From the NCBI GenBank assembly GCA_023129415.1, contig JAGMCF010000151.1, forward strand, positions 1,616-65,615: a stretch of DNA of 64,000 nucleotides, read 5' to 3'. This stretch comes from Candidatus Cloacimonadota bacterium. GTDB taxonomy: Bacteria > Cloacimonadota > Cloacimonadia > JGIOTU-2. Of this stretch, positions 1 to 64,000 are shown piece after piece. How positions within the stretch are numbered: the stretch's first letter is position 1; each line of letters opens with the position of its first letter. The notes under the pieces are model-generated. The model saw only the letters and a program-made list of their open reading frames with translations. It ran no database searches and was not told the origin of the DNA. The position numbers were made by a program, and so were the translations under genes.

Positions 1-968
1 GATGAATATTTAAAACCCAGGTCTTCAATATTATTTCCAAGATTATAATTCCATTCTCCATAAGGAGAAACGAAACCAATTGGATTAATCCCATATTTTT
101 CTAAAATTTTCTGACCCTTTTCTAAATTTTTTCGATTATTATTATAATCTTTAAAAACACGATGTCTATAACAATGCAATCCAATCTCTTGATTCTTCAT
201 TTTAGTGAAATCAGAAATCCAATTTTCTGAAGACTTTGTATCAATAAACCAACTACAAGGAATTCTATTCTCTTCACATATTTTATATAATTCAATAACA
301 TCTTTTTGTTCACAAAAGTCTGTATCAACTCTAAATGCAAAAATATTGCTGTATCCTTTTGGGTAATACCATAGTTGGACAAATGGCAATTCTCGAAAAT
401 GATGCAAATATTCTAAAGATATTCTGACAATTCTTCTTATTTCACCTTTTGAAATTTTTGCAATTCTTTCAGAAGGTAACTCCTTTCTTTTGAAATAGAA
501 TTTTTTACGAGAATTTGAAATATCAAGAATGGCTTTATTAACATTAAAGGGCAGTATTAATACAATGCCTTTACCAATCCTCTTTATCTTAATTTTCAAT
601 CCACTATCTAAGCTGGTTATATCCTTATCTTTTGGAATCAATCCATTTTGATAAATATTAGCTAAACCAACTTCAGAATAAATTGAATTTTTTTCAGGAA
701 TTAAATACTTGATTCTAAACTTTTTCATATTAATATTTAACAACTCTGATGACATTTCTGAATCAACGAGAACTGCACCGCCAGATTTAACATAATCTAA
801 AATATTATTGCATTGCTTCAAACAATTAAAGCTACTAACAATCAGAGTAGAAAAATCTGAGTATTTAACGACATCAAAACAAGAGATAATTTCATATGAA
901 ACACCTTCCTGGTTAAGTATAATTTCCCAACCCGGTTTCCTGTCAGTAAGACCAATTTTCAAATTCAT
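1..968 (-). CDS. Polysaccharide deacetylase (NodB-type) family protein, 3' end beyond window
   Basis: Not in the ORF track because there is no stop codon inside the window. My own minus-strand translation from the ATG at 966-968 gives MNLKIGLTDRKPGWEIILNQ...NIFAFRVDTDFCEQ...EIGLHCYRHRVF...GFVSPYGEW. The D-x-D and H-x-x-x-H motifs fit NodB-type deacetylases. ATGA start/stop overlap with the upstream flippase gene. Confidence 0.65.
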   Translation of the reverse strand, partial: MNLKIGLTDRKPGWEIILNQEGVSYEIISCFDVVKYSDFSTLIVSSFNCLKQCNNILDYVKSGGAVLVDSEMSSELLNINMKKFRIKYLIPEKNSIYSEVGLANIYQNGLIPKDKDITSLDSGLKIKIKRIGKGIVLILPFNVNKAILDISNSRKKFYFKRKELPSERIAKISKGEIRRIVRISLEYLHHFRELPFVQLWYYPKGYSNIFAFRVDTDFCEQKDVIELYKICEENRIPCSWFIDTKSSENWISDFTKMKNQEIGLHCYRHRVFKDYNNNRKNLEKGQKILEKYGINPIGFVSPYGEWNYNLGNNIEDLGFKYS

Positions 969-2368
969 ACAATTTTGTTTATCAAAAATTTCAATTCTTC
1001 TCTTTTGATACCTATTAACTGAGAAATCGGAATCATACAAATCAATATTACTAAAATTTTAAAAATGATACTCAAATCTATAATAAATATTAATGGCAAA
1101 AATATTACAATTGAAATAATTAAAGGTAATCCTACAACTTTCCAAAACTTAATTTCTAAGAAATTTTTTAATTTATTATTCATTATTAAAAGAACAACAG
1201 CTTGATAGAGGCCAAGTCCAACTCCCATCCCAGCAGGTCCAAAAATTCTTAATAAAAACCAAGCTGAAGCAAAAAAGACAATAGAACCAATAAAGAGAGA
1301 AAAAGTATAGACTTTTTCTTGTTTAAGTGCTATTAATGTAAATGTGAATACGGAACTAATCAAAGTGATCATAAAATAACTCATAACAGTATGAAAAACT
1401 GGTATTGAATATAAATATTCTTCTCCAAAGACAAATAATACTAAATATTTACCAAATAATATTCCTGAAAATCCAAATAAAATTACAATAATAACAATCC
1501 ATTTTAAAGTTTGATTAAAAACATTATTCAGTCTTTCTGGAGTTTTTGTTGCGCATTTACTAATTGCCGGAAAGAATGAAAAAGAGAAAACTCTATCTAA
1601 TATTAAAAACAGAAATACTATTTTAGCAGCAGCACTATAAAAACCAGCTTCTTTGGGAGACATTACAAAACCAAGAAAAATTGGTGGAAGATACAAAGTA
1701 ATCTGGCCTATCAAATTTGCTACTCCCAAAGGAAAGGCTTCTAAAAATAATGATTTTATTCTATAAAATGAAAATCTAATCTTTATTCTATTACCTCTAA
1801 ATACATATATCAAAATAAAAAATAAAGATGTTACTAAACCACAAACAAACCAGCAATATGGGACATAGATAATATCTTTATTAGTCTTGACGAAAGTTAA
1901 AATTAAAATAAGATAAAATATCAAACCAACCGCTCTTCCAGAAACAATCAAGCCCATCTGCTCCTTAGCTTGAAAATACCAGACCAATAAAAATGCTGTT
2001 GGAAATAAGTAAAGTGAATAGACTAAAATTATACTCCTCAGCTGTGAAGATTTTATAAAAAAACTTATTAGAAATATTAAGATAACCACAAAAATTGAGA
2101 AAACGAATCTGGTAGAAATAAAATTTCCAACAATTTCGTTATCATCTTTACATTTAATAATTTTTCTTACACCTAATGTTGGGAGTCCATTGCTACTTAT
2201 AGTTAAAAAATAACTTAGAAATGCTAAACCAATACTTATCAAACCAAAATTTGAAGCACCCAAAATCCTTGCTAAATATGCAACAGCAATAAAACCAATT
2301 AAGCGGTTAAATATGTCGCCTAAAAATAGTGCTGCAACATTTTTTGCTGTTCTCTTTATCTTAGGCAC
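965..2368 (-). CDS. Wzx-like oligosaccharide flippase (MOP superfamily)
   Basis: 467 aa, many hydrophobic helices. N-terminus KNVAALFLGDIFNRLIGFIAVAYLARILG is typical of polysaccharide flippases. Glycan-locus context. Confidence 0.8.
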   Translation of the reverse strand: MPKIKRTAKNVAALFLGDIFNRLIGFIAVAYLARILGASNFGLISIGLAFLSYFLTISSNGLPTLGVRKIIKCKDDNEIVGNFISTRFVFSIFVVILIFLISFFIKSSQLRSIILVYSLYLFPTAFLLVWYFQAKEQMGLIVSGRAVGLIFYLILILTFVKTNKDIIYVPYCWFVCGLVTSLFFILIYVFRGNRIKIRFSFYRIKSLFLEAFPLGVANLIGQITLYLPPIFLGFVMSPKEAGFYSAAAKIVFLFLILDRVFSFSFFPAISKCATKTPERLNNVFNQTLKWIVIIVILFGFSGILFGKYLVLFVFGEEYLYSIPVFHTVMSYFMITLISSVFTFTLIALKQEKVYTFSLFIGSIVFFASAWFLLRIFGPAGMGVGLGLYQAVVLLIMNNKLKNFLEIKFWKVVGLPLIISIVIFLPLIFIIDLSIIFKILVILICMIPISQLIGIKREELKFLINKIV

Positions 2369-2494
2369 TTTTCTATTTCACTTTGTATCTTCACAATAAA
2401 ATTTGCAGTTTATAATTTACAATCAGATACCTGCTCTTGAAAGAAACTAATTGATGAGACTCTAAGGGAATGGGAAGAATTATTTAAAAAAGCT

Positions 2495-3535
2495 TTATAA
2501 TTTATTCAATACTTCTTTATATATTTCTACAGTTTTTTGTGCAATTACACTCCATAAAAAATTTTTCTTAATATATTCTTTAAGTCGTTCATTAGGTTTT
2601 TTATTCAACGAATTAAGGATTGTCTCCCTAATAGAATCAATGGAGTATATATCAACATAATCCACCATATCTTTGAAATATTCTTTCGTGCCACCATAAG
2701 GGGTAATAACAATATTTGCACCAGCAAGTCCTGCTTCCATAGCCGCTATTCCGGGGGTTTCAAACATTGATGGCAAAACAAATGTTTTGCAAGATGCATA
2801 AGCAGAGGCCAAAAGTGGATCATCGTGGGCTATTTCATTAACTATCAAGAGATTTTTATTTTTTCGGGCTTTTCTAATACATTCATTGGTTAATTCATTT
2901 TTGAAAAAATCAGTTATAATTACTGCTGGATGATCAATCTTCTGTAATGCCTTAATTAAAGAAAAAGTATTTTTCCTTTCAGAACCAATATGTCCGACAT
3001 TAAGAATGAAATCTTTCATCCCATATTTTTTCTCAAAAAGAGAGGGGTCTCCATGCAAAAACCTCTCCTCCACTCCGTTATACATTAGTCTTATTTTATT
3101 TCTGGCAACCCCCAATCCTTTTATTAGCAGATTTGCTTCAGCCATTGTATTAGGCAAAATCAATTCAGCATTATTGCAGACCATTTTTACCATAGAAAAC
3201 TCTGAATAAATTCCTTTAAGAATTTTTCTGGAGATGCTTTCCAAAATTCGGTATGATTTTATAAGAAAGGGGGAATGCCTGCTAAAAAAAATTGGTGAGA
3301 CAACATATTTGATTCCAGTTTTTACCAAACTCTTAGCAAATGCATAGTTCCTTACATCTGCTACAAAAATATGAAAAATATCATCTTTACCAAATTCAAA
3401 ATTTCCCTTCCACAGGTTAAAAAAGGGAGCTTCTAAACCCAATTTCTTAAATTCTTTTTTCAATTCAATTAGAACATAGGTAGGACCTCCACGAGTAAGC
3501 ATTATGGATTGATAAGTTGCTAAAAATACTCGCAT
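2495..3535 (-). CDS. Glycosyltransferase, GT4/GT1-like
   Basis: 346 aa. The C-terminal FVLPSMFETPGIAAMEAGLAG matches the E-x7-E region of retaining GT4 enzymes. Confidence 0.8.
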   Translation of the reverse strand: MRVFLATYQSIMLTRGGPTYVLIELKKEFKKLGLEAPFFNLWKGNFEFGKDDIFHIFVADVRNYAFAKSLVKTGIKYVVSPIFFSRHSPFLIKSYRILESISRKILKGIYSEFSMVKMVCNNAELILPNTMAEANLLIKGLGVARNKIRLMYNGVEERFLHGDPSLFEKKYGMKDFILNVGHIGSERKNTFSLIKALQKIDHPAVIITDFFKNELTNECIRKARKNKNLLIVNEIAHDDPLLASAYASCKTFVLPSMFETPGIAAMEAGLAGANIVITPYGGTKEYFKDMVDYVDIYSIDSIRETILNSLNKKPNERLKEYIKKNFLWSVIAQKTVEIYKEVLNKL

Positions 3536-3636
3536 AGTTTTGATTTCCTCTTTTCAATAATATCTCAAATCTAATAATTTTTTACTTTTGCCCTTCGCCC
3601 ATAAGTTTGCGAAGAAACTGTTCATCCCGCATAATA

Positions 3637-4383
3637 CTATTTTTTTATTACTATAATCTGCGATAATTTAAAAGAAGGGATAAAAGCAGTAATTAACTTA
3701 AATATCTTTATCTTAAACGAAATTGTTTCCTCTATAAAATTTTTATATTCGTGTTTTACTAATTTTAACTCACATTTATTTACCATTTCAATTAGTTCTT
3801 TTTTTGTGTATTCTCTAAAATGTCCCGGGTTTTTATTATAGAATCGTATTTTTTCGTAAGGATTTTCCCCAAATAGTAATTTAAATCTTTTATAAAGCGA
3901 TGCAGCATTAGGAGTAGAACAAATAATAAATCCTCCGGGATTAAGTAAATGCTTAAGAAACAGTAGTGAATATTCTGGTGCCTCAAACAAATGTTCAATT
4001 ACTTCAGAATAAACTATTATATCAAACTTTTCTTGAGGCCATAGATTAACTTTTTTACATTCATTTAAATCAAATACAATATGTTCTATGTTTGAACTTT
4101 CTATTTCTCTGTGTCCTCCGATATCCTCTTCAAGATCAAATCCTAATGTAACTACCTTATTATAATAGTTTGAAAACAGAACAGACAATTGACTTCTTCC
4201 TATATCTATAATTTTAGCTGATTTATTTAAATTTATACTTAAACATAGATTAAACAAGTAATTAAAGTGATATTTATGCTCAGACATATAGTGTTGTTGT
4301 GATTCTTTACCACAAGAAATCTTTTTTTCATCTTCCACCCATTTATCTATTAAATTATAATAATGCTTCTTTGCCCTATTCAT
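3637..4383 (-). CDS. Class I SAM-dependent methyltransferase
   Basis: 248 aa. IIDIGRSQ (motif I-like) and DIIVYSEVIEHLFEAPEYSLLFLKHLLNPGGFIICSTPN are typical of Methyltransf_11/23. Confidence 0.75.
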   Translation of the reverse strand: MNRAKKHYYNLIDKWVEDEKKISCGKESQQHYMSEHKYHFNYLFNLCLSINLNKSAKIIDIGRSQLSVLFSNYYNKVVTLGFDLEEDIGGHREIESSNIEHIVFDLNECKKVNLWPQEKFDIIVYSEVIEHLFEAPEYSLLFLKHLLNPGGFIICSTPNAASLYKRFKLLFGENPYEKIRFYNKNPGHFREYTKKELIEMVNKCELKLVKHEYKNFIEETISFKIKIFKLITAFIPSFKLSQIIVIKK

Positions 4384-4414
4384 AATATTGATTTCTTTCT
4401 GTATAAAATTTAAC

Positions 4415-5554
4415 TTAATTTGTCATCTCATTATACAGTTTGATATATTCTGCAACTGTATTTTGCCACTTATTTTTATCCAAGTATCGTTTGAAATACG
4501 AATTTTGAATTTCTTCATTTTCTATTAAATTCCTAATCTTAATAATTCCATTCGCCAAATCCGTATATTCTGGTTTCACAATCACGGAAAAATCAGTTGA
4601 AACTTGCTCCGGCAAGCCGCCCACATTAGTAACGACCAAAGGCTTATGAAAAGATATAAAAATATAAGGAACTCCACTTTGAGTTGCCCTTTTATAGGGC
4701 AAAATCCCAATATCCGTATTTATTATATACTTGAACAACTCATCGTAAGTGAGAAATCTGTTTTCAAATATTACTTTTTTATCCAGGTTTTTGTTCTCTA
4801 TTATTTTATTAATCTTATTCGCATACGCAGAACTCCCAAAGCCTACTATATGCAGTTGAATATCGTTCATATCTTTTTCTTTTATTAGAAAATTTACCGA
4901 AGCCAGCAGAAGTTCTATCCCTTTATGAGGCCTGATACTACCAATAAATAAAATCTTAAAATCTGAGGTATTATTCTTTCTCCTTATCTTTTTAGAGTAA
5001 TATTCAATCTCCTTTTGATAACAATTTCCATGTTCTATCACGACTATTTTGTCTGCAAAGCAGTCATTAAATTGTCTTTTTACATATGATGATAAACAGA
5101 TGATTTTATCAACGGTCTTCAAAATACTTTCTTCAAAAAATCTTATATTCTTCCTATGGTGCTGTAAATAATCATGCTGGGTAAGCACAATCTTTATCCT
5201 AAACAATTTATAAATTTTAATAAAAAAAAACTCTACAGGCGGAATAGAAAGCCAATTATAATGAATAATATCCGGCTTCTCCTCTAGAATTTTTAATAAT
5301 AGAAGAAAATTGCTTACAGGATAGGTTATAAGTTTTAGCATCCGCCTTATTGTCTTATTATCTATCCTGTTGGTGTATCTAAAAAATAAATACTGTGGAT
5401 GAATGGCATAGCTATTATGATAATAATTAGTAGTTATTAAATTTACAGCCGAGACATATCTTATATCTATTTTGTTAACCTCTTGAATAGATTTTATAAG
5501 TGGATAATTTAATTGTGGAGTAGTATTATTAGGGTCAATGTATATAATTTTCAT
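4415..5554 (-). CDS. Glycosyltransferase, GT4-like
   Basis: 379 aa. FIGSIRPHKGIELLL, and PYKRATQSGVPYIFISFHKPLVVTNVGGLPE, are GT4 C-terminal domain signatures. Confidence 0.8.
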   Translation of the reverse strand: MKIIYIDPNNTTPQLNYPLIKSIQEVNKIDIRYVSAVNLITTNYYHNSYAIHPQYLFFRYTNRIDNKTIRRMLKLITYPVSNFLLLLKILEEKPDIIHYNWLSIPPVEFFFIKIYKLFRIKIVLTQHDYLQHHRKNIRFFEESILKTVDKIICLSSYVKRQFNDCFADKIVVIEHGNCYQKEIEYYSKKIRRKNNTSDFKILFIGSIRPHKGIELLLASVNFLIKEKDMNDIQLHIVGFGSSAYANKINKIIENKNLDKKVIFENRFLTYDELFKYIINTDIGILPYKRATQSGVPYIFISFHKPLVVTNVGGLPEQVSTDFSVIVKPEYTDLANGIIKIRNLIENEEIQNSYFKRYLDKNKWQNTVAEYIKLYNEMTN

Positions 5555-5556
5555 TG

Positions 5557-7452
5557 TTAATTTTGCAGAACAGCTTCCATTCTCTCTGCCACAGTTTGTA
5601 CATCCAACCCTTGCATCCCATAAACCTCTTTATTTATCCCAGAAGCTCCATAATTAGTAACGCCAAACTTTGCCAATTTACAGATGATTTCGTAATCCAC
5701 CATTTTAGTTGCAATAATGCTTCCCAAACCTGTATTTACATTATGGTCTTCATAAATAAATATAAAACCTGTTGAAGCGGCAGCTGTTAAATCATTCTCG
5801 CTTATTTCTGAAATACATGAAAAATTCCAAACTGAGACATTAATTCCATCATTCTTTAGAATCTCATATACTTTTAAAGCTTTTTCAACCATTACACCAG
5901 TAGCAATTATAGTTGCATCATTTCCTAATCGAAGTTTATTGGCTTTACCATATTGAAATTGATAATTTTCATTGTAAAAAACTTCATTATTTTCATCTAA
6001 AATAATTTCAGTTTTAGAACGTCCAAGTGGTATGAAAAAGTTACCATTTTCAGAAGCAATATATCTTATCACCTTATCTGTCTGGTTAGCATCAGCAGGA
6101 ATTATTATTTTATAACCAAAGAGGTTTCGCATTACTCCAATATAATCAATACATTGATGAGTTTTACCGTCTTCCCCGACATCCAGACCTACATGAGTTG
6201 TTACAAGCTTCAAATTAGTATTATTAATATCATTTAATCTTTGTTGGTTATAGGTTTCATCAACGCCAAAAACTCCGAAATCAGAAAAGAAGGTAATAAT
6301 GCCATCTTTAGACATTGCTCCAGCAATAACAGCTGTATTATGCTCTTGAATTCCGCCTTGATAAAATTTTTCAGGATTCTCTTTTGCGAAACTATCTGTG
6401 CGAACTGAGCCAGCCAAATCACAATCAAAAACAGCAAACTCAACTTTATCTTTATTCATACGAGCAAGGTCTGCCAAAGCATTTCCAAAAGCATCGCGAT
6501 TGGCAATCTTTGTGCCTTTTTCATATTTGTGAAAACCTCCTAAGTTTATACGCAATTTTCTATTCTTTTTAGTTTTCAATTTAGATGGCGTAAATTTTTC
6601 TCGCACTTCTCTATATTTTTCTAAATCATTTACAAAACCTAATTCTTCTAATGCTTGTTCGCACTGAGGTTCTGTAAGCGGTTTGCCGTGGAACTGCTCA
6701 TCATTCTCCATAAAGGAGATGCCTTTGCCCATTGTTGTACTTGCCAGAATCGCTGTTGGAACATCCTTATTAGATGTTGCCTTTTCCAATGCAGAAAAAA
6801 CTTGATTAAAATTATGACCATTAATTTCAAGCACTTCCCACCCATCGGAAATATAATTTTCTTTGATATTTTGTGGCATTACATCAATGATTTTTCCGCT
6901 AATTTGCAATTTATTATAATCAATTAACACAGTAATATTATTTAGTCCATATTTTTTTGCAAATCTTCTCGCTTCTGAAATCTGTCCTTTTTGCTGCTCT
7001 CCATCGCCCATAACTACATAAACATTGTATTTCAAACCTTTTTGTTTCCCTGCCAAAGCAAATCCACATCCAGCAGAAAGTCCCTGCCCTAAATTACCAG
7101 TTGCCCATTCAATTCCAGGAACAGATGGTTCTACATGTCCTTCAAATATGCTTCCAGCTTTTCTGAAATAAGCGATAGCTTCATCAATATCAAAAAAACC
7201 AAATCTTCCAAGTACTGAATAAATACCAGGTGCAGTATGACCATGACTGATAACAATTCTATCTCGATTTATATATTTGAAATTTTGTTTGGAAATATTT
7301 GCATAATGATACAAAGCTAAATATAAATCTAATGAGGACATTGAACCACCAGGGTGACCACTTTTTGCCAAAGTAGTCATTTTGAGTATATCCCCTTTAC
7401 AAATTCTACTTAATTCCTGCAAATTTCCAAAATTAGCTATACTTCTATTCAT
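5557..7452 (-). CDS. tkt: Transketolase
   Basis: SGHPGGSMSSLDLYLAL, GHTAPGIYSVLG, GNLGQGLSAGCGFALA and VVMGDGEQQKGQ are ThDP-binding motifs. The track start at 7470 is a TTG. The ATG at 7452 lies 1 nt after the rph stop and is preferred. Confidence 0.9.
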   Translation of the reverse strand: MNRSIANFGNLQELSRICKGDILKMTTLAKSGHPGGSMSSLDLYLALYHYANISKQNFKYINRDRIVISHGHTAPGIYSVLGRFGFFDIDEAIAYFRKAGSIFEGHVEPSVPGIEWATGNLGQGLSAGCGFALAGKQKGLKYNVYVVMGDGEQQKGQISEARRFAKKYGLNNITVLIDYNKLQISGKIIDVMPQNIKENYISDGWEVLEINGHNFNQVFSALEKATSNKDVPTAILASTTMGKGISFMENDEQFHGKPLTEPQCEQALEELGFVNDLEKYREVREKFTPSKLKTKKNRKLRINLGGFHKYEKGTKIANRDAFGNALADLARMNKDKVEFAVFDCDLAGSVRTDSFAKENPEKFYQGGIQEHNTAVIAGAMSKDGIITFFSDFGVFGVDETYNQQRLNDINNTNLKLVTTHVGLDVGEDGKTHQCIDYIGVMRNLFGYKIIIPADANQTDKVIRYIASENGNFFIPLGRSKTEIILDENNEVFYNENYQFQYGKANKLRLGNDATIIATGVMVEKALKVYEILKNDGINVSVWNFSCISEISENDLTAAASTGFIFIYEDHNVNTGLGSIIATKMVDYEIICKLAKFGVTNYGASGINKEVYGMQGLDVQTVAERMEAVLQN

Positions 7453-7453
7453 A

Positions 7454-8194
7454 TTAGAATAATTCTTCAAAAACTAATTGTTTAAGTATACCAATTATAT
7501 GTTTAATTCCATCATCAGCATGCTTAAGCATTTCCATTAATTGTTTATCTGAAAAAGCTTTATGCTCGCTTGCTCCTTGAATTTCAATATAATTACCATC
7601 TTCATCCTTTACAATATTCATATCCACTTCAGCAATTAGATCCTCATTAAAATTTAAATCAAGAAGAGCATTACCGTCAACAATACCAACACTAACTGCA
7701 CCTAAAAACTTATTTAAAGGAAATTCTTGAATTTTTTTTTCTTTTTTCATTTTTGTAAAAGCATCATAAAGAGCAATAAAACATCCATTAATTGCAGCAG
7801 TTCTTGTTCCGCCATCTGCTTGTATCACATCACAATCTAAATATATAGTTCTGTCAGGAAACAAAGTAAGATCAGTAATAGCTCTTAATGATCGACCAAT
7901 TAATCTTTGAATTTCCTGACTTCTTCCTTTTATTATTCCCTGATATCTATCACGAATTATCCTTTTTCTCGCACTTCTCGGGAGCATATCATATTCAGCA
8001 GTAATCCATCCCTGATTCTTGCCTTCTTCTCGTAAAAAAAATGGAAGTCTATACTCAACTGAAGCTGTACAAATGACTTTTGTGCTGCCCATTTCAACAA
8101 GTACTGAACCTTCGGGATCGTGCAAATAATTCCTTGTTATTTTGATATTACGAAGTTCGTTTGGTTTCCTGCCATCACTTCTCTGGTAAATCAT
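7454..8194 (-). CDS. rph: Ribonuclease PH
   Basis: RSDGRKPNELRNIKITRNYLHDPEGSVLVEMGSTKVICTASVE and ADGGTRTAAINGCFIAL are canonical RNase PH sequence. Confidence 0.95.
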   Translation of the reverse strand: MIYQRSDGRKPNELRNIKITRNYLHDPEGSVLVEMGSTKVICTASVEYRLPFFLREEGKNQGWITAEYDMLPRSARKRIIRDRYQGIIKGRSQEIQRLIGRSLRAITDLTLFPDRTIYLDCDVIQADGGTRTAAINGCFIALYDAFTKMKKEKKIQEFPLNKFLGAVSVGIVDGNALLDLNFNEDLIAEVDMNIVKDEDGNYIEIQGASEHKAFSDKQLMEMLKHADDGIKHIIGILKQLVFEELF

Positions 8195-9197
8195 TATCTT
8201 TTTCCTTATCTTTATCGTTAGATTCTTTGAAATTAATTATTTCTTTTATTAACTTTAATAAATTTGCTTTATTAATATTTGTCTCTGAGAATTTTAGGTC
8301 TTTCACTTTTTTAGACAGATTGTCATTTATATTTTTTTCAATGGTTAATCTAAAAGTAATTTTATCTTGATTCTCTTTTTCATTTACTTTCATTGGTTTA
8401 AACCCTGAGTAATATGAAACTATCTCCATACCAAAAAGGATAGCCAACCAGTTAAAATACAGCCAGATCATAAAAATTGGGAAAGAACCAAGAGCACCGT
8501 AAACAGAACGAGTATTGGTTAAATTAGCTATATACCAATCAAAACCAAACTTAAGAATAATCCAGATTATACTTGTAAATGCTGCACCAATTAGTGCATG
8601 TATTGCCTTGGGATGAATAAAAGTAACAAATTTATATATTACAAAAAGGAGTAAATAAATGCCAAAATATGGTGTAATTTTAATAAATACTGCTAAATTA
8701 GTTACTTTACTAATCACTGGAACAGATGTTGTAAAAAGAAGTGCAGCAACAACTACTAATCCCCCAATAATTGCAGTTATGAACCTTTCAAATTCTCTTA
8801 ATAATGAAGCATTTTTCCTATGATAAACCTTAAGTATCTTTTCAAATGTATTTGAAATAGATTTGAATAGGAAAAAAGAGGTAACTAAAAGTAAGATAAA
8901 ACCAATAACATCAAGACCAAATCTTCTTTCTAAAAGTTGATTGAATACTGTTCTCATTGTCTCAGCAGAGGTTGGCATAAAAGTTTTAAAAATAAATCCA
9001 ATGATTGCTTCACGAATTTTTACTACTGTAATATCAGGTGTAAAAAGGAAAACTACCATCACAAATGGAATGAATCCAAGAAAGGTAATATATGCTAAAG
9101 ATGAAGCTCTAAGATAACACTGGTCAGCAACAAATCTGGAATAAATCTGTTTTAAACCTTTGCGGAACTTTTTAAAAAGGCTTTTCAATTTATTCAT
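8175..9197 (-). CDS. YihY/BrkB family membrane protein with Lys/Asp-rich C-terminal tail
   Basis: CYLRASSLAYITFLGFIPFVMV and multiple transmembrane segments. Overlaps the rph start by 20 nt. Confidence 0.8.
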   Translation of the reverse strand: MNKLKSLFKKFRKGLKQIYSRFVADQCYLRASSLAYITFLGFIPFVMVVFLFTPDITVVKIREAIIGFIFKTFMPTSAETMRTVFNQLLERRFGLDVIGFILLLVTSFFLFKSISNTFEKILKVYHRKNASLLREFERFITAIIGGLVVVAALLFTTSVPVISKVTNLAVFIKITPYFGIYLLLFVIYKFVTFIHPKAIHALIGAAFTSIIWIILKFGFDWYIANLTNTRSVYGALGSFPIFMIWLYFNWLAILFGMEIVSYYSGFKPMKVNEKENQDKITFRLTIEKNINDNLSKKVKDLKFSETNINKANLLKLIKEIINFKESNDKDKEKDNDLPEK

Positions 9198-10413
9198 ATC
9201 GTAAAATCTTTATCGGGTCAGAACGACTTGCATTAATTGCAGGAAAAATGCCAGCAAATAATCCAACTCCAAATGCCAAAATTATTGCTATCAAAATCAT
9301 TTGAAAATTTGCTGCTATAGGTGATTGCAAAAATTTTCCTAAAATAGTCAAAAGTGAGAGACCAAAAAGAATTCCAATTGCTCCTCCTATAAAACTTACC
9401 AGTAGTGCCTGCACTAAAAATTGAATCAGGATATCCTTTCTTTTCGCTCCGACTGCCATTCTTACCCCGATCTCTCGCAATCGCTCTTTTACTGAAGCCA
9501 GCATAACATTTGTGATTACAATTCCGCCTACAATCAATGAAATCCCGCCTATCAACAGAAAAATTATTTGTGATTTACTTGATCGTTTTTCAATATCTGC
9601 AAGACGGTCACTATTAGCTCTTACCTCAAATATTTCCTTTCCGTCCCGAAGAGCTAACAAGAATTTTGATAACCTTTCTTGAGTAGGTTTTACAACTTCT
9701 GCTGAGGTTACTTGAAAATCTATAGAACTTAATGGTTCCTCACCATATAACTTCTTAACAATTGTAGTAAGAGGAATAAAAGCCCGACGATTCATCCACT
9801 CTAATGCATTATGACTCCATCCACTTACAAACATCTCCTTATTTTCCATTATACCAATAACAGTAAAATTTGTACTACCAATAGTGACATTCCTGCCCAA
9901 TGCAGGTTCTGTCAAGAATAATTCGCTCTTTGTTTTTGTGCCCAATACAACAACCTTGCTTGCTTCCTGAATATCAAATTCTGAAATGAATCTTCCCTTA
10001 TCAACAAAAAAATTTTCTGCGTTTTGATATTCCGGATATATTCCGCTTAATTGGCAGTTATATACATTTTCTTTATATTTTAGTCCCATCCATTTTGAAA
10101 TTCTCGGGCTGAAATATTGTAAATCAGGAAAATATCGCCTAATTAATCTCATATCTTTTAGTGTTAATCTTTTTTGTGCAACTTCTTCTCGTGTTTCTAA
10201 ATCAAAGCTCCGTTTTGGATGGATAGATAATTTAAGGACCCCACCTCTTTCTTCTAACCATTTTAAGGATTGTTCTCTTCCTCCATTAACAATTGCTAAA
10301 ACAGCAATGATCGACATTGTGCCCAAAATGATTCCAAGCATTGTAATCAATGTTCTGCCAATATTATGTAGCATATCAACGATACCCAATCTGACATTAT
10401 AAAAGATACTCAT
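9190..10413 (-). CDS. ABC transporter permease, MacB/FtsX type
   Basis: N-terminal transmembrane segment, large periplasmic domain, and a C-terminal FtsX-like region (VKERLREIGVRMAVGAKRKDILIQFL). Confidence 0.85.
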   Translation of the reverse strand: MSIFYNVRLGIVDMLHNIGRTLITMLGIILGTMSIIAVLAIVNGGREQSLKWLEERGGVLKLSIHPKRSFDLETREEVAQKRLTLKDMRLIRRYFPDLQYFSPRISKWMGLKYKENVYNCQLSGIYPEYQNAENFFVDKGRFISEFDIQEASKVVVLGTKTKSELFLTEPALGRNVTIGSTNFTVIGIMENKEMFVSGWSHNALEWMNRRAFIPLTTIVKKLYGEEPLSSIDFQVTSAEVVKPTQERLSKFLLALRDGKEIFEVRANSDRLADIEKRSSKSQIIFLLIGGISLIVGGIVITNVMLASVKERLREIGVRMAVGAKRKDILIQFLVQALLVSFIGGAIGILFGLSLLTILGKFLQSPIAANFQMILIAIILAFGVGLFAGIFPAINASRSDPIKILRYE

Positions 10414-11078
10414 TATTCGACAACCTTACCATCACTTAATTCAATCACATTATTAGCCATTTTAGCGACATTGTTGTCATGGGTCACAACTATAATCGTA
10501 TGTCCATTTTCATAAAGGTAATTAAAAATTTTCATTATACTATTACCAGAAGCGCTATCTAAATTCCCGGTTGGTTCATCTGCTAAAATAATCGATGGAT
10601 TATTCACTAATGCTCTTGCTATCGCTGTTCTTTGTCGTTCTCCCCCAGACAATTCTGATGGTTTGTGTTTAAGTCGTTCAATTAAACCTACTTCATCGAG
10701 TACTTTTTCAGCTCTCTTTTTTCTCATTTTTTTGCTCATCCCAGCATAAAGTAAAGGCAGACTAACATTTTCTAAAACATTCATATTCGGTAATAGATTG
10801 AATGTCTGGAACACAAAGCCAATCTTTTTATTTCGAATTTCAGCTAATTTATTATGACTTAATCCACTTACTTCTTCATCTCCTAAAAAATACTTCCCTT
10901 TAGTTGGAGTATCTAAACAACCAAAGATATGCAAAAGTGTAGATTTCCCTGAACCTGAAGGACCGATAATTGCTGTATAGCTATTCTTCTCAATCTCGAT
11001 AGATACACCATCCAGAGCACTAACTTTCACTTTGCCCATATTATAGATTTTGTCTAGACTTTCTACTCTTATTAACAT
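10413..11078 (-). CDS. ABC transporter ATP-binding protein (MacB/LolD-like)
   Basis: Walker A GPSGSGKST, signature LSGGERQR, Walker B ILADEPTGNLD. Confidence 0.9.
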   Translation of the reverse strand: MLIRVESLDKIYNMGKVKVSALDGVSIEIEKNSYTAIIGPSGSGKSTLLHIFGCLDTPTKGKYFLGDEEVSGLSHNKLAEIRNKKIGFVFQTFNLLPNMNVLENVSLPLLYAGMSKKMRKKRAEKVLDEVGLIERLKHKPSELSGGERQRTAIARALVNNPSIILADEPTGNLDSASGNSIMKIFNYLYENGHTIIVVTHDNNVAKMANNVIELSDGKVVE

Positions 11079-11105
11079 AATGTAAAATCTACCTTTCCTT
11101 TCAGG

Positions 11106-11957
11106 CTACGGCGCCCAGACGAGTAGACAAATTTTACCGTTGCGATAAATTTTGATATAATATCGCTTATTGAGATCAATTTCTTCTTGAAGCTGATTTA
11201 ATAATTTATAGTAAGCAATTTGTTTTTTATATTTTTTTATAGATTCTTCAAAAATAAACCAGATATTAGCAATACTTTTTATTGCACGAGAAATACAATC
11301 CTCAGTCAAATTTATAGATTTTTCCCAACGGTCAGGTTTTACTTTAGTTTGAGAAAGAAAATAATTATCAATAAGCATATCATAATATCTATTAGATTTA
11401 TTTATCTGCTTATAAAGATACTCATCAATCCCCGATTTAATCGGGGATTTAATTTTATATCTTCTCTTCCCAGTATTCAAATTTAGACTTTCAAATCTTT
11501 TTCGCACATCGCATTCATAAACCTTATGTGGAGTTTCTTCATATTCAAAGCGATATTTTCCATCTGTATGAAAAGGTTGATGCAAATCAGCAGTATAATG
11601 GGAAATTACTCCTATTTCAAATATAATAGTTTTAAGTGGATTATCCAAAATTCTTTTAAGATATTCTGCACACTTAGGATGATAAATTAAATCTTTGTTA
11701 TTATCAATTATTTTTTGAATTAAGGATATCTCTTTTTTTATCTTCTTTACTACAGAACCAGAATGTCTTCCTTTCTTATCTGGTGTGCAATTGAAATAAT
11801 GATTTGTAGTATCACAAAATATTTTATCTGGAGAAATTATTCCTAACTCAAAATATTCCGGATAAATACTTATTAATCGATTAAATTGCCGAGACATTTT
11901 ATTTAATGCTAATCGGCACATTTTTATGTGAGTTGAAGGATTCCAAATCCATTTCAT
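11106..11957 (-). CDS. Hypothetical protein, possibly phospholipase C / S1-P1 nuclease superfamily
   Basis: 283 aa. N-terminal W-x-x-x-T-H and HYTADLHQPFHT resemble the metal-ligand motifs of that superfamily. Contains an in-frame palindrome at 11427-11449, and the last codons LLVWAP come from a repeat module. Confidence 0.4.
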   Translation of the reverse strand: MKWIWNPSTHIKMCRLALNKMSRQFNRLISIYPEYFELGIISPDKIFCDTTNHYFNCTPDKKGRHSGSVVKKIKKEISLIQKIIDNNKDLIYHPKCAEYLKRILDNPLKTIIFEIGVISHYTADLHQPFHTDGKYRFEYEETPHKVYECDVRKRFESLNLNTGKRRYKIKSPIKSGIDEYLYKQINKSNRYYDMLIDNYFLSQTKVKPDRWEKSINLTEDCISRAIKSIANIWFIFEESIKKYKKQIAYYKLLNQLQEEIDLNKRYYIKIYRNGKICLLVWAP

Positions 11958-11990
11958 AATATTAAATAAGTAACAAATTCCAGAAATATT

Positions 11991-12431
11991 TTAATTTACT
12001 AATTTTGCACTTTCCATTTCTCTATGAGCCTCTCGTTCTTTAATTTTTTCACGCTTTTCATATTCCCTCTTACCTTTTGCTATAGCCAATTCTATTTTTG
12101 CTAAACTCTTTTCATTTATATATAATCTAATTGGTATTAATGTAAATCCTTTTTCTTGAATCTTTTTTTCAAGTCTATTTATTTCATGTTTATTGAGAAG
12201 TAATTTCCTGATTCTGGTGGGACTATAATCTTGATAACTTCCTTTGTTATATGGGCTGATATGCAAATTATACAACCAAACTTCACCATTCTTAATTGCA
12301 GCATAACTATCTTTGAAATTAATCTTTCCGGCTCGAATTGATTTTATTTCATTTCCTGTTAAAACAATTCCGACCTCTAAAGTTTTTAATATCTGATAGT
12401 TTCTTTTGGCTTTGCGATTTCTGAATTCCAT
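11991..12431 (-). CDS. smpB: SsrA-binding protein SmpB
   Basis: KAKRNYQILKTLEVGIVLTGNEIKSIR...WLYNLHISPY...RIRKLLLNKHEI is canonical SmpB. Confidence 0.95.
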   Translation of the reverse strand: MEFRNRKAKRNYQILKTLEVGIVLTGNEIKSIRAGKINFKDSYAAIKNGEVWLYNLHISPYNKGSYQDYSPTRIRKLLLNKHEINRLEKKIQEKGFTLIPIRLYINEKSLAKIELAIAKGKREYEKREKIKEREAHREMESAKLVN

Positions 12432-12488
12432 TTTTTTAGCAACGAATTAATACAAACCTACACGAACTTAATTTGTAACCAATTAAAC

Positions 12489-12505
12489 TCCCGATTTATC
12501 GGGGT
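12489..12505 (-). terminator. CCCGAT..ATCGGG hairpin downstream of the epimerase gene
   Basis: Plus-strand tcccgatttatcggggt. On the minus strand it is followed by agtttaatt. Member of the recurrent CCCGAT hairpin family. Terminator function is only inferred. Confidence 0.35.
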
Positions 12506-12506
12506 C

Positions 12507-12580
12507 AATTCAACCAGTTCAACCAGTTCAACCAGTTCAACCAGTTCAACCATTTCAACCAATTCAACCAATTCAACCAG
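12507..12580. repeat. Tandem 9-bp repeat (WWTTCAACC), 8 units
   Basis: Units: aattcaacc, agttcaacc x4, atttcaacc, aattcaacc x2, then ag. Directly abuts the stop codon at 12582-12584 and lies upstream of smpB. Confidence 0.95.
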
Positions 12581-12581
12581 C

Positions 12582-13541
12582 TTATTTTTTATAATATTCA
12601 ATAATTTCTTTTAAGATTTCATCAAGGGGGACTTTTGGTTCAAAGCCTATTGCTTTTTTAATTTTCGATATATCTGGGACACGACGGTTCATATCTTCAA
12701 ATCCTTCTTCATAAGCTTCATTATATGGGATTAATTTTATTGTAGATGAACTATTTGTTAATTTCTTTACCTTCTTGGCAAGGTCAAATATCGTTATTTC
12801 TTTATCTGAACCGATATTATATATTTGACCTACGGACTTGTCATCTTCCATGAGTTTAACAAGAGCATCTACAACATCACCTACATAGGCAAAACAACGA
12901 GATTGTTTCCCATCACCATAAACAGTTATTGGATGATCTAACAAAGCTTGTTGTACGAATCTTGGAACAACCATTCCATATTGACCTGTTTGTCGAGGTC
13001 CAATAGTATTAAACAATCTACCAATAACAACAGGAAGCTTTTTCTCATGCCAATATGCTAAAGCTAAAAATTCATCCACTGCTTTTGATTCTGCATAAGA
13101 CCATCTTCTTATATTTGTTGAACCATAAATTCTATCAATCCCTTCTTTAAATGGCAAAGAATTAGACTTTCCGTAAAGCTCAGAAGTGGAAGCGATAAAG
13201 ATTTTTTTCTTATACTTATTAGCAAATTTAATCATAATTTCGGTGCCAGCAACATTTGTTTCAATTGTTAGAACTGGATTGTCAACAATGAATCTAACAC
13301 CGACAGCAGCAGCTAAATGATAAACCTGGTCGCAATCTTTCACCAAATGGTCAATTAATTCTCTATTAAAAATTGTATCAACATGAACTTCGAGATTTTT
13401 ACTCTTATAAATATTTCTAATATTAGATAGCCTTCCTGTAGAAAGATTATCAAGAGCTATAACTTGATGCCCTTTCTTTAGGAGATATTCAGCTAAAAAA
13501 GAGCCAATAAATCCTGCCCCGCCAGTTATAAGTATTCTCAT
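12582..13541 (-). CDS. NAD-dependent epimerase/dehydratase (UDP-glucuronate decarboxylase-like SDR)
   Basis: ILITGGAGFIGSFLAEYLL Rossmann motif and YAESKAVDE (Y-x3-K). The track start at 13559 is a TTG. The ATG at 13541 is preceded by GGAGA. Confidence 0.85.
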   Translation of the reverse strand: MRILITGGAGFIGSFLAEYLLKKGHQVIALDNLSTGRLSNIRNIYKSKNLEVHVDTIFNRELIDHLVKDCDQVYHLAAAVGVRFIVDNPVLTIETNVAGTEIMIKFANKYKKKIFIASTSELYGKSNSLPFKEGIDRIYGSTNIRRWSYAESKAVDEFLALAYWHEKKLPVVIGRLFNTIGPRQTGQYGMVVPRFVQQALLDHPITVYGDGKQSRCFAYVGDVVDALVKLMEDDKSVGQIYNIGSDKEITIFDLAKKVKKLTNSSSTIKLIPYNEAYEEGFEDMNRRVPDISKIKKAIGFEPKVPLDEILKEIIEYYKK

Positions 13542-13726
13542 GTTATCTCCAGAATTCAAATCTTGTGAAGTATAAAAACTAGCACAAGATCAAAATTGAA
13601 TTTAGTGCATAAGATGAAAGTGATTATTTTTAGGCAAGTTTTTTAGAAGAGATATATTATAAAAATAGTAAAAGTGATTTTATACTGCAAAGAAAGCGTT
13701 CAAATTTATTGAAAAGCTTATGATAT

Positions 13727-14791
13727 TTAACAGATAAGCTCTTTTACAATTTTTCTGGATGCTTTCCCATTTCCATACAAATCAATTTTGAAATCTAATT
13801 TTTTATCTATCATTTTTTTATATCCAATTATAATATTTTCTTTATCAGTTCCAACGACTTCATTAAAGCCATTCTCAACAAGTTCTACCCATTCGGTCTC
13901 TTCTCGTAAAGTTACACAGGGCTTTTTGAAGAAAAAAGCTTCTTTTTGTAAACCACCACTATCAGTCATAACCAACGAGCAATTTTCAAGAAGATATAGC
14001 ATTTCAAGATAGCCAACAGGGTTGACAATATATAATTTTGAATTTTCAAATCTGAATGCTAAATTACCTATTATTTTTCTTGTTCGTGGATGTAATGGTA
14101 AAATAATTGGAATATCTTTTGAAATCTTATTAAATGCACTGAATATAGAACATAATTTTTCAGGATCATCTGTATTTTCAGCTCTGTGAATAGTTGACAG
14201 GATAAATTTTTGAGGAATTTTGAAATCGGGGTTCTTTGAGAATTTTTTATAAAATAGCAGAGCATCCAGCATTACATCTCCGCTTTTTATTATTTTGCAA
14301 TCAAAATTATCAAAGCCTTCTTTTTTCAGATTTTCTACTGCATTATTAGAGGGGCAAAAGAGAATATCAGAAATTCTATCGGTTAATATTCTATTTATCT
14401 CTTCCGGCATTTTCATATCAAAGCTCCTTAGTCCAGCTTCAATATGGATTACTTTTATTCCAAGCTTCTTTGCCACCAAGGCACAGGCAATTGTGGAATT
14501 AACATCACCAACAACAAGAACATAATCCGGGTTTTCCTTAATACAAACCTTTTCAAATTCTATCATAATATTTGCTGTCTGAACTGCATGACTTGCTGAG
14601 CCAACATTCAGATTAATATCAGGTCTTGAAATCTTTAAATCATCAAAAAAAGATTTGCTCATATTCTCATCGTAATGCTGCCCAGTATGAATTAACAAAG
14701 ATTCAATCTCTTTATATTTTTTCATTTCAGACATTATCGGGGCAATTTTCATAAAATTAGGTCTGGCACCTACAATGTTGATTATTTTCAT
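13727..14791 (-). CDS. wecB: UDP-N-acetylglucosamine 2-epimerase (non-hydrolysing)
   Basis: MKIINIVGARPNFMKIAPIM...HTGQHYD...HRAENTD are canonical WecB/MnaA motifs. Confidence 0.9.
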   Translation of the reverse strand: MKIINIVGARPNFMKIAPIMSEMKKYKEIESLLIHTGQHYDENMSKSFFDDLKISRPDINLNVGSASHAVQTANIMIEFEKVCIKENPDYVLVVGDVNSTIACALVAKKLGIKVIHIEAGLRSFDMKMPEEINRILTDRISDILFCPSNNAVENLKKEGFDNFDCKIIKSGDVMLDALLFYKKFSKNPDFKIPQKFILSTIHRAENTDDPEKLCSIFSAFNKISKDIPIILPLHPRTRKIIGNLAFRFENSKLYIVNPVGYLEMLYLLENCSLVMTDSGGLQKEAFFFKKPCVTLREETEWVELVENGFNEVVGTDKENIIIGYKKMIDKKLDFKIDLYGNGKASRKIVKELIC

Positions 14792-14919
14792 TTAGTATTT
14801 ACCCCGATATACCATTTACAGGTTTTCCTTATTTCATCTTTAATTGAATGTTTTTGAATATAACCAATTTCGCGACTAAAAAAACCATTCCAACATTTCC
14901 TTTTCTGCTGCCCTATAAA
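14788..14919 (-). pseudogene. Possible 3' remnant of an SDR-type sugar epimerase gene
   Basis: My translation: ...SREIGYIQKHSIKDEIRKTCKWYIGVNTK*. It resembles the conserved C-terminus of sugar epimerases/dehydratases (LGW-P--S--EGL--T--WY). No start codon; an in-frame TAG lies 44 codons upstream. Its TGA overlaps the wecB ATG. Confidence 0.3.
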
Positions 14920-14969
14920 CTATGATCATGCTTCTATGATTGCAATAGTTCCATACACTATTCTTTAGA

Positions 14970-16127
14970 CTATCCTTTCAGTTCTTTTAAAATTTTTCGA
15001 ATTGAATTCTTTGAATACTTTTTTTCAATCAAAGCTCGTCCGTTTCTTCCGATTTTTTCTCGTAAAGATTTATCTTTATACAAAAGTTTAATTTTTTTGA
15101 CAAATTCATCTTTTGTTGCAGCAATTATAAGATTAGTGTCCTGTGTTGCTTGTATTGATAATGCTACATTTTTTGTAGTGATAACCGGAAGTCCTGCCGC
15201 CATTGCTTCTAATACTTTATTTTGAATACCAGACGAAAAAAAGATCGGTGCAATAAATATATCTGAATTTACTAATTCAGTATACAAATCATCCACAAAC
15301 CCGACCACGTTAGTATTATTAATACCTTCCATTTTCAAAACTCGTTTAGATAGATTTGCTCCGATTATGTTAAATTTAACATCTTCATCATTCAATAGTG
15401 TGGGCATAATCTCATTTGTAACAAAATCAACAGCAGAGATATTGTGTTCTACCGACATATTACCGACAAATGTTATTATTCCTTTCTGTGAATAGTCTTG
15501 CTTCATTTTGCTTGTCTCCACCGAATTGGGTAAAATCTTAATCTTTGGATCTTTTTCAAATCCCAAATCCATAATGTCTTCAGGCGATATAAACCAACCT
15601 TCATCAAAATATTTTATTATTTTTTTCTCGTACTTTCGGGTTCGTTTTGCTTCAATGTTAAAGAAAATTTTTTCAAATAGTTTTTTTCTGAATGGTAAAG
15701 AACGTTTGTATTCCATTGATATTGCATCTGTATAATCTAGAATCTTTTTCACATTTATTTCTTGTACATAAGGAGCCATTCTTATCAGATGCGCATAAAT
15801 AATATCAATTTTATTAACCTTTACATAATTTGATATTTTTTTCTTAATATGTGGAAAGAAATAATATGCCACCTGAAAGGGTAATCTGTTCAATAATCCC
15901 ATTACAAATCGTTGAATATGCTGTGGTTTACTTTTTTTAATAAGAACAATATCTGAACAATAATCATACAATTGTTTTTTAAATTTTAGTTCTTCTTCAC
16001 TCTCAATAAAAGAAAAAAGATGAATATCATGAAATTCAGACATCAGTTTAAGAAACTGATAAGTTCGGACTTTATCTCCTCTGTTTGGAGGAAATGGAAA
16101 TCTTGAAGTTAAAAAAAGGATTTTCAT
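14970..16127 (-). CDS. Glycosyltransferase, GT4-like
   Basis: 385 aa. N-terminus MKILFLTSRFPFPPNRGDKVRTYQFLK, and FIAPIFFSSGIQNKVLEAMAAGLPVITT in the C-terminal domain. Confidence 0.8.
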   Translation of the reverse strand: MKILFLTSRFPFPPNRGDKVRTYQFLKLMSEFHDIHLFSFIESEEELKFKKQLYDYCSDIVLIKKSKPQHIQRFVMGLLNRLPFQVAYYFFPHIKKKISNYVKVNKIDIIYAHLIRMAPYVQEINVKKILDYTDAISMEYKRSLPFRKKLFEKIFFNIEAKRTRKYEKKIIKYFDEGWFISPEDIMDLGFEKDPKIKILPNSVETSKMKQDYSQKGIITFVGNMSVEHNISAVDFVTNEIMPTLLNDEDVKFNIIGANLSKRVLKMEGINNTNVVGFVDDLYTELVNSDIFIAPIFFSSGIQNKVLEAMAAGLPVITTKNVALSIQATQDTNLIIAATKDEFVKKIKLLYKDKSLREKIGRNGRALIEKKYSKNSIRKILKELKG

Positions 16128-16133
16128 GACTTT

Positions 16134-16306
16134 TTATTTTTCTTCCTCATTGTAGGCAGGACACAACACTGTAATTGTAGGATATTCTTCTAATAATTGG
16201 ATATCATTATTTTTTTTCTTCTATTGCTAAAAATATAAAGCAATATTCCGTAGCCAAAAAGATGATAAATAACGACGAGACAAGCAAACCCAAAAACAAT
16301 TATCAT
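16134..16306 (-). pseudogene. GT2 glycosyltransferase N-terminal fragment, frameshifted in an A8 tract and truncated
   Basis: My translation: MIIVFGFACLVVIYHLFGYGILLYIFSNRRKK (transmembrane anchor). After a frame change in the A8 run (16210-16217) it reads NNDIQLLEEYPTITVLCPAYNEEEK*. The PAYNEE motif marks the start of a GT2 catalytic domain. The rest of the gene is absent. Confidence 0.55.
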
Positions 16307-17445
16307 CACGATTCTTCTAATATTTCTTGATACAGTACAAAAAGTTTTTTCTCTTCAATTTTCCAATTATAATGTTTTTCAACAGCTTTTCTACCATTCC
16401 GTCCCATTCTTTGTGCAACATTGGGATTATTTATTAAAAATTCTATGGCATGAGACATCTCTTTTGGTTTTAGTGGATTAACACAAATACCACAATCATT
16501 GGTTTCAACAATTTTTCGCCAAAGAGGAAAATTCGATGCAATAACCGGAACACTACAAAGCATATACTCAAATATTTTTGTTGGATATGAGTTTACAAAA
16601 TTTTTAATTGGATGTAAACAAACAATACCAGCAATTGCCCCTTCTATCAGAGAAAATAATTTATAATAATCCAACCATCCATAAAATATTATTTGATTTG
16701 CAAGTTTATTTTCTTTAATAAAATTATTTAGTGTATCTTCCAAATTTGAATTTCTAAAAATTTTACCTATAATATGTAATTCAATATTGAAACCATTATT
16801 TTTTAAAATCTTAATAGTTTGAAGTAATTCCATAACTCCTCTCTCTTTTTGAATCCAATTACCTACATAAACTATTTTATTTTGCTTTGGAGTTTTGTTT
16901 TCAATATTTATACAAATTGGAAAATTATGAACAGCGATTGCTTTGGTGGAAGGGTACAAATAATTGTAAGAATCTTCGGCAATAATAAAAACATCTACAA
17001 ATGGAATTACTATTTTTTCAATAAAGTAATAAAGCGTCGAAAATAAAATCTTTGATATGCTACTCAAATATTCTTTACTTATTATTTGTTTTACAATATT
17101 TTCATGAATATCATAAATTACTTTTTTTCTTTTTACAACCTTTATCCATATGCCTACAAAAATTAATTCCGGATCGTGAAAATGAAAAACATCGGCATTA
17201 GATTTTAGTGCTCTATAAAAAAGAATAAACACTGTCTTAATTCTAGTTAATCTTTTTTCCCATTGTGGTAAGCCATAAATTTTAATTCCCTTCACTTCCC
17301 GAAATGAAAAATCAGCAGGAGCATGTAATTCAACTTCATATTTTTTGGCTAATGATACAGCTTCTTTATAAAAAATTCGAGTATCGTTCCAATTATGAAC
17401 TGAAGAAAAAATAAATAATTTTTTTAATTTTGATAATTCTTTCAT
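16306..17445 (-). CDS. Glycosyltransferase, GT4-like
   Basis: 379 aa. FEYMLCSVPVIASNFPLWRKIVE matches the E-x7-E region. ATGA overlap with the upstream gene. Confidence 0.8.
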   Translation of the reverse strand: MKELSKLKKLFIFSSVHNWNDTRIFYKEAVSLAKKYEVELHAPADFSFREVKGIKIYGLPQWEKRLTRIKTVFILFYRALKSNADVFHFHDPELIFVGIWIKVVKRKKVIYDIHENIVKQIISKEYLSSISKILFSTLYYFIEKIVIPFVDVFIIAEDSYNYLYPSTKAIAVHNFPICINIENKTPKQNKIVYVGNWIQKERGVMELLQTIKILKNNGFNIELHIIGKIFRNSNLEDTLNNFIKENKLANQIIFYGWLDYYKLFSLIEGAIAGIVCLHPIKNFVNSYPTKIFEYMLCSVPVIASNFPLWRKIVETNDCGICVNPLKPKEMSHAIEFLINNPNVAQRMGRNGRKAVEKHYNWKIEEKKLFVLYQEILEES

Positions 17446-18668
17446 TCTCTATCCAAACTATTATTGATAATCTTTAAATCAATAAGGTTTCTATCCTTCC
17501 AATCTAAAAAGAATTTATTTGCCACCTTCATTATTTCATTTTTTATAGTTGATTTTAACTCTTTATTATGTTCTAGTTCAAATATTTTTGCGCCTGCATT
17601 TAAATATTGCAATTCATCAAACAGAAAGGCATTTTTTTTGTCTATCAATAAATCCTTAAAACAAAATTGTTTTAGTGAAATAATAACTCTACCAAGATGC
17701 ATTGCTTCAATTAATGAATTCCCTAAATTGGAAAACTCATAAAAAGATAGGAAATAATCGCAAGTTTTTACCCATCTTAAAGCTTCATTGTGTGGCAGCG
17801 AACCAATAAAATGAACTTTTTCATAAATACCAATACTCTGGGCAAATTTCTTAAGATGATTAATCATACTCCCTTCACCTAAAATAACTAAGTGGAAATT
17901 TATACCGTTTTTATTTACATTTTTACAAATTTCAATACATTTATCAATTCTTTTCCACTTTTCCAATCTGGAAGAAGAACATCCCAATACCACATCTGAC
18001 GATATATCTAACTGTTCAAAAACTTCTTCTTTTGAAAAAGGATTAATCCTACTTAAAAGCTTCTTATTTACCCCATTTTTTAGAAAATGAAATGTATTCA
18101 AATTTATGTTCAAAGCTTGAGCAACTTCATATCCTTTTGTACCATCATCAGTTACTATTAAACCATTAGAAGGTAAAATCCAACTCAGATACTCTAGAGA
18201 ATGTTTAAATAATAAGTTAAAATGAAAGAAAACTTTCGATTTATATATTGCTTTATTGAAAGCAAAAAAAGAACCAAACAATCTTCTAAAATTGGGAACT
18301 TTTGTAAAAAATGACAAAATGCCTACAATTGCGCTATAATAACCAAAGCCGTAAAAAAAATTATAATTATTTTTCTTAATTAATTTTTTTGCTAGCAACA
18401 GTCCGTTAACTAGAGATATAATAATATAGAATTTCCTTTCTCCTGTATTATTAACATGGTATAAATTTAGATTTTTAAATATTTTTGTATTATTTTTAAC
18501 TTTATGTTTGCTAATTATTATCATATCAACATGATAATTATCTGATAATGTTTTCAAAACATTAAAATAAGCTGGCATTCCATTGATTGATTTATTTCCA
18601 TCAACAAAAATAGGGTTCATACCAGTAAAAAGTGACGAAACAACTAATATTTTGGATTGTTTATTCAT
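17442..18668 (-). CDS. Glycosyltransferase (GT4-like, divergent)
   Basis: 408 aa. LSFYEFSNLGNSLIEAMHLGRVIISL resembles a GT4 C-terminal domain. Glycan-locus context. Confidence 0.65.
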   Translation of the reverse strand: MNKQSKILVVSSLFTGMNPIFVDGNKSINGMPAYFNVLKTLSDNYHVDMIIISKHKVKNNTKIFKNLNLYHVNNTGERKFYIIISLVNGLLLAKKLIKKNNYNFFYGFGYYSAIVGILSFFTKVPNFRRLFGSFFAFNKAIYKSKVFFHFNLLFKHSLEYLSWILPSNGLIVTDDGTKGYEVAQALNINLNTFHFLKNGVNKKLLSRINPFSKEEVFEQLDISSDVVLGCSSSRLEKWKRIDKCIEICKNVNKNGINFHLVILGEGSMINHLKKFAQSIGIYEKVHFIGSLPHNEALRWVKTCDYFLSFYEFSNLGNSLIEAMHLGRVIISLKQFCFKDLLIDKKNAFLFDELQYLNAGAKIFELEHNKELKSTIKNEIMKVANKFFLDWKDRNLIDLKIINNSLDRE

Positions 18669-18893
18669 TTATCTTTCGTATAATTTTGCAGGATTTCCCG
18701 CAATAACATAGTTTGCGGGAAAACTTTTCGTTACGAATGCTCCTGCACCTATAATACAATTATCACCTAATTCAATTTCAGGTAAAATGATTGCATTGGC
18801 TCCAATCCAGCAGTTATTACCAATAACGACAGAATTTGACTTTTTATTATTTTGAAATACGAGTAAAAATAACTTTTTCATATATACCGCCAT
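18669..18893 (-). pseudogene. C-terminal fragment of a hexapeptide-repeat (LbH) sugar O-acetyltransferase
   Basis: Only 74 codons. [53 protein letters not shown] is the last ~55 aa of a ~180-200 aa LbH acetyltransferase. Its 5' part overlaps the end of the flippase gene by 47 nt. Confidence 0.6.
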
Positions 18894-20313
18894 ATATTAT
18901 AAAAAACAAACTAAATTTAATAATAAAATTAAGAAATATTCCTAAATGAGAGAAACTTAGAAAATATATGATAATTGCAGGAATAAAACTAATAAACAGT
19001 ATTTTACTTAATTGTCGAGAAGGTATTAATTGAAAAAAATTCAAGTTCAGAGATTTTGATATTTCATACATTTGTCCAATATTAATAATATAAATTGAAA
19101 TGACTGTGGCTATTGCAATTCCTGATACATTACAATAATGAAAACCAATAATTGAAAAAACAAAATTAATAACAACTGCAATAATTGTATATTTCAAAAT
19201 CGTTTTTGTTTTTCCAATTGCGATTAAAATACTACCAAAAGTTGCCAATCTCATTGGTAAGATAAAAAGATAAATAAAAAAGATAATCGCACTATTTACA
19301 TATTTTGAACTGAAAAGGATAGTGATAATTTCCCTATGCATTACCATTGAAAAAATCATAATTGGAACAATTATTGTCGCTGTTTTTATAATTGAATTAT
19401 TCCAAATATTAATAATCCTCGATTGATTTTTTTCTTTCCATAATCTTACATATTCCGGCAATAAAATAGCCATCACTGAATTAGTAATTAAATTGATAAA
19501 GGGTAATTCAACAGCCCCATTGGCATATATTGCAAATGTTTCTGAATTTGTAAAGTAACTGACTAAAAATTTATCCAATTGTTTTGATATTATACCCAAA
19601 AAAAGAGCTAAACCCAAAGGAGCAGAAAAAACGATTTGATTTTTTATACTCTGCCAGTTTATTGTGACTTTTTTTATACCTGAAATTGAGTAAATTATAA
19701 CAAATATTACAATAGCATTGAAAACCATTACAATAGATAGAATGGGTAAAAATATTTCAAAAGAGCTATTAGTAAAAACTATAGCGATAACATACAGAAG
19801 TATTATAATTGATGTTATCACACTAATTAAAACAACTAACTTATATTTTTTTAATGATACAAGAATTGGTTGGTAAAGGTAGAACATTGGGGCAAAAATC
19901 TGTAAAATAATAAGAGGAAAGATAAATTTAATCAATTTCTGATTTTTAATTATTACAATAAATTCATTACGAAGAAGAAAAAATAATAAGCCAACAAAAA
20001 CTGTCATTGCTGTAGAAATAATAAATGAATTTATTATAGCTGTTTTTTGGTGTTGCGATTTCGCTCCTGCAATAAAATAAGTTATTGAAGATGGAATCCC
20101 AAGCAAGAATATTGGTATTAAAGTAAAACCAAACAACCAGAATTGTCTATAAGTTCCATAATCCGTTTTAGTAAAGTAACGTGAAAGAATCATAAAAATA
20201 ATCAAACTACTTATCGAATGAAATAATTTCCCTAAAAATAATATAAGCGAAGAGTAACTTAAACTATTTTTTTTTAATCCAAATAAAACAATTATTTTAT
20301 TTAATGATATCAT
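18847..20313 (-). CDS. Wzx-like oligosaccharide flippase (second copy in window)
   Basis: 488 aa polytopic membrane protein with a typical flippase hydrophobicity pattern. Confidence 0.75.
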
Positions 20314-21688
20314 AAGTTTTCTTTTTTTTATATTGTAATATTAATCCCACTACACCACCCTGAAAGAACCATAATAATCTGTTATCATTAATATCACCAC
20401 TAACTTGAGCATTCAACAAAAATAGAACCGTTAGCATTATCCAAAAAATAATCTGACCGTATTCACTTTCATTTATTTTATTCTTTGTTAAGATAAAATC
20501 ATTGAGCAAAAACAGAAAGGGTAAAATAAATAAAACCAAACCAATTATTCCTAACTCTAAAATAATTTCTACAAAAATATTATGAGGATATGCTCTTATA
20601 TCTCTATTTGTAATAATATAGCTAAAACCACCTAAACCAACTCCAAAAATTAACTTTTCAGGATTCTCATTTAAATAAGCTAAAGATTTTTTAATATAAT
20701 TTTCTCTTATTATAAAAGTGTTGAATACACTGACTTGTTTTTTCGAAATATGAACTTCTTTGTTCCCAAATAATTTGTAACGAGATATTAAACTCTCAGG
20801 TAATAATGAAAATATAATAATAAACAATAATGATATCAAAATCAAAGCATATACAATTTTCTTCATGTTTAGCTTTGTAAAGAAGAATAGATAAATCAAT
20901 ATTGAAATTATTAATGCAAAAAATGGTCCTCTTGAATTTGTTGATATGGTGATAATCAATCCCAAAATCGTACACAAAATATAAAATATTTTTTTATAAT
21001 TATTTTTTTCATAAAAAAGACATATTATTGAAATTAGAGATAATATGCTAAAAATCCGACCTACACCTATCGGATTCCCAACTAAAGAAAGTCGCATATG
21101 GTAATTTGCCAATTCTTTAAAATTCATCCCTATCATACCTTTTAGGAAATAAACATAAATTAGACTGTAGATAAAAATCATAAAATGTAATATTTTCAGA
21201 AATCTAATTCTAGTCTTTTTAGTAAAACCGATACTAATTCCACCTAAAAATAAAAAGGAATTAAATATAGAAAATCTCATTGTTTTTAAGAAACCAGAAT
21301 TGGGGGATTTTGTGTATAGGTTGCTAATAATTAACATTGAAACAAAAAAGAAAAAGAATAAAACATATTTATTTATTAAATCAATTTTATATCGCCTAGT
21401 CACTGACTTATATAACATTGAAAAAGAAGTTAATATAAAAATCAATAAAGTAAAATCAATAGGGAAATTTTGAGTAATACCTTTTACAATTCCAGTCAAT
21501 AAGAAAATTGAAAATCCTATTTCTGGAAATTTAAAAATTAAAAATACTAATATTAATGAAGATATTACAATTAATATTTTGTTAAGAGGTATTAATGTTG
21601 ATAAAAAAATAGAAGTTACAAAAAAAAATATGTAAAAAGGAATGTACGAGGATTTTAACAAACTATCCTCTTTTAGGAGTAAATCCAT
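20297..21688 (-). CDS. O-antigen ligase/polymerase (Wzy-like) family membrane protein
   Basis: 463 aa polytopic. Central region SRGPFFALIISILIY...YPHNIFVEIILELGIIG resembles the Wzy_C/O-antigen ligase domain. Confidence 0.7.
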   Translation of the reverse strand: MDLLLKEDSLLKSSYIPFYIFFFVTSIFLSTLIPLNKILIVISSLILVFLIFKFPEIGFSIFLLTGIVKGITQNFPIDFTLLIFILTSFSMLYKSVTRRYKIDLINKYVLFFFFFVSMLIISNLYTKSPNSGFLKTMRFSIFNSFLFLGGISIGFTKKTRIRFLKILHFMIFIYSLIYVYFLKGMIGMNFKELANYHMRLSLVGNPIGVGRIFSILSLISIICLFYEKNNYKKIFYILCTILGLIITISTNSRGPFFALIISILIYLFFFTKLNMKKIVYALILISLLFIIIFSLLPESLISRYKLFGNKEVHISKKQVSVFNTFIIRENYIKKSLAYLNENPEKLIFGVGLGGFSYIITNRDIRAYPHNIFVEIILELGIIGLVLFILPFLFLLNDFILTKNKINESEYGQIIFWIMLTVLFLLNAQVSGDINDNRLLWFFQGGVVGLILQYKKKKTYDIIK

Positions 21689-21692
21689 AAAT

Positions 21693-22787
21693 TTATTCTT
21701 TTATGTTTATTTTAATAATAAAAAATGAAAGAAGAAACAGACAGAATATAAAATCCGTTGCTATAACAACCAAAGCCCTTCTTGGTTTGCATTTCCATTC
21801 AGGTCGTTTTGCCCTATCCAGAACCTGCACAGTTGGAACATCCCTTGCTTCTTCAATCTTTGCTTGTTCGTATTGTGGTCCTAAATACTCTAAAAGTTTA
21901 GCATAATATTCTGCTTTTCTTTTAAGTTGTAAATATTCTTTCTCCATATCTGGAATTTTATCAAAATTGAGAAAGAGTTTCTCTGACGAAGCTTCTGAAT
22001 AAAATTCATTAAACTTTTTCCGTAAAATCACCAACTCGCTTTCTAATGACTCTACTTCAGGACTTTTTATACTAAGCACTCTTTTTTTAACTTCCAATTC
22101 AACCTCTTTTGCCATAATTGCTGCTTTCATATCTGCTGCTTTTTCTACAGCTGTTTTCATCTGGTCAGAAATGCTTATTATCCCTTTTTTCTGCATAAAC
22201 ATACTAATTTCATTTTCTAATTTATTCAGACTATCCCTCACAATTTGTATTCTATTCTCAATAAATTCTCTGCTGCTTTTTGCTTTGCTAGCAGTTAATG
22301 TTATATTTAAATTGTCCAAACAATATACAATATGGTTTGCCATATCTGCTACCATTTCCTGGTCTCTATCTAACATTGAAACAACAATCTGCTCTTCTTC
22401 TTCAACTTTTATATTTATATTCTCCCGCAATGCTTTTATAGTGCTTTCCAAGTTTTCTGTTTTGTAGCGTTTCTGGAAATCAAACTTCTTATTCATCGCT
22501 TCTAATAAAGTTCTACTCTTCAAAATTGCTAAGAATCTCATCTGGCTTTCACTCCCACCAAACATGCCACCTAATCCAAATGCACCCAAATTAGCGCTTA
22601 ATCCTCCAAATCTGCTTTCTTCTGTTTCGGGAGGCATAATAACAGCAGTTGCTTTATACCATTTTGGTAGAATTAAACTAATTACCGCAGATATGACTGT
22701 AACGATAATTACTGAAATTATAATAAATTTTTTTCTTTTCCAGATAATATTCCAATAATCAATCAGGTTTATTTCTTTTTCTTGCAT
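21693..22787 (-). CDS. Wzz-like polysaccharide chain-length determinant protein (no kinase domain)
   Basis: N-terminal IDYWNIIWKRKKFIIISVIIVTVISAVISLILPKWYKA, a long coiled-coil periplasmic region, and a C-terminal transmembrane segment. Confidence 0.8.
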   Translation of the reverse strand: MQEKEINLIDYWNIIWKRKKFIIISVIIVTVISAVISLILPKWYKATAVIMPPETEESRFGGLSANLGAFGLGGMFGGSESQMRFLAILKSRTLLEAMNKKFDFQKRYKTENLESTIKALRENINIKVEEEEQIVVSMLDRDQEMVADMANHIVYCLDNLNITLTASKAKSSREFIENRIQIVRDSLNKLENEISMFMQKKGIISISDQMKTAVEKAADMKAAIMAKEVELEVKKRVLSIKSPEVESLESELVILRKKFNEFYSEASSEKLFLNFDKIPDMEKEYLQLKRKAEYYAKLLEYLGPQYEQAKIEEARDVPTVQVLDRAKRPEWKCKPRRALVVIATDFIFCLFLLSFFIIKINIKE

Positions 22788-22802
22788 TTTATCCTCTTTT
22801 TC

Positions 22803-24425
22803 TTACTTACTCGTTGCATTTTGAATTACGATAAGAACAGTTGCGATTTGTGCAGATACAACCATTATATCCTTAAATAATTCCCAGAACTCTATTTCAG
22901 GTTTTTCAGGGATGAATATCATATCACCAACTTCCACAGTTGTATTTGCTCCTGGTTTTAACCATTCACCAGTTATGGCTTTAATTAATCTTATTTTTCC
23001 TTTGCGCGCTCTCCAGGCATAACCACCTGCTTTATCGATGTAATATAAATAATTTTTACCTGGAATATATGTAACAAGTCCTGGATTCTTTACTTGACCT
23101 GAAACTGTCACTGTAATTGTTTTATCAGGGATATAGATAAAATCTCCATTCTTTAATAAAACATCTGCATCTTTGTCCTTATCAAACCAAAGCTTAACAA
23201 AATCAGTAGAAAGTCTTCCTTTTAGTTCTCGGGATTTAGTCTTAAAATATTCATATTCCATATCTGACATATCTTCAACAAGCATTTTCTTTAATCTTTC
23301 AAATTCAGAATCAATAACATCTTCTTTGCTTTTTCTTTGAAGATAAGCATTTTGCAAATCTGCTTTATTAGTTATCCCGCCACATTTTTCAAGAATTTCT
23401 GAAAGATAAACTTTACCCTCTTTAATAGTATATACTCCTAAAAATTTAACTTCACCAGAAATTGTAATACTTTTCTTTTCATGAAATTCAGGAAGTGAGC
23501 GAATGAATACCCTATCATCATTTTTAAGTAATAAATTATCTTCACATTCTGGATTCTCTATCACATTCTTTAAATTAACTGTTATAATTTCTGTATCAAT
23601 AAGATCATTTTTGAATCTAACAATTTCAGCTCTTTCTAAATATGTATCATCTCTTAACCCACCAGAAGCAGCAATTGCATCTGAAAGTCTATATCCCTCA
23701 GTAAAATTATATTGATCAGGATTTTGCACTGCACCATAAATGGTAACTTTTAACTCCTCTCTTTTATGATATTCAGGAATTGCTTTTATAAAAATCCTAT
23801 CGTCATTTTTTAAAAGTAAATTATCATTGCATTCTGTATTCTCAATTATTTTTCTTAAATCTATACTTATAATTTCAGTTTCCATATAATTATCTTTAAA
23901 CCTGACAACTTCAGCTTTATCCAGATATACATCATCTCGAAAACCCATTGCAAGTTCAATTATATCACTGACTTTATCACCTTCTACCAATTCATAGGTG
24001 CCGACTCTGTTTATTGCCCCATAAATTGATACCTTTTTTTGCAATGCTGGCACAAAGATAATATCACCATCCATAATATAAGGATTATTTTCTTCATCAC
24101 CAAGGGTATAAAATCTTTGCAAATCAACCTTTATTGTTTTATCCTCGCGTTTCAAGCTAATATTTCTTGTGGAAGCATTACTCATGATGCTTTCAATATC
24201 AACTAATAATGTATCCCTCAGAAGATTTGCTTGCATAACAGCTTCAGAAACTCGACTTGTTGGAATCATAAAATATACGCCAGGACTCAAAACTTTCCCA
24301 ACTACTGAAACACTATAATATACTTCATCCTTTTGGGGTATAGTTTGAGCAAATAAAGAATATTCTACAATAATAAAACTAAATATAAAAATAAGGATAA
24401 AATATTTTTTATTATGATTAACCAT
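22803..24425 (-). CDS. Polysaccharide export protein (Wza-like, tandem SLBB domains)
   Basis: Signal peptide. Duplicated segment AE[IV]VRFK...NLLLKNDDR[IV]FI. C-terminal transmembrane segment. Confidence 0.8.
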   Translation of the reverse strand: MVNHNKKYFILIFIFSFIIVEYSLFAQTIPQKDEVYYSVSVVGKVLSPGVYFMIPTSRVSEAVMQANLLRDTLLVDIESIMSNASTRNISLKREDKTIKVDLQRFYTLGDEENNPYIMDGDIIFVPALQKKVSIYGAINRVGTYELVEGDKVSDIIELAMGFRDDVYLDKAEVVRFKDNYMETEIISIDLRKIIENTECNDNLLLKNDDRIFIKAIPEYHKREELKVTIYGAVQNPDQYNFTEGYRLSDAIAASGGLRDDTYLERAEIVRFKNDLIDTEIITVNLKNVIENPECEDNLLLKNDDRVFIRSLPEFHEKKSITISGEVKFLGVYTIKEGKVYLSEILEKCGGITNKADLQNAYLQRKSKEDVIDSEFERLKKMLVEDMSDMEYEYFKTKSRELKGRLSTDFVKLWFDKDKDADVLLKNGDFIYIPDKTITVTVSGQVKNPGLVTYIPGKNYLYYIDKAGGYAWRARKGKIRLIKAITGEWLKPGANTTVEVGDMIFIPEKPEIEFWELFKDIMVVSAQIATVLIVIQNATSK

Positions 24426-24724
24426 TTTTACCTCACATAATTATTCACTGTTATTTAAATATTTTAGTTTGCTATTTTTGCCAAATCAAACCGCTCACTT
24501 CTTTTAATGTTCTTCAGGACCAATAAGTATATGTAATCGTATTTGAAAATTCTCACTATCCTACTTTTCGCTGTCAAACTCACTGATAAATTCTTCTGCC
24601 TTTTTAAGAAAAAATTCTTTTAATTCTTTAATAGTAACTTTTTCAATCTTCCTGGGCAATTTTCCTATCTTTCTGATTTCCTATCTCACTCTTACCTAAA
24701 CCTTTGAGTATCTTCTTTTGAAAA

Positions 24725-24973
24725 TTAGTGAGAATTCCCATATTTTTTTCTAACATCTGGTAATGAAAAATACCATTCCCAGAACTCTCTTTGTGAACGA
24801 CTTAGATTTAATTCTTTTAAATACTTAAATATATTTTTTATACCAATTTGCTGTAAATCCTTGTCAGTTCCTCGTTCTAATACTCTTACAATATACCATT
24901 TTAGAAACATTTCAGAATGTAGCTCACTTTCAGAAAACTCATAATCCCAGATAAGCTTCTTGTTTATTTTCAT
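24725..24973 (-). CDS. Small hypothetical protein (82 aa)
   Basis: ORF only. The IWDYEF...FLKWYIVRVLERG pattern resembles small proteins I recall next to TA/abortive-infection antitoxins, but I cannot assign a family. Confidence 0.35.
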   Translation of the reverse strand: MKINKKLIWDYEFSESELHSEMFLKWYIVRVLERGTDKDLQQIGIKNIFKYLKELNLSRSQREFWEWYFSLPDVRKKYGNSH

Positions 24974-25017
24974 TGTATCCCGAGAAATTAAAATTTACGA
25001 TTTTATATTATCACAAA

Positions 25018-26250
25018 CTATCTTCCTTTTTTTATCACAATCTCCACGCAATTACTGCCAAGATGGTAAGGAAGATATTTATATGAAGGCATATCCATTA
25101 TCAAAATATCTGCTTGCTTTCCAACTTCTATTGAACCAATTGTGTCCCCTAATTCTAAGGAATAAGCAGCATTAATCGTAGATGCAGTAATGGCTTCAGA
25201 AGGCAGTAAACCCATTTCTATACATGCTATACTAATTACAGTTTGCATAGAATCACAATGACAGGAACCAGGATTAAAATCTGTTGCTAAAGCAATAGGT
25301 AAACCAGTTTCTATCATTTTTCTTGCTGGTGTATATTTTTTCAATCCTAAACTAAAAGTCGTGCCCGGAAGCAAAATTGGAATTACATTTGCTTCCTTCA
25401 TCTTTTGAATTCCATTATCAGAAACTGCTACTAAATGGTCAGCAGTAACTGCACCGATTTCTGCGGCGAGTTCGGCGCCACCAATTGGTTCTAATTCATC
25501 AGCATGCATACGAATCTTAAAGCCTATTTTTTTTGCTTCTGTTAAAATTCTTTTAGATTGCTCAATATTAAAAACATGTTTCTCACAAAAAATATCACAA
25601 TATTCGGCAAGATTTCGCTTTTTAACTTCCGGTAGCATTTCGTCAATTAAAATTTTAATATATTCTTCGCGATTATTTTTATATTCTTCTGGAAATTCGT
25701 GAGCACCTAAAAATGTAGGAATAATATCCATTTTTGTAATTCTGTTAATCTCTGAGAGGGCTTCTAACATTTTTATTTCTGACTCTGTGGAAAGTCCGTA
25801 TCCGCTCTTTGCTTCAATTGTTGTCGTGCCTTGTTCAAGCATTTTATTTACTCGTTTTAGACCCAACTCAACTAATTCTTCTTTTGAAGCATTGCGGACA
25901 TCATTTACACTTGAACGAATTCCACCACCAGATTGAGAAATTTCCTTATATGACTTACCCATAATTCGCATTTCAAACTCATTTTCGCGGGTTTTCACAA
26001 AAATCGGATGAGTGTGTGGGTCAACAAAACCGGGCATAACAACTTTTCCAGTTGCATCGATGATATTCTCTGAATAAAACTTTCTTAAGATTTTCTTTGT
26101 GACTCCAACATCTACGATTTTTTCGCCAAGAATGGCAACAGCCCCATCTTGAATGATACCAAGATTTTGCATCTCAATACCAAATTTAAGACCTTCCGAC
26201 TTAATTGTCAGAAGTTGATTTGCATTTCCTATTATTAAATCTACTTTCAT
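25018..26250 (-). CDS. hutI: Imidazolonepropionase
   Basis: VMPGFVDPHTHPIF, SGGGIRSSV, AHEF and DFNPGSC are amidohydrolase/HutI motifs. Confidence 0.9.
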   Translation of the reverse strand: MKVDLIIGNANQLLTIKSEGLKFGIEMQNLGIIQDGAVAILGEKIVDVGVTKKILRKFYSENIIDATGKVVMPGFVDPHTHPIFVKTRENEFEMRIMGKSYKEISQSGGGIRSSVNDVRNASKEELVELGLKRVNKMLEQGTTTIEAKSGYGLSTESEIKMLEALSEINRITKMDIIPTFLGAHEFPEEYKNNREEYIKILIDEMLPEVKKRNLAEYCDIFCEKHVFNIEQSKRILTEAKKIGFKIRMHADELEPIGGAELAAEIGAVTADHLVAVSDNGIQKMKEANVIPILLPGTTFSLGLKKYTPARKMIETGLPIALATDFNPGSCHCDSMQTVISIACIEMGLLPSEAITASTINAAYSLELGDTIGSIEVGKQADILIMDMPSYKYLPYHLGSNCVEIVIKKGR

Positions 26251-26619
26251 TATTGACTTTTATATTTTAGTTTCGTTCGCCAAGTACTCTGAACAATATC
26301 TCGCATCACAACTATCAAACCAGACCATTCCTCTAATGTAAATTGATTCATTGCTGTCATAACTCGCTGGTGAATCTTGCGACTATTTGGCTGTCTGAGA
26401 CGAACAATTAAAATGCCTGAATGTTGTTCGTTACGGTATTGGGTGAAACCCTTATCTGTTGTAATCAACAATCGCCCTTCTTGTTGGACCCTGACCCAAA
26501 GAGATTCATCTTGCCATACCTTCATCATCGGTGCCACGAATGTCTATTACATCGTGCCCTATCTCACGCAAAGTCTGGACAGTTATTAATGGTATGTTTT
26601 CATCCACAAATATCTTCAT
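26250..26619 (-). pseudogene. DUF5615-type (PIN-like) toxin gene, frameshifted
   Basis: Frame A from the ATG at 26617-26619 reads MKIFVDENIPLITVQTLREIGHDVIDIRGTDDEGMAR*, with the stop at 26507-26509. Frame B continues QDESLWVRVQQEGRLLITTDKGF...ILIVRL. Together they make one DUF5615-like protein interrupted by a 1-nt frameshift near 26510-26520. Confidence 0.6.
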
Positions 26620-26852
26620 CTCATACTTACTACTTTTTCAATTGGTGTAATCTGCTCTTCAGCCAGAGATGCTGCATAGTCTAAACAGGCAAGAATATCA
26701 TTCCATTCAAGAGAAGGATACTCTTTGAGAAGTCCAGCAATTGTATCTCCATTAGCTAACATTCGTACAACTTGGTGGACAGGAATGCGAGTTCCTTTAA
26801 TACAAGCTTGCCCATGACAAACTTTTGGGTCAATTGAAATATGTGCATACAT
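26616..26852 (-). CDS. DUF433-type antitoxin
   Basis: DPKVCHGQACIKGTRIPVHQVVRMLANGDT is the DUF433 signature. Its stop overlaps the toxin ATG (ATGA). Confidence 0.75.
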   Translation of the reverse strand: MYAHISIDPKVCHGQACIKGTRIPVHQVVRMLANGDTIAGLLKEYPSLEWNDILACLDYAASLAEEQITPIEKVVSMR

Positions 26853-26940
26853 ATATAACCTCCTGAAATCTTATAGATAATATCAAAAATTGAAGGGTCA
26901 GAAGTTCTTTTGCATTTTTGATTACTAAATCTGCTTTCAC

Positions 26941-27140
26941 TTAACCCCGTTTCTTACTTTTTGGAGTGCTTGCCTTCGCGTAGCCTATCTTCCATTCCAA
27001 TATAATCTGGATTGAGGGCAGGCTACGGCGAAGCGAGGCGAAAACGATCCCCGATTTATTCGGGGAGAACTTTTCGCAAGTCTCGTTATGCTGAAAGTTC
27101 GTCTCCCGATAAATCGGGATCCTCGTTTCAGCACTCCACA
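26941..27140. repeat. GC-rich composite hairpin element
   Basis: Outer arms ggagtgct (26963-26970) and agcactcc (27130-27137). Arms gccttcgcgtagcct and aggctacggcgaagc. Nested tccccgatttattcgggga and tcccgataaatcggga. The 66-aa track ORF here is rejected. Confidence 0.8.
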
Positions 27141-27614
27141 TTAAAACTCTTTTATTAAAGCAACAGCATAAACTTTTATACCTTCACCTTTTCCTACAAA
27201 TCCCAGTCCTTCTTCTCTTGTGGCTTTTATAGAGATTTGTCCTATTTCAATGTCAAGTTTATCAGCAATATTACTTTTCATTGATGGAATGTATTTCTGT
27301 AACTTAGGCTTTTCAAGAACAATAGTTGAATCAATATTAATTATATAAAATTCTTTGTTAGCCAAAATCTTACCTGTTTCTTCTAATAAAATTAAACTGG
27401 AAATGTCTTTATATTTTGAATCCGTATCAGGAAAATGAGAGCCAATATCTCCCAAGCCAGCTGCACCGAAAAGTGCATCAATAATGGCATGTATCAATGC
27501 ATCACCATCTGAGTGACCTAACAATCCCTTTTCAAATGGGATTTCAACTCCACCTAATACAAGTTTTCTATCCTTTACTAAAGGATGCACATCATAACCG
27601 AAACCTATTCTCAT
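27141..27614 (-). CDS. ispF: 2-C-methyl-D-erythritol 2,4-cyclodiphosphate synthase
   Basis: [12 protein letters not shown]...[33 protein letters not shown]. The track start at 27647 is a GTG; the ATG at 27614 is preferred. Confidence 0.95.
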
Positions 27615-27740
27615 ATTTTTTAACCCTAATTCGACACAGAAGAACACTGATAAGGCTGATGACCGCTGATTAAATAAAATATCTAATTTAATGGAATAAT
27701 ATAACTTTTCATCAGTCTCACCGCTTACACAGGGCGTTAA

Positions 27741-28457
27741 TTAGCGTCGTTTCTGTGTGCTATTCATATTTTTCGACATAATCGCTTCTGCAATTTTCAA
27801 ATCAAATTTATCTGTAATTTTAATATTTTCTGGTGAACCTTCCAAAACGAAAACAGGCACACCTATCTTCTCTACTAATTCTGCATCATCATTCGCAAAA
27901 AATCCTGTATCAAGAGATTGTTGATGTGCATCATAGATAATTTGGAACCGAAAAGCTTGTGGTGTAAAAATTTCCCAAAGATATTCTCTTGGCAACGTAT
28001 TAACTACTTCGTTATGAGTCACAGATTTTATTGTATTTTTTACCGGTAAACCATAAGAAACAGCACTCTTTTCATAGACAATATCTACAATCTCTTTAAT
28101 TTCTTCTACTTTTACAAATGGACGAACTCCATCGTGAATCACTACTATATCTCTATCAGATGGAGAAACTTCTAAAGCATTTAATACTGATTGCTGTCTT
28201 GTTTCTCCACCATTCACAATGATAAATTTATTCTGAGGAAATTTATATTCATTAAAAAATAATTTTCTGGCAAACTGCATATCTTCTGGATTTAATGTAA
28301 CTAAAATTTTATAAAAAATATCTGCTTTGAGAAATTTCTCAATTGTATGAATTACGATTGGTTTTCCGGCAAGTAGCATAAACTGCTTTTTTACAGATGA
28401 ATTCATCCTTTCACCTTTTCCTGCGGCAGTGATGATTGCTGAGATTTTGTTTTTCAT
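27741..28457 (-). CDS. ispD: 2-C-methyl-D-erythritol 4-phosphate cytidylyltransferase
   Basis: ISAIITAAGKGERM...KQF, VVIHDGVRPF. Confidence 0.9.
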   Translation of the reverse strand: MKNKISAIITAAGKGERMNSSVKKQFMLLAGKPIVIHTIEKFLKADIFYKILVTLNPEDMQFARKLFFNEYKFPQNKFIIVNGGETRQQSVLNALEVSPSDRDIVVIHDGVRPFVKVEEIKEIVDIVYEKSAVSYGLPVKNTIKSVTHNEVVNTLPREYLWEIFTPQAFRFQIIYDAHQQSLDTGFFANDDAELVEKIGVPVFVLEGSPENIKITDKFDLKIAEAIMSKNMNSTQKRR

Positions 28458-28576
28458 TTCAATCTTTTACTATTTCTATTATCAACAGAAAAAAAACGGA
28501 GAGATTCTTTATCAAAGAGCATATTCCAAATAATATGTTCTTAGCTCTCTCATTAGAATAATGTGTACTATAAAAA

Positions 28577-28882
28577 CTATTTATAAGCCTTATTATGAAT
28601 ATCTATTGTTATGAATACAATGGATTTTTTTCCCAAATCTTTACACTTGGGATGGAAGAATTCTTCACAAATCACAAAAATTATTCGTATATTTTTTGTA
28701 AATCTTGCACTTCTTAAACCCTTAAGGTTTGCAACTAAAAGTTCACTTTTACAATTATGATATGGGTCTTTACAAAGTAAATCAATTTTAGTTTTGATTT
28801 GCCTTTTCAAGTGCTTGTATCTATCAATTCTTTTGACAAACTCCTTAGTGAAAAGTTTTTTATAAATCACCAAAGACCTCAT
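28577..28882 (-). CDS. RelE/ParE-superfamily toxin (putative)
   Basis: 101 aa. LKGLRSARFTKNIRIIFVI fits the RelE/ParE core pattern. Overlaps the upstream small gene by 23 nt. Confidence 0.55.
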   Translation of the reverse strand: MRSLVIYKKLFTKEFVKRIDRYKHLKRQIKTKIDLLCKDPYHNCKSELLVANLKGLRSARFTKNIRIIFVICEEFFHPKCKDLGKKSIVFITIDIHNKAYK

Positions 28883-29096
28883 CTTCAGTTTCTATATTTC
28901 CGGCCTCAAAATCCTTAAAACCCATCTTAATTGAGTCCATAAGTTCCGAATTAAGGTTTATATCAACTGTTTCAATTAGCCTTATAAAATCATCAATATT
29001 GATTAATACAGACTTAATCTCATTATTTGAATAAATATATTCCACTTTAGGAATATTATATCGTCTTGTAATTTTTGTAAGTTCACTTTGTAGCAT
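28860..29096 (-). CDS. Putative antitoxin of the 28577-28882 toxin
   Basis: 78 aa, acidic C-terminus, overlaps the toxin start. Family not recognised. Confidence 0.45.
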   Translation of the reverse strand: MLQSELTKITRRYNIPKVEYIYSNNEIKSVLINIDDFIRLIETVDINLNSELMDSIKMGFKDFEAGNIETEDEVFGDL

Positions 29097-29154
29097 TGTT
29101 GTTCCTTTCTCTCCGATTGGAGTAATTTTTATAAAAAATCTAAAATTCTAGAAA

Positions 29155-30093
29155 TTAAGTCAAGTTTCTAATATCAATTATACATCTTGCAATGCTTTCA
29201 TCTAACTTTATTTGCTCAATAAGTTCTTCTCGATTTGCAAATTCTTTTTCATTACGCATTTTTCTAATAAAAATAAGTTCTATTTCTTCAGAATAAATGT
29301 CTTCATTAAAATCAAAGATATAGGTCTCAATAAATTTTCTTCTGTTATTCCTTTTTATTGTTGGCTTTCTTCCAATATTTGTAATCCCCCATAAATATTT
29401 GTGGTGAAATTTTACTTTTGTTAAATAAACACCATATTCAGGAAGTAATTTTCTTGGCTCAACAGGTTCAAGATTTGTAGTGGGAAATCCAAGTTGTCTC
29501 CCAATTTTATCCCCTTGTGCAACTCTTCCTAAAATCGAATAATCTCTTCCTAACATCTTTTTCGCAAGTTCTATGTTTCCTTTCCTTATATACTCGCGAA
29601 TTTTTGTACTGGATATGATTTCACTCCCAACTTTTACTTCTCTTACCACATCTGTCTTATAGCCATATATCTTTTCAAACTTTTTTAATAGATGATAATC
29701 TCCTTCACGATTCTTTCCAAAATGCCAATCATAACCTATAATTATTTCTTTTGATGCTAACATTTCAACAAAATATTTCTTAATAAAATCTTCTGGAGAA
29801 AGGTTTACCAATTGCTCATTAAAATCAAGCCAGAGAACATAATCAATGCCTATCTCTTTGAGAAAATCTTCCTTTTTGATCTTCTCAGTAAGAAGATATG
29901 GAAAATGTCTATTATTTAGAATCTCTAATGGATGTGGATGATAAGTTATAACTACAGATACTCCACCAATTGTTTTTGCTCTATTTACTAAAGTGTTCAT
30001 AATCTTCTGATGTCCTAAATGCACACCATCAAAAGTACCGACTGTTACAACAGGATTTTTTAATTTATGCTTAATTTTGTGTATACTTTTCAT
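29155..30093 (-). CDS. ribF: Bifunctional riboflavin kinase / FAD synthetase
   Basis: VVTVGTFDGVHLGHQKI. C-terminal GFPTTNL...YLWGITNIG riboflavin kinase domain. Confidence 0.9.
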   Translation of the reverse strand: MKSIHKIKHKLKNPVVTVGTFDGVHLGHQKIMNTLVNRAKTIGGVSVVITYHPHPLEILNNRHFPYLLTEKIKKEDFLKEIGIDYVLWLDFNEQLVNLSPEDFIKKYFVEMLASKEIIIGYDWHFGKNREGDYHLLKKFEKIYGYKTDVVREVKVGSEIISSTKIREYIRKGNIELAKKMLGRDYSILGRVAQGDKIGRQLGFPTTNLEPVEPRKLLPEYGVYLTKVKFHHKYLWGITNIGRKPTIKRNNRRKFIETYIFDFNEDIYSEEIELIFIRKMRNEKEFANREELIEQIKLDESIARCIIDIRNLT

Positions 30094-30106
30094 TATTCAA
30101 TCTTAT

Positions 30107-30187
30107 TAGCCACAAAATCACACAAAAATTCACAAAAGGCAAAAAAAATAATAATTCTTTTCGTGTTATTTTGTGTTTTTTGTGGCT
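30107..30187. repeat. Long imperfect hairpin between the TonB receptor stop and the ribF start
   Basis: Arms agccacaaaatcacacaaaa (30107-30126) and ttttgtgttttttgtggct (30169-30187). Ends 14 nt upstream of the ribF ATG. Confidence 0.7.
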
Positions 30188-30225
30188 TATTCCAAATTTC
30201 ATAATTCAATATACTATCCTTGTAG

Positions 30226-32643
30226 CTAAAATTCAATCATCACTCCACCAACAATCATTCTACCCCATTGATAAACCTTTTCTTTTGTTCCGTCCTCCCT
30301 ATATGCATAGTCCCAGATATTTTTTGTATTGAATAGATTATCAATTTCAAGATAACTTACTATATTTAGCTTGTCAAAAAACCAGCGATGATGTATATGG
30401 AGATCAAATCTTTTATAAGGAGGAAAACGTTTATCGTTGATATCCTTGTCTGGTAAAATTCTCCATCTTCTTAAACTATCAATATAAGTCTGTTCTGTGT
30501 ATGGTTTGCCACCTAAATACCTAAACTTGATAGAGATTTCTGTTTCATCAGAAGGGACAAGGCAAGTCCATGCAAAATAGCGTAGCCATTTACTTGCCTG
30601 TTCATACCAATTGTATTTCATAAATTCAATTTTGTAACCCAAAACACCTGTGAATACTTGCCGATAATCAAAATCCCAATCAAACTCTTTTTTGCCGGTT
30701 GAGTCTCGTGGGTCTTTTGCTTTAGCAACTGAATAGGAATAGCTTAAAGTTCCCCAGAAATCATCTTTGACCTTTTTCTGCAAAAAGAATTCTATACCTT
30801 TTGCATATCCCTTACCAACATTAACAAAATAGGTATCCCGATCATTTGGCTCAGCAGTTGTCATAGCATAATTTATAGGAACATCTTTGTATTTTTTGTA
30901 GTATGTTTCCACACTTGCTTTAATATCTTCAGAAAGTAACTGCTCAAATCCAAGAATAATCTGGTCTGTAAATTTTGGCTTTAAAACCTTATTTCGTTCA
31001 TCAAAAGTTAATTGATAATACTCAGGATTTTGATAGTGACGACCTAATCCAAAATTAAGGCTTGAATTTTCAGATAATGTATATTTCAATCCTAATCGAG
31101 GTGCAATACCCTCTTGTTCTGAATATGTAAAATAATCATATCTAAAACCGACATTAATATTTAGTAAACCGAAATTATTTTTCCATTGTATAAAAGAACC
31201 AATTTTGAAAGCATTGATATCAGCATCAATTTTGTTATCTGGTCCATAAGAATAGATATTTAAAGTATCTACGATAATCGTATCTACTATTATTGAATCA
31301 ACAACTGGATATTCATAAACAAAAACCGTATCTGGTTTCATAAACCGTTCATCTTTGGTTTCTACATTTTTCAGGTTTAAACCAAAAGAGAGTTTACCAA
31401 TCCTTGTTTTAGGAAAATTGAGGTCAAATTTAAGGGTATTATGGGCTTCATAAGAATGATTATAAAATACTCTGTGATCTGCAACTTTCTTATTTGCTTC
31501 ATAGATATCAATATGCCACCAGTTATAATTTCTGTAAAGGGTTAAAAGGGAGTAACTATTTTTGAAAATACTCCTCAGTGTTGCACCAATTGCATATTGT
31601 CCTGATTTCGCATAAATATCTTCATCTCCTGCTCCTTGTGTATAGGTTGATTCTTCATGTTTGATATCAATCCAATCATTTGCCCAAATTTGATTAAGGG
31701 TTAGCTTCTGAGTAGATGAAATATTAATCACTTGTTTGGCAAAAATGGAATGGTAATTTGGCACAGCTGTTAACCCAAAACTCTCACTAACCAAACTAAG
31801 AAAACTCCGATGGTATGAAAAGATATATGAACCACTTTTTGCTGGGAAAGGTCCTTCTATATTTCCACCATAACCAGCCATTCCAATATCGAGTTTAGCT
31901 TCAAATCGGTTTTCATTTCCATTTCTGGTAGTAATGTCTAACACCGATGATGCTTTATCTCCATATTTACTTGGGAATGCTCCAGCATAAAAATCAATTT
32001 CTTTAATAAATTCTGGGCTGAGGATACAGATTGGACCGCCACCAGAGCCCTGCCAGGCAAAATGATTCGGGTTTGATAATTCTATGTTATCTATTACAAA
32101 TAGATTCTCACCGTAATTTCCTCCCCTCACAATTATTTCATTTTCAGTATCTGAACCAGAAACTACAGCAGGAAGTGCCTGAATTGCTCTTTGAATATCA
32201 TAAGTCCCTGAAGGTTGAAGACGGATCTCTTCAACATCCAGATTTTTTGAACTAACTGGGGCATCTGGAATTTCAATGAAAAATTGTTTATTTTTAACTG
32301 TTATCCCTGACATTTTAATGGCTTCAAGATGCAAACTCACATTGAGAATTGTATTACGGTTCGGTTTAACAAATATATTTGTTTTTGTTTGGGTCTTGTA
32401 CCCCAATCTATTAAAAGTAATTTGATATGAGCCAATAGGAATATTATGAATGATATATCGTCCTTTCTCATCACTGATATATCTTATTGAATCCTCAACC
32501 ATCACTGCCACACCCGTAATTGGCTTTTTGGTTTCTTTATCAGTTATCCAGCCTGATAAACCGCCAATTTTTTCGGCAGACAAAAGATTAGTAACTATGG
32601 TAAACAGCAATAAGATTGTTAGTAGCAATTTTGATAGTTTCAT
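30226..32643 (-). CDS. TonB-dependent receptor with N-terminal carboxypeptidase-regulatory-like domain
   Basis: Signal peptide, GWITDKETKKPITGVAVMV...GSYQITFNRLGY (CarbopepD_reg-like), plug region, and terminal aromatic residue F. Confidence 0.85.
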   Translation of the reverse strand: MKLSKLLLTILLLFTIVTNLLSAEKIGGLSGWITDKETKKPITGVAVMVEDSIRYISDEKGRYIIHNIPIGSYQITFNRLGYKTQTKTNIFVKPNRNTILNVSLHLEAIKMSGITVKNKQFFIEIPDAPVSSKNLDVEEIRLQPSGTYDIQRAIQALPAVVSGSDTENEIIVRGGNYGENLFVIDNIELSNPNHFAWQGSGGGPICILSPEFIKEIDFYAGAFPSKYGDKASSVLDITTRNGNENRFEAKLDIGMAGYGGNIEGPFPAKSGSYIFSYHRSFLSLVSESFGLTAVPNYHSIFAKQVINISSTQKLTLNQIWANDWIDIKHEESTYTQGAGDEDIYAKSGQYAIGATLRSIFKNSYSLLTLYRNYNWWHIDIYEANKKVADHRVFYNHSYEAHNTLKFDLNFPKTRIGKLSFGLNLKNVETKDERFMKPDTVFVYEYPVVDSIIVDTIIVDTLNIYSYGPDNKIDADINAFKIGSFIQWKNNFGLLNINVGFRYDYFTYSEQEGIAPRLGLKYTLSENSSLNFGLGRHYQNPEYYQLTFDERNKVLKPKFTDQIILGFEQLLSEDIKASVETYYKKYKDVPINYAMTTAEPNDRDTYFVNVGKGYAKGIEFFLQKKVKDDFWGTLSYSYSVAKAKDPRDSTGKKEFDWDFDYRQVFTGVLGYKIEFMKYNWYEQASKWLRYFAWTCLVPSDETEISIKFRYLGGKPYTEQTYIDSLRRWRILPDKDINDKRFPPYKRFDLHIHHRWFFDKLNIVSYLEIDNLFNTKNIWDYAYREDGTKEKVYQWGRMIVGGVMIEF

Positions 32644-32649
32644 ATTAAC

Positions 32650-32940
32650 TCATTTTTGGGAGTGCTTGCTCTGTTAAGCAAAAGGCGACAGACCCCTCAA
32701 TTAAATCTGTTCATTATACATAACTCTGTAGATTGGCTTCTACAGAGCATTTAGAAGCCCACGATTTTAATCGTGGGTAACAATGGGAATCCACATTTCT
32801 AACCATTTTAATGGTTTATAAATTTGATAAACCGTTGAAACGGTTGATATTTTAGCCTTTTATTCTTATTATACCCACAAATGAATTTGTGGGCTTCTAT
32901 GGAGAATTCCATATTTGTGTATAATGGATAGCAATTAAAT
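32650..32940. repeat. Cluster of at least 5 short perfect hairpins upstream of the TonB receptor gene
   Basis: ctctgtagattggcttctacagag, cccacgattttaatcgtggg, aaccattttaatggtt, aaccgttgaaacggtt, cccacaaatgaatttgtggg. Confidence 0.8.
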
Positions 32941-32946
32941 TGAGGG

Positions 32947-33621
32947 CTACTCCACATTGTGAATATATTTTTCAATTTTTTCCTTATCAAGTTCACCCAA
33001 ATTTAATGCTTTTTCAATCACAAAATCCCCAATTCGCATTCTTCGCAACTCAACTAAATGTCCAACTGTTCCAAGTTTTTCAGCAATATCCTCTGCTAAT
33101 GTGCGTATATAAGTTCCTTTAGAAACTACTGTTGAAAACTTTAAAAATGGCTTCTTATAATCTAACAATCTCAACTCTTTTATCACAACAGTTCTTGGCT
33201 TTCGTTCAACAATTTCACCTTTTCTGGCAAGTTTATAAAGCCTAATACCATCCTTTTTGACTGCTGAATACATTGGTGGAATTTGCTCAATATTGCCAAT
33301 GAAATTTTTAAAAACTGCTTCTATTTGAGGAATTGACAATTCAGCAATAGGTTTTTCTTCAATAACTTTGCCTGTTAAGTCTGCTGTATCGGTCTTTTCG
33401 CCAAATTTAATCTTAGCAAAATATTCTTTATATAAATCTGAGAAATTTGAAATATATTTAGTTGCTTCTCTTCCGACAAAAACCAAAAGTACTCCAGTAG
33501 CAAATGGATCAAGCGTGCCTGCATGACCAACTTTCTTTACCCCGGTAAGATAACGGATTCTCTTAACAACTCCAAAAGAGGTTATTCCAGTCGGTTTATC
33601 AATATTAAGCAAGCCATACAT
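32947..33621 (-). CDS. truB: tRNA pseudouridine(55) synthase
   Basis: MYGLLNIDKPTGITSFGVVKRIR...GHAGTLDPFATGVLLV. The track start at 33648 lies inside the 33641-33657 hairpin. The ATG at 33621 gives the canonical N-terminus. Confidence 0.9.
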   Translation of the reverse strand: MYGLLNIDKPTGITSFGVVKRIRYLTGVKKVGHAGTLDPFATGVLLVFVGREATKYISNFSDLYKEYFAKIKFGEKTDTADLTGKVIEEKPIAELSIPQIEAVFKNFIGNIEQIPPMYSAVKKDGIRLYKLARKGEIVERKPRTVVIKELRLLDYKKPFLKFSTVVSKGTYIRTLAEDIAEKLGTVGHLVELRRMRIGDFVIEKALNLGELDKEKIEKYIHNVE

Positions 33622-33640
33622 ATAAAAAATCCTAAATCCT

Positions 33641-33657
33641 CCCGACATTTGTCGGGA
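33641..33657. mobile_element. 17-nt hairpin module flanked by a perfect 9-bp direct repeat
   Basis: cccgacatttgtcggga between ctaaatcct (33632-33640) and ctaaatcct (33658-33666). Confidence 0.6.
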
Positions 33658-33776
33658 CTAAATCCTAAATAAATTCAAAATCCAAATTTCAAATTAACAC
33701 GCATGCCAAAAGCATAATTTGCATTTGCCATTTTTCCTTTATTTATCGTTTACTTTCTGCTTCGTGTTTCTCATTG

Positions 33777-33960
33777 ATAATTAGTGTCTGTTCGTAAAGT
33801 CATTGTTTGTAGAACGACCTTTCCGTCTGGGCGCCGAGACCGACCAAGGTCGTTAATGTAAATAGGCTTTTCATGCCAAAGGCAGATCCCTCGGAAAATG
33901 TGCCTTAAGAAAACGAGCTAGGAACCTCGTTCTACATTTACGGACAGACTCTAATTAATT
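33777..33960 (-). mobile_element. MITE-like element, copy A (TIR-bounded, non-coding)
   Basis: Reverse complement of copy B apart from a few substitutions and a 25-nt insertion at 33871-33895. Termini are ttagtgtctgttcgtaaag and catttacggacagactctaattaa. The right TIR encodes the last 7 codons and stop of nrnA. Confidence 0.7.
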
Positions 33961-34918
33961 CCACAAGTTTTTCCTTTAATTCCTGTAATTCCATTTCTAC
34001 CTCAAAACCTGCAGCATGCCTATGTCCCCCACCATCATAATTTTTTGCAATTTTTTGAACATTTAGATTTTTCGATCTGAGGGAGCAACGATAATGATTT
34101 TTGTTTAGTTCACGAAAATAGATAATTACTTCATGTTCATCTGTAGGTTTTACTTCTTTTGAAAATCCTGATGTCAGTTCCATATCTACATTACAATCCT
34201 TAAGCATCTTCTGAGAAGTTAAATAACAAACAACTTTACTATCAAAATATTCTTCTATAGATGATAAAGTTTCACCTAACAATCTTAATTCAGATAATGA
34301 CCTGTTTTCAAAAAGATTAAGATAACATAAATTATTATTAGCTCCTAATTCAATCAACTTACTAGCTATTGAAAAGGTTACTGGTTTAACATTACTATTT
34401 GCAAAATTATTAGTATCATAAATCAAACCAGTATATAAAAAATTAGCAAATTTTTGTTTCCAGATTGAGGAAAAATTATTAATCTCATCTTTTAAAAGTA
34501 AATAAATTATCTCACAAGTTGAAGAAGAATAAATATCAATATATGATATTGAATTAGTAAGCTCCTCTGGTTCCTTATGATGGTCAATACAAATCAAATT
34601 CTTATAATTATCAAATATTTTTTGGATTTTTTGCCCAACTCTCTTTTTTTCATTAAAGTCGAGCATAATAATTATATAATCTGCACTATTAATAACCTTA
34701 GTTTGAACTTTATCAGATAGACCAAGAAAATGATACTTGCTCAATGGTTTATCCTGATTAATTATTTTAATATTTTTACCTAATTGTTTTAGATATAAGA
34801 ATAAAGCAAACTGTGCTCCTATTCCATCACCATCTGGATTTTCATGTGTTGTAAGAATAAAATTCTTATTATTATCAATTATCTTCCGGAATTCAAATTT
34901 AAATTCATCAATCTTCAT
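33938..34918 (-). CDS. nrnA: DHH-family phosphoesterase (NrnA-like oligoribonuclease/pAp phosphatase)
   Basis: ILTTHENPDGDGIGA, DHH at IDHHKEP, and GGGHRHAAGF (DHHA1). Confidence 0.8.
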   Translation of the reverse strand: MKIDEFKFEFRKIIDNNKNFILTTHENPDGDGIGAQFALFLYLKQLGKNIKIINQDKPLSKYHFLGLSDKVQTKVINSADYIIIMLDFNEKKRVGQKIQKIFDNYKNLICIDHHKEPEELTNSISYIDIYSSSTCEIIYLLLKDEINNFSSIWKQKFANFLYTGLIYDTNNFANSNVKPVTFSIASKLIELGANNNLCYLNLFENRSLSELRLLGETLSSIEEYFDSKVVCYLTSQKMLKDCNVDMELTSGFSKEVKPTDEHEVIIYFRELNKNHYRCSLRSKNLNVQKIAKNYDGGGHRHAAGFEVEMELQELKEKLVELIRVCP

Positions 34919-35258
34919 ATTTTTTGCGTTCTTTTTCTATAAGCAATTCTATTGAATGAGCATCTTTAGGAATATTATCATAAACAAAATTTAATTCTGG
35001 AGTATATCTTAAGTTAAGAGTTTTTGCCAGTCTCATTCTAATATATTTCTTAGCTCTATTTAAACCCTTGTGAGCATATTTACTTTCTTTATCACCAAAA
35101 ATTGAGAAATATATCGTTGCATAATGCATATCAGGAGAAACATCAACCTTTTCAATTGTAATATTTTTTACTCTTTTATCTCGTAAATCAAATCGGACTA
35201 TTTTCGACAGATTTTGTTTAATAAGTACATTTAATCTCTCTTGATGAAATTTTGACAT
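34908..35258 (-). CDS. rbfA: Ribosome-binding factor A
   Basis: 116 aa with the RbfA pattern (ITIEKVDVSPDMHYATIYFS...LRYTPELNFVYD). Operon context after infB. Confidence 0.9.
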   Translation of the reverse strand: MSKFHQERLNVLIKQNLSKIVRFDLRDKRVKNITIEKVDVSPDMHYATIYFSIFGDKESKYAHKGLNRAKKYIRMRLAKTLNLRYTPELNFVYDNIPKDAHSIELLIEKERKKYED

Positions 35259-35539
35259 TAATAATAATCCTCAATTTTAGTTATCTCAATATTAATATAG
35301 TTATTTTCAATAAAATTGATAATTGCTGATAATTGCTTCTCAATATAAGGCATTTCATTGGCAATTATAGAAATACCAAGTGTAGCATTTTTCCACTTAT
35401 CATTATTATTTATTTCAGAAATTGAAACATTATATTTATTATGTACTTTTTGTATGATACTTTTTATAATACTTCTTTTGCTTTTTAAAGATCTTGATAA
35501 TGGCAAATAAAGATTTATTATTATGCTTTTTACTGGCAT
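35258..35539 (-). CDS. DUF503 (YlxP-like) protein
   Basis: 93 aa, LYLPLSRSLKSKRSIIKSI. Conserved position between infB and rbfA. Confidence 0.8.
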   Translation of the reverse strand: MPVKSIIINLYLPLSRSLKSKRSIIKSIIQKVHNKYNVSISEINNNDKWKNATLGISIIANEMPYIEKQLSAIINFIENNYINIEITKIEDYY

Positions 35540-35548
35540 AAATTTATA

Positions 35549-37879
35549 TTATTCTATTTTTTTTCTTTCTTCGGTTTTTATGTACGCTTCAATAATAGCC
35601 CCCACCTTTATATCATTAAAATTTTCAATAGCAATTCCACATTCCTGGTCTTCATTTACCTCTTTCACTTCATTCTGAAATTTTCTAAGGGAAGCAATCT
35701 TTCCCTCATAAATTTTTATATCTTCATAGAAAAGTCTGACAAGAGCGTTATTAATAATTTTCCCTTCAGTAACAAAGCAACCAGCAACAGTACCAACTTT
35801 AGAAATTTTAAATATCTGCTTCACTTCTGCAGTTCCCATAATTTCTTCATGAATAACTGGTGCAAGTAAACCTTCAAGTGATTTTTTTACATCGTCAATT
35901 GCTTCAAAAATAACATCATATAATCTTATCTCAATCTTACTAAATTCAGCAGCTTTCCTCGCTTCAGCATTTGGACGAACATGGAAGCCAATAATAATTG
36001 CATTTGAGGCTGCAGCCAGATTTGCATCAGCTTCAACGATTCCACCAACTGCCTTATGAATTACATTAACTTCAATTTCTTCTGTTCGTATCTTTTGAAG
36101 AGCATCACAAATCGCTTCAACTGAACCATCAGTATCTGCTTTTACTATTACATTCAGTGCATTTGCCTTGATCTGTTGAATTCTATCAAATAAATTATCT
36201 AAAGTTATATCTTTACCACTTGCAATCTGTCGCTGTCTAATAATAAATTGTCTTTTGGAAGTTATTTCTCTTGCACTTTTTTCATCTTTTACAACATTAA
36301 AAGTATCACCTGCTTGCGGAACTCCATTTAAACCTAAAATCTGCACAACTCCGGATGGATAGCAGGATTTTACTGTTTGCATTCGTTCATCAATCATTAA
36401 ACGAACTTTCCCAAATTGAGCACCACAAATTGCAATATCACCAGTTTCTAAAACACTATTTTGTACTAATATTGTGGCTATTGATCCCTTTCCTTTGTCC
36501 AACTTTGCTTCAATAACAACTCCTTCTGCATTACCAGTATATCTCGCTGTCAATTCTTCAACTTCAGCAACTAAAAGAATTGTTTCTAATAAATTATCAA
36601 TACCTTCTCCAGTTTTCGCAGAGCATTCAACATACTCTACAGAACCACCCCAACCGTGCAGTCTGATATTTTGTTGACCAAGTTGAACTTTTACCTTCTC
36701 AGTATCAGCATTAGGTAGATCAATTTTATTAATGGCAATAATTATAGGTATATCTGCAGCTTTTGCATGGTCAATCGCTTCAATTGTTTGGGGCATAACG
36801 CCATCATCTGCAGCAATTACAATCACAGCAATATCTGTAATCTCTGCTCCTCTGGCTCTCATAGCAGTAAAAGCTTCATGACCGGGTGTATCAACAAATG
36901 AAATCTTTTGATTGTTAAATTCTACTTGATATGCTCCAATATGCTGAGTTATTCCACCAGCTTCACCAGCGATAATGTTACTTTTTCTTATATAATCAAG
37001 TATGGATGTCTTGCCATGATCAATATGACCCATAATTGCAACTACAGGGGGTCTTGTTTTAACCTCAACCTTATCAATCTCTTTTTGCTCTACAGATAAA
37101 ATATCACTTCCATATTGTTCTGCAAAGTCCACTTCAAAATTGAATTCATCACAAATCATTATCAACGACTCTTTATCCAACCTCTGATTGATTGTAATCA
37201 TCTTTCCAAGCTCCATGAATTTAGCAACTATCTCAATTGAATTTTTACCCATAATCTTTGCTAATTCCGAAGCTGAAGTAAACTCGCTTATAACTATTTT
37301 TTGTGGTTTTTCTTCTTTTACAACCTTATCTTTTTTATATTTTTTTACTTTTGATTCCTTTGAAAGAGTAGCTTTTATATTTCCCTTTATTTGTTGTTGA
37401 TCAAAAAATTTCTTTTCTCGTTCTTCACGAAGTCTTGCCTTTTTGTCTTTAAATCTAACTTTTTCTTTTTTCTTTTCTGTGCCAGGTTTGGTTGGAGAAG
37501 GTTTTTTTTCTAATGTTGGTTTTGCTTTTTCCTCTTCTGCTTTTATTTTTTCCAAAGGTTGTTTTTTAAACTCTCCCTTTTTTGATGACTCTTGTAAAAC
37601 TTTCTCTTCAGGACTGACGGTTTTTTCACTAACAGGTTTTCTAGATCTTTGATACTTTTTAGAACGCAATTGTTCCTGATAGGTTTTTCTCTGTTTTTGC
37701 CTTACTTTAGCTGCTTCCATCTGCTCAGAAAACATTTTATTAATTTTTTCAACAGACTCTTTATCAATATAGCTCATATGACTTTTTACAACTACAGTCA
37801 TATCCTTTAAAATCGAGATTAATGCTTGCGGAGAAATTTTTAATTCCCGAGCAAGTTCATAAACCCTTTTTTGATTCAT
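35549..37879 (-). CDS. infB: Translation initiation factor IF-2
   Basis: N-terminal [11 protein letters not shown], Lys-rich linker, GTPase motifs [21 protein letters not shown]. Confidence 0.95.
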
Positions 37880-37888
37880 ATTTTGCCT

Positions 37889-38200
37889 CTAATCATTTAA
37901 AATCTTCTTAATACCTTCTATAAAATGTATGTTGTTAATAGCTACTAATGTTAATTTTCGTCTGCCAAAAATTTTACCTAAATCTTCATCAGAAAAAATA
38001 AAGGAAATTTGAAAACCTTTTAGCTTACATATTTCAGCCTTCTTTCTTATAAAACTGTTATCTTTCTTTCCAGAAAATATTAACCCGTTCTTATGTCTGA
38101 AAATCCATTTTTCTACCGCCTTTCTGCCTAATTCAACAGCTTTAGCTTTCCTCGCTAATCTTAACATATTAGCTATTTTCTCTTTCTTTTCTTCAACCAT
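37889..38200 (-). CDS. L7Ae-family RNA-binding protein (YlxQ-like)
   Basis: 103 aa. Conserved position between ylxR and infB. LRLARKAKAVELG pattern. Confidence 0.7.
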   Translation of the reverse strand: MVEEKKEKIANMLRLARKAKAVELGRKAVEKWIFRHKNGLIFSGKKDNSFIRKKAEICKLKGFQISFIFSDEDLGKIFGRRKLTLVAINNIHFIEGIKKILND

Positions 38201-38394
38201 TTTTCAAGTTTATTTATGCAATTTGAAGTTACACAGCAATAATATCCTCTACCTTGCATTTTTTGTTTATAATCAAAAACTATAATATCATTTTTAATTA
38301 CGAATCTTAATAAATTTGGTTTTGCATCTTTATTTTTACATATAACACAAGTTCGGCTGGGTATATGTCCTGCATTACTTGCTTTGTTTACCAT
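38173..38394 (-). CDS. YlxR (DUF448) RNA-binding protein
   Basis: IPSRTCVICKNKDAKPNLLRFV, GRGYYCC. Confidence 0.85.
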   Translation of the reverse strand: MVNKASNAGHIPSRTCVICKNKDAKPNLLRFVIKNDIIVFDYKQKMQGRGYYCCVTSNCINKLEKWLKKRKRK

Positions 38395-38464
38395 CTCGCC
38401 CGGTTAGAAATTTTATCTGAATTATTATTTTCTTATATTTGCATTTAGCCAATTTCTAATAGGG

Positions 38465-39700
38465 TTAGAAATATTTAGCAGATTCTTTAATTTTTTCTGC
38501 AGTTTTCACACCGATACCTTCAATCTGGCAAAGTTCACGAATGGAAGCAAGATGTATATCCTGAACAGAAGTATAACCTGCATTATGTAAGATTCTTCCA
38601 ATATTTTCCGTAACACCTTCAAGTTCAAAAATAGGACTTGTAATTCTGCGTTCATTAGCTGATATTTCTTCATATTCCTCTTCTAATAAGACATCCAATT
38701 TATAATTCGTAAGTTTTGCTGCTAATTTAATATTTTTACCACCTTTACCAATTGCAATATTCTTATTCTTTGGGTCAGCAATAATTTGTGCAAATTTTCC
38801 TTTATCCGCCAAATATACTCTTTTTACTAACTCATTACCAACACTATTTTTAATAAATTGTTCATGATTCTCACTCCAAACAATTATATCAACCTGTTCA
38901 CCGTGAAGTTCCTTTTTTATCTCTTCAATTCTCATACCTTTTGGTCCAACACAACTTCCAAATGCATCAATATTTTTATTTGTACTATAAACAGCAACTT
39001 TGGTTCGATATCCCGGTTCTCTTACAATCTTCTTAATAACAACATATCCATCTAATATTTCTGGGATCTCACTTTCAAATAATTTTATTATAAATTCCGG
39101 TCTCCTTCTTGAAAGTATTACCCTTACTCTTCCTTTTTGATTTCTAATATTAGCAATATATGCTTTTATATAATCGCCTGACTTATAAAATTCAGTCTCA
39201 ATTTGTTCTTCTGTTGGGAGTAACCCTTCAGTAAAACCAATATTAACAATATAACCATTATATTCCACCTTTTTTACAACACCAGATACAATTTGTCCTT
39301 TTTGCTTTTCATAATCAACCTTGATTTTTTCAGTTTCAGACTCCCTTATTCTATTAATTATAGCCTGTCTTGCTGATTGAATTGTTTTCCTGCCAAATTC
39401 AGAGATAGGAATTTCAACTGAAATATAATCATCGATCTGAGCTGTTGGAATAATCTTCTGAGCATCTTTTATGCTGATTTCATCAAAATTCTTCTTGACT
39501 TCTTCAACTACTTTTGTTGATAATTTGGCAACCACTTTATTTTCATCAAAATTAATTTCAACAGATAATTCACAATTTGGATTTAACTTCTTTGATAATG
39601 TTGCTTCTAAACTATCTTTAATTATATCTGCAATAACTTCCCTTTTTATCTGTTTAAGCCTTGCAAATTCATCTATAATTGCAATTAAATTAAATCCCAT
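38465..39700 (-). CDS. nusA: Transcription termination/antitermination factor NusA
   Basis: N-terminal domain, S1 domain (GQIVSGVVKKVEYNGYIVNIG), KH domains (GSCVGPKGMRIEEI, IAIGKGGKNIKLA). The track start at 39766 overlaps rimP by 59 nt. The ATG at 39700 has an AGGTG 5 nt upstream and is preferred. Confidence 0.95.
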   Translation of the reverse strand: MGFNLIAIIDEFARLKQIKREVIADIIKDSLEATLSKKLNPNCELSVEINFDENKVVAKLSTKVVEEVKKNFDEISIKDAQKIIPTAQIDDYISVEIPISEFGRKTIQSARQAIINRIRESETEKIKVDYEKQKGQIVSGVVKKVEYNGYIVNIGFTEGLLPTEEQIETEFYKSGDYIKAYIANIRNQKGRVRVILSRRRPEFIIKLFESEIPEILDGYVVIKKIVREPGYRTKVAVYSTNKNIDAFGSCVGPKGMRIEEIKKELHGEQVDIIVWSENHEQFIKNSVGNELVKRVYLADKGKFAQIIADPKNKNIAIGKGGKNIKLAAKLTNYKLDVLLEEEYEEISANERRITSPIFELEGVTENIGRILHNAGYTSVQDIHLASIRELCQIEGIGVKTAEKIKESAKYF

Positions 39701-39707
39701 CTCGCAC

Positions 39708-40196
39708 CTAATTCTTTCTATTTTTTTTAGAGAATTCAGATGACCAGTTAAATACTGCCTTGGCATTCTTTATCTGTTCATAAAATATGGTAATATTTTT
39801 TTCCTCATCTAATTTAATAGAGATAGAATCTTCATTGGCAGATTTCAGAACGCCTTTTACTATTTGAATGTTCTGTTCATCGTTAAGAAATTTAATCTTA
39901 ACTAATTCATTTAGAGCATCAATAAAATGTTGAGGAGTTTTCAAATTTCTATTAAGACCTGGAGATGAAACTTCCAAAACATATCTTGATTCAAATATGT
40001 CTCTCATATCCAATTCATCTCCAATCTCCTGGCTAATTTTCTGGCAGTCATCCAATGTAACACCATTTTTCCTGGTAATATAAACCACCAGAGATTGATT
40101 ATTATGTCTTCCTTTTAACTGCCAATCATAGAGCTGAATATTCATTCTTTGACATACTTTTTTAATAATATCTTCCAAAATTTCATTATTTTTCAT
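39708..40196 (-). CDS. rimP: Ribosome maturation factor RimP
   Basis: 162 aa, YVLEVSSPGLNRNLK motif, position upstream of nusA. Confidence 0.9.
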   Translation of the reverse strand: MKNNEILEDIIKKVCQRMNIQLYDWQLKGRHNNQSLVVYITRKNGVTLDDCQKISQEIGDELDMRDIFESRYVLEVSSPGLNRNLKTPQHFIDALNELVKIKFLNDEQNIQIVKGVLKSANEDSISIKLDEEKNITIFYEQIKNAKAVFNWSSEFSKKNRKN

Positions 40197-40213
40197 ACTG
40201 TATTTTTCTCATA

Positions 40214-40240
40214 CAAAAAATGCTCCGAACAATCGGAGCA
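40214..40240 (-). terminator. Intrinsic-terminator-like hairpin in the rimP leader (candidate attenuator)
   Basis: Minus strand reads gctccgattgttcggagc followed by attttttg. It ends about 18 nt upstream of the rimP ATG. A TTGACA lies at 40286-40291 (minus) upstream of it. Confidence 0.6.
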
Positions 40241-40316
40241 AAAACTCGCTCTGCTTTTAGTTAAATTTGCTGATTAATAATTTTTTGTCAAATATTATAG
40301 GATTTTTCAGGAAATA

Positions 40317-40473
40317 TAATTAGTGTCTGTCCGTAAATGTAGAACGAGGTTCCTAGCTCGTTTTCTTAAGGCACATTTAAAGCCTATTTACATTAACGAC
40401 CTTGGTCGGTCTCGGCGCCCAGACGGAAAGGTCGTTCTACAAACAATGATTTTACGGACAGACACTAATTAAT
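40317..40473 (+). mobile_element. MITE-like element, copy B (157 bp, perfect 21-bp TIRs)
   Basis: taattagtgtctgtccgtaaa (40317-40337) and tttacggacagacactaatta (40453-40473). Internal hairpins gaacgaggttcctagctcgtt and aacgaccttggtcggtctcggcgcccagacggaaaggtcgtt. No ORF. Confidence 0.75.
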
Positions 40474-40548
40474 ATGAACTATTAAGGTTGGGATTTAAAA
40501 TAATGAAAAACACAGTTATTGTAAATAATTGTAAAAAAATTCAATTTT

Positions 40549-42747
40549 TTATTTAACAAAAATTTTCCCAGTACCATTGGAAATTACTCTTCCAATTTTT
40601 GAAAATCCTTGAATTCCCTTTTTCTGAAATTTGTCCATTAATTCTTTACATTCATCTTCTGGAATAGAAACTAACAAACCACCAGAAGTTTGTGCATCGG
40701 ATAAAAGAACTTTCTGAACATAAGAAATTGATGAACTCCATTCCACAATTGGCTCAACAAATTTCAAATTGGATAAAGTCCCTCCGGGAATGATATTCCC
40801 AGTTGCAAATTCAGCTGCACCATTAAGGAGTTTTACATTATCTGCAAATATTTCAACATCCACATCACTTGCTTTTGTCATTTCAGATAAATGCCCTAAT
40901 AGACCAAAACCCGTAACATCTGTGCAAGCATGGACTGTAAAATCATTTAATATTTGAGATGTGTAATTATTCAAAGTTTCCATTGTCTCAACTAATTCTG
41001 ATTTTTGATTTTTGGAAAGTAATCCTCTCTTCATAGCAGTAGATAAAATGCCAGTTCCAATTGGTTTTGTAAGAAGAATCGCATCATTGGGAACCATACC
41101 AATATTTTTCCAAATTTTTTCTGGATGAACAAGACCAACAACAACCATGCCATATTTCGGTTCTGTATCTTCAATAGAATGTCCGCCAATGATAGTTATA
41201 CCAGCTTCTCTCGCTTTTTTCTGGGCACCTTGTAAAATTTCTTCCAATACACTTATTGGCAGACGATTGGTTGGGAATCCAACAATATTTAATCCAAAGA
41301 GTGGTTTTGCACCCATTGCATAAATGTCACTTAAAGCATTTGCAGTAGCTATCATTCCAAAATCAAAAGGGTTATCTACAATAGGGGTAAAGAAATCTAC
41401 AGTAACAACTATTGCAGTATTTTCATCAATTTTGTAAACAGCAGCATCATCAGCAGTATTTGTGCTTACCAGAATATTCTTATCATCTGGAATGGGCAGT
41501 TTCTGTAATATTGTTTCCAATATTTGGGGTTCAATCTTGCAAGCACATCCCATTCCATGAGTAAAATGAGTCAATTTGATTTCTTCTTTCATATCAATTA
41601 TAATATGCTCTTTCTTTGCTTGAAATTTTTGCACAGTTTTGATAATAATTTCCGCCGCTTGCTCAATTTCTTCTTCAGTTGTAAATTTACCTGTTGAAAA
41701 ACGAATAGTTCCCATTGCATAATCAATGGGCACATTCATTGCTTGCAAAACAGCAGAAACATCTATCCTGTCAGAATGACACGCAGCACCAGCAGAAGCT
41801 GCAACTCCACTCATTTCAGAAAGAATAGTGTTCGCTTCTACTTTATAAAATCCTAAACTTAAAGTATTAGGCAAACGCTTTTCTGGATGCCCATTCAAAT
41901 GAAAATTAAGATTTGATTCATTGAGTTTTTGATGAAGTAGGTCCCTCATCTTTTTCATATATTTACTATTTTTCTTAAGGTCCCTCCCTGCAATTTCACA
42001 GGCTTTTCCTAGACCGACAATACCCAGAACATTCTCAGTTCCAGCCCGTAGATTCTGCTCGTGATCTGCACCATGAATGAACTTTTGCAAAGTTATTCCT
42101 CTACGAATATAAAGAGCTCCAACCCCTTTCGGAGCATATATTTTATGACCTGCGATTGTCAGAAGATCAATCCCTAACTCATCCACATACACGGGAATTT
42201 TTCCGATGGATTGTGCTGTATCTGTATGAACAAAAATATCGTTTTGTTTTGAAATCTTTGCAATTTCTGAAATAGGCTGAATTGTTCCAACCTCATTATT
42301 GGCATGCATAATTGTAATCAAAATAGTTTGAGGAGTGATAGCTTTTTCAACATCTTTTGGGTTAACCAAACCATATTCATCTACAGGTAGATATGAAATA
42401 TTGAATCCCTGTGATTCTAAATATTCACAAACTTCCATAACAGAAGGATGCTCAATTGAAGAGGTTATAATATGATTTCCCCTATCTTTATGAGATAATG
42501 CAATCCCTTTAATAGCAAAATTATTTGATTCTGAGCCACCACTGGTAAAAATAATCTCATCAGGATAAGCATGTATCAAATCAGCAATTTGTTTGCGTGC
42601 ATTTTCAATAGCCTTTTTAGTTTGAATTCCATACCAGTGCATGCTGGAAGGGTTACCAAAATGATTATCTAAAAAAGGTCTCATAGCTTGTGCTACTTCA
42701 GGTGCAACGGGAGTTGTGGCATTATAATCTAAATAAATCGGTTTCAT
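40549..42747 (-). CDS. selD: Fusion protein: NifS-like cysteine desulfurase/selenocysteine lyase (N) + selenophosphate synthetase SelD (C)
   Basis: N-terminal half is a class V aminotransferase (LDYNATTP, HANNEVGTIQP, AGHKIYAPKGVGALY, SAGAACHS). From about residue 390 it is SelD (LTHFTHGMGCACKIEPQILETIL, GGHSIEDTEPKYG). The catalytic position is Cys, not Sec. No stop or frameshift between the halves. Confidence 0.85.
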   Translation of the reverse strand: MKPIYLDYNATTPVAPEVAQAMRPFLDNHFGNPSSMHWYGIQTKKAIENARKQIADLIHAYPDEIIFTSGGSESNNFAIKGIALSHKDRGNHIITSSIEHPSVMEVCEYLESQGFNISYLPVDEYGLVNPKDVEKAITPQTILITIMHANNEVGTIQPISEIAKISKQNDIFVHTDTAQSIGKIPVYVDELGIDLLTIAGHKIYAPKGVGALYIRRGITLQKFIHGADHEQNLRAGTENVLGIVGLGKACEIAGRDLKKNSKYMKKMRDLLHQKLNESNLNFHLNGHPEKRLPNTLSLGFYKVEANTILSEMSGVAASAGAACHSDRIDVSAVLQAMNVPIDYAMGTIRFSTGKFTTEEEIEQAAEIIIKTVQKFQAKKEHIIIDMKEEIKLTHFTHGMGCACKIEPQILETILQKLPIPDDKNILVSTNTADDAAVYKIDENTAIVVTVDFFTPIVDNPFDFGMIATANALSDIYAMGAKPLFGLNIVGFPTNRLPISVLEEILQGAQKKAREAGITIIGGHSIEDTEPKYGMVVVGLVHPEKIWKNIGMVPNDAILLTKPIGTGILSTAMKRGLLSKNQKSELVETMETLNNYTSQILNDFTVHACTDVTGFGLLGHLSEMTKASDVDVEIFADNVKLLNGAAEFATGNIIPGGTLSNLKFVEPIVEWSSSISYVQKVLLSDAQTSGGLLVSIPEDECKELMDKFQKKGIQGFSKIGRVISNGTGKIFVK

Positions 42748-42954
42748 GTTTTCTCCAAATTAAAAAAATTTAACACTTTCTGGCTTATGCACAATTCCTT
42801 TATATTTTCTTGACACCTTTTATAATTTAAAATGTGTGTGCAATAAATATTTAATAATAAATACAAAGCAAGTTTTTTATTATCACTTAAATTTATTAAA
42901 CTCAATTGTTTGTTATTCTGTGTCTTGCATTATCATTGGGGGAAATACTCTATA

Positions 42955-43140
42955 TTTACATAGCGCGGTAAACCGCAGAGAACGCAAATCCCGATAGATA
43001 CGGGATCCCGACTAAAGTCGGGAGAAGACGCAGAGTTCACTGAGTTATTTATTATCTTTGTGTCCTTTGCGTCCATTCTCCGTAGTAGTAAGACTGCTAC
43101 TGCGAAGGATGAACCTACTCAGCGAACTTTGCGGTTAATT
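42955..43140. repeat. GC-rich composite hairpin element
   Basis: gcggtaaaccgc, tcccgatagatacggga, tcccgactaaagtcggga, cgtagtagtaagactgctactgcg. Long-range arms cgcagagttcactgagt (43029-43045) and actcagcgaactttgcg (43108-43124). Confidence 0.8.
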
Positions 43141-43199
43141 TTTTTGCCAAAAAAACAAAGATTTCATTTGTAATACTATAAAAAAGGTTAGGATAAAAC

Positions 43200-43796
43200 A
43201 TGAAAATGATTGAATTGAAAAAAGAGGATTACAATAATGTAAAGCTTCATTATCGTTATATCAGTGATAAATACTATAAAGTAATTTATACACAAACCAA
43301 CAATGGTTGGAATATCCAATTTAAACTAACTCAATCTGAAAATAAAATTATAAAGGATTATGAAGAACCCTTAATTGAGGATTGGATGGAAGAAGAAAGT
43401 GAAAATGGTTGTCAAATATTCGGAATCGAAGATGATGGCAATATTGTTGCCTGGCTTACAATTGGAAAGGAAAGTTGGAGTGATAGATTAAGGATATACG
43501 AATTACTTGTTCATGAAGATCATAGAAAGAAAGGTTACGGAAAATTACTTGTCCAAAAAGCAAAAGAAATAGCTAAAGAAAAAAGATGCTATTGTGTAAT
43601 TTTAGAAACACAAACTAACAATTATAATGCGATTGAATTTTACAAAAAATATGGTTTTAAATTATTCGGATGTGACTTAAACTGTTATCAATATAATGAT
43701 ATTAAAAGAAATGAAGTAAGAATTGATATGGTTTGTTATTTAACTCAAGTTTCGCAGGTGGCAGACGGAACAGAGTTCCGTGTTAACCTGAAATGA
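43200..43796 (+). CDS. GNAT-family N-acetyltransferase
   Basis: LLVHEDHRKKGYGKLLVQKAKEIAKE (acetyl-CoA binding Q/R-x-x-G-x-G/A motif), NYNAIEFYKKYGF. The last ~18 codons (LTQVSQVADGTEFRVNLK) are encoded by the repeat element starting at 43741. Confidence 0.75.
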   Translation: MKMIELKKEDYNNVKLHYRYISDKYYKVIYTQTNNGWNIQFKLTQSENKIIKDYEEPLIEDWMEEESENGCQIFGIEDDGNIVAWLTIGKESWSDRLRIYELLVHEDHRKKGYGKLLVQKAKEIAKEKRCYCVILETQTNNYNAIEFYKKYGFKLFGCDLNCYQYNDIKRNEVRIDMVCYLTQVSQVADGTEFRVNLK

Positions 43797-43998
43797 GGTG
43801 GATTAAAATTGTAACTCGCTTCTCTGAAGCGTCTGTCAGCTGGTCTGGGCGCCTGTCTCCCCATATATCGGGAGCCAAGACGGGCCCGAGCCTGAAAGGA
43901 GCTCTGCTCCATATTATGAACCAGAGATTCATAATACAGACGGAACAGAGTTCCGTGTTACTGAGGGAATAGAGTTACCAAGTGCGAAACTTGAGTTA
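43741..43998. repeat. GC-rich mosaic element with 16-nt TIRs and an internal 24-nt direct repeat
   Basis: TIRs taactcaagtttcgca (43741-43756) and tgcgaaacttgagtta (43983-43998). cagacggaacagagttccgtgtta occurs at 43762-43785 and 43937-43960. The right 193 nt is homologous, in inverted orientation, to 50112-50323. Confidence 0.8.
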
Positions 43999-44404
43999 TT
44001 TAAAAAAATAAAAAGATACAAAATATAAAAAAAAAGAATGACAAAATATGAAACCTGAAAACAGTACCTGTATTGTATGGAATGAAAGGAACAGCATATT
44101 GGATATTGTTGTTTGCAAGATATTGAAAGAAAAGAGTTCTAAGGAAGGATTGGTAGCACTTCCGATATTCCATTTAGTTATGTCAATCTATGTTAGTTCA
44201 ATAATCCTTGATTACATATTTTAGGAAAGATAAACGAATAGGGTTGAAGAGAATATAATCTTCTTTTCGAATGGCATTATGTAATAGTATATAAAAATTG
44301 TAATCCTCTTCATTTCTTTTAAAAAAATTTGACAAATAAAATAACACTTCCTGCTTTTACCCTGCTAATTTGGATAAAACAAACAATAGATTTAGGATGT
44401 ATAT

Positions 44405-44620
44405 TATGAAGCGGAGATATCCCGTTCTCCGAAGGATGAAAAGGGTGTTATCTTGTCATGCCAAAGGCATCATGCCCGAGGCAAATCCCGACTTGTCGGG
44501 AGATCCTTCGGATAAATTATCTACCCTGTCTGGGCGCCTGTCTCCCGATATATTCACCCTTCGTAGTACTACGGAGAACGGGTCGGGAGCCAAGACTGAC
44601 CAAGATCGACGGGGTTAAAT
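44405..44620. repeat. GC-rich mosaic element sharing modules with 43741-43998 and 50112-50325
   Basis: catgccaaaggcatcatgcccgaggcaaatcccgacttgtcgggagatccttcgga matches the 50214-50270 module with 3 differences. gtctgggcgcctgtctccc...cgggagccaagac is shared with 43843-43881. Long-range arms cccgttctccgaagg and ccttcg..cggagaacggg. Confidence 0.8.
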
Positions 44621-44803
44621 TATTACACCCCCTAAACCGATAGTTGGTATGGGCTGATGCCTTTTTTAGTCAATTTGGTTAGATGGTAGAGATAAGTCAA
44701 AATCTAATTTTAATCGTCATTTGTATTAACAGCATGGTCAATGGGTTATTCCTGAAATTCAGGAATAAATGCTCATGACCAGTTTAATAATAAGGAGTTA
44801 ATA

Positions 44804-45094
44804 ATGAATATCTATGTAGGCAATTTGTCACGCGAGGTCACCGAAGAGGATTTGCGACAGGCTTTTGAGCCCTTCGGTCAGGTCGATTCCGTCACTGTTA
44901 TTAAAGACAAGTTCAGTGGCGAATCAAGAGGATTCGGATTTGTGGAGATGCCCACTAAAGCTGAAGCCCAGTCCGCGATCAATGGACTGAACGACAAGGA
45001 GTTGAAGGAACGAACGCTTAAAGTCAATGAGGCTCGTCCTCGCTCTGAAGACCGTCGAGGTGGAGGAAGACGAGGTGGGGGGAGGCGCTTCTAG
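44804..45094 (+). CDS. RRM-type glycine/arginine-rich RNA-binding protein
   Basis: NIYVGNL (RNP2), RGFGFVEM (RNP1), C-terminal RRGGGRRGGGRRF. AAGGAG RBS at 44792-44797. Visibly GC-richer than the neighbouring genes. Confidence 0.9.
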   Translation: MNIYVGNLSREVTEEDLRQAFEPFGQVDSVTVIKDKFSGESRGFGFVEMPTKAEAQSAINGLNDKELKERTLKVNEARPRSEDRRGGGRRGGGRRF

Positions 45095-45278
45095 TAAACG
45101 GCATTTCAGACCTACCTGCGGTAGGCAGACATAACAGAGTCATAGTAGAACTTCGCCTGACTTCGCCGTGGAGCTGATGGCAGGGCACTTGCTCTTTGGT
45201 TGAGTTTTGTGCCCTTTCAGAGCTTATTTTGAGATTAGCAGCAGCGCCCCCAAACCTGCCGCAGCTCACGCTTGACCG

Positions 45279-45407
45279 TTATTCTTCCAATTCCTCAAAC
45301 TTCTTTCTCCCCTTTTCAGTAATAATTCTAAAATCTTCTTTTCTAACTGTTATACCTTCTGTATCAAATTGAGTAAGCATCAAAAGGCATATTTTGCGAT
45401 TACCTTA
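45279..45407 (-). pseudogene. Duplicated 3' end of selB (42 codons plus stop), detached copy
   Basis: About 90 percent identical (12 mismatches in ~126 nt by my count) to 46098-46228. Translates without interruption as GNRKICLLMLTQFDTEGITVRKEDFRIITEKGRKKFEELEE*, versus selB GNRKICLLMITQFDSEGITVRKGDYRFITEKGRKKFEELED*. Confidence 0.85.
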
Positions 45408-45601
45408 TTGAAAAATTTGACAATCAATTTTATCAAATTTTATTTTGATTTCATAATAAGTTGAAGTATTGGAAAAGTTAATTTCAAAAGTATGGTGTTA
45501 GTTTTCGAATGTTGAATTACAAATCATAATGTATTATATAATAAAATATTTTGCAATAAGACACATTTAACAAGCAATAGTAGCATGTAATCATCATAAC
45601 T

Positions 45602-45883
45602 ATGCGTATAGAATTTGAATGGGATTCTGACAAAGGAAATAAGAATATCAAGAAACACAGTGTTTCTTTCAATGAAGCTGCAACGATATTTGGCGATCCT
45701 CTGTCTATGACTTTTTACGATCCTGACCATTCCATTGACGAAAACCGATACATCACTATCGGGTTATCATATCTGGGAAAACTGCTTATTGTTTCACATA
45801 CAGATCGGGTGGAGCGCATACGTATCATTGCAACGCACCAAGAGAGTAAATTTTATGAAGAACAAAAATTACACAAAAACTGA
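45602..45883 (+). CDS. brnT: BrnT-family toxin (DUF497)
   Basis: MRIEFEWDSDKGNKNIKKHSVSFNEAATIFGDP...RYITIG...LLIVSHTDR...IRII is the DUF497/BrnT pattern. Confidence 0.85.
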   Translation: MRIEFEWDSDKGNKNIKKHSVSFNEAATIFGDPLSMTFYDPDHSIDENRYITIGLSYLGKLLIVSHTDRVERIRIIATHQESKFYEEQKLHKN

Positions 45884-46094
45884 TAACGAGCTTCGGGCTG
45901 AGTATGATTTATCTCAGTTACATGGAGGTGCCAGGGGTAAATATGTCCAGCGTTTTAACGAAGGTACAAATTTAGTGCTGATAGCCCCAGATGTTGCAAA
46001 GGTTTTTCCAAGTGATAAGGCAGTGAATGAAGCATTACGGTTACTTATGAAAATCGCAAAGACACAAGTCAAACAGAGAGTTCACCTAGGGTGA
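45855..46094 (+). CDS. brnA: BrnA-type antitoxin
   Basis: ATG at 45855, within track ORF 45735-46094. 79 aa, EYDLSQLHGGARGKY pattern. Overlaps the brnT end by 29 nt. Confidence 0.7.
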   Translation: MKNKNYTKTDNELRAEYDLSQLHGGARGKYVQRFNEGTNLVLIAPDVAKVFPSDKAVNEALRLLMKIAKTQVKQRVHLG

Positions 46095-46101
46095 TTTTTC
46101 G

Positions 46102-48054
46102 TTAGTCTTCCAATTCCTCAAACTTCTTTCTCCCCTTTTCAGTAATAAATCTATAATCACCTTTTCTAACTGTAATACCTTCGCTATCAAATTGTGTAAT
46201 CATCAAAAGGCATATTTTACGATTCCCACCTACCAAATCACGGAACTCCGAAACTTTTATACCCTCTTTATGCTCTGAAAGATACTTCAGTAATACATTT
46301 CTGCACTTATTTACAACTAAAGAATAAATAAAATTTCCCTCAATATTATATATTTTACCTTGATTCGTTAATAAGTTAAGAATCTGTTTTAACTTATTCT
46401 CATCAATATCTTGTGCTTTTGCTTGTGGAATCAATTCTGAAATTAGCGGAGTTTTCATTCCAGAATTTTGAATATAATCCTCTACAAAATCCACTTGCTT
46501 TTTATTTTCTGAAGAAAGAATCACATTATGAGATTTCAAAGCCCAGGTATGATGAACTTTCTTTAATTTATTCGAATCTATCATTTCTTCTAAAATCAGT
46601 TTCATCATATTTTCAGTTGTTGAATCACGGTTGATTCCAAACAAACCCATCAATTCCTCAAAGTTTCTGCCCCGTTCATCAAAGGGATTTCTTTTATGAA
46701 AAGTTTCTAAATTTCGTATAACTTTCTGTTCCAGCTTCTCTTTCTCCTTTTTGAGCATCAAATATCCCTTTTCCTTTGAAGAAATAACAACAATATCTTC
46801 AGGTAAAGATTTGGAAACAACTTCCTGGATATTCTGTTTGGGAATATTTAGAATATCTCCAATTTCCTGGTAACTAACAGGGATTAATCTTTTTCGCACT
46901 TCTGCGGCAATCAATTCAGATACTCCTCCTTCAGTTACTTTACGAAGTTCACTTATAAGTTTTTTAGTTCTACGACGATGGTGGAGAGGATGCGCATCAA
47001 TTATTTCACCTCCACCAAGAGTAATATCACAAGAACTACTTCGAATAACAAATCTATCTCCATATTTTGCAATACAAGGTGAATCAAGATGAATTTGAAC
47101 GATTGCTGTTTTCCCTGGTTCGAGCAGGTTTTTGTCTATAAAATGAATCCGAGCTTGAGCTTGATATGTACCCAAAAGGAAAACCGCTTGAGTCCAGATT
47201 TTAAAATTCCTATTATGTTGAAAAAGTGTAAGTTTTGCATCTATCATTGTTGTGGCTTGCAAAATCCTATCAGAAACACTCATACCTCTCTTAAAATCAT
47301 CCTTGTTCAAACCGACAAGATTTAAAGAAGCTCTATCCCCAGCAGTTATCTCCTCAACCTCATTACCATGACGTTCCATACGACGAATTCGTAATTTTTT
47401 CTCTACTGGTAAAAGATATACTGAATCCTTTTTCTTCAAATGCCCACTAATAACTGAACCATTTACTATCGTTCCAAAACCCTTTACACTAAAAATTCTA
47501 TCAATAAACATTCTGAATAGTTTACCAGTGTGTCTTTGTTCAACTTTGGAACACATTTCTTGTAAAAACTCTTTCAATTCACCGATACCTTCTCCCGTTT
47601 TTGCAGAAATTTTTATGACTGGGAAATCTTGCAGAAATGTTCCTTTTGTAAAATCTGAGATTTCTTCTTCAGCTATCTGGAGAATTTCTTCTTCAACAAG
47701 ATCAATTTTAGTTAAAGCAACAAATCCTTTTTTTACTCCGAGAATCTCCATAATTTTAAGATGTTCAACTGTCTGTGGCATTACTCCACTATCTGCAGCA
47801 ATTACAAGCATAACAAAATCAATACTGCTTACCCCAGCAACCATTGTGTTTACGAAATCCTTATGACCGGGAACATCTATGATACCTATACTATTTCCAC
47901 TTGGCAAATCAATATGAGCAAATCCGAGATTTATTGTTATTCCGCGTAGTTTTTCTTCTTTGTGAGTGTCGCAATCTATATTTGTTAATGACTTTATTAA
48001 AGCAGTTTTGCCATGGTCAATATGACCGGCAGTTCCCATTATTAGGTGTTTCAT
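46102..48054 (-). CDS. selB: Selenocysteine-specific elongation factor SelB
   Basis: GTPase motifs [17 protein letters not shown]. Long C-terminal winged-helix extension (650 aa). Adjacent to selA and tRNA-Sec. Confidence 0.9.
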   Translation of the reverse strand: MKHLIMGTAGHIDHGKTALIKSLTNIDCDTHKEEKLRGITINLGFAHIDLPSGNSIGIIDVPGHKDFVNTMVAGVSSIDFVMLVIAADSGVMPQTVEHLKIMEILGVKKGFVALTKIDLVEEEILQIAEEEISDFTKGTFLQDFPVIKISAKTGEGIGELKEFLQEMCSKVEQRHTGKLFRMFIDRIFSVKGFGTIVNGSVISGHLKKKDSVYLLPVEKKLRIRRMERHGNEVEEITAGDRASLNLVGLNKDDFKRGMSVSDRILQATTMIDAKLTLFQHNRNFKIWTQAVFLLGTYQAQARIHFIDKNLLEPGKTAIVQIHLDSPCIAKYGDRFVIRSSSCDITLGGGEIIDAHPLHHRRRTKKLISELRKVTEGGVSELIAAEVRKRLIPVSYQEIGDILNIPKQNIQEVVSKSLPEDIVVISSKEKGYLMLKKEKEKLEQKVIRNLETFHKRNPFDERGRNFEELMGLFGINRDSTTENMMKLILEEMIDSNKLKKVHHTWALKSHNVILSSENKKQVDFVEDYIQNSGMKTPLISELIPQAKAQDIDENKLKQILNLLTNQGKIYNIEGNFIYSLVVNKCRNVLLKYLSEHKEGIKVSEFRDLVGGNRKICLLMITQFDSEGITVRKGDYRFITEKGRKKFEELED

Positions 48055-48073
48055 AGATTTCTTTCAACCGCGA

Positions 48074-48420
48074 ATGTACGCTAATTTACGCAAATATTTT
48101 TTCTTTGCCACGAATTTACCCTGTGAAATCCTTCAAAGAAGGAATCCCGATATATCGGGATTATTTCACAGGGCAAGCACGAACTGGCACGAACATTTAT
48201 GTATCAATGTAAAAGGCATTTTTGTATTTCTTGTGATACATAATCTATATCACACTTCGCTGGTTCAAGTATGTTACTTGAACCGTTTATTTTAATTCTC
48301 CGGTTCAGATTGCAAATCTGAACCAGCATATAGATTTTAATTTTTGACCTCATCCCTAACCCTTCTCCTATGAGGAGAAGGGAACTAATCTCCCGCGTTT
48401 TAGGAGAAGATTAGTGCAAG
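48074..48420. repeat. selA-selB intergenic region filled by at least 6 hairpin modules
   Basis: ccctgtgaaat[ccttcaaagaagg][aatcccgatatatcgggatt]atttcacaggg, ggttcaagtatgttacttgaacc, ggttcagattgcaaatctgaacc, cccttctcctatgaggagaaggg, ctaatctcc..ggagaagattag. Frame gccacgaatttaccc...gggcaagcacgaactggcacgaaca is shared with 50468-50573. Confidence 0.8.
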
Positions 48421-48421
48421 G

Positions 48422-49822
48422 TTAATTCCTAACCATTTTTCGTGTAATTTCGTGTATTTCGCGGGCAATAAAATGAATATCCTCTTCAAAAATTGTTAAA
48501 ACATCAAAATGCAGATTTCCTTCCCGAAGAATTCCAAGTATTGGTCTTTCAAGTTTCAATAGGTTTTTAAAAACAGATTCAGCAAATTTTTTATAATTTT
48601 TTGGTGAGGTGAGCATTACAGAATAACTATCAATTTTGAGACGAGGAAGTGTTCCACCACCGCTATGTGCAGTGCTTTCAACAATTCTGGCTTTTACACT
48701 ATATTTTTTCAATTCTTCCAATAATTTTTGAGCTAGACTATGAAGTTCAATTTTAGTTCTTTTTAACATCATAAAAATTGGGATCTTTGATCGCAGCTCT
48801 TCTTCATTTATGTAATATTTTAAAACAGTTGATAGAGCTGCAATTGTCATTTTACCCACACGAAGAGCTCTCATTAATGGCGTTTTTGCAATTTTATTGA
48901 TCAATTCCTTTTTGCCTGCAACAATTCCTGCTTGGGGTCCGCCAAGTAATTTGTCACAGCTAAAAGTAATTAAATCGGTTCCAGCTTTCAAACTAGATTG
49001 AACATCTGGCTCATCTTTTAGCGGTAAACCTTCTGGCTTTCTCAAAAGTCCTGAACCAATATCATAGATCAAAATCAGATTATACTTTTTCGCAAGTTTA
49101 GAAAGCTCCCCTATCTCAACCTCTTCTGTAAATCCCTCGATGTAATAATTTGATTTATGTGCTTTTAAGATGATTGTTGTATCATCAGTTATTGCCTTTT
49201 CATAATCAGAAAGTCGTGTCCGATTTGTGGTGCCAACCTCAACCATTTTGGCTCCGCTTGCTTTCATAATTTCTGGAATGCGGAAAGAACCGCCGATTTC
49301 TATCAATTCACCACGAGAAATAATAGCTTCTTTATTTTCAGCAAAGGTTTTCAAACAAAGCAATACTCCTGCAGCATTATTATTCACAACAACAGCATCT
49401 TCTGCTTTTGTTACAAATTTAATCAGTTCAGAAATATGGGTGTTCCTATGACCTCGTTTGCCAGTTTCTAAATCAAACTCCAGATTTGAATATTCAGTAA
49501 TAATAGGCTCTAATTCTTTTAAAACAGCTTTTCCAAGAGGAGCTCTTCCTAAATTTGTATGTAGAACAATTCCTGTGGCATTAACCACAGGTTTCAAAGA
49601 TTTTTCAGATACTATAGAAATGTATGATAGAACTTTTTGAATGATTTGGTCAGTATCCCAGGCTTTTTCGCCTTGTAAAACCTTTGCTCTAATCTGCTCT
49701 AAAATTTGTCTGATTGCATAAGTCACTAATTCTAGACCAAATTTCTCTTTCAGTTTCAAAATTTCAGGTTGATTTAATAGTTTATCAACTCCAGGGATTC
49801 TTTTCAATTCTTCTTTCTGCAT
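48422..49822 (-). CDS. selA: L-seryl-tRNA(Sec) selenium transferase
   Basis: RIPGVDKLL N-terminus, NATGIVLHTNLGRAPL, FSCDKLLGGPQAG (PLP lysine). Confidence 0.95.
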   Translation of the reverse strand: MQKEELKRIPGVDKLLNQPEILKLKEKFGLELVTYAIRQILEQIRAKVLQGEKAWDTDQIIQKVLSYISIVSEKSLKPVVNATGIVLHTNLGRAPLGKAVLKELEPIITEYSNLEFDLETGKRGHRNTHISELIKFVTKAEDAVVVNNNAAGVLLCLKTFAENKEAIISRGELIEIGGSFRIPEIMKASGAKMVEVGTTNRTRLSDYEKAITDDTTIILKAHKSNYYIEGFTEEVEIGELSKLAKKYNLILIYDIGSGLLRKPEGLPLKDEPDVQSSLKAGTDLITFSCDKLLGGPQAGIVAGKKELINKIAKTPLMRALRVGKMTIAALSTVLKYYINEEELRSKIPIFMMLKRTKIELHSLAQKLLEELKKYSVKARIVESTAHSGGGTLPRLKIDSYSVMLTSPKNYKKFAESVFKNLLKLERPILGILREGNLHFDVLTIFEEDIHFIAREIHEITRKMVRN

Positions 49823-49834
49823 ATTTCTATTCCT

Positions 49835-49963
49835 AAAAAAGCCACAGATTCACCCCGTTAGATAACCTTGCTCTATGCGATAACAAAATACATTGGCTGT
49901 AAAAAATTTTACCTCATTACATAAAACAATTAATGGACAAATATCTAACGGATTAATCTGTGT
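49835..49963 (-). promoter_or_regulatory. Long hairpin plus U-tract between tRNA-Sec and the selA start
   Basis: Arms gccacagattcaccccgttagat (49841-49863) and atatctaacggattaatctgtgt (49941-49963), with a ~77-nt AT-rich loop. On the minus strand the 3' arm is followed by tttttt, then AGGAA and the selA ATG 12 nt later. Confidence 0.5.
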
Positions 49964-49984
49964 TAAAACATTTTTATGAATTAG

Positions 49985-50076
49985 CAGAGAGGGCAGGAAT
50001 CGAACCTGCCACAGACGGTTTCATCCGCCCACTACTGGTTTTGAAGACCAGCCGAAACACCAGTTCCATCCTCTCT
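49985..50076 (-). tRNA. selC: tRNA-Sec (anticodon UCA)
   Basis: Minus strand: AGAGAGGATGGAACTGGTGTTTCGGCTGGTCTTCAAAACCAGTAGTGGGCGGATGAAACCGTCTGTGGCAGGTTCGATTCCTGCCCTCTCTG. Anticodon loop CUUCAAA; 6-bp anticodon stem; D stem (U)GGAAC/GUUUC(G) with 4-nt loop; long variable arm GGCGG-AUGAAA-CCGUC; T arm GCAGG-UUCGAUU-CCUGC. No encoded CCA. Ends uncertain by 1-2 nt. Confidence 0.85.
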
Positions 50077-50111
50077 TTTTCTTCTCTATAAACTAATTAT
50101 TGAATTATTAC

Positions 50112-50325
50112 TTAACTCAAGTTTCGCACTTGATAACTCTATTCCCTCTGTAACACGGATCCCCGCGTCCGCGGGGACTGTTCCGTTTGTATTATGAATC
50201 TCTGGTTCATAATCCGAAGGATCTCCCGACAAGTCGGGATCTGTCTCGGGCATGATGCCTTCGGCATGATATGGAGCAGAGCTCCTTCTGGCAGACGCTT
50301 CAGAGAAGCGTGTTACAATTTTTAA
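50112..50325. repeat. GC-rich mosaic element, inverted paralogue of 43806-43998
   Basis: Shared backbone: aaaattgtaacNcgcttctctgaagcgtctg / aaggagctctgctccatat / aaccagagattcataataca / ccgtgttacNgagggaatagagttaNcaagtgcgaaacttgagtta. Extra modules at 50214-50270 and 50160-50177. The 87-aa track ORF here is rejected. Confidence 0.8.
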
Positions 50326-50467
50326 TAGTCTTTCATCAATAATTGCCAATGTAAATATTCAATATAAACAAAGAAATTTTGAAGTATATTTTTGTCAAAC
50401 TTATTATATTTATTGTATAAGTAGTTTTTATCCAAAGTTTTCAGTTATTACATTTTCATCTGAAAAT

Positions 50468-50640
50468 CCTTTTTAGCCACGAATTTACCCCGTTAGATAG
50501 CACCCCATTAGAATAGGAAGTATCTAACTAGGAAGAATATCTAACGGGGCAAGCACGAACTGACACGAACAAAATCTTATTCATAAAATTACACTCTCAT
50601 TCCCAAGCCCTCCCCAATTGAATTGGGGATTGGGAATGCT
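50468..50640. repeat. GC-rich hairpin elements upstream of the tRNA-Sec region
   Basis: gccacgaatttacc-ccgttagata...tatctaacgg-ggcaagcacgaactgacacgaaca (50468-50573), and the nested attcccaagccctccccaattgaattggggattgggaat (50591-50629). Confidence 0.8.
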
Positions 50641-50651
50641 TAATGCCATTT

Positions 50652-52361
50652 TCATGATCCTTTCAGGCTCGGCGCCCAGACGGGTGTGTCCCGATTTGTT
50701 TTCGGGACAAGAACAACATAAGTTGGCAGTCCAAGCACTCCAAAATAATCAAGAATTTCTTTCGTTGGAGATTCGTTTAGATTTTCTGCTTTATATTTCA
50801 CCCAGACATAGTTTTCAAGTTTTTCAACAACTTCATCATCCTTAAAAGTCGTAGCATCCATTACCAAACAGTTTTTACACCATGTAGCCCAGAAATCAAT
50901 CATTACAGGTTTTCCTTCTTTTTTTGCTTTTTCAAGTCCTTGAGAAAAAGAATATATCCATGGAAGAGTTGATGTTTCTTCTGCGACTTTAATTTGCTCT
51001 ACAGACTTTAATCTGCTGTGAAATATCTTTACTCCTGTATAACCATAATAAATTGCTATAACAAAAATAATAACACCAAAAATATATTTAATCCAGTCCA
51101 TCCAATTTCCTGGTTTAGGAAGGAATGAAAGACCAGCACCAGCAAATGGCCAGGGGATTGCCATTCCTGCTCCAAGTAAAAATGGTAGCAATAGTCCTGC
51201 TGAATTTCCTTTGGCATAAAGCGTTGTGGAATACAGAATGACAGAAATTAGGACAGGGGCGACACATGCTCCTGCAAGAACAGCAGCAATAACACCCAAT
51301 ACAAAAACGGTTATAAATTTTCCTCTACTTTTTCCTTGTATATTACCACTTCTAAATTTTGAGAAATCAATTGGAATGATATCAAACATAGCCAGTGCAA
51401 GAAGCACAAAGATTACCGCAATAATAATATTAAACCAAGGAGAAGCATTAATGGCACCAAATTTTGAGCCCGTTAAAACCACGATAACCCCAAGCGCTCC
51501 ATAGGCTAAAGTCATACCAAGTCCATAGGTCCCGCCAATTAAAAATCCCCTACCTTTTGATTCTGATTGGGTGCCAGCCCCAAGCACAGCGATTGTAATA
51601 GGTATCATTGGAAGAACACAGGGAGTAAGATTAAGTGCTATCCCTCCAATCAAAATCAGTAGAACAACTAACCAAATACTTTTCCCGGTAAATGTATTAG
51701 AATTAAAATCATTTGAACTTTCCGCCTGATCTAAAAAGGCGATAAATTCATTACTTTTTTGATATCCTCCGGTGACACCTGCAATAACAAAATCATCTAA
51801 TAATTTTTTAATTTCATTAAACTCATAGTCTGAAGTAATATGCTTTGTGGAAATTATTTCCTTTAGAGAAGCAATACTATCTTCTTTGTTAATACTGCCA
51901 ATGGTAACAGGTAATACCAATTCAACCTCTTCAGGAAAAAGGCACAGACCAGCATCATCACAAAATTGATAGCCAGCCACAACTTTTATTTCGTAAAAGC
52001 CATGCTTAACCTTTTTACTAACAGTAAAATCTCTTATTAAGGTAACCTTATGATGATAAGTTATTACTCCATCTTTATCTTTTTCTCCTACTGGATAAAC
52101 AGTGGACTTAAATGAAATTCCATCTATTTTATCAACTTCAATAAAAAAATAATCCTTTTCCAGAAGTTGATGATGTCCTGGAGGAATTAAAAAATTAACA
52201 CTAATTTGTCCTTTTTGTCCTATTTTGATTGTTTCAGGTTCAATTTTTCCTGAAACAACTTGTTCTTCTGCAGAAATCTTCACAACAGAAAATATAAAAA
52301 GAATTGCGATGAGTATAATATAGTTTCTTTTTTGTGTCATCGTGCCCATTTTCTTCATCAT
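50652..52361 (-). CDS. DsbD-like thiol:disulfide interchange protein (CcdA-type membrane core plus C-terminal thioredoxin domain)
   Basis: Signal peptide, LNLTPCVLPMIPITI (DsbD/CcdA transmembrane Cys motif), C-terminal FWATWCKNC thioredoxin motif. The last ~17 codons (VPKTNRDTPVWAPSLKGS) lie in a repeat module. Confidence 0.8.
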   Translation of the reverse strand: MMKKMGTMTQKRNYIILIAILFIFSVVKISAEEQVVSGKIEPETIKIGQKGQISVNFLIPPGHHQLLEKDYFFIEVDKIDGISFKSTVYPVGEKDKDGVITYHHKVTLIRDFTVSKKVKHGFYEIKVVAGYQFCDDAGLCLFPEEVELVLPVTIGSINKEDSIASLKEIISTKHITSDYEFNEIKKLLDDFVIAGVTGGYQKSNEFIAFLDQAESSNDFNSNTFTGKSIWLVVLLILIGGIALNLTPCVLPMIPITIAVLGAGTQSESKGRGFLIGGTYGLGMTLAYGALGVIVVLTGSKFGAINASPWFNIIIAVIFVLLALAMFDIIPIDFSKFRSGNIQGKSRGKFITVFVLGVIAAVLAGACVAPVLISVILYSTTLYAKGNSAGLLLPFLLGAGMAIPWPFAGAGLSFLPKPGNWMDWIKYIFGVIIFVIAIYYGYTGVKIFHSRLKSVEQIKVAEETSTLPWIYSFSQGLEKAKKEGKPVMIDFWATWCKNCLVMDATTFKDDEVVEKLENYVWVKYKAENLNESPTKEILDYFGVLGLPTYVVLVPKTNRDTPVWAPSLKGS

Positions 52362-52411
52362 TTTTTAATTAAAAAATATGGGGTAATGAAACTGATATTC
52401 CTTTTTGGAAG

Positions 52412-52445
52412 TCAACAAAAAGGCGGAATATTTCTATTCCGCCCC
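52412..52445 (-). terminator. Rho-independent terminator of the YVTN-repeat gene
   Basis: Minus strand reads ggcggaatagaaatattccgcc followed by tttttgttg. Confidence 0.8.
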
Positions 52446-52712
52446 TTGTTACCCTTGCGAAGGTTTAGAACCTTCGCAAGGTTCTTTGTTTCCAATCTTA
52501 ATTATCTTATCAAAATTTATTATACGACCTGTCCTTCGTAGTCTTGACGAAGGAGGAAGCACCACTTCGTCCTGATGATCCCCAATTCCTGAGCTCGTCA
52601 GGAACGGGCTTAATCGGGGAGGGACTTCGTAGTGTAAACTTTTCTGAACTCCATAGTTTTAACGAAGGAGTTAGCGAAGGAGAATTTATCCTCCGAAGCC
52701 TTAGCGAAGGAG
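52446..52712 (-). repeat. Conserved 3'UTR backbone with 4 extra hairpin modules (paralogue of 56633-56782)
   Basis: 59 nt (52469-52527) are identical to 56671-56729. Extra modules at about 52528-52557, 52573-52621 and 52644-52671. A 12-bp direct repeat ttagcgaaggag (52671-52682 and 52701-52712) flanks an 18-nt spacer. Confidence 0.85.
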
Positions 52713-55286
52713 GATCATTTTCTTGATTTGAGACTTAAAGTTCGTGGTTTCTATCTGATAGAAATAGATTCCGGACGATAGCTTTTTGCCACTCTCATCT
52801 TGTCCATTCCAGGCTACAGAATGTTTGCCAACGGTTTCTCTACTATGAACCAACTTCTTTACTAATTGTCCTCGTAGATTATAGATATTAAGGATAATTT
52901 TCCCGGGTTTTTGCAATTGGTAGGAAATGATTGTTTCAGATCTTAACGGGTTGGGATAGTTTTGTCCAAGTTTCGCTACAGGAGGCTGACCACTGTATGG
53001 CTCTTCTACACTAACAACGAAACTGTCTGTGATTACCGAAATGTTGCTAGAATATGGATTAGCAATGTAAACACTGTTTTGAAACTCGTTCCATATTCCA
53101 GCATCTGGTCCTATGCCCACAGGAATGGTAGCAACAACCTCATTAGTTCCTCCATCAATAATGGTGACATCGTTACTCCACCAGTTACCACAATAGACCT
53201 TGTTGTTAATAGAGTTCCAGAGCAAGAAATCTGGCATAGCTCCAACTGAAATAGTAGTAATCACCTCGTCCGTCTCACCATTGATAACAGTGATGTCATC
53301 ACTAAAATCGTTTGCACAGTATATTTTATTATCTATAGAGTTCCAGACCAGGTCCCATGGCATGTCACCTGCAGGAACAGTAGTAATAACTATATCACTT
53401 GCACCATCAATTATAGTGACATCGTTACTTAACTGGTTAGCACAGTAAACCTTATCGTTGGTAGAGTTCCAGCAAAGAGCTTGAGGCCCTGTCCCCGCTG
53501 GGATAGTAGCGATAACCGCATTTGTCTGACCGTCAATAACAGTGAGATTATCAGTAAATATATTCGCATGATACACCTTATTGTCGGTCTGATTCCAACA
53601 CAAGACACCCCATGATTCATCAGGCAAAGGCACGGAAGCAATAATTGCGTTACTCACTCCGTCAATGATATCTACCGCATATCCTTGACAACCACAGTAA
53701 ACCTTATTATTGATCGAATTCCAGCAAAAACCTTGGGGTCCCCATGTTACTGGGATTGTGGTGATAATGTTATTAGTTTGTCCATCAATGATGGTTACAT
53801 TGTCACCCCAGTAATTTGAGCAGTATATTTTGTTGTTAATGGAGTTCCAGATAAGAGCCCAAGGGGTCTCTCCTACTGGGATATTAGTAATAACCTGATT
53901 AGATTCTCCATCAATCACAGTAACGCTATTGCTCATCTGATTTGCTGAATAGACCTTGTTGTTGGTGGAGTTCCAAGTAAGTGCGCGAGGTTCATCCCCT
54001 ACCTGGATGGTGGAGACCAACCCGTTTGTCTCACCATTGATAATTGCTACCTTGGCACCATTGTGATCCACACAGTAAATTTCATTTTCTATGAGGTTCC
54101 AAGCCATATCCTGAATATTGGTACCAATTGAAAGTGTAGTGATGACTTCATCTGTCTCTCCATCAATGATGGTGACACTCTGACCTGTATAGCCGTTTGC
54201 ACCACAGTAAACTTTATTGTTAACCTGATTGCAACACATATCACGTGAATAGGAACATACAAGTGGAATAGTAGTAAGTACGGTATTTGTCTCTCCATCA
54301 ATGATAGTGATACTGGGCGATGACTGATTGGACGAATACACCTTGTTGCTCACAGGATTCCAGATGATCCAGAGCGGCTTATCTCCTACAGAAATAGTAG
54401 TAATCACTGTATTTGTCTCTCCATCTATAATAGTAATATTATCACTTCCACAGTTTGCACAGTAGATCTTATTGTTAGTTTCATTCCAGCAAAGGCGACT
54501 GGGGTTAGTGCCAGCTGGAATATTAGTGATGACCTGATTCGTTATTCCATCAATGACCGTCACAGTTCCATTTTCCCAGTTAGCACAATAGACATTATTG
54601 TTAGTTGAGTTCCAGACAATACCGTAAGGATTGCCACCGACTGCAATCTCCGTAATAATTGTATCCGTTTCACCATCAATCACGGTTACAGTGCCGCTAT
54701 AGAAATTAGCTGCATAGACCTTATTCTCGGTCTGATTCAGAGTTAGCTCGTAGGGCTGATCTCCCACAGGTAAAGTAGTAATAATTGTATCTGCCACACC
54801 GTCAATGATAACCACATTAGCACTGTAGTACATATCACTTGAGCAATAGATCTTGTTATTGATAGGGTTCCATATTATACTCCAGCAAACTCCATTAAAT
54901 GGAATTAGTTTGGTCCTTTGATGAGTGGCTCCACCAAAGACAATAACGCCTTCTTGAGAATCGTAATAGCCACCTCCACCAACATAGATCTTATTGTTGG
55001 CATTACAAGTAACACTTCTAGGACCATACATACCGCCCAGACTATCTGGCAAAGTAATGGTTGTTTCAAGCCATTGTCTTGGTGTATATCCATCACGTAT
55101 TCTATCCTTACTCTCGAATACCTCAAACTCGTTAGTAAATGCTGACATCCCTTGCTCGAGCTTAATCTTAACACCTGGTTCCAGCAATTTGCCGGAATAT
55201 TCCCGAGGCTTTTTCACCTCGTTAGCCGAAAGCCCAAAGCCCACAAAAAGTAGGATGGACATAGTTATTAGCATTGCTTTTTTCAT
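52701..55286 (-). CDS. YVTN-family beta-propeller repeat protein with T9SS-type C-terminal sorting domain
   Basis: Start at MKKAMLITMSILLFVGFG (AAGGAG RBS). About 16 repeats of VTVIDG-TN-VITTIPVG--P--L-WN--NNKVYCAN. C-terminus NYPNPL...IYNLRGQLV...GIYFYQIET. The track start at 55397 is rejected. Confidence 0.8.
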   Translation of the reverse strand: MKKAMLITMSILLFVGFGLSANEVKKPREYSGKLLEPGVKIKLEQGMSAFTNEFEVFESKDRIRDGYTPRQWLETTITLPDSLGGMYGPRSVTCNANNKIYVGGGGYYDSQEGVIVFGGATHQRTKLIPFNGVCWSIIWNPINNKIYCSSDMYYSANVVIIDGVADTIITTLPVGDQPYELTLNQTENKVYAANFYSGTVTVIDGETDTIITEIAVGGNPYGIVWNSTNNNVYCANWENGTVTVIDGITNQVITNIPAGTNPSRLCWNETNNKIYCANCGSDNITIIDGETNTVITTISVGDKPLWIIWNPVSNKVYSSNQSSPSITIIDGETNTVLTTIPLVCSYSRDMCCNQVNNKVYCGANGYTGQSVTIIDGETDEVITTLSIGTNIQDMAWNLIENEIYCVDHNGAKVAIINGETNGLVSTIQVGDEPRALTWNSTNNKVYSANQMSNSVTVIDGESNQVITNIPVGETPWALIWNSINNKIYCSNYWGDNVTIIDGQTNNIITTIPVTWGPQGFCWNSINNKVYCGCQGYAVDIIDGVSNAIIASVPLPDESWGVLCWNQTDNKVYHANIFTDNLTVIDGQTNAVIATIPAGTGPQALCWNSTNDKVYCANQLSNDVTIIDGASDIVITTVPAGDMPWDLVWNSIDNKIYCANDFSDDITVINGETDEVITTISVGAMPDFLLWNSINNKVYCGNWWSNDVTIIDGGTNEVVATIPVGIGPDAGIWNEFQNSVYIANPYSSNISVITDSFVVSVEEPYSGQPPVAKLGQNYPNPLRSETIISYQLQKPGKIILNIYNLRGQLVKKLVHSRETVGKHSVAWNGQDESGKKLSSGIYFYQIETTNFKSQIKKMILLR

Positions 55287-55453
55287 CTTAACTCCTTTAT
55301 TCCGCCAGTTAACTGCGGAATTTTTTCTCTTTTTTCGATTAACATAATAATGAGCACTTCTCAATAGAAGTATCTCTCCTATTTTAGACATTAACATTCC
55401 GACATTTTCCCCAATAAAAATAAGTGTCTAAAAACAAAATCAGATACACATTT

Positions 55454-56317
55454 TTATTGTATTCTATCTCTATCAAAGGTTTCCAAAGGATCCACCTTTG
55501 GCGGAGATTCTTCGTATTTAATCTTAAACTCTTTAAAAGGCATTGCTTTTTCCCAAACACTCTCAAATACATACTTTTGTGCCTTTGCAAAACCAGCATG
55601 GTTTATAATAATAGTTGTTATGCTGGGTTTTAAGGAAACAGGATCGTTCAAAGCAAACATTGTTATTTTCTCATCAAATATAACCATTTTCATTGGCAAT
55701 TCTTCTACTATTCTTGCCTTTTCACCAGCAGAAATCCAGAAAGATATTACCTTCAGAAATTCTTCTTTTATAGTATCCTTATATTCATAGATACCCCTGA
55801 TATTTACTTTTCTCTTTAGAACCTCAATTTCTGCATTCATATCCTTAGTAACTGGAGTAGTGTATGGTGCTTTTGTGAAAGCAAAAATTTCTGTCTTTGC
55901 TTTCCTAAACTGGTAGAGCCATCTTTTATGAATCTGTTTTTTATCTTTAAGAACTTCAATGTATTCTAAAGGATTGTCATCTGTTTCTCTTTCTTTATAT
56001 AAAGGTGAAAGAATCTTCAATACATTATTGGCTATATTTTCTTTTTCTTCCAAATCCTTTAATAATCTATCAAAAACAGAAACAGGGTTCACAGCCTCAT
56101 ACTTTTTATAATGTCCAATTTTTTTTTCTGTACACATCCCTTTACTAATTAACTGATGCAATACCTCATAAACCTTGGTTCTTGGTATATCTACGAGCTG
56201 CTGAATTTCAGAAGCGGTAAAATCCTTTTTGCGAAATAGGGTGGTATATACCTTTGCCTCACGCATTGATAAACCAAAGTTAGTTATAAGTTTTTCTACT
56301 TCTTTTAGGTCTTTCAT
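55454..56317 (-). CDS. TrmB-family transcriptional regulator
   Basis: LSMREAKVYTTLFRKKDFTASEIQQLVDIPRTKVYEVLHQLISKGMC winged-helix region plus a TrmB-type C-terminal domain. Confidence 0.8.
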   Translation of the reverse strand: MKDLKEVEKLITNFGLSMREAKVYTTLFRKKDFTASEIQQLVDIPRTKVYEVLHQLISKGMCTEKKIGHYKKYEAVNPVSVFDRLLKDLEEKENIANNVLKILSPLYKERETDDNPLEYIEVLKDKKQIHKRWLYQFRKAKTEIFAFTKAPYTTPVTKDMNAEIEVLKRKVNIRGIYEYKDTIKEEFLKVISFWISAGEKARIVEELPMKMVIFDEKITMFALNDPVSLKPSITTIIINHAGFAKAQKYVFESVWEKAMPFKEFKIKYEESPPKVDPLETFDRDRIQ

Positions 56318-56597
56318 TTTTTGTTACCCTTTTGGGTGTAATTAAATTTTATAAAAATTTTCTTTGTCAAGAAAAATTTTATTTTTTGAAAAAAGTTATC
56401 TGGCTTCAAGGCTTTTTATACACTTAACTGACGCAATAGGCGTAAGTTAGAAATAAAGTATTGTAATGAGAATTTATAAAAAAATCTTATCCATTTATTT
56501 GTGTGGAACTGATTAGCTTTACATCTTTTAGCTTAACCTTCTAATTTTTCTTTGTTAGACTCTCCAACAAAATGTTAAAATTGTTTATAAATAGTTC

Positions 56598-56632
56598 ATA
56601 AAAACGAAAGGCGGAATATTGCTATTCCGCCC
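56598..56632 (-). terminator. Rho-independent terminator of the FG-GAP gene
   Basis: Minus strand reads ggcggaatagcaatattccgcc followed by tttcgttttt. Near-identical to the 52412-52445 terminator. Confidence 0.8.
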
Positions 56633-56782
56633 CTTGTTACCCTTGCGAATCCCCAATTAAATTGGGGATCAAACCTTCGCAAGGTTCTTTGTTTCCAATC
56701 TTAATTATCTTATCAAAATTTATTATACGAAGCACCACTTTGTCCCGAATATAGGGACTTCGTAGTGTAAACTTTAGCGAAG
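56633..56782 (-). repeat. Conserved 3'UTR backbone (paralogue of 52446-52712) with one private hairpin insertion
   Basis: Private module tccccaattaaattggggatca (56649-56670) sits in the loop of ccttgcgaa..ttcgcaagg. The small hairpin gtcccgaatatagggac sits where the other copy has a 49-nt nested structure. Confidence 0.85.
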
Positions 56783-59761
56783 TATAATCATTTTCCTAAT
56801 TTCTGATTTGAAATTCTTAGTTTCGAGTTGATAGAAATATACACCATTTGACACCAATTTTCCAGAAAAATCTTTTCCGTTCCAATATATGGAGTAGCCC
56901 CGATGTATCGGGGCTATTGTGGAGAGAGACTCTCCACACTCCAAAGTTTTCACTAATTGCCCCTTGATGTTATAAATCTTTATCTGCCGTGATCCGTGTA
57001 AATCTGTGGCTAAATTAAATGAGATCGTAGTATATATGCTGAAAGGATTAGGATAATTCTGTAAAATAATTGAATTTTTCACTTTTGTTGATTGCTCATC
57101 CACACCAACTATTGCATCAAGTCCTCCTGAATAGCAATATACCCAGCCATTTCTACCACCAACCACCATTTCCATTGAACCATCACAAGCAATATCTGGG
57201 ATTGCTGCAATAGCATCAACAGGTGTTCCAACATATATTGACTCCAATTCTGAGCCATTTACTCCATTAAGGAAATAAGCATAATTATTTGAGTAAAGAG
57301 TTCCAACAACCAAATCATTAATTCCATCTCCACTTACATCAGCAATTCTTGAAGCATTCCACGGTTGGTCTGCAACTGGATGATTCCAAATTTGATTTCC
57401 ACTATATCCATCAACTACAAGAGCATTATGAAAACCGCTATGTGCAATAACAAAATCTGAATAGCCATCACCGTTTACATCATCTAATTTGTCCAATCTA
57501 AGTATGATGGCTGTTCCAATGTAACCATTATAGATTTCATCTCCATTTGTTGGATCAATAAAATAATAATGCCCACTAAAGTCACCGGAAATAATATCCT
57601 TAATTCTATCTCCATTGACATCATCTAACTGTGCTAATGCCCAGACAGAGGAACCAGGAGTATCAAATGACCAGAATATAGTACCAGTTTCTCCATTAAT
57701 ACCATAGGCATAACCTATGGTTTCATATTCATTAGAAGCACCAGCCAATACATCTGGTTGTCCGTCACCTGTGCAGTCTTCAATTCCAATTACAGAGAAA
57801 CCGGGTCCACCTAATGGGCATTCCCAAATTGATAATCCAGTTAAACCATCAAGACAATATATTCTTTTTGGACCTGTATCGCTTGCATCATCACCAGTAG
57901 AAGCCAAAACATCAAGAACACCATCACTGTTATAATCGTATTTACAATTAACCTGATAGACCCAGCCACCGCTTCCATATTCGTGTGTATCATGTGTCCA
58001 TATAGTTTCTCCCGTTTTTCCAGAAAGTGTATGTATTGAACGGTCACCACCTGTAGTGCCTACAACTACATCTTTATAGGAATCACTATCTACATCTTGT
58101 GTAATAAATAAACCACGATGTGAAAAGATATTTCCTGAATATATTTCTTTCTCCCAAAGAATATCTGCATAACCAGAAGAATTTCCATTAAAGCAACGAA
58201 TATAATTATCTTCTGAACAGATAATTACATCATCAATATCATCATAATTAATATCGGAAATATGTTCAATTGCTTTGGGACTATTATCCCAGCTCGTTGT
58301 TATTTGATATTGCCATAAAGTCTCACCAATTTCATAATCAGAATCATCACCTGTTCCTTCTAAAGTTACTTCAACAGGATCTTTTCCAGGATCATTACTT
58401 ACGATAAACAATGTTCCTTCATATAAAATAGCTTCTTCAGGATTAAACCAGATACCAATTTGGACAGTATCAAGGACATTTATATTTATTGGAAAACTTA
58501 CATCAGAATCCACAATAAAGTGAGTATCATCACAGTAAATACTATCTATCACTAATGTGGAATCTCCAATGTTTTGAATCTCCATAAACCAGCGAGTTAT
58601 TGCATTGATTCTCACTAAACCGTAATTATGGCTTGTTACGGGTACATAAATACTTGGTCCCGGATTAACTGCATTTCCTGTAAGAGTAATATCAACTTCT
58701 ATGTGTAATGGGTCATTAGATTGTATTGTTGCAATTGCGTTTAAAGGTTCAGGATTTATTGGTGTATATATAAAAGGTATTTCTTCTTGATTTCCAGGAT
58801 TGATAGTTATTGGAAATTCAAGGGGGCAGGTAACACAAATATTGTATCCTGTGAAGTAGACATTATCAATCACTAAATCTGCAGTGCCGATATTTTCAGC
58901 AATTGCATTCCAGGTTGCAGAATCTCCGATAGTTACAGTTCCAAAGTTATGATTTGTAATTGGAACATAGATCTCTGGTGTTCCACCTCCTCCTAAATCA
59001 ATCTTGTAAAGAAAGTCAACATCATAACCTTCTCCATTATCACAATACCAGAGATATTGTCCATCAAATACAATACCTGCGGGATCAACACCTTCTGAGG
59101 GGTATGTCTCTAAAAGAGTTCCATTTGAAGCATCAATCATATAAAGCGCATCTCCCCAGTAGTCAGCCATCCATAGATTGTCGTATTCAATACATAGATC
59201 CCATGGTTGATTATCCGGTGCTGGAAATTGAGTAAAAATATTTCCCAGGGTATCAACCTTATAGATCTCACCATTAGGATCGTAATAGGCAGCAACCCAG
59301 AAATCTCCCTCATCATAAGCAATGCCGGACATATAGTGAGTTGGAAGATCAAATTGTGAAATTAAGTTACCGCTCATATCAAGTTGCATAGCAACAGCTG
59401 GAATTGAACTGCTTCCCGGATGATCGGTTGTCCAGAGATATGAGCCATCATAGGTAAGCCCAAAAGCATCTCCTTGGGGTCCTGTAAATAGTAGAGAATA
59501 ACTTCCATCGCTCGGGTCAATCTGGTATATTCTACCTCCATCTGCGCCATAGATTCCACAGTAAAGATTTGTGCCATCATAAGCAAGTCCGGAAGCACTT
59601 TCTGGAATGGGGTAAGTTGCTACAATCGTCCAATCACGATTTTTTAAACTATTATTTTCAAATTCATTTGCTTGAAGATTATTTGAAGAGCTCGCTAATA
59701 CAAATGTTGGTAATATTAACAAGGTAAGAAATAAGCCAATCATTTTACTTTTTTTCATCAT
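56774..59761 (-). CDS. Large secreted protein: N-terminal propeller-like region, two Ig-like (HYDIN/ASH-type) domains, FG-GAP/VCBS repeats, T9SS-type C-terminal sorting domain
   Basis: Signal peptide. Repeated HNFGTVTIGD...GTADLVIDNVYF and HNYGLVRIN...GDSTLVIDSIYC. FG-GAP-like DVNGDGYSDFVIA, DVSGDGINDLVVG, DCTGDGQPDVLAG. C-terminus NYPNPF...IYNIKGQLV...GVYFYQLET. Confidence 0.75.
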   Translation of the reverse strand: MMKKSKMIGLFLTLLILPTFVLASSSNNLQANEFENNSLKNRDWTIVATYPIPESASGLAYDGTNLYCGIYGADGGRIYQIDPSDGSYSLLFTGPQGDAFGLTYDGSYLWTTDHPGSSSIPAVAMQLDMSGNLISQFDLPTHYMSGIAYDEGDFWVAAYYDPNGEIYKVDTLGNIFTQFPAPDNQPWDLCIEYDNLWMADYWGDALYMIDASNGTLLETYPSEGVDPAGIVFDGQYLWYCDNGEGYDVDFLYKIDLGGGGTPEIYVPITNHNFGTVTIGDSATWNAIAENIGTADLVIDNVYFTGYNICVTCPLEFPITINPGNQEEIPFIYTPINPEPLNAIATIQSNDPLHIEVDITLTGNAVNPGPSIYVPVTSHNYGLVRINAITRWFMEIQNIGDSTLVIDSIYCDDTHFIVDSDVSFPININVLDTVQIGIWFNPEEAILYEGTLFIVSNDPGKDPVEVTLEGTGDDSDYEIGETLWQYQITTSWDNSPKAIEHISDINYDDIDDVIICSEDNYIRCFNGNSSGYADILWEKEIYSGNIFSHRGLFITQDVDSDSYKDVVVGTTGGDRSIHTLSGKTGETIWTHDTHEYGSGGWVYQVNCKYDYNSDGVLDVLASTGDDASDTGPKRIYCLDGLTGLSIWECPLGGPGFSVIGIEDCTGDGQPDVLAGASNEYETIGYAYGINGETGTIFWSFDTPGSSVWALAQLDDVNGDRIKDIISGDFSGHYYFIDPTNGDEIYNGYIGTAIILRLDKLDDVNGDGYSDFVIAHSGFHNALVVDGYSGNQIWNHPVADQPWNASRIADVSGDGINDLVVGTLYSNNYAYFLNGVNGSELESIYVGTPVDAIAAIPDIACDGSMEMVVGGRNGWVYCYSGGLDAIVGVDEQSTKVKNSIILQNYPNPFSIYTTISFNLATDLHGSRQIKIYNIKGQLVKTLECGESLSTIAPIHRGYSIYWNGKDFSGKLVSNGVYFYQLETKNFKSEIRKMIILR

Positions 59762-59944
59762 AACTCCTTTTTGATTTTGTTATGTGTAAAGTAAGCATTT
59801 TTTCTCCATTTGAATTTTGAGCTTACTCTAAAAAGGTCAAAATTAAAACATGTTAGAAAATCTTTCAAATATTTGGAAACCGATCCCAGTTAAATAAAAA
59901 AGGATTTAACGGGACAAGTGAATCGGTTAAGAGTTACTATCTTA

Positions 59945-60040
59945 TTATTAACCACCAACTTAAGTTGGTGGTTAATGAAACAAAAAAAAGCATTAACCGT
60001 TTTACTCGTCTGGGCGCCGTAGCCTGAACGGTTTCGTATT
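59945..60040. repeat. Palindrome ttaaccaccaacttaagttggtggttaa plus a GTCTGGGCGCCGTAGCCTGAA module
   Basis: 28-nt perfect palindrome at 59951-59978. aaccgttttactcgtctgggcgccgtagcctgaacggtt at 59996-60034 carries the same 24-mer found (inverted) at 11103-11126. Confidence 0.8.
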
Positions 60041-60446
60041 TTATTAAATATGACTTTTTAGAGTGGACTCAATTTTATTTAATCAAATTTAATATTTTTT
60101 TAAATAGCTTCAATTAAAATTGTCAAGAAATAATTTCAAATATTTTTTTCTTAACTAATAAAGATAAAATAGAGTAAAGATAAGAACATAACTTTGTAAA
60201 TTGATTAAACACCGTAAACACTGAAATGCACCGAAAAAAGATAATTACTTTCGGTGTTCCTCGGTGTTCTCGGCTTGCCTCGTAAGGAAGAATGACCCCA
60301 GTTGGATAAAAGAATCAAACGGGGTAAACTGTATCGGGGTGGTGAATAAAAACATTGAAATTCCGATACAATAAAACACGGTGTCCACCCGAATAGGCAT
60401 GAACACCGCTTTGATTTTTCAATTCTAATATTTTTTATTTTAAATT

Positions 60447-62102
<1,656 letters not shown>

Positions 62103-62117
62103 TTATTTTATTAATTT

Positions 62118-64000
62118 TTATTTTTGCACAATGAAAATTCTTTCATTTTTGCTGTCAACAAAAATTCTATGTATTCTATCAGAATTTTGAACTTCATCAT
62201 GTTTTTTGGGGATACCTTTTAATATTTCAATAGCAATTTTATTTTCAACCTCTCTTTGAATAAGCCTCTTTAAAGGCCTTGCTCCATACTGCGGATCAAA
62301 ACCGTGTTGTGTTAGATATTTCTTAGCTGGTTCAGAAATCTCCAACTCCAGACCTTGATGTGACAACCTTTCTCGTAAATCAGCAATTTGAATGTCAAGA
62401 ATCTTAACTAAATCATCTTTAGTTAGTCTATGGAAAATTATTATCTCATCTAAACGGTTCAAGAATTCTGGACGGAAATGAGATTGTAGTGCTTTCATTA
62501 AAACTGGTCTGGAAACCTCATCATTACTATCCTCCATAAAAATTTGTTCAGAAGCAATATTAGAGGTCATAATTATAGCAGAATTTGAAAAATCTACTGT
62601 CCTGCCTTGTCCATCAGTAAGTCTACCATCTTCCATTATCTGAAGCAGGATGTTAAAAACATCGTGATGTGCTTTCTCAATTTCATCAAACAAAATCACA
62701 CTATATGGTCTTCTTCTTACAGCTTCAGTTAGCTGACCACCTTCTTCATATCCAACATATCCGGGAGGAGCACCAACTAATTTTGAAACAGTATGTCTTT
62801 CCATAAATTCTGACATATCAATTCTAACCATAGCTTTTTCAGAATTAAACAGGAATATTGAAAGTGTTTTTGCTAATTCAGTTTTACCAACACCAGTTGG
62901 ACCAAGAAACATAAAAGTTCCAATCGGTCTGTGTTCCGGACTTATTCCAGCACGATTCCTACGAATAGCATTTGCAACAGCATTTATAGCTTCATCTTGA
63001 CCAATAACACGCTTATGCAACTCATCTTCCATTCGCAAAAACTTACTGGTTTCACTCTCAAGCATTTTTGAAATAGGTATATGAGTCCATTTAGAGACAA
63101 TTTCAGCAATATCATTTTCATCAATCTCTTCTTTTAAAATTCGAGTATCTTTTTGAAGGTTTTCCAATTTTTTATTCATCTTTTTTAGTTCATCAGATAG
63201 TTCTCGTAATTTTCCATATTTCAATTCTGCCGCTCTTGTAAGATTACCTTCTCTCTCTGCTTTTTGCATCTCAATCTTTGTTGTATCAATTTGTTTTTTT
63301 ATTTCTCCAATTTTACTAATCAACTCCTTTTCAAAATTCCAATGAGTTCTAATGTGATTTGCCTTTTCTTTCAAATCAGATAATTTCTTTTTAATCTCTT
63401 CCTGTCTTGCTTTTGATTTTGCATCCTTTTCTTTACGGAGGGAATGATTTTCAATTTCAAGCTGACGGATTTTTCTTTCGATCTCGTCTAATTCTTCTGG
63501 CAGGCTGTCAATTTGTAAACGGATATGAGCACAAGCTTCATCAATCAAGTCAATTGCCTTGTCTGGCAAAAAACGATCTGAAATATATCTTTCTGAAAGT
63601 GTCGCGGCAGCAATAATTGCAGAATCCTTAATTTTCACACCATGATGAATTTCATATTTTTCTTTGATTCCTCTTAATATTGAAATTGTATCATTCACAT
63701 CTGGTTCAAAAACCATAATTGGTTGAAATCGTCGCTCCAAAGCAGCATCTTTCTCAATATATTTTCTGTATTCATTTAAAGTAGTTGCACCAATACAATG
63801 TAATTCTCCTCTTGCCAGAGCAGGTTTTAACATATTTGAAGCATCTATCGCACCTTCAGCAGCACCGGCTCCAACAACTGTGTGCAACTCATCAATAAAA
63901 AGTATTATTCGTCCTTGTGCAGATTCAACCTCCTTTAACACAGCTTTTAATCTATCTTCAAATTCTCCTCTAAATTTTGCTCCAGCCAAAAGTGCTCCCA
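62118..64000 (-). CDS. clpB: ClpB disaggregase (AAA+), N-terminal part beyond window
   Basis: [19 protein letters not shown], long coiled-coil M-domain, second AAA module [29 protein letters not shown]. The open frame continues to the window edge. Confidence 0.95.

Follow-up and report, generated by a model that had tools for sequence, protein, structure and literature searches.

The window analyzed here is a 64,000-nt stretch of a contig from a Cloacimonadota bacterium (G000; other G-numbers designate relatives). It includes two neighboring T9SS-cargo genes, genes 52 and 56, which have the same orientation and whose 3' tails lie 4.2 kb apart (Table 1). The product of gene 52 combines a YNCE-like beta-propeller (PF21783) with a C-terminal sorting domain (CTD; PF18962 at 31 bits), and no full orthologue of this gene was found in 10 relatives. 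Gene 56 encodes an FG-GAP/PQQ-type propeller, an Ig-like domain and a C-terminal sorting domain that scores below the Por_Secre_tail cut-off (24 vs. 27 bits) and matches the CTD profile of the genome itself. The cargo parts were assigned by Pfam to unrelated folds. Likeness between the two proteins is confined to the sorting domain (51% identity over 95 aa), with coding tails at least as distant from one another as from those of other paralogues.

Alignment of the two downstream regions bears out the claim of the initial annotation that a common backbone follows both stop codons and is better conserved than the coding C-termini: 133 of 135 ungapped backbone bases match, versus 77 of the last 111 coding bases (69%). 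If identity were that of the last ~66 coding bases (77%), 133 matches out of 135 would be expected with a probability of about 4e-13. The reported 59-nt identical block is real and its position at locus 52 was confirmed, but the second copy spans 56672-56730, one base off the 56671-56729 originally given. All five hairpin-sized indels separating the tails are present as described, four of them extra at locus 52 and one private to locus 56. The former consist of two 30-nt units 3' of the stop codon (52642-52700), a CCCCGATT...AATTGGGG element nested within the GTCCC/GGGAC loop, and a 30-nt CCTTCGT/ACGAAGG hairpin; the latter is a CCCCAATTTAATTGGGG module within the CTTGCGAA hairpin. In RNA folding every module forms a separate hairpin, and the z-scores relative to shuffled sequence are -6.2 and -6.8. 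The near-identical tract is sharply bounded, by the coding end on one side and just past the terminator on the other, and alignment of the two loci revealed no homology 3' of the terminator. The step in identity at the stop codon already contradicts a scenario in which the genes are old tandem duplicates whose 3' parts were once identical, and in which the coding sequence diverged fast while the tail chanced to stay unchanged. Although the genes adjoin, share one orientation and have the sorting domain in common, their cargo folds and the distance between their sorting domains do not fit this scenario, a non-coding identity of 98.5% against 69% in constrained coding sequence is contrary to normal rates, and by orthology the tail belongs to gene 56 alone; we regard it as highly improbable.

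Table 1. Features of the two T9SS-cargo genes and their downstream tails (window coordinates).
Feature	Position	Strand	Basis or remark
T9SS-cargo gene 52	52701..55397	-	898 aa; ORF, Pfam
Gene 52 coding end ATG ATC CTC CTT CGC TAA	52701..52718	-	supplies ATCCTCC as 5' arm and opens the loop of a core unit
30-nt unit GGCTTCG-GAGGAT-AA-ATTCTCC-TTCGCTAA	52671..52700	-	sequence; like arrangement on contig C2
Second core-type unit CTCC-TTCGTTAA-AACTAT-GGAGTT-CAGAA	52642..52670	-	also 3' of CTD genes on C2 and C251; in G006
AGTTTACAC hairpin module, 40-nt CCCCGATT...AATTGGGG (52580-52619) nested in loop	52558..52641	-	alignment
30-nt hairpin module TCCTCCTTCGTCAAGACTACGAAGGACAGG	52528..52557	-	no counterpart at locus 56
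Copy of 59-nt block	52469..52527	-	identity to locus 56
Plain CTTGCGAA/TTCGCAAG repeat hairpin	52453..52481	-	repeat matches
Copy of gene 56 terminator GGGGCGGAATAGAAATATTCCGCC and T-run	52417..52445	-	only 2 copies in genome; likeness to locus 56 stops here
T9SS-cargo gene 56	56774..59761	-	995 aa; ORF, Pfam, orthologues in many Cloacimonadota
Gene 56 new coding end ATG ATT ATA CTT CGC TAA	56774..56791	-	sequence; no counterpart in G001, G006, G021
AGTTTACAC...GTGGTGCT hairpin module in core loop	56731..56773	-	alignment, consensus fold
59-nt identical block	56672..56730	-	homology to coding end and UTR of orthologues
Fossil of original coding end TTG ATA AGA TAA (L I R stop)	56705..56716	-	alignment to orthologues
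CTTGCGAA/TTCGCAAG repeat hairpin with nested CCCCAATTTAATTGGGG (56651-56667)	56641..56684	-	repeat matches
Native intrinsic terminator GGGGCGGAATAGCAATATTCCGCC and T-run	56600..56633	-	terminator scan; conservation

The composition of the tail at locus 56 was resolved by comparison with orthologues of gene 56. Those in G001, G006 and G021 lack the new coding end and terminate in ATG GTT TTA ATA AGA TAA, and the fossil TTG ATA AGA TAA downstream of gene 56 aligns with functional TTA ATA AGA TAA in G001 and G006 and with TTG ATC AGA TAA in G021. Empty sites, with a plain end reading KM[VL]LIR-stop or similar, are found in these three relatives, in metagenome contig L154 and in ~30 other Cloacimonadota orthologues; in the four closest, a short spacer is followed by the same terminator, which holds the same position in G001, G002, G006, G021 and L154. 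Among the orthologues compared, only G000 and its congener G002 carry the insert. At gene 56, the insert has ATTATAC as its 5' arm (X), and TTCGCTAA makes up the leading half of the core loop, placing the stop codon within that loop. The alignments thus indicate that a palindromic insert, X-TTCGYTAA...CTTCG-X'-AA, displaced the old end of gene 56 and gave it a new I-I-L-R-stop. Within the 59-nt block, CTTCG-side bases and the 3' arm X' (GTATAAT) are joined by AAAT to the fossil, after which come native 3'UTR and 13 nt from the start of a repeat hairpin. By the same alignments the block is evidently, for the most part, the former L-I-R-stop terminus of gene 56 together with the 3'UTR that originally adjoined it. 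The module occupying the core loop pairs CACTAC with GTGGTG as its outer stem and GTCCC with GGGAC as its inner stem, the two being separated by a 3x3 internal loop. The CTTGCGAA/TTCGCAAG hairpin was not found in any orthologue, and its composite with nested CCCCAATTTAATTGGGG recurs at at least 7 further sites with 90-98% identity. Downstream remnants of the form ATAAA-prefixed L-[MI]-[RK]-stop were identified behind 15 of 179 CTD genes versus 2 of 1,581 control ORFs, and in one orthologous gene (C16 in G000, C51 in G002, C40 in G001) the fossil is kept and the loop filling differs.

Across species, constraint appears to be limited to the native 21-nt spacer and terminator, which are identical at 47 of 47 positions between G001 and G002 (coding end, 83%) and at 46 of 47 between G001 and G006, with the terminator hairpin kept even in G021, a member of another family. 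Because spacer and terminator are better conserved than the coding end, some portion of the tail probably has a function. The initial annotation had proposed either a functional 3'UTR or the recent spread or conversion of a cassette. The first option holds that selection keeps the backbone identical as a stabilizer, as a localization signal for T9SS-cargo mRNA, or as the origin of a small RNA that derives from the 3'UTR and has its end at the GGCGGAATA terminator. It would accord with the conserved spacer and terminator, with tails that fold much better than shuffles, and with the G-U pairs that make the AGTTTACAC hairpin strand-specific in its consensus fold. The 59-nt block itself, however, is 88% identical between G000 and G002 with 5 gap positions, and hence about as diverged as the coding end (83%). 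It tolerates insertions of whole hairpins, its core is a disabled coding end, explicable without any RNA function, and no matching Rfam family was found. Moreover, the block, whose occurrence behind other T9SS-CTD genes the initial annotation had proposed to check, occurs at two loci only in the genome and follows no other CTD gene; what does recur there is the core loop and the AGTTTACAC hairpin. Selection on a functional 3'UTR therefore seems a rather improbable reason for the conservation, and it is recent spread or conversion that synteny, restriction to two loci and sharp tract ends uphold.

The tail at locus 52 bears the marks of a copy. In G000, the terminator GGCGGAATA...TATTCCGCC and the fossil are present only at the two loci, and at locus 56 they constitute single-copy orthologous sequence, in synteny with G001, G002, G006, G021 and the metagenome contig. 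The locus 52 block contains the X' arm GTATAAT and lacks an ATTATAC partner, the local coding end being ATCCTCC. Because terminator and fossil are syntenic only at locus 56, and GTATAAT pairs only with the ATTATAC of gene 56, the direction of copying can be read from the sequence as 56 to 52. The remaining locus 52 modules have relatives elsewhere. The 30-nt unit adjoining the stop codon comprises the remainder of the first core unit and, stacked on it, an older end (I L L R stop), an arrangement repeated on contig C2 with 92.5% identity over 80 nt. The nested AGTTTACAC/CCCCGATT...AATTGGGG composite also occurs on C219, C5 and C276, and the nested insert causes the locus 52 AGTTTACAC module to score lower with a covariance model of this hairpin (R1). 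The TCCTCCTTCGTCAAGACTACGAAGGACAGG hairpin has weak dispersed matches and a copy in opposite orientation in G022 (L050).

The R1 model detected 13 copies in G000 and 15 in five relatives, and all clear copies lie 3' of CTD or tRNA genes. The core pattern CTTCGYTAARRCTTCG was found 10 times in G000, 2 in G001, 7 in G002, 5 in G006 and 5 in G022, and was absent from 18 other relatives; the reversed pattern yielded no copies. Core copies reside mostly at CTD gene ends and tRNA-Ser 3' ends, with one at a tRNA-Gln 5' end, and the majority are sense-oriented, a few being antisense or off gene ends. Their stems are copy-specific and complementary, averaging 6.2 of 7 pairs within copies versus 5.0 between copies (permutation p < 0.0002). 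Element-bearing genes are scattered over the CTD tree, where 10 changes are needed for 13 genes. Such a family could instead reflect a purpose-built 3'-end signal acting through a conserved 16-nt loop, whether as an RNA element by which sorting-domain mRNAs and tRNA-Ser precursors are marked at their ends, or as a target-templated mobile element that writes X-loop-X'-AA-X, the shared tail being a by-product. The conservation of the loop over varying and covarying stems, the exact placement at gene ends, where the loop holds the stop codon and the stem the tRNA CCA, the prevailing sense orientation, the presence of the target word as both inverted and direct repeat, and retention at orthologous tRNA-Ser genes of two species (L053, L058, L065) can all be cited for this view. 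Nevertheless, the arms are variants of a single theme, RYCMTAC, and may have arisen by descent with compensatory change; first-codon positions of X vary uncompensated, the antisense and distant copies do not conform, no partner protein was identified, and most of the family lacks the element. We consider either form of this view unlikely.

Other components of the tail are dispersed repeats, with 335 copies of YCCCRAT hairpins and tens of CCCCAATT and CTTGCGAA hairpins. The genome encodes 12 Y1-transposase-like genes, possible enzymes for hairpin movement, each with its own flanking hairpin family. Examination of their flanks linked no transposase to the core element or to YCCCRAT hairpins, the sole exception being one CCCCAATT copy nested inside a flank hairpin, and target-site duplications at YCCCRAT hairpins were not above chance. 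Several apparent insertions are also present, already assembled as composites, at other sites (C219; C92 and C117), and some differences between the loci may hence be swaps between repeat copies instead of insertions in place.

The reading we favor, with a probability of roughly 0.7, is that a mosaic tail downstream of gene 56 was recently copied to the 3' side of gene 52, which would explain why both genes carry it in near-identical form. A small palindromic element, with the plan X - TTCGYTAA - (RR or AGTTTACAC hairpin) - CTTCG - X' - AA followed by X again, would have entered the last codons of a sorting-domain gene; I-[I/L]-L-R-stop is encoded by the element's first arm and loop, so the gene retains a normal sorting-domain end, with the stop in the hairpin loop. 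The original L-I-R-stop end and 3'UTR would thereby have been pushed downstream and left as a fossil. REP-like dispersed hairpins of the CTTGCGAA, YCCCRAT/CCCCAATT and CCTTCGT types would have entered the UTR and the loops of other hairpins, with the native terminator of gene 56 as fourth ingredient of the mosaic. Once complete, the stretch from coding end to terminator would have been copied to locus 52, presumably through ectopic recombination or template switching at the common CTTCGCTAA coding end, and later hairpin gains or swaps would account for the five differences. The lack of homology past the terminator implies that the copy was not a simple two-sided gene conversion, and its timing, with one assembly of the species, rests on two paralogous copies. 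The hairpin modules would be selfish or neutral DNA, moving by a Y1/HUH-type hairpin-specific route or by microhomology, and would at most modulate mRNA 3'-end stability. As selfish hairpin repeats plus a displaced gene end, the tail would be largely conventional repeat biology, apart from one unusual feature.

Several known systems offer parallels. The sharply bounded near-identical tract, the nearby diverged paralogues and the donor known by synteny resemble ectopic gene conversion or 3'-end exchange in multigene families, but homology here exists on the upstream side only (CTD end and CTTCGCTAA word) and the tract stops at the terminator hairpin, with no common flank past it. Rickettsia palindromic elements are in-frame ORF insertions of 100-150 bp that are translated through and bring no stop codon, and they are tolerated since the protein regions they enter are permissive. 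They likewise exemplify palindromic repeats tolerated in coding sequence, whereas the 30-nt core described here terminates the reading frame. In E. coli, REPs within ~15 nt of a stop codon reportedly stall terminating ribosomes, as Liang, Rudd and Deutscher are said to have found in 2015. By analogy, a stable hairpin located at the stop or directly behind it might reduce protein yield or provoke tmRNA tagging, although here the loop itself contains the stop codon, which in the E. coli case precedes the hairpin. With the REP/REPIN-RAYT system (Bertels and Rainey 2011, PMC3116915; PMC3733652) the elements share short imperfect palindromes in many, mostly intergenic copies, G-T pairs in stems, and a genome with many Y1-transposase genes that have their own flanking hairpins. 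Certain REPs also extend into coding ends, where they provide the stop codon, and others are located within ORFs (Di Nocera et al. 2013, PMC3733652). The tail modules nonetheless differ from the flank hairpins of all 12 Y1 genes, the core lacks a constant GTAG/CGTC tag and, opposite to REPs, conserves its loop while its stems vary, and the elements are nested in each other's loops in a Cloacimonadota host. A similar outcome is known from QMITE1 and QMITE2 of Coxiella burnetii. Where these small, non-autonomous palindromes have entered functional genes, they always lie at the 3' end and replace the C-terminus or supply a stop with little change in protein size (Wachter et al. 2018, PMC5896051). 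QMITEs are larger, have terminal inverted repeats and show no family-specific target, whereas the present element prefers one motif, the T9SS sorting-domain end and the tRNA-Ser end, and leaves a readable fossil of the former gene end.

The two T9SS-cargo genes whose downstream tails are compared here, gene 52 and gene 56, belong to a draft genome (G000) of 3.46 Mb and 32% G+C, and both carry a T9SS type A sorting domain at their extreme C-terminus. Their cargo parts are beta-propellers unrelated to each other, and the similarity of the two proteins is confined to the sorting domain (51% over 95 amino acids). Against the PF18962 model of this domain (cut-off 27 bits), gene 52 scores 31 bits and gene 56, over residues 903-993, scores 24 bits, slightly under the cut-off; both are among the 179 ORFs with a C-terminal match to a profile of the genome's own C-terminal sorting domains (CTDs). 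At the nucleotide level, the coding tail of either gene resembles that of the other no more than it resembles those of the remaining genes in this 179-gene family. Downstream of both stop codons on the minus strand, the common backbone described in the initial annotation was recovered, with 133 of 135 bases matching over ungapped blocks, as opposed to 69% identity over the last 111 coding bases, so the sorting-domain codons are the more diverged part, as had been proposed. Five hairpin-sized indels do separate the copies (four extra at locus 52, one at locus 56), and each module of the tail folds independently. The identical 59-nt block within the backbone is real, its second coordinate having been off by one base. 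Taken together, the tail appears to reflect mainly selfish-repeat biology, combined with an unusual element that replaces gene ends.

Features discussed in the text, with positions in the window unless a contig or locus is named
Feature	Location	Strand	Description
Gene 52	52701-55397	minus	898 aa, beta-propeller cargo with C-terminal T9SS-type sorting domain
Gene 56	56774-59761	minus	995 aa, beta-propeller cargo with C-terminal T9SS-type sorting domain
59-nt block, locus 52	52469-52527		identical to the locus-56 copy
59-nt block, locus 56	56672-56730		identical to the locus-52 copy
Native terminator, locus 56	56607-56634		GGCGGAATA hairpin and T-run
In-frame palindromes of gene 56	56885-56940		GTGGAGAG..CTCTCCAC and AGCCCCGAT..ATCGGGGCT
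TrmB-like regulator gene	55454-56317		
Intergenic region	56318-56600		between gene-56 terminator and TrmB-like regulator gene
selB and selA	46102-49822		directly downstream of a dsbD-like gene
tRNA-Ser arrays, G000	C99:23000-24100 (L038, 700-1800)		core hairpins after two tRNA-Ser genes
Tandem core units, G002	C51:108-153 and C25:5-20		CTD gene end
CTD gene end, G000	C2:5100-5344		first two units shared with locus 52
Relatives of gene-56 cargo in MAGs	L076, L078, L080, L082, L083, L085, L088, L090 and others		
Y1-transposase (PF01797) contigs, G000	C11, C105 (two copies), C113, C255, C129, C205, C202, C45, C50, C89		

The orthologues of gene 56 indicate where the 59-nt block comes from. In the relatives G001, G006 and G021 and in a metagenome contig, the gene has the plain end ...AAA ATG GTT TTA ATA AGA TAA, after which come a spacer of 21 nt and the terminator GGCGGAATAGAAATATTCCGCC, and downstream synteny matches that of locus 56; about 30 more Cloacimonadota orthologues show a plain end and then a simple terminator. 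In G000 and its congener G002, additional sequence is inserted between the ATG and the old gene end: the insert starts with ATT ATA CTT CGC TAA, which creates a new I-I-L-R-stop, and finishes with GTATAAT-AAAT, downstream of which lie ..TTG/GTG ATA AGA TAA and the old UTR. Judged from these alignments, the 59-nt block is made up of the insert's 3' arm, the putatively disabled original end (L-I-R-stop, hereafter the fossil), the UTR that originally followed it and the beginning of a repeat hairpin acquired later; a metagenome scan with the block itself returned no match. Similar remnants, consisting of L-[MI]-[RK]-stop preceded by ATAAA, lie downstream of 15 of the 179 CTD genes and of 2 of 1581 control ORFs. 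With the 30-nt form of the insert the fossil remains in frame behind two TAA codons, and in gene 56 of G002 an insert of 41-44 nt puts it out of frame. Independent origin from different paralogues would explain the codon variety of the fossils without invoking any translation of them by programmed bypass or read-through of the hairpin-enclosed stop. Stop-codon reassignment was dropped, since sorting domains normally end in R/K-stop in every orthologue. The readable fossil left behind dates the event by which the gene tail was remodelled.

At locus 56, terminator and fossil are each single-copy and orthologous, synteny in four other genomes establishes this locus as the donor, and in G000 the terminator hairpin is found at loci 52 and 56 only. 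The likeness of locus 52 to locus 56 stops right past the terminator and, upstream, at the coding end, and the GTATAAT arm is complementary to ATTATAC in gene 56, where gene 52 reads ATCCTCC. The orthology of terminator and fossil, the sharp limits of similarity and the arm pairing together show that about 170 nt were recently copied from locus 56 to locus 52, in line with the recent spread or conversion of the cassette envisaged in the initial annotation. A sharply bounded, near-identical tract shared by diverged paralogues, with an identifiable donor, is what ectopic gene conversion or segmental copying would leave; since no flank is shared beyond the terminator, a plain two-sided conversion would not account for it. 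The shared CTTCGCTAA end may have been the site at which recombination or template switching produced the copy. Hairpin gains or swaps followed. Among 10 relatives, no gene 52 orthologue with a usable 3' end was found.

The competing proposal, that the tail is conserved as a functional 3'UTR, is supported for the terminator only. Between G000 and G002 the block is 88% identical with 5 gaps and the coding end 83%, that is, they are about equally diverged, and because the block carries indels and has accepted a repeat insertion, selection is not needed to explain its identity within the genome. The native spacer and terminator, on the other hand, are identical at 47 of 47 positions between G001 and G002, against 83% for the coding end, and are therefore probably constrained. 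A terminator scan called the GGCGGAATA hairpin with its T-run at locus 56 and did not call the locus-52 copy; the terminator is conserved at the same position in gene-56 orthologues, and the native terminator alone, not the other hairpins of the tail, has the predicted features of an intrinsic (Rho-independent) terminator. An Rfam scan of positions 52300-56900 gave chance-level matches only and no family, and a metagenome scan with the terminator recovered only empty-site orthologues and unrelated hairpins. For comparative genomics this calls for caution, since what looks like an ultra-conserved 3'UTR can turn out to be selfish hairpins and a fossil coding end, copied together as a cassette, rather than a regulatory RNA.

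Several further observations were made around these loci. Between the terminator of gene 56 and the gene for the TrmB-like regulator, the intergenic region shows few differences from G001 and G006 (other genus) in an alignment for which identity was not computed, and may hold a conserved promoter, leader or RNA. Two in-frame palindromes lie in a sorting-domain loop of gene 56, where the G001 orthologue has another palindrome and G002 and G006 have GAACTCC-type tandem repeats, which marks this loop as a repeat hotspot. The gene-56 cargo (residues 1 to ~884, sorting domain excluded) has relatives of about 60% identity in MAGs labelled as Thermoplasmatota archaea, Planctomycetota and others, a distribution that suggests either wide horizontal spread or binning errors. 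Elsewhere in the window, selB and selA directly follow a dsbD-like gene; the genome encodes selenocysteine-insertion machinery.

The hairpin modules of the tail belong to dispersed repeats. Hairpins of the form YCCCRAT...ATYGGGR, including CCCCAATTNAATTGGGG, have 335 copies in G000, 36 of them CCCCAATTNAATTGGGG itself, and the CTTGCGAA hairpin has 15 copies plus 19 of a variant, against 0-1 for the reversed-sequence control; flanking or target-site duplications at the 335 YCCCRAT hairpins are no more frequent than random. Composites from the tail also recur elsewhere as units, namely a GTCCC hairpin that encloses a CCCCGATT element and the CTTGCGAA hairpin enclosing CCCCAATT, so part of the five differences between the tails may be swaps between repeat copies. 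With five hairpin gain/loss events against two point changes in 135 nt, repeat turnover may be fast. G000 also has 12 PF01797 (Y1-transposase-like) matches, each gene bracketed by its own distinct hairpin family, an unusually large and diverse RAYT-like set for one genome. In the flanks of these 12 genes, core, AGTTTACAC, CTTGCGAA or YCCCRAT hairpins were not found as the flanking family; a single CCCCAATT copy is nested within a Y1 flank hairpin at C255.

The element that rewrote the end of gene 56 is one of a family of small palindromic inserts (the core), whose minimal form spans 30 nt, X-TTCGYTAA-RR-CTTCG-X'-AA, followed by the word X again, where X and X' are the 5' and 3' arms and the stop codon lies inside the loop. 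The pattern CTTCGYTAARRCTTCG has 10 copies in G000, 2 in G001, 7 in G002, 5 in G006 and 5 in G022, and zero in 18 other relatives; the pattern read backwards, as a control, also gave zero. The majority of copies lie over the final codons of CTD genes and read ..LLR-stop-NFxx-stop-IL[MI]R-stop; another six occupy tRNA-Ser 3' ends, where the CCA falls within the stem, one is antisense on a tRNA-Gln 5' end, and a few are at other places, such as near tmRNA. The loop is constant, and the stems vary among copies yet are complementary within each copy (6.2 versus 5.0 of 7 pairs, permutation p < 0.0002). The AGTTTACAC...GTGCTTCG module lies inside the core loop in every clear copy; it forms a hairpin of two stems around a 3x3 internal loop, in which 2 of 10 pairs show compensatory changes and the G-U pairs are strand-specific. 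Its covariance model matches only in the same lineages as the core, downstream of CTD or tRNA genes. One orthologous gene (C16 in G000, C51 in G002, C40 in G001) has an identical fossil and differing loop content across the three genomes (AA, two units or a AGTTTACAC module), which we take as evidence of turnover.

On a CTD tree, which is noisy at about 89 residues, element-bearing genes are scattered (10 changes for 13 genes, versus 12-13 in most shuffles), and this scatter, together with the unrelated cargo parts, indicates that the element has spread from gene to gene instead of being passed on by gene duplication. The view that the downstream LLR-stop pieces are simple tandem duplications of the coding end is weakened by the presence of the same TTCGYTAA words 3' of tRNA genes, which points to the coding end being derived from the element and not the reverse. 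Tiny palindromic elements can rewrite the last codons of secreted-protein genes in an uncultured phylum and leave the sorting signal intact.

Three other loci bearing the core were recorded. At the C99 locus, arrays of the core hairpin GCCATAC-TTCGYTAAARCTTC-GTATGGC-AA follow each of two tRNA-Ser genes, with up to two 71-nt units containing the AGTTTACAC module; the tRNA-Ser copies are conserved in G002, and the locus also holds the tRNA-Gln gene with the element antisense to its 5' end. A CTD gene end in G002 carries two tandem 30-nt units with a contig break within the repeat; the tandem arrangement may be genuine or may reflect ambiguity in the assembly. Past GTCCCGATTCAT, the CTD gene end on C2 is G+C-rich, unlike the remaining genome, and may be a chimeric contig end (assembly contamination 7%).

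The core is known to land in the final codons of T9SS sorting domains and at the CCA end of tRNA-Ser, and its constant loop is surrounded by two copies of the local target word, one inverted and one direct. The core, X-CTTCGYTAARRCTTCG-X'-AA-X, could on this basis be an undescribed element that lands exactly on gene 3' ends, either by target-templated (fold-back) insertion or as a 3'-end RNA signal that is recognised by its loop and that cells have spread over one gene family, a proposal we consider unlikely, at perhaps one chance in five. If the core did target gene ends by a mechanism of its own, which is unproven, it would represent a new, tool-like principle.

REPIN-RAYT systems (PMC3116915) provide the general frame of comparison. 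The modules of G000 match them in being short (20-40 nt), imperfect palindromes present in tens to hundreds per genome. No cognate RAYT (Y1 transposase) with these palindromes in its flanks was found among the 12 PF01797 genes checked, and the tail modules are therefore not a confirmed REPIN. Where REPs have a GTAG/CGTC end tag, some AGTTTACAC modules have CGTAG before the inner stem and others CGAAG, and the core loop is without a tag. MITEs have fixed terminal inverted repeats, a target-site duplication and a parent insertion sequence; here the X/X' arms vary by copy, the word X repeats after X'-AA in many copies, and no parent element was found. Integron attC sites, dif/Xer sites, DGR target hairpins, group II introns and IS110-type mini-elements were dropped on anatomy, on grounds of size, arm/loop conservation pattern or missing associated genes. 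For the REP class, palindromic repeats have been described that extend into coding ends and provide the stop codon, or that lie within ORFs (PMC3733652), and the Coxiella QMITEs are located at the 3' ends of functional genes (PMC5896051). Compared with REP, QMITE and REPIN-RAYT systems, the tail elements described here differ in having modules without a linked transposase, in combining a constant loop with variable stems, and in their preference for the end of one protein family and for tRNA-Ser ends.

What the first reader, a model, noticed from the sequence alone, without database searches (positions are those of the whole stretch)
56895..56938. Two adjacent palindromes sit in frame inside the sorting-domain coding sequence (RPE-like)
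Within the C-terminal domain of the 995-aa protein, tagccccgatgtatcggggcta (56895-56916) and tgtggagagagactctccaca (56918-56938) are near-perfect palindromes. They encode CGESLST-I-APIHRG. The first is a member of the intergenic CCCGAT..ATCGGG family.

The paralogous domain of the 52701-55286 protein has a shorter, non-palindromic segment at this position: HSRETVGKHSVA versus ECGESLSTIAPIHRGYSIY, which is 6 residues longer. This resembles the in-frame insertion of palindromic elements into ORFs known from Rickettsia RPEs. It shows the modules are not restricted to intergenic DNA.
Basis: partly seen in the sequence, partly recalled or inferred. Interest (0 to 1): 0.6.

Follow-up and report, generated by a model that had tools for sequence, protein, structure and literature searches.

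The report
REP doublet inside a secretion-tag gene
The two palindromes are the two arms of one roughly 60-base selfish DNA repeat (a REP doublet, whose relatives flank a dedicated transposase gene) that sits in frame in a tolerant surface loop of a secretion-signal domain. It is a known kind of element, found here in a new phylum and an unusual place.

Summary
Window 56895-56916 has a perfect 10-bp stem and 56918-56938 a perfect 9-bp stem. Both lie in frame in the T9SS C-terminal domain (CTD) of the 995-aa protein, encoding CGESLST-IAPIHRGY.

They are not two independent modules. With an outer stem (TGGAGT 56890-56895 / ACTCCA 56938-56943) they form one roughly 60-nt three-way element. It consists of two REP hairpins in inverted orientation with the tags outside: GTAG on hairpin B, GTGT on hairpin A.

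The same element occurs in about 40 CTD genes of several marine Cloacimonadota MAGs. It also occurs in non-coding DNA next to unrelated genes. In at least six related MAGs it lies on both sides of IS200-like Y1 (RAYT) transposase genes. That makes it a GTAG REP doublet (REPIN-like) carried as an in-frame passenger.

An AlphaFold model places the coded residues in a low-confidence loop between two beta-strands.

The window copy is a hybrid. The apex of hairpin B (usually GAC-GGA-GTC) is replaced by a CCCGAT..ATCGGG core, identical to an intergenic copy in a relative.

The RPE-like reading is right in substance. The element's identity, its RAYT link and its age (inherited within a CTD subfamily, not a fresh insertion) are new. 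No RAYT gene lies in this window.

The parts
56774..59761 (-). CDS of the 995-aa secreted beta-propeller/FG-GAP protein with a T9SS C-terminal sorting domain; host gene of the element
   Evidence: ORF. Pfam domains. Syntenic orthologues (GroEL-gene-TrmB/DsbD).
56783..57055 (-). T9SS CTD (Por_Secre_tail), residues 903-993
   Evidence: Pfam PF18962 scores 24.0 bits, just under the 27-bit cut-off. The AF2 model is a 7-strand beta-sandwich, pLDDT 81.5.
56883..56949 (-). Whole REP-doublet element (three-way junction: outer stem plus hairpin A plus hairpin B), read in frame as L-ECGESLSTIAPIHRGYSI
   Evidence: CM R1 hit of 72.9 bits, E 6e-16, and the only copy in the window. DNA fold z about -8. Alignment A6 and pair counts.
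56890..56895 (.). Outer stem, one arm (TGGAGT on the + strand); pairs with 56938-56943
   Evidence: (helix 1, 84.8% of cells paired across 38 copies).
56938..56943 (.). Outer stem, other arm (ACTCCA on the + strand)
56894..56897 (+). GTAG tag directly 5' of hairpin B (REP orientation is the + strand)
   Evidence: the only GTAG-tagged hairpin in the window. The same tag is seen on all copies.
56895..56916 (.). The outer pairs TAGCC/GGCTA are as in the common form TAGCCGAC-GGA-GTCGGCTA.
56899..56912 (.). CCCGAT-GT-ATCGGG apex that replaces the usual GAC-GGA-GTC apex of hairpin B (net +3 nt). It belongs to the untagged CCCGAT mini-hairpin family.
   Evidence: identical 14-mer after the stop codon in L003; L098 x2 and L016 carry it with the loop inverted.
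56918..56938 (.). Its tag is GTGT rather than GTAG, which avoids an in-frame TAG stop.
   Evidence: 97.6% of cells paired; 4 of 8 pairs changed on both sides.
11427..11449 (.). Second in-CDS hairpin of the CCCGAT family (AATCCCCGATTTAATCGGGGATT), encoding SPIKSG in a Zn-dependent phospholipase-C-like protein
   Evidence: Outgroup orthologues lack it and the close relative has a nested, longer version.

Best explanation
The two palindromes are the two hairpins of a single roughly 60-nt GTAG-tagged REP doublet. This is an 'HH dimer' in Di Nocera's terms and REPIN-like in Bertels and Rainey's. The element belongs to a repeat family of marine Cloacimonadota whose members flank IS200-like Y1 (RAYT) transposase genes.

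Inferred history:
1. A copy landed, or was retained, in the loop between two beta-strands of a T9SS CTD. It did so in a frame and with a tag variant (GTGT instead of GTAG) that avoid stop codons.
2. The CTD is a sorting signal; from general knowledge of T9SS it is removed after export (not tested here). The site is a surface loop. The extra 15-18 residues were therefore tolerated.
3. The cassette then spread with this CTD subfamily, by duplication and gene conversion among CTD genes.
4. In the window's lineage the apex of hairpin B was later replaced by a CCCGAT-type mini-hairpin. This matches the nested hairpin-in-loop pattern seen throughout this genome's intergenic DNA.

Shown here: the element's anatomy, its family membership, its coding and non-coding copies, the RAYT flanking in relatives, and the loop position.

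Inferred: mobilisation as single-stranded DNA by the RAYT, the neutrality of the insert, and the order of events.
For: - Anatomy: perfect stems, an outer stem and three-way fold with z about -8, and a GTAG tag.
- Family: GYGGAGAGTCTCTCTCYRC occurs in about 30 sites of Cloacimonadota MAGs, nearly all reading L-ECGESLS...YSI-W(N/D)G in CTDs.
- An independent scan for hairpin B in metagenomes gave CTD copies plus non-coding copies beside unrelated genes. In those copies both hairpins carry GGAGTAG tags (or a GGAGTCG variant on hairpin A): TTTGGAGTAGGCGAGTCTCTCGCC..AGCCGACGGAGTCGGCTACTCCAAA.
- Pairing: hairpin A is 97.6% paired, with changes on both sides at 4 of 8 pairs.
- Nucleotide-level rather than peptide-level inheritance: hairpin B is read in different frames (ADGVG versus ATESL), and the CCCGAT apex occurs with either loop orientation (APIHRG versus APMYRD).
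- RAYT link: Y1_Tnp ORFs score above the Pfam cut-off. The element lies on both sides of them in L110 and L131. It also lies next to them in all of L169-L175, on both sides where both flanks are held (L170, L171, L174).
- Tolerant site: residues 59-73 of the CTD model span the loop 60-70, with pLDDT below 50 at residues 63-66.
- Orthologues and paralogues without the element have shorter, unrelated loops.
- Published precedent for intragenic REPs and GTAG HH dimers: PMC3733652.
Against: - No RAYT gene and no second copy of the doublet occur in the 64-kb window.
- The source genome beyond the window could not be read.
- A pattern-limited scan did not return the RAYT from the closest relative MAG, CAYNOU01.
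- Hairpin A in all CDS copies lacks a true GTAG.
- No empty-site or excision variant was seen in four cold-seep metagenomes.
- No target-site signature could be defined.
- The covariation and strong conservation of hairpin A would also fit selection on structure.
Confidence: 0.78

Rival explanations
1. The double hairpin is a selected structure in the mRNA of CTD genes. It might act in ribosome pausing, in protecting the 3' end of the mRNA, or in regulation. On this view its conservation reflects function rather than selfish spread.
For: - Hairpin A is conserved at the nucleotide level across many CTD genes, with compensatory changes.
- Some G-T pairs fall on the sense strand (L001, L087).
- The position is constant, 114-150 nt before the stop codon.
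Against: - The same element sits in non-coding DNA beside unrelated genes, in both orientations relative to its neighbours, and flanks transposase genes.
- Hairpin B has decayed in several CTD copies (L054, L088, L102, L094).
- As many mismatches favour the antisense strand (L072, L074, L104) as the sense strand.
- No Rfam family matches.
- The constant position is explained by common descent of the CTD subfamily.
Confidence: 0.1
2. The direction of descent is the reverse. The sequence arose as an ordinary CTD loop, and the non-coding copies are CTD fragments left by recombination downstream of CTD genes.
For: Several non-coding copies lie right after CTD stop codons (L110, L126, L106:6848). 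The 3' regions of CTD genes show duplicated remnants of the CDS end.
Against: - Non-coding copies also lie beside unrelated genes: an aminotransferase-like ORF, a histidine kinase and a PBP neighbourhood.
- Many non-coding copies carry GTAG on hairpin A, which would be a stop codon in the CTD frame.
- They flank RAYT genes on both sides.
- CTDs without the cassette have a shorter, canonical loop.
Confidence: 0.07
3. The palindromes were made locally, by template switching or quasi-palindrome correction, or arose by chance. On this view they are not copies of any dispersed family.
For: Some hairpins in these 3' regions do look locally made. For example, the stop codon of the paralogue sits in ATCCTCC..GGAGGAT. 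The loop flip AC/GT is a classic template-switch outcome.
Against: Identical 19-21-nt sequences recur at dozens of unrelated loci and genomes. Shuffles give zero matches.
Confidence: 0.03

Closest known systems
REP / REPIN-RAYT systems (GTAG-tagged REPs; HH dimers; Bertels & Rainey 2011, PMC3116915; Di Nocera et al. 2013, PMC3733652)
   Same: - Short GC-rich hairpins with a GTAG tag beside the stem.
- Two units in inverted orientation with the tags outside, giving a larger fold.
- Copies downstream of genes, some supplying stop codons (L142).
- Some copies inside genes.
- A Y1 (IS200-like) transposase gene flanked by the repeats.
   Different: - The phylum is Cloacimonadota, which is not named among the phyla in the parts of that survey read here.
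- The two units of the doublet are different hairpins: GGCGAG-TCT-CTCGCC and AGCCGAC-GGA-GTCGGCT.
- One in-frame copy has become a heritable part of a protein-domain subfamily (the T9SS CTD).
- The window copy has a foreign mini-hairpin as its apex.
Rickettsia palindromic elements (RPE; Ogata et al. 2000, from my own knowledge; RPE-4/6 as CGTC REPs in PMC3733652)
   Same: A palindromic repeat found both between genes and in frame within ORFs, at positions the protein fold tolerates.
   Different: The element is about 60 nt against roughly 100-150 nt for RPE-1. Its tag is GTAG, not CGTC. The taxon is different. A candidate transposase is identified for this family.
BIMEs of enterobacteria (mosaics of different REP types; from my own knowledge)
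   Same: Adjacent, different REP-type hairpins in alternating orientation, separated by short linkers of variable length.
   Different: BIMEs are extragenic and bind IHF, gyrase and Pol I. Nothing of that kind was tested here.
Small dispersed repeats of Nostoc (Elhai et al. 2008; from my own knowledge, paper not held)
   Same: This applies to the CCCGAT/CCCCAAT mini-hairpins only. They are about 17-21 nt, occur at many sites, are nested inside other repeats and hairpins, and have no coding capacity.
   Different: The phylum and the sequences differ. Here some copies lie in frame in CDSs.

Membership tests
GTAG REP / REPIN | Short (about 20-40 nt) GC-rich palindromic unit | tested here: met
   10-bp and 9-bp perfect stems.
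GTAG REP / REPIN | Conserved GTAG (or near variant) at one end of the stem | tested here: met
   GTAG lies at 56894-56897 beside hairpin B. Hairpin B carries GTAG in the non-coding copies, and hairpin A carries GTAG or a GTCG variant. Hairpin A in CDS copies has GTGT or GTGC, within the degeneracy reported in PMC3733652.
GTAG REP / REPIN | Two units in inverted orientation forming a doublet | tested here: met
   The tags are outside, and the outer stem is TGGAGT/ACTCCA.
GTAG REP / REPIN | Multi-copy, dispersed and mainly extragenic within a genome | tested here: inconclusive
   Many coding and non-coding copies occur in related MAGs and metagenomes. There is only one copy in this 64-kb window, and the rest of the source genome was not available.
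GTAG REP / REPIN | A RAYT (Y1 transposase) gene flanked by the same repeats | tested here: met
   This was met in relatives only. PF01797 hits are above the cut-off. The element lies on both sides of the gene in L110, L131, L170, L171 and L174, and on the one flank held in L169, L172, L173 and L175. There is none in the window.
GTAG REP / REPIN | Mobilisation by the RAYT | not testable with these tools
   This needs biochemistry or population data. No excision joints were seen.
Rickettsia palindromic elements | Element of about 100-150 bp from Rickettsia-specific families | tested here: not met
   The element is about 60 nt, from Cloacimonadota, and carries a GTAG tag rather than CGTC (PMC3733652).
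Rickettsia palindromic elements | In-frame presence in ORFs at structurally tolerant sites | tested here: met
   It is in frame. It lies in loop 60-70 of the CTD model, with low pLDDT.
T9SS C-terminal sorting domain (host domain) | Por_Secre_tail profile match and a beta-sandwich fold at the C-terminus | tested here: inconclusive
   PF18962 scores 24.0 bits against a cut-off of 27. The paralogue without the insert scores 31. The AF2 model shows a 7-strand sandwich, pLDDT 81.5. The NYPNPF motif and KMIILR end are conserved.
MITE | Terminal inverted repeats plus a target-site duplication | tested here: inconclusive
   The inverted ends GGAGTAG/CTACTCC are present. No consistent duplication is seen in the flanks of the non-coding copies.
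CCCGAT..ATCGGG mini-hairpin family of this genome | TCCC(C)GAT-loop-ATC(G)GGGA core without a GTAG tag, often nested in the loop of another hairpin | tested here: met
   This holds for the apex only. The 14-mer CCCGATGTATCGGG is identical to L003's intergenic copy. The arms are identical to those at 11427 and 27048. It is nested in the TAGCC/GGCTA stem.

The most novel reading that the evidence does not exclude
Beside the RAYT-linked REP doublet, this lineage may hold a second, much smaller class of mobile DNA. These are untagged 17-21-nt GC-rich mini-hairpins (TCCCCGAT.., TCCCCAATTAAATTGGGGA, TCCCGAC..). They would copy themselves preferentially into the apical loops of existing hairpins, including REPs, and in frame into protein loops. 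The mechanism is unknown. The window's hairpin B would then be a REP caught with such a module in its apex.
Probability: 0.25. Interest if true: 0.75.

Novelty: new member of a known kind. Interest (0 to 1): 0.45.

Why it matters
- It extends REP/REPIN-RAYT systems to Cloacimonadota, an uncultured phylum of anoxic sediments and digesters. It also gives a covariance model and a candidate transposase for them.
- It shows a selfish repeat becoming a stable, inherited piece of a protein domain. One insertion was propagated through a whole family of T9SS sorting signals. This is a clear natural example of how repeats lengthen protein loops.
- For annotation, it explains an odd, conserved 'ECGESLS..ADGVGYS' motif in CTDs. 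It also explains why the Pfam CTD score drops below threshold here.
- The nested mini-hairpins that share the site are the part that could lead to something new.

Tried and rejected
- An exact 44-nt search of genome contigs found nothing, so the source genome is not in that collection.
- The window protein is not on record for contig look-up.
- Laying contigs of four cold-seep metagenomes on the site showed no reads that skip the hairpins. The abundant GT>AC loop variant comes with other nearby differences. It cannot be told apart from paralogous CTDs or strains, so it is not evidence of flipping at this locus.
- Rfam gave only tRNA-Sec in the window, and rRNA/tRNA in related loci. No known RNA family covers the element.
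- The idea that G-T pairs mark the transcribed strand was rejected: mismatches favour both strands about equally.
- Tandem heptamers seen in the CTD loops of relatives suggested a link to heptamer repeats. TRF shows nothing comparable in the window, so this was left as a side note.
- I first read the pair as 'two independent modules' and then as a 'conserved RNA structure'. Both readings gave way once the hairpin-B scan returned non-coding and RAYT-flanking copies.
- The Elhai 2008 paper could not be fetched.
Its hits were then confirmed with Pfam.
Full report
**1. The observation**

The sequence is as described. On the + strand, TAGCCCCGAT-GT-ATCGGGGCTA lies at 56895-56916 and TGTGGAGAG-AGA-CTCTCCACA at 56918-56938. 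Both lie inside the minus-strand ORF 56774-59761 (995 aa). In the sense strand they read ECGESLSTIAPIHRGY.

Neither palindrome, nor the CCCGAT..ATCGGG pattern, occurs in any of 100 dinucleotide-preserving shuffles.

The window has 32% G+C. GC-rich perfect hairpins (stem of at least 7 bp) are about 50 times over-represented in its 11.3 kb of intergenic DNA: 24 seen against 0.45 expected. They are rare in the 52.7 kb of CDS: 10 seen against 2.1 expected. The two in this gene are among the four longest in any CDS.

**2. The host gene and the site**

The protein is a beta-propeller/FG-GAP protein with a T9SS C-terminal sorting domain. Its relatives are annotated as Cloacimonadota. The gene is syntenic in L001 (79% identity) and L003 (66%): ClpB, GroEL, this gene, then TrmB and/or DsbD.

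An AlphaFold model of the last 112 residues (pLDDT 81.5) gives a seven-strand sandwich. The hairpin-coded residues 59-73 cover the loop 60-70 between strands 53-59 and 71-77. That loop has the lowest confidence in the domain.

The window's paralogue (52701-55397) has a canonical loop six residues shorter and no palindrome.

**3. Comparison with orthologues and paralogues**

The orthologue in L001 has two hairpins at the same place. The first is TGCGGAGAG-TCT-CTCTCTGCA, with one compensatory pair and one G-T pair. The second is a different hairpin, AAAGCGAC-GGA-GTCGCTTT. More distant orthologues have unrelated, shorter loops.

In CTD genes of the closest relative MAG, in-frame GC-rich hairpins are common at this loop and at a second loop. 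Several are bounded by clean indels.
- A 21-nt ATCCCCAATTAAATTGGGGAT is present in L021 and absent from L028b.
- A 19-nt module is present in L028a and absent from L020.
- Identical modules occur in intergenic DNA and in CDSs. TCCCCGATTTACTCGGGGA is found at L001:1069 and L028:1903. TCCCCAATTAAATTGGGGA is found at window 56649 and in L021 and L028.

A second case in the window is 11427-11449, inside a Zn-phospholipase-C-like gene. It adds SPIKSG, which three outgroup orthologues lack. The close relative carries a longer, nested version.

So hairpin modules inside CDSs are real and recurrent in this lineage.

**4. What the pair actually is**

A genome scan for hairpin A returned about 30 sites in Cloacimonadota MAGs. 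Nearly all read L-ECGESLS-x-x-ADGVGYSI-W(N/D)G. The common nucleotide cassette is GAGTGTGGAGAGTCTCTCTCCACA-ATAGCCGACGGAGTCGGCTAC.

An independent metagenome scan for that hairpin B returned more CTD copies. It also returned many copies with no long ORF across them, beside unrelated genes.

The non-coding copies show the full anatomy: TTTGGA-GTAG-GCGAG-TCT-CTCGC-C..linker..AGCCGAC-GGA-GTCGGCT-ACTCCAAA. This is two hairpins, each abutted by GGAGTAG (a GGAGTCG variant on hairpin A in some copies), in inverted orientation with the tags outside. The tags pair as an outer stem.

The window has the same anatomy. On the + strand it reads GGA-GTAG-CCCCGATGTATCGGGG-CTA-TT-GTGGAGAGAGACTCTCCAC-AC-TCC. The predicted fold is a three-way junction at -21.2 kcal/mol, z about -8.

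In an alignment of 38 copies, hairpin A is 97.6% paired, with changes on both sides at 4 of 8 pairs. The outer stem is 85% paired but hardly varies.

In CDS copies the tag of hairpin A is GTGT or GTGC. A GTAG there would put TAG in frame. The element is read in different frames in different copies (ADGVG versus ATESL). In L142 it supplies the last eight codons and the stop of a histidine kinase. What is inherited is therefore the nucleotide palindrome, not a peptide.

**5. Link to a transposase**

Three of these ORFs score above the Pfam cut-off for PF01797, Y1_Tnp.

In L110 and L131 the 186/187-aa gene has the element on both sides. In L110 the upstream neighbour is a CTD gene that itself carries an in-frame copy.

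The same protein (82-91% identity) is present in six Cloacimonadota MAGs. The covariance model finds the element immediately next to the gene in all of L169-L175, and on both sides where both flanks are held (L170, L171, L174).

This arrangement defines REP/REPIN-RAYT systems (PMC3116915). The tags-outside dimer is the 'HH dimer' of GTAG REPs, and intragenic REPs are on record (PMC3733652).

A different RAYT in L120 is flanked by another GTAG hairpin, GTAG-CCCGAACC-TCT-GGTTCGG. These genomes therefore hold several REP families.

**6. The window copy is a hybrid**

Its hairpin B keeps the outer TAGCC/GGCTA. Its apex is CCGAT-AC-ATCGG on the sense strand, instead of GAC-GGA-GTC (+3 nt, still in frame). 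The same apex occurs, with the loop inverted, in L098 (twice) and L016. It occurs degenerate in L055, and as a full TCCCGATAAAATCGGGA in L018/L106.

The 14-mer is identical to an intergenic hairpin just after the stop codon of the orthologous gene in L003.

None of the window's other 33 GC-rich hairpins carries GTAG. The intergenic CCCGAT, CCCGAC and CCCCAAT hairpins are therefore a separate, untagged class.

These untagged hairpins are typically nested in the loop of another hairpin: 27048, 27104, 48143, 56649 and about 52570. Homologous sites with and without the inner hairpin exist. How they spread is not explained.

**7. Mechanism and confidence**

Shown: the anatomy, the family, the coding and non-coding copies, the RAYT association in relatives, and the tolerant loop.

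Inferred: that the RAYT moves the doublet as single-stranded DNA. Also inferred: one ancient in-frame copy was kept because the CTD loop tolerates it, and then spread with the CTD subfamily by duplication and gene conversion. L001's two paralogues are identical through this region. A further inference is that the CCCGAT apex is a later, nested event.

Weak points are these. There is no RAYT and no second doublet in the window. The rest of the source genome is unavailable. No excision variant was seen in metagenomes.

**8. Verdict**

The RPE-like reading is right in outcome, but the object is a REP doublet of a RAYT-linked family, embedded in frame and inherited with a CTD subfamily. It is a new member of a known kind, with a moderately interesting twist. 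The untagged nested mini-hairpins remain an open side question.

Noticed in passing
window 56640-56773 and 52445-52700: Both T9SS genes are followed by a homologous composite of nested hairpins of about 130-250 nt, lying between the stop codon and the real terminator (GGCGGAATA..TATTCCGCC plus a T-run). The orthologous spacer in L001 lacks it. A metagenome contig also skips 56631-56783.
   Followed up: partly
window 11427-11449: A CCCGAT-family hairpin lies in frame (SPIKSG) in a Zn-dependent phospholipase-C-like gene. It is absent from three outgroup orthologues. In L049 it is expanded to a triple-nested 48-nt version (SPTIPSPIGSGTAGTG).
   Followed up: yes
window 27048-27066, 27104-27119, 48143-48162, 56649-56669, about 52560-52625: Untagged GC-rich mini-hairpins sit inside the loops of other hairpins. 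This hairpin-in-hairpin nesting is seen at nearly every intergenic copy.
   Followed up: partly
window 52690-52720: The stop codon of the paralogous T9SS gene lies in the loop of a hairpin (ATCCTCC..GGAGGAT). The motif CCTTCG(C/T)TAA, which is the CDS end LLR-stop, is repeated several times downstream.
   Followed up: no
window 50687-50709: The last codons of the DsbD-like gene (..PKTNRDTP..) run through a TGTCCCGA..TCGGGACA hairpin. The C-terminal tail may be repeat-derived.
   Followed up: no
window 59947-59976: A perfect 30-nt palindrome, ATTAACCACCAACTT|AAGTTGGTGGTTAAT, lies between groEL and the 995-aa gene. It may be a terminator or an operator.
   Followed up: no
window 12509-12580: An eight-copy tandem 9-mer (TTCAACCAG) lies directly beside a CCCGAT hairpin (12490-12503).
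   Followed up: no
window 43797-46101: A 2.3-kb stretch has no long ORF. It holds repeated hairpins (ACGGAAC-AGA-GTTCCGT at 43765 and 43940; TCCCGAC hairpins at 43006 and 44486).
   Followed up: no
window 49984-50077: A tRNA-Sec gene (anticodon TCA) lies on the minus strand.
   Followed up: no
L003:8718-8988, L027, L020, L022, L028: The CTD loops of relatives that lack hairpins often hold tandem heptamers in frame: CTCCGAA x3 = ELRTPNSE, CAAAATT x3, and AAGGTAA x2.
   Followed up: partly
L142:2726-2780: A histidine-kinase gene takes its last eight codons (YGVGESLA) and its stop codon from the REP doublet.
   Followed up: partly
L120:1-1060: A second, different RAYT (215 aa) is flanked by another GTAG hairpin (GTAG-CCCGAACC-TCT-GGTTCGG). 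It is followed by a tandem array of units about 60 nt long.
   Followed up: partly
L112:7187-7250, L154, L004:6800-6830, L121: In some copies hairpin A is replaced by a TCCGGCAGCTGCCGGA / TCCGCCAGCTGGCGGA-type palindrome. This is a further interchangeable module.
   Followed up: no
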